1,374 nt of DNA from Naegleria gruberi (lineage: Eukaryota): NCBI GenBank assembly GCA_000004985.1, contig GG739436.1; one strand, given 5' to 3'. Positions 1 to 1,374 of the stretch are shown here, piece by piece. The notes under the pieces were generated by a model. That model did no database searches. It saw only the letters and a program-made list of their open reading frames with translations, and was not told where the DNA came from. The position numbers and the translations under genes are program-made. The first letter of the stretch is position 1; each line of letters opens with the position of its first letter.

Positions 1-265
1 TGGTGATATTTTTTTGTTGGATTTGTACACCTTAATACCAACCGACAATATATAGAACAGTACTCATAAGCTCAGAGCAAGTCATGTCTCGTCGTCCTTA
101 ATAATTCGAACTAGTTGGTGTCTATTATGGAAATCTTGCTCCCTACTCAAGTTGTGCATGCATGATAATGCTAATTGGAAAATAATGTTTAGTATGATAA
201 TTAAAAATATTGTATTATCTTACGTTTGTTCTAAATGATTAATACTAATAATAATATAATTAGTA
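1..265 (-). other. AT-rich 3'-flanking region of the minus-strand gene (putative 3' UTR / transcript end region); no convincing ORF
   Basis: The region is far more AT-rich than the coding region. The only ATG-initiated frames are 5 and 12 codons long. It contains TATATA (49-54), TATATT immediately after the stop, and A/T runs. These are consistent with yeast-type efficiency and positioning elements, but they are not specific in sequence this AT-rich. Confidence 0.35.
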
Positions 266-269
266 TTAA
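239..269. repeat. Perfect 11-bp AT-rich inverted repeat (ttaatactaat / attagtattaa) with a 9-nt spacer, overlapping the stop codon of the minus-strand gene; possible weak hairpin in the 3' end of the transcript
   Basis: Positions 239-249 are ttaatactaat and positions 259-269 are its exact reverse complement attagtattaa. The spacer 250-258 is aataatata. Only one G:C pair is present in the stem, so predicted stability is low. Confidence 0.5.
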
Positions 270-1369
270 GGATCTCCACTACAAACTGCACATCCTGTGA
301 AAATATGTTGTCCTTTCAATCCTTTTGGAATACCCCATTCCCACATGTAGCCATCACCAGACACTAGTTCTTGATCTCCTGAAAAGATGGACATTAGCAA
401 AAATTGTGTTTCATAATCAACATTATGATTCTTTTCATCCTTTTCCTTTTCTTCGTCCTCTTCTTCCTCTTCTTCATCACCATAAATATCAATATCAGAG
501 TTGAAATCTTCCTTTCCGAACACCATTTGTGTTCTATATCGAGGGTTAAATTCATCATTGTGGAACAAGAGTTTAGCAGCATGGCAGTAGGAAGAACCCT
601 CACCATTTCTTCTTTCCAATCCACCCATTTCCTTAATTTGCTTTGCAGTAACATAAATAACAGGTTGTGGTTTCGAACTGTTTGGATTACAATAATTGCC
701 ACATCCTGAAGCTTCTTCTGGACAAAAGAAATAGAGCATTCCACCTTCCTGAGGAACAATTGAATTGGTTCTATCATAATAGGCCAAATGTTGTAGATTG
801 ATCTGAGCTCCAAACATGAATTTCTCCTCAATCTTTGGCCATTTCATTCCCTTTGGTAAATCAGGAGATCCACCAACTTTGGATTCACCAATGGCAATCA
901 AATCATCTGCATTCTGAACAGAGAAACCTTGTTTTTGATCTTCAAATGCATTTCCCCAATAAATTTGCTCAGGCTCCTCAATGTCACTAGAAGAATTAAT
1001 TTCCGCCTCACTCCTATTAGAAATAGAATATTTGAATTGAGGAAACAACTTGCTACAATACTGCTTTGTCAAGGATTCGACAAAGTAATAAATCAACAAA
1101 CCTGATGACTCCTGTTCATTCTCTTGGTCTATTCCTTTCCAATGCGAAACTTCTTTCTTTGGTTTACCAATACACGAATACTTTCCTCTGGCAATCTTGT
1201 TAATGAAGAACTCCCTCCAAAATTCATTTTCCCTTTCAACTGTAACCAAACTTGTTGGAGGAATTGGTGAGAAGCCTAATCTTGACTCTACTATTTCCTT
1301 CCACTGCAATTCTTGGTCGATTACTTGATTGAATTCTTTGCAAATTCTTCTCATCTTGATGGTTGGCAA
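266..1369 (-). CDS. DUF1963/YwqG-like domain protein with an N-terminal extension of unknown function and an internal poly-acidic insert; probably 5'-partial
   Basis: I checked the reverse-complement translation codon by codon and found an uninterrupted 367-codon frame. It ends at TAA (266-268 on the minus strand), with a second in-frame TAA two codons later and then a TAG. The first codon in the window (1367-1369) is TTG and the preceding in-frame triplet (1370-1372) is TGG (Trp), so the frame runs off the window edge. The first in-frame ATG is at 1352-1354 (the M of ...IKMRR...) with A at -3. Motifs I recall as the DUF1963/YwqG signature are GG-x-P-x-LP-x4-WP (aa 166-178, nt ~836-874), AQINL (aa 188-192) and GGMLYFF (aa 209-215), plus a C-terminal GDGYMWEWGI (aa 338-347). 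Coding periodicity and codon bias are strong throughout. Confidence 0.7.
   Translation of the reverse strand: MPTIKMRRICKEFNQVIDQELQWKEIVESRLGFSPIPPTSLVTVERENEFWREFFINKIARGKYSCIGKPKKEVSHWKGIDQENEQESSGLLIYYFVESLTKQYCSKLFPQFKYSISNRSEAEINSSSDIEEPEQIYWGNAFEDQKQGFSVQNADDLIAIGESKVGGSPDLPKGMKWPKIEEKFMFGAQINLQHLAYYDRTNSIVPQEGGMLYFFCPEEASGCGNYCNPNSSKPQPVIYVTAKQIKEMGGLERRNGEGSSYCHAAKLLFHNDEFNPRYRTQMVFGKEDFNSDIDIYGDEEEEEEDEEKEKDEKNHNVDYETQFLLMSIFSGDQELVSGDGYMWEWGIPKGLKGQHIFTGCAVCSGDP
431..481. repeat. Polypyrimidine (plus strand) / polypurine TTC-GAA-type trinucleotide tract, including a perfect 9-bp tandem duplication (cctcttctt x2, 457-474); encodes the acidic insert GDEEEEEEDEEKEKDEK
   Basis: Plus-strand positions 431-481 contain only 4 purines in 51 nt. 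Positions 456-475 are 20 consecutive pyrimidines. The 9-mer cctcttctt occurs twice back to back at 457-465 and 466-474, and on the coding strand this reads gaagaagag gaagaagag (EEEEEE). Confidence 0.85.
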
Positions 1370-1374
1370 CCATC

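Follow-up and report, generated by a model that had tools for sequence, protein, structure and literature searches.

The window analyzed here, 1374 nt in length, is the whole of a small scaffold of the amoeboflagellate Naegleria gruberi. Its minus strand encodes a single-exon gene whose 5' end runs off the scaffold edge. The coding sequence (positions 269–1372, minus strand) consists of 368 codons that are open to the scaffold end and represents the 3' ≈88% of an F-box/YwqG-TYPP gene; the outermost complete codon (1370–1372) encodes W and is followed by two bases (1373–1374) of a partial codon. The frame closes on the same strand at a TAA stop codon (266–268), giving a C-terminus (...SGDP) that coincides with that of a paralog. 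The public gene model takes the ATG at 1352–1354 (minus strand) as the start, and an earlier reading made from the sequence only (hereafter the sequence-only reading) also pointed to this ATG. However, the frame stays open, with no upstream stop, as far as the window edge, so that neither this ATG nor the TTG at 1369 (the “367-aa ORF”) is the real start on the sequence evidence. The window product aligned end to end with residues 52–433 of the 433-aa N. gruberi paralog NAEGRDRAFT_79021 (P0175; 45% identity, E = 3e-108), window residue 5 pairing with paralog residue 52, and the ATG corresponds to an internal Met in a stretch, IKMRR, that is conserved in the paralog. In a metagenomic near-copy of the paralog, the gene is uninterrupted on its contig (L001). 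Judged from the alignment, the scaffold end cuts off the first ≈47–51 residues, among them the LPxE with which an F-box starts. An intron immediately 5' of the Met at 1352 was considered and rejected, since no AG acceptor precedes the conserved IKMRR within the window and the paralog has no introns. In terms of annotation, the 362-aa “predicted protein” of the public N. gruberi model represents a gene fragment truncated at the 5' end, and its start codon is false.

The C-terminal part of the product (269–916, minus strand; residues 153–368 of the 368-aa translation) is a YwqG-type TYPP domain (DUF1963). This family had been proposed in the sequence-only reading from a series of motifs, and GGSPDLPKGMKWP, AQINL and GMLYFF are indeed present as described. 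The assignment was upheld by Pfam, in which PF09234 matched with 55.2 bits (E = 1.6e-14) against a gathering cutoff of 23, and by a fold search with the predicted structure, in which 1PV5 was the sole significant match and displayed the same two-repeat, all-β fold. A single-sequence search of PDB sequences gave no match, and 1PV5 was recovered by the profile alone. The PF09234 match had been expected to span roughly aa 150–350; the match was found, but extended over residues 158–307 of the 362-aa product, corresponding to profile positions 1–143 of 216, i.e., the first two thirds, with the C-terminal third recognized at the fold level only. HMM and profile–profile alignments likewise stopped past the first repeat (HMM positions 43–187 of 299; 117 columns). 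The other Pfam match at E ≤ 1, CENP-B_dimeris, fell on an acidic run only and was taken as chance.

Within the first TYPP repeat, the GGxP signature defined in PMC4275035 is represented by GGSP (863–874, minus strand; residues 167–170), which lies inside GESKVGGSPDLP. The conserved glutamine of this repeat, Q190 in AQINL (803–805, minus strand), was invariant in an alignment of 28 sequences and in a eukaryotic set of 14. The second-repeat signatures, “LLGxPxxIQ” and “LLLQxDSD”, could not be recognized in the window protein by sequence (HMM, profile–profile), and three C-terminal strands (QFLLMSIF, YMWEWGI and AVCSG) were modeled. Bacterial YwqG has a glutamine at the pocket base; in a hand alignment, this position appears to be occupied by Met in the window protein and Leu in the paralog, which suggests that the peptide pocket may be altered. 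Between the two repeats there is an acidic run, DEEEEEEDEE (449–478, minus strand; pLDDT 47–53), in which 10 rather than the previously counted 11 D/E residues are uninterrupted. It is part of a longer, low-confidence acidic loop, GDEEEEEEDEEKEKDEK, that varies in length among paralogs and, in N. lovaniensis, holds an ≈200-aa insert. A Zn-binding CxxC pair was rejected as a family feature, the CAVC of the window protein being CAVT in the paralog.

At the other end of the product, positions 1277–1372 (minus strand) encode the remnant of the F-box, comprising its last third and the next helix (WLPTIKMRRICKEFNQVIDQELQWKEIVESRL), which aligned with the “..VCKxW...I...L.WK..V..RL” of the homologs' F-boxes. 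The window fragment had no match to the Pfam F-box models (PF00646 / PF12937) at E ≤ 1, since the scaffold retains no more than roughly the final third of the ≈45-residue motif; in the profile-search alignment, the window product (P0001) enters only at profile position 48. An N-terminal F-box is carried by relatives in N. lovaniensis, Willaertia magna and a metagenomic protist. Pfam F-box or F-box-like matches above the cutoff were found in the Naegleria/Willaertia group for P0036 and for P0003, P0004, P0030, P0031 and P0045 (31.6, 34.2, 33.7, 35.7 and 35.3 bits, respectively, the latter five all aligned over the segment present in the window). Among metagenome proteins, P0039, P0044 and P0162 have an F-box at or above the cutoff and P0116 one below it, and the matches of the closest paralog fall just under the Pfam cutoffs (20.2 vs. 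20.5 bits and 19.5 vs. 24.3 bits). These alignments place the gene in a family that combines an F-box with DUF1963, and an intact F-box in this copy is a prediction from its relatives. Given the truncation and the F-box family membership, both of which escaped the sequence-only reading, the absence of a Shine–Dalgarno sequence before the ATG at 1352, which had been counted toward a eukaryotic host, is irrelevant.

The F-box and the YwqG domain are connected by a linker (917–1276, minus strand) that contains a conserved NEFWxEFFIxKIAxGKY helix and a variable acidic/serine-rich stretch, but no known domain; the region had no match in Pfam. Residues N49, F51, W52, F56, I57, A61, K64 and Y65 of the linker were invariant in the family alignment. 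The linker and the N-terminal half of the protein were poorly modeled (pLDDT below 50). The sole match in a PADLOC run on the window, to Cas12a (15.7 bits), covered linker residues 64–137 and was taken as chance.

The model is most confident (pLDDT block 98) at the motif QIKEMGGLERR (608–637, minus strand), which is specific to the F-box-linked eukaryotic clade. A regex scan of the 182 collected proteins found IKEMGGLERR-like motifs in 20, which all belong to the F-box group and come from Naegleria, Willaertia or metagenomes; the roughly 160 other DUF1963 proteins in the set lack the motif. The sequences thus suggest that the F-box-linked proteins form a distinct eukaryotic clade of DUF1963. 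There are several paralogs per genome, and the family is multi-copy with a fast-evolving second repeat. Among named organisms, it is limited to vahlkampfiid heteroloboseans, to which at least one metagenomic protist can be added; on the metagenome contigs with family members, the neighboring genes are eukaryote-type. No TYPP members from Naegleria were seen in the part of the supplement of PMC4275035 that was available. Outside the clade, bacterial YwqG proteins are the most closely related, and the similarity of the domain to these would fit a possible old acquisition from bacteria, with later fusion to an F-box. The YwqG/DUF1963 family as a whole is large, with 2067 cluster representatives matching at E ≤ 1e-3.

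As a general rule, F-box proteins combine an F-box that binds Skp1 with a substrate-binding domain at the C-terminus. On this basis we infer an SCF function for the window protein, and we favor the reading, with a probability of roughly 0.6, that the scaffold holds an N. gruberi F-box–YwqG gene cut by the scaffold end, the product of which is an SCF substrate receptor with the TYPP domain as its recognition module. The full protein would consist of an N-terminal F-box, a helical linker of ≈120 residues and a C-terminal YwqG-type TYPP domain. The F-box would dock on Skp1 of the SCF (Skp1–Cullin–F-box) ubiquitin ligase, while the TYPP domain would provide substrate recognition, holding a target protein by an extended or disordered segment; ubiquitination of the target would follow.

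The family had been described in the sequence-only reading as having no known function. This statement is outdated: DUF1963, the YwqG family, was unified with Tsr4/PDCD2 in the TYPP superfamily, whose members were proposed to be chaperone-like modules that bind peptides and frequently occur in fusions with protein-interaction domains (PMC4275035). PDCD2 needs its TYPP domain to bind the ribosomal protein uS5, and Tsr4 recognizes the disordered N-terminus of uS5 (PMC7736825). For YwqG/DUF1963, of which a crystal structure exists, we found no experimental function in the literature searched. Nor did we find a description of an F-box–YwqG fusion there, and “F-box” occurs 0 times in PMC4275035; the YwqG domain is already known, but its fusion to an F-box appears to be undescribed. 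In principle the fusion is unsurprising, because very diverse C-terminal domains occur in F-box proteins, and the advance is incremental. Still, a natural F-box fusion provides contextual evidence for YwqG/DUF1963 as a protein- or peptide-recognition module, which fits both the chaperone-like prediction of Burroughs & Aravind (PMC4275035) and the PDCD2–uS5 data. For Naegleria, the family also represents a small group of fast-evolving candidate SCF substrate receptors that seem to derive from a bacterial-type domain.

The stand-alone bacterial YwqG proteins (about 260–300 aa) share with the window protein the first-repeat GxSKxGGxPDLP, AQINL and GMLYFF, as in YwqG of Bacillus subtilis (1PV5), and, by hand alignment, a similar C-terminal “GDxG...I....L....F” segment. 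The Naegleria protein differs from them in being eukaryotic, with an N-terminal F-box and linker, and the Naegleria clade has in addition the IKEMGGLERR motif, the acidic low-complexity loop and a second repeat beyond HMM detection. In its overall logic the protein resembles FBXO3, which is reported by the Aravind group to combine an F-box with a SUKH/SMI1-KNR4 domain that has relatives among bacterial immunity proteins. As in FBXO3, an F-box for Skp1 docking would be combined with a C-terminal protein-binding domain of a mainly bacterial family, although the recognition domain in Naegleria is a YwqG-type TYPP domain. It is conceivable, if rather improbable, that the F-box–YwqG proteins constitute a surveillance system that has expanded lineage-specifically in bacterivorous amoeboflagellates. 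The bacteria-derived domain would bind peptides of bacterial effectors or toxins (or proteins of bacterial type in general), and the F-box would pass them to the host ubiquitin–proteasome system. If true, this would parallel the logic proposed for F-box–SUKH proteins and would offer the first functional handle on the binding partners of the bacterial YwqG family.

Rather than encoding a working receptor, the copy on this scaffold might be a non-functional fragment, such as a piece left over from assembly, a collapsed allele or an F-box–YwqG paralog in decay. The scaffold is very short and breaks off within the gene, and some relatives look damaged: P0004 does not extend beyond the first repeat, and the AQINL strand is missing from P0031. 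Pseudogenes are, moreover, frequent in lineage-specific F-box families. Nevertheless, the codons are open throughout (368/368), every family-invariant residue is present, and codon usage is still host-typical. The C-terminus is kept to the last residue relative to a paralog of only 45% identity, which argues for purifying selection, and we consider a non-functional fragment unlikely.

A receptor function would also be lost if the annotated 362-aa protein were complete, with its start at ATG 1352–1354; as a eukaryotic YwqG/TYPP protein standing alone, it would act as a chaperone-like peptide binder with no ubiquitin-ligase link. The public model begins at this codon, the window product lacks a Pfam F-box match, and stand-alone YwqG genes of bacterial origin have a precedent in Lachancea (Kluyveromyces) thermotolerans and Entamoeba, where they were acquired horizontally and duplicated after acquisition (PMC2715888). 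The latter are, like the Naegleria proteins, eukaryotic members of a bacterial family, but they are about 260 aa long and 38–48% identical to Bacillus YwqG over the full length (PMC2715888), whereas the Naegleria clade is more diverged, F-box-fused and has its own motif. Against a complete protein, the start of the model is forced by the contig end, the frame being open up to it; residues 5–32 align with the distal F-box of all relatives; and all full-length relatives have ≈50 extra N-terminal residues with the F-box. A stand-alone protein is therefore improbable.

Less probable still is a ribosome-assembly chaperone for uS5 of the PDCD2/PDCD2L/Tsr4 type. These proteins share with the window protein the TYPP superfamily (PMC4275035), including GGxP and the conserved Q, and they provide the only experimental precedent for TYPP function, namely the binding of a client's disordered N-terminal segment, with the PDCD2 TYPP domain binding uS5 (PMC7736825). 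However, the Pfam match is to DUF1963, with PDCD2_C (PF04194) absent at E ≤ 1, the window protein has no MYND insert, a feature of PDCD2 alone, and its closest relatives outside the clade are bacterial YwqG proteins. Its family is lineage-restricted and multi-copy, while PDCD2L/PDCD2 are universal in eukaryotes and mostly single-copy. Finally, the fusion to an F-box predicts ubiquitination of the bound protein, not its escort to the ribosome.

Bacterial contamination, a very recent bacterial transfer or a budding-yeast source has next to no likelihood: the DUF1963 family is mostly bacterial (PMC4275035) and the codon bias looks superficially yeast-like, but all three are refuted by the 100% identity of the product to the N. 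gruberi “predicted protein”, by paralogs that sit on large Naegleria and Willaertia contigs amid eukaryotic genes and by the alignment with a eukaryotic F-box sequence, which is fused to the product, while codon usage fits Naegleria and bacterial proteins are only about 35–50% identical over roughly 60–130 residues. The close relatives are all from Naegleria, Willaertia or metagenomes, not from low-GC bacteria with matching codons. Searches for other elements yielded little. NCBIfam gave 0 matches to the product, and nothing in a viral structure library scored at E < 0.1, so that a giant-virus or phage relative is not indicated. There was no tRNA or meaningful repeat in the window, and no RNA gene, tRNA or long ORF in the 3' flank (1–265). 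The only Rfam match in the window at E ≤ 1, to sR52 (26 bits vs. a gathering score of 50), fell within the coding region of the acidic run and was taken as chance.

A recount of the codons in the ORF reproduced all of the previously reported counts, with Arg encoded by 8 AGA, 3 AGG and 1 CGA, Leu by TTG in 12 of 19 cases and never by CTG or CTT, Pro only by CCA (9) and CCT (8), Gln by 14 CAA and 6 CAG, and Gly by 15 GGA, 12 GGT and 3 GGC. The eukaryotic host deduced from this usage was correct, although the suggestion that it was probably a budding yeast was not: the AGA/TTG/CCA/CAA/GGA bias is common to other Naegleria genes, with an RSCU correlation of ≈0.79 with an N. gruberi-type paralog and seven N. 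lovaniensis genes. The 3' flank, which represents 3' UTR or intergenic DNA, is AT-rich as had been noted, with 29% GC compared to 37% in the coding sequence.

The window contains a single long open reading frame, which is located on the minus strand and ends with a TAA stop codon at 266–268. Translated from position 1372 downwards, it yields 368 sense codons; there is no in-frame stop upstream, and the frame remains open to the edge of the window. The ATG at 1352–1354, from which the public gene model starts, is codon 7 of this frame, and the alignment with the N. gruberi paralog NAEGRDRAFT_79021 (P0175, 433 aa, 45% identity to the window product) begins at residue 52 of the latter. An intron on the 5′ side of the gene is disfavoured, since no AG acceptor is found within the window upstream of the conserved IKMRR, and since the gene is uninterrupted on the contig carrying a metagenomic near-copy of the paralog (L001). 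Most simply, the gene runs off the end of the scaffold, and the start codon of the public model is an artefact.

The product belongs to the DUF1963 (YwqG) family at the level of both sequence and fold, as had been proposed from its motif series (GGSPDLPKGMKWP, AQINL and GMLYFF, all present). The translation matched Pfam DUF1963 (PF09234) with 55 bits (cut-off 23; E 1.6e-14), over profile positions 1–143 of 216. An HMM from 40 bacterial-type YwqG proteins scored 84 bits across this same initial portion of the domain, and profile-profile comparison gave a probability of 99.7% over 117 columns. A template-free AlphaFold2 model of residues 140–368 had a mean pLDDT of 78.9, with values of 86–98 across most of the first repeat, and the sole credible Foldseek match of the full-length model was 1pv5, the structure of B. 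subtilis YwqG. DUF1963 is included in the TYPP superfamily (Tsr4, YwqG, PDCD2L and PDCD2), whose members have an all-beta unit in two copies, marked by a GGxP motif and a conserved Q (PMC4275035).

BLASTP aligned window residues 5–368 with paralog residues 52–433, through the common C-terminus (...SGDP), and in the family profile search the public 362-aa protein (P0001) was matched only from profile position 48. The N-terminal part that is present in the relatives and missing here is an F-box. Pfam F-box or F-box-like scored above the cut-off in P0003, P0004, P0030, P0031, P0036 and P0045, and just under it in the paralog. The window fragment alone gave no Pfam F-box match; its first 32 residues (..IKMRRICKEFNQVIDQELQWKEIVESRL) correspond in the alignment to the distal F-box part of the relatives, ‘..VCKxW..xI...LxWKxxVxxRL’. 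The N. gruberi gene is almost certainly a truncated F-box–YwqG gene.

The family profile search, covering 1.84 billion cluster representatives, returned 2067 DUF1963-type proteins at E ≤ 1e-3, just 8 of them at E ≤ 1e-30. All F-box-linked members share (Q/E)IK(E/Q)xGGL(E/Q)RR right after the first repeat, the most confident segment of the model; 20 of the 182 proteins collected have it, and all other DUF1963 sequences among them lack it. F-box-like and DUF1963 domains also occur together in JGI metagenome proteins (P0039, P0044, P0116, P0162, P0180 and others). Several such paralogs (P0040, P0180) come from a gene-dense eukaryote in JGI sample 3300062347, and two other JGI proteins, P0116 and P0179, resemble them. 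On two contigs of that sample (Ga0606064_0362 and Ga0606064_0024), the neighbours are of eukaryotic type: oxysterol-binding protein, CRAL-TRIO, guanylate cyclase and F-box-LRR. Since P0040, P0180, P0116 and P0179 carry the same IKxxGGLxRR motif, the architecture reaches past the named Naegleria and Willaertia genomes. Outside the clade, the relatives that carry an organism name are bacterial ‘YwqG family proteins’ (Bacillus, Brevibacillus, Paenibacillus, Sutcliffiella, Armatimonadota and Bacteroidota), with 35–50% identity over ≈60–130 residues. This distribution would fit a single ancient acquisition of YwqG from bacteria, followed by F-box fusion and duplication. No viral structural relative was found.

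Bacterial YwqG proteins conserve the second-repeat signatures ‘LLGxPxxIQ’, ‘LLLQxDSD’ and ‘WGDxGxxYFxIxxxDLxxxxF’. The second repeat of the window protein could not be aligned by HMM or hhalign; SGDGYMWEWGIPKGLKGQHIF is similar to the last of these signatures, and three C-terminal strands (QFLLMSIF, YMWEWGI and AVCSG) are modelled at YwqG positions. The second-repeat glutamine, which sits at the base of a deep pocket (PMC4275035), appears to be replaced by Met in the window protein and Leu in the paralog, in a register set by hand. The loop between the repeats is acidic and of low confidence in the window protein, where D/E residues run without interruption for 10 positions rather than the 11 first counted; the paralog has a different loop, and that of N. 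lovaniensis is ≈200 residues longer. The clade thus keeps the first repeat rigid and varies the second. Such variation would match a second half that shapes target specificity.

In F-box proteins, the F-box binds Skp1 and the C-terminal domain presents substrates to SCF ubiquitin ligases. The architecture here is an F-box (seen in the relatives, with a partial remnant in the window protein), a linker and a YwqG-type TYPP domain. TYPP domains make protein–protein contacts, probably with unstructured peptides (PMC4275035, PMC7736825), and chaperone-like binding of extended peptides has been proposed for them (PMC4275035). The F-box part would bind Skp1 of an SCF ligase and the TYPP domain would capture the target, and we give this substrate-receptor reading a probability of roughly 0.55–0.6. 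A stand-alone chaperone-like protein is an improbable rival: the frame is open upstream and residues 5–32 match the distal F-box of the relatives. Other improbable rivals are a decaying fragment and a PDCD2-like uS5 chaperone: PDCD2 needs its TYPP domain to bind ribosomal protein uS5, whose disordered N-terminus is recognised by Tsr4 (PMC7736825). Contamination or yeast origin is countered by the 100% identity of the product to P0001, ‘predicted protein [Naegleria gruberi]’, and by Naegleria-like codon usage. For a substrate receptor, surveillance of bacterial peptides in these bacterivorous amoebae is an improbable role.

The codon counts of the sequence-only reading were reproduced exactly, and its eukaryote-like host was right, while budding yeast was wrong. 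RSCU values of the window CDS correlate (r ≈ 0.79) with those of the paralog-type gene on L001 and of seven N. lovaniensis genes, all sharing the preferences for AGA, CCA/CCT, CAA and GGA/GGT. Besides the N. gruberi paralog, the close relatives include at least five proteins from N. lovaniensis and at least five from Willaertia magna. Among the former, P0004 (250 aa) stops where the first TYPP repeat ends; P0031 is without the AQINL-containing strand in the alignment of relatives. Each is either an erroneous gene model or a paralog in decay. The W. magna protein P0036 (991 aa) has an additional N-terminal leucine-rich-repeat region and an apparent second F-box-like start ahead of the F-box–linker–DUF1963 unit, which could reflect either fusion in the gene model or a tandem architecture.

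Public databases already contain the protein and its Pfam domain, and automatic annotation calls the N. lovaniensis relatives ‘F-box domain-containing protein’. We found no description of the F-box–DUF1963/TYPP architecture in the literature searched; the TYPP fusions listed are with LRR, PsbP/Mog1, ankyrin, BRCT, C-type lectin, WGR and MYND (PMC4275035), F-box not among them. The fusion is no surprise in principle; it offers a useful contextual clue to the uncharacterised bacterial YwqG family, and the annotation of the N. gruberi gene model is corrected.

The 3′ flank (1–265) is 29% GC, and no RNA gene or tRNA was found in it. A 15-nt AT-rich inverted repeat at 239–269 (TTAATACTAATAATA / TATAATTAGTATTAA, 93% complementary, 1-nt spacer) spans the stop codon and could be a 3′-end hairpin or an AT-rich chance occurrence. 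Two sub-threshold matches were put down to chance: Rfam snoRNA sR52 at 392–463 (−), in the region coding for the acidic run (26 bits, gathering score 50), and a PADLOC Cas12a match to product residues 64–137 (15.7 bits). In N. lovaniensis (PYSW02000003.1), a gene ≈5 kb upstream of the F-box–DUF1963 gene P0003 (L002:1–1132, +) has a product matching HTH_OrfB_IS605, OrfB_IS605 and Cas12f1-like_TNB, and is thus TnpB/Fanzor-like, though encoded by a eukaryote; reports of Fanzor nucleases exist for this species.
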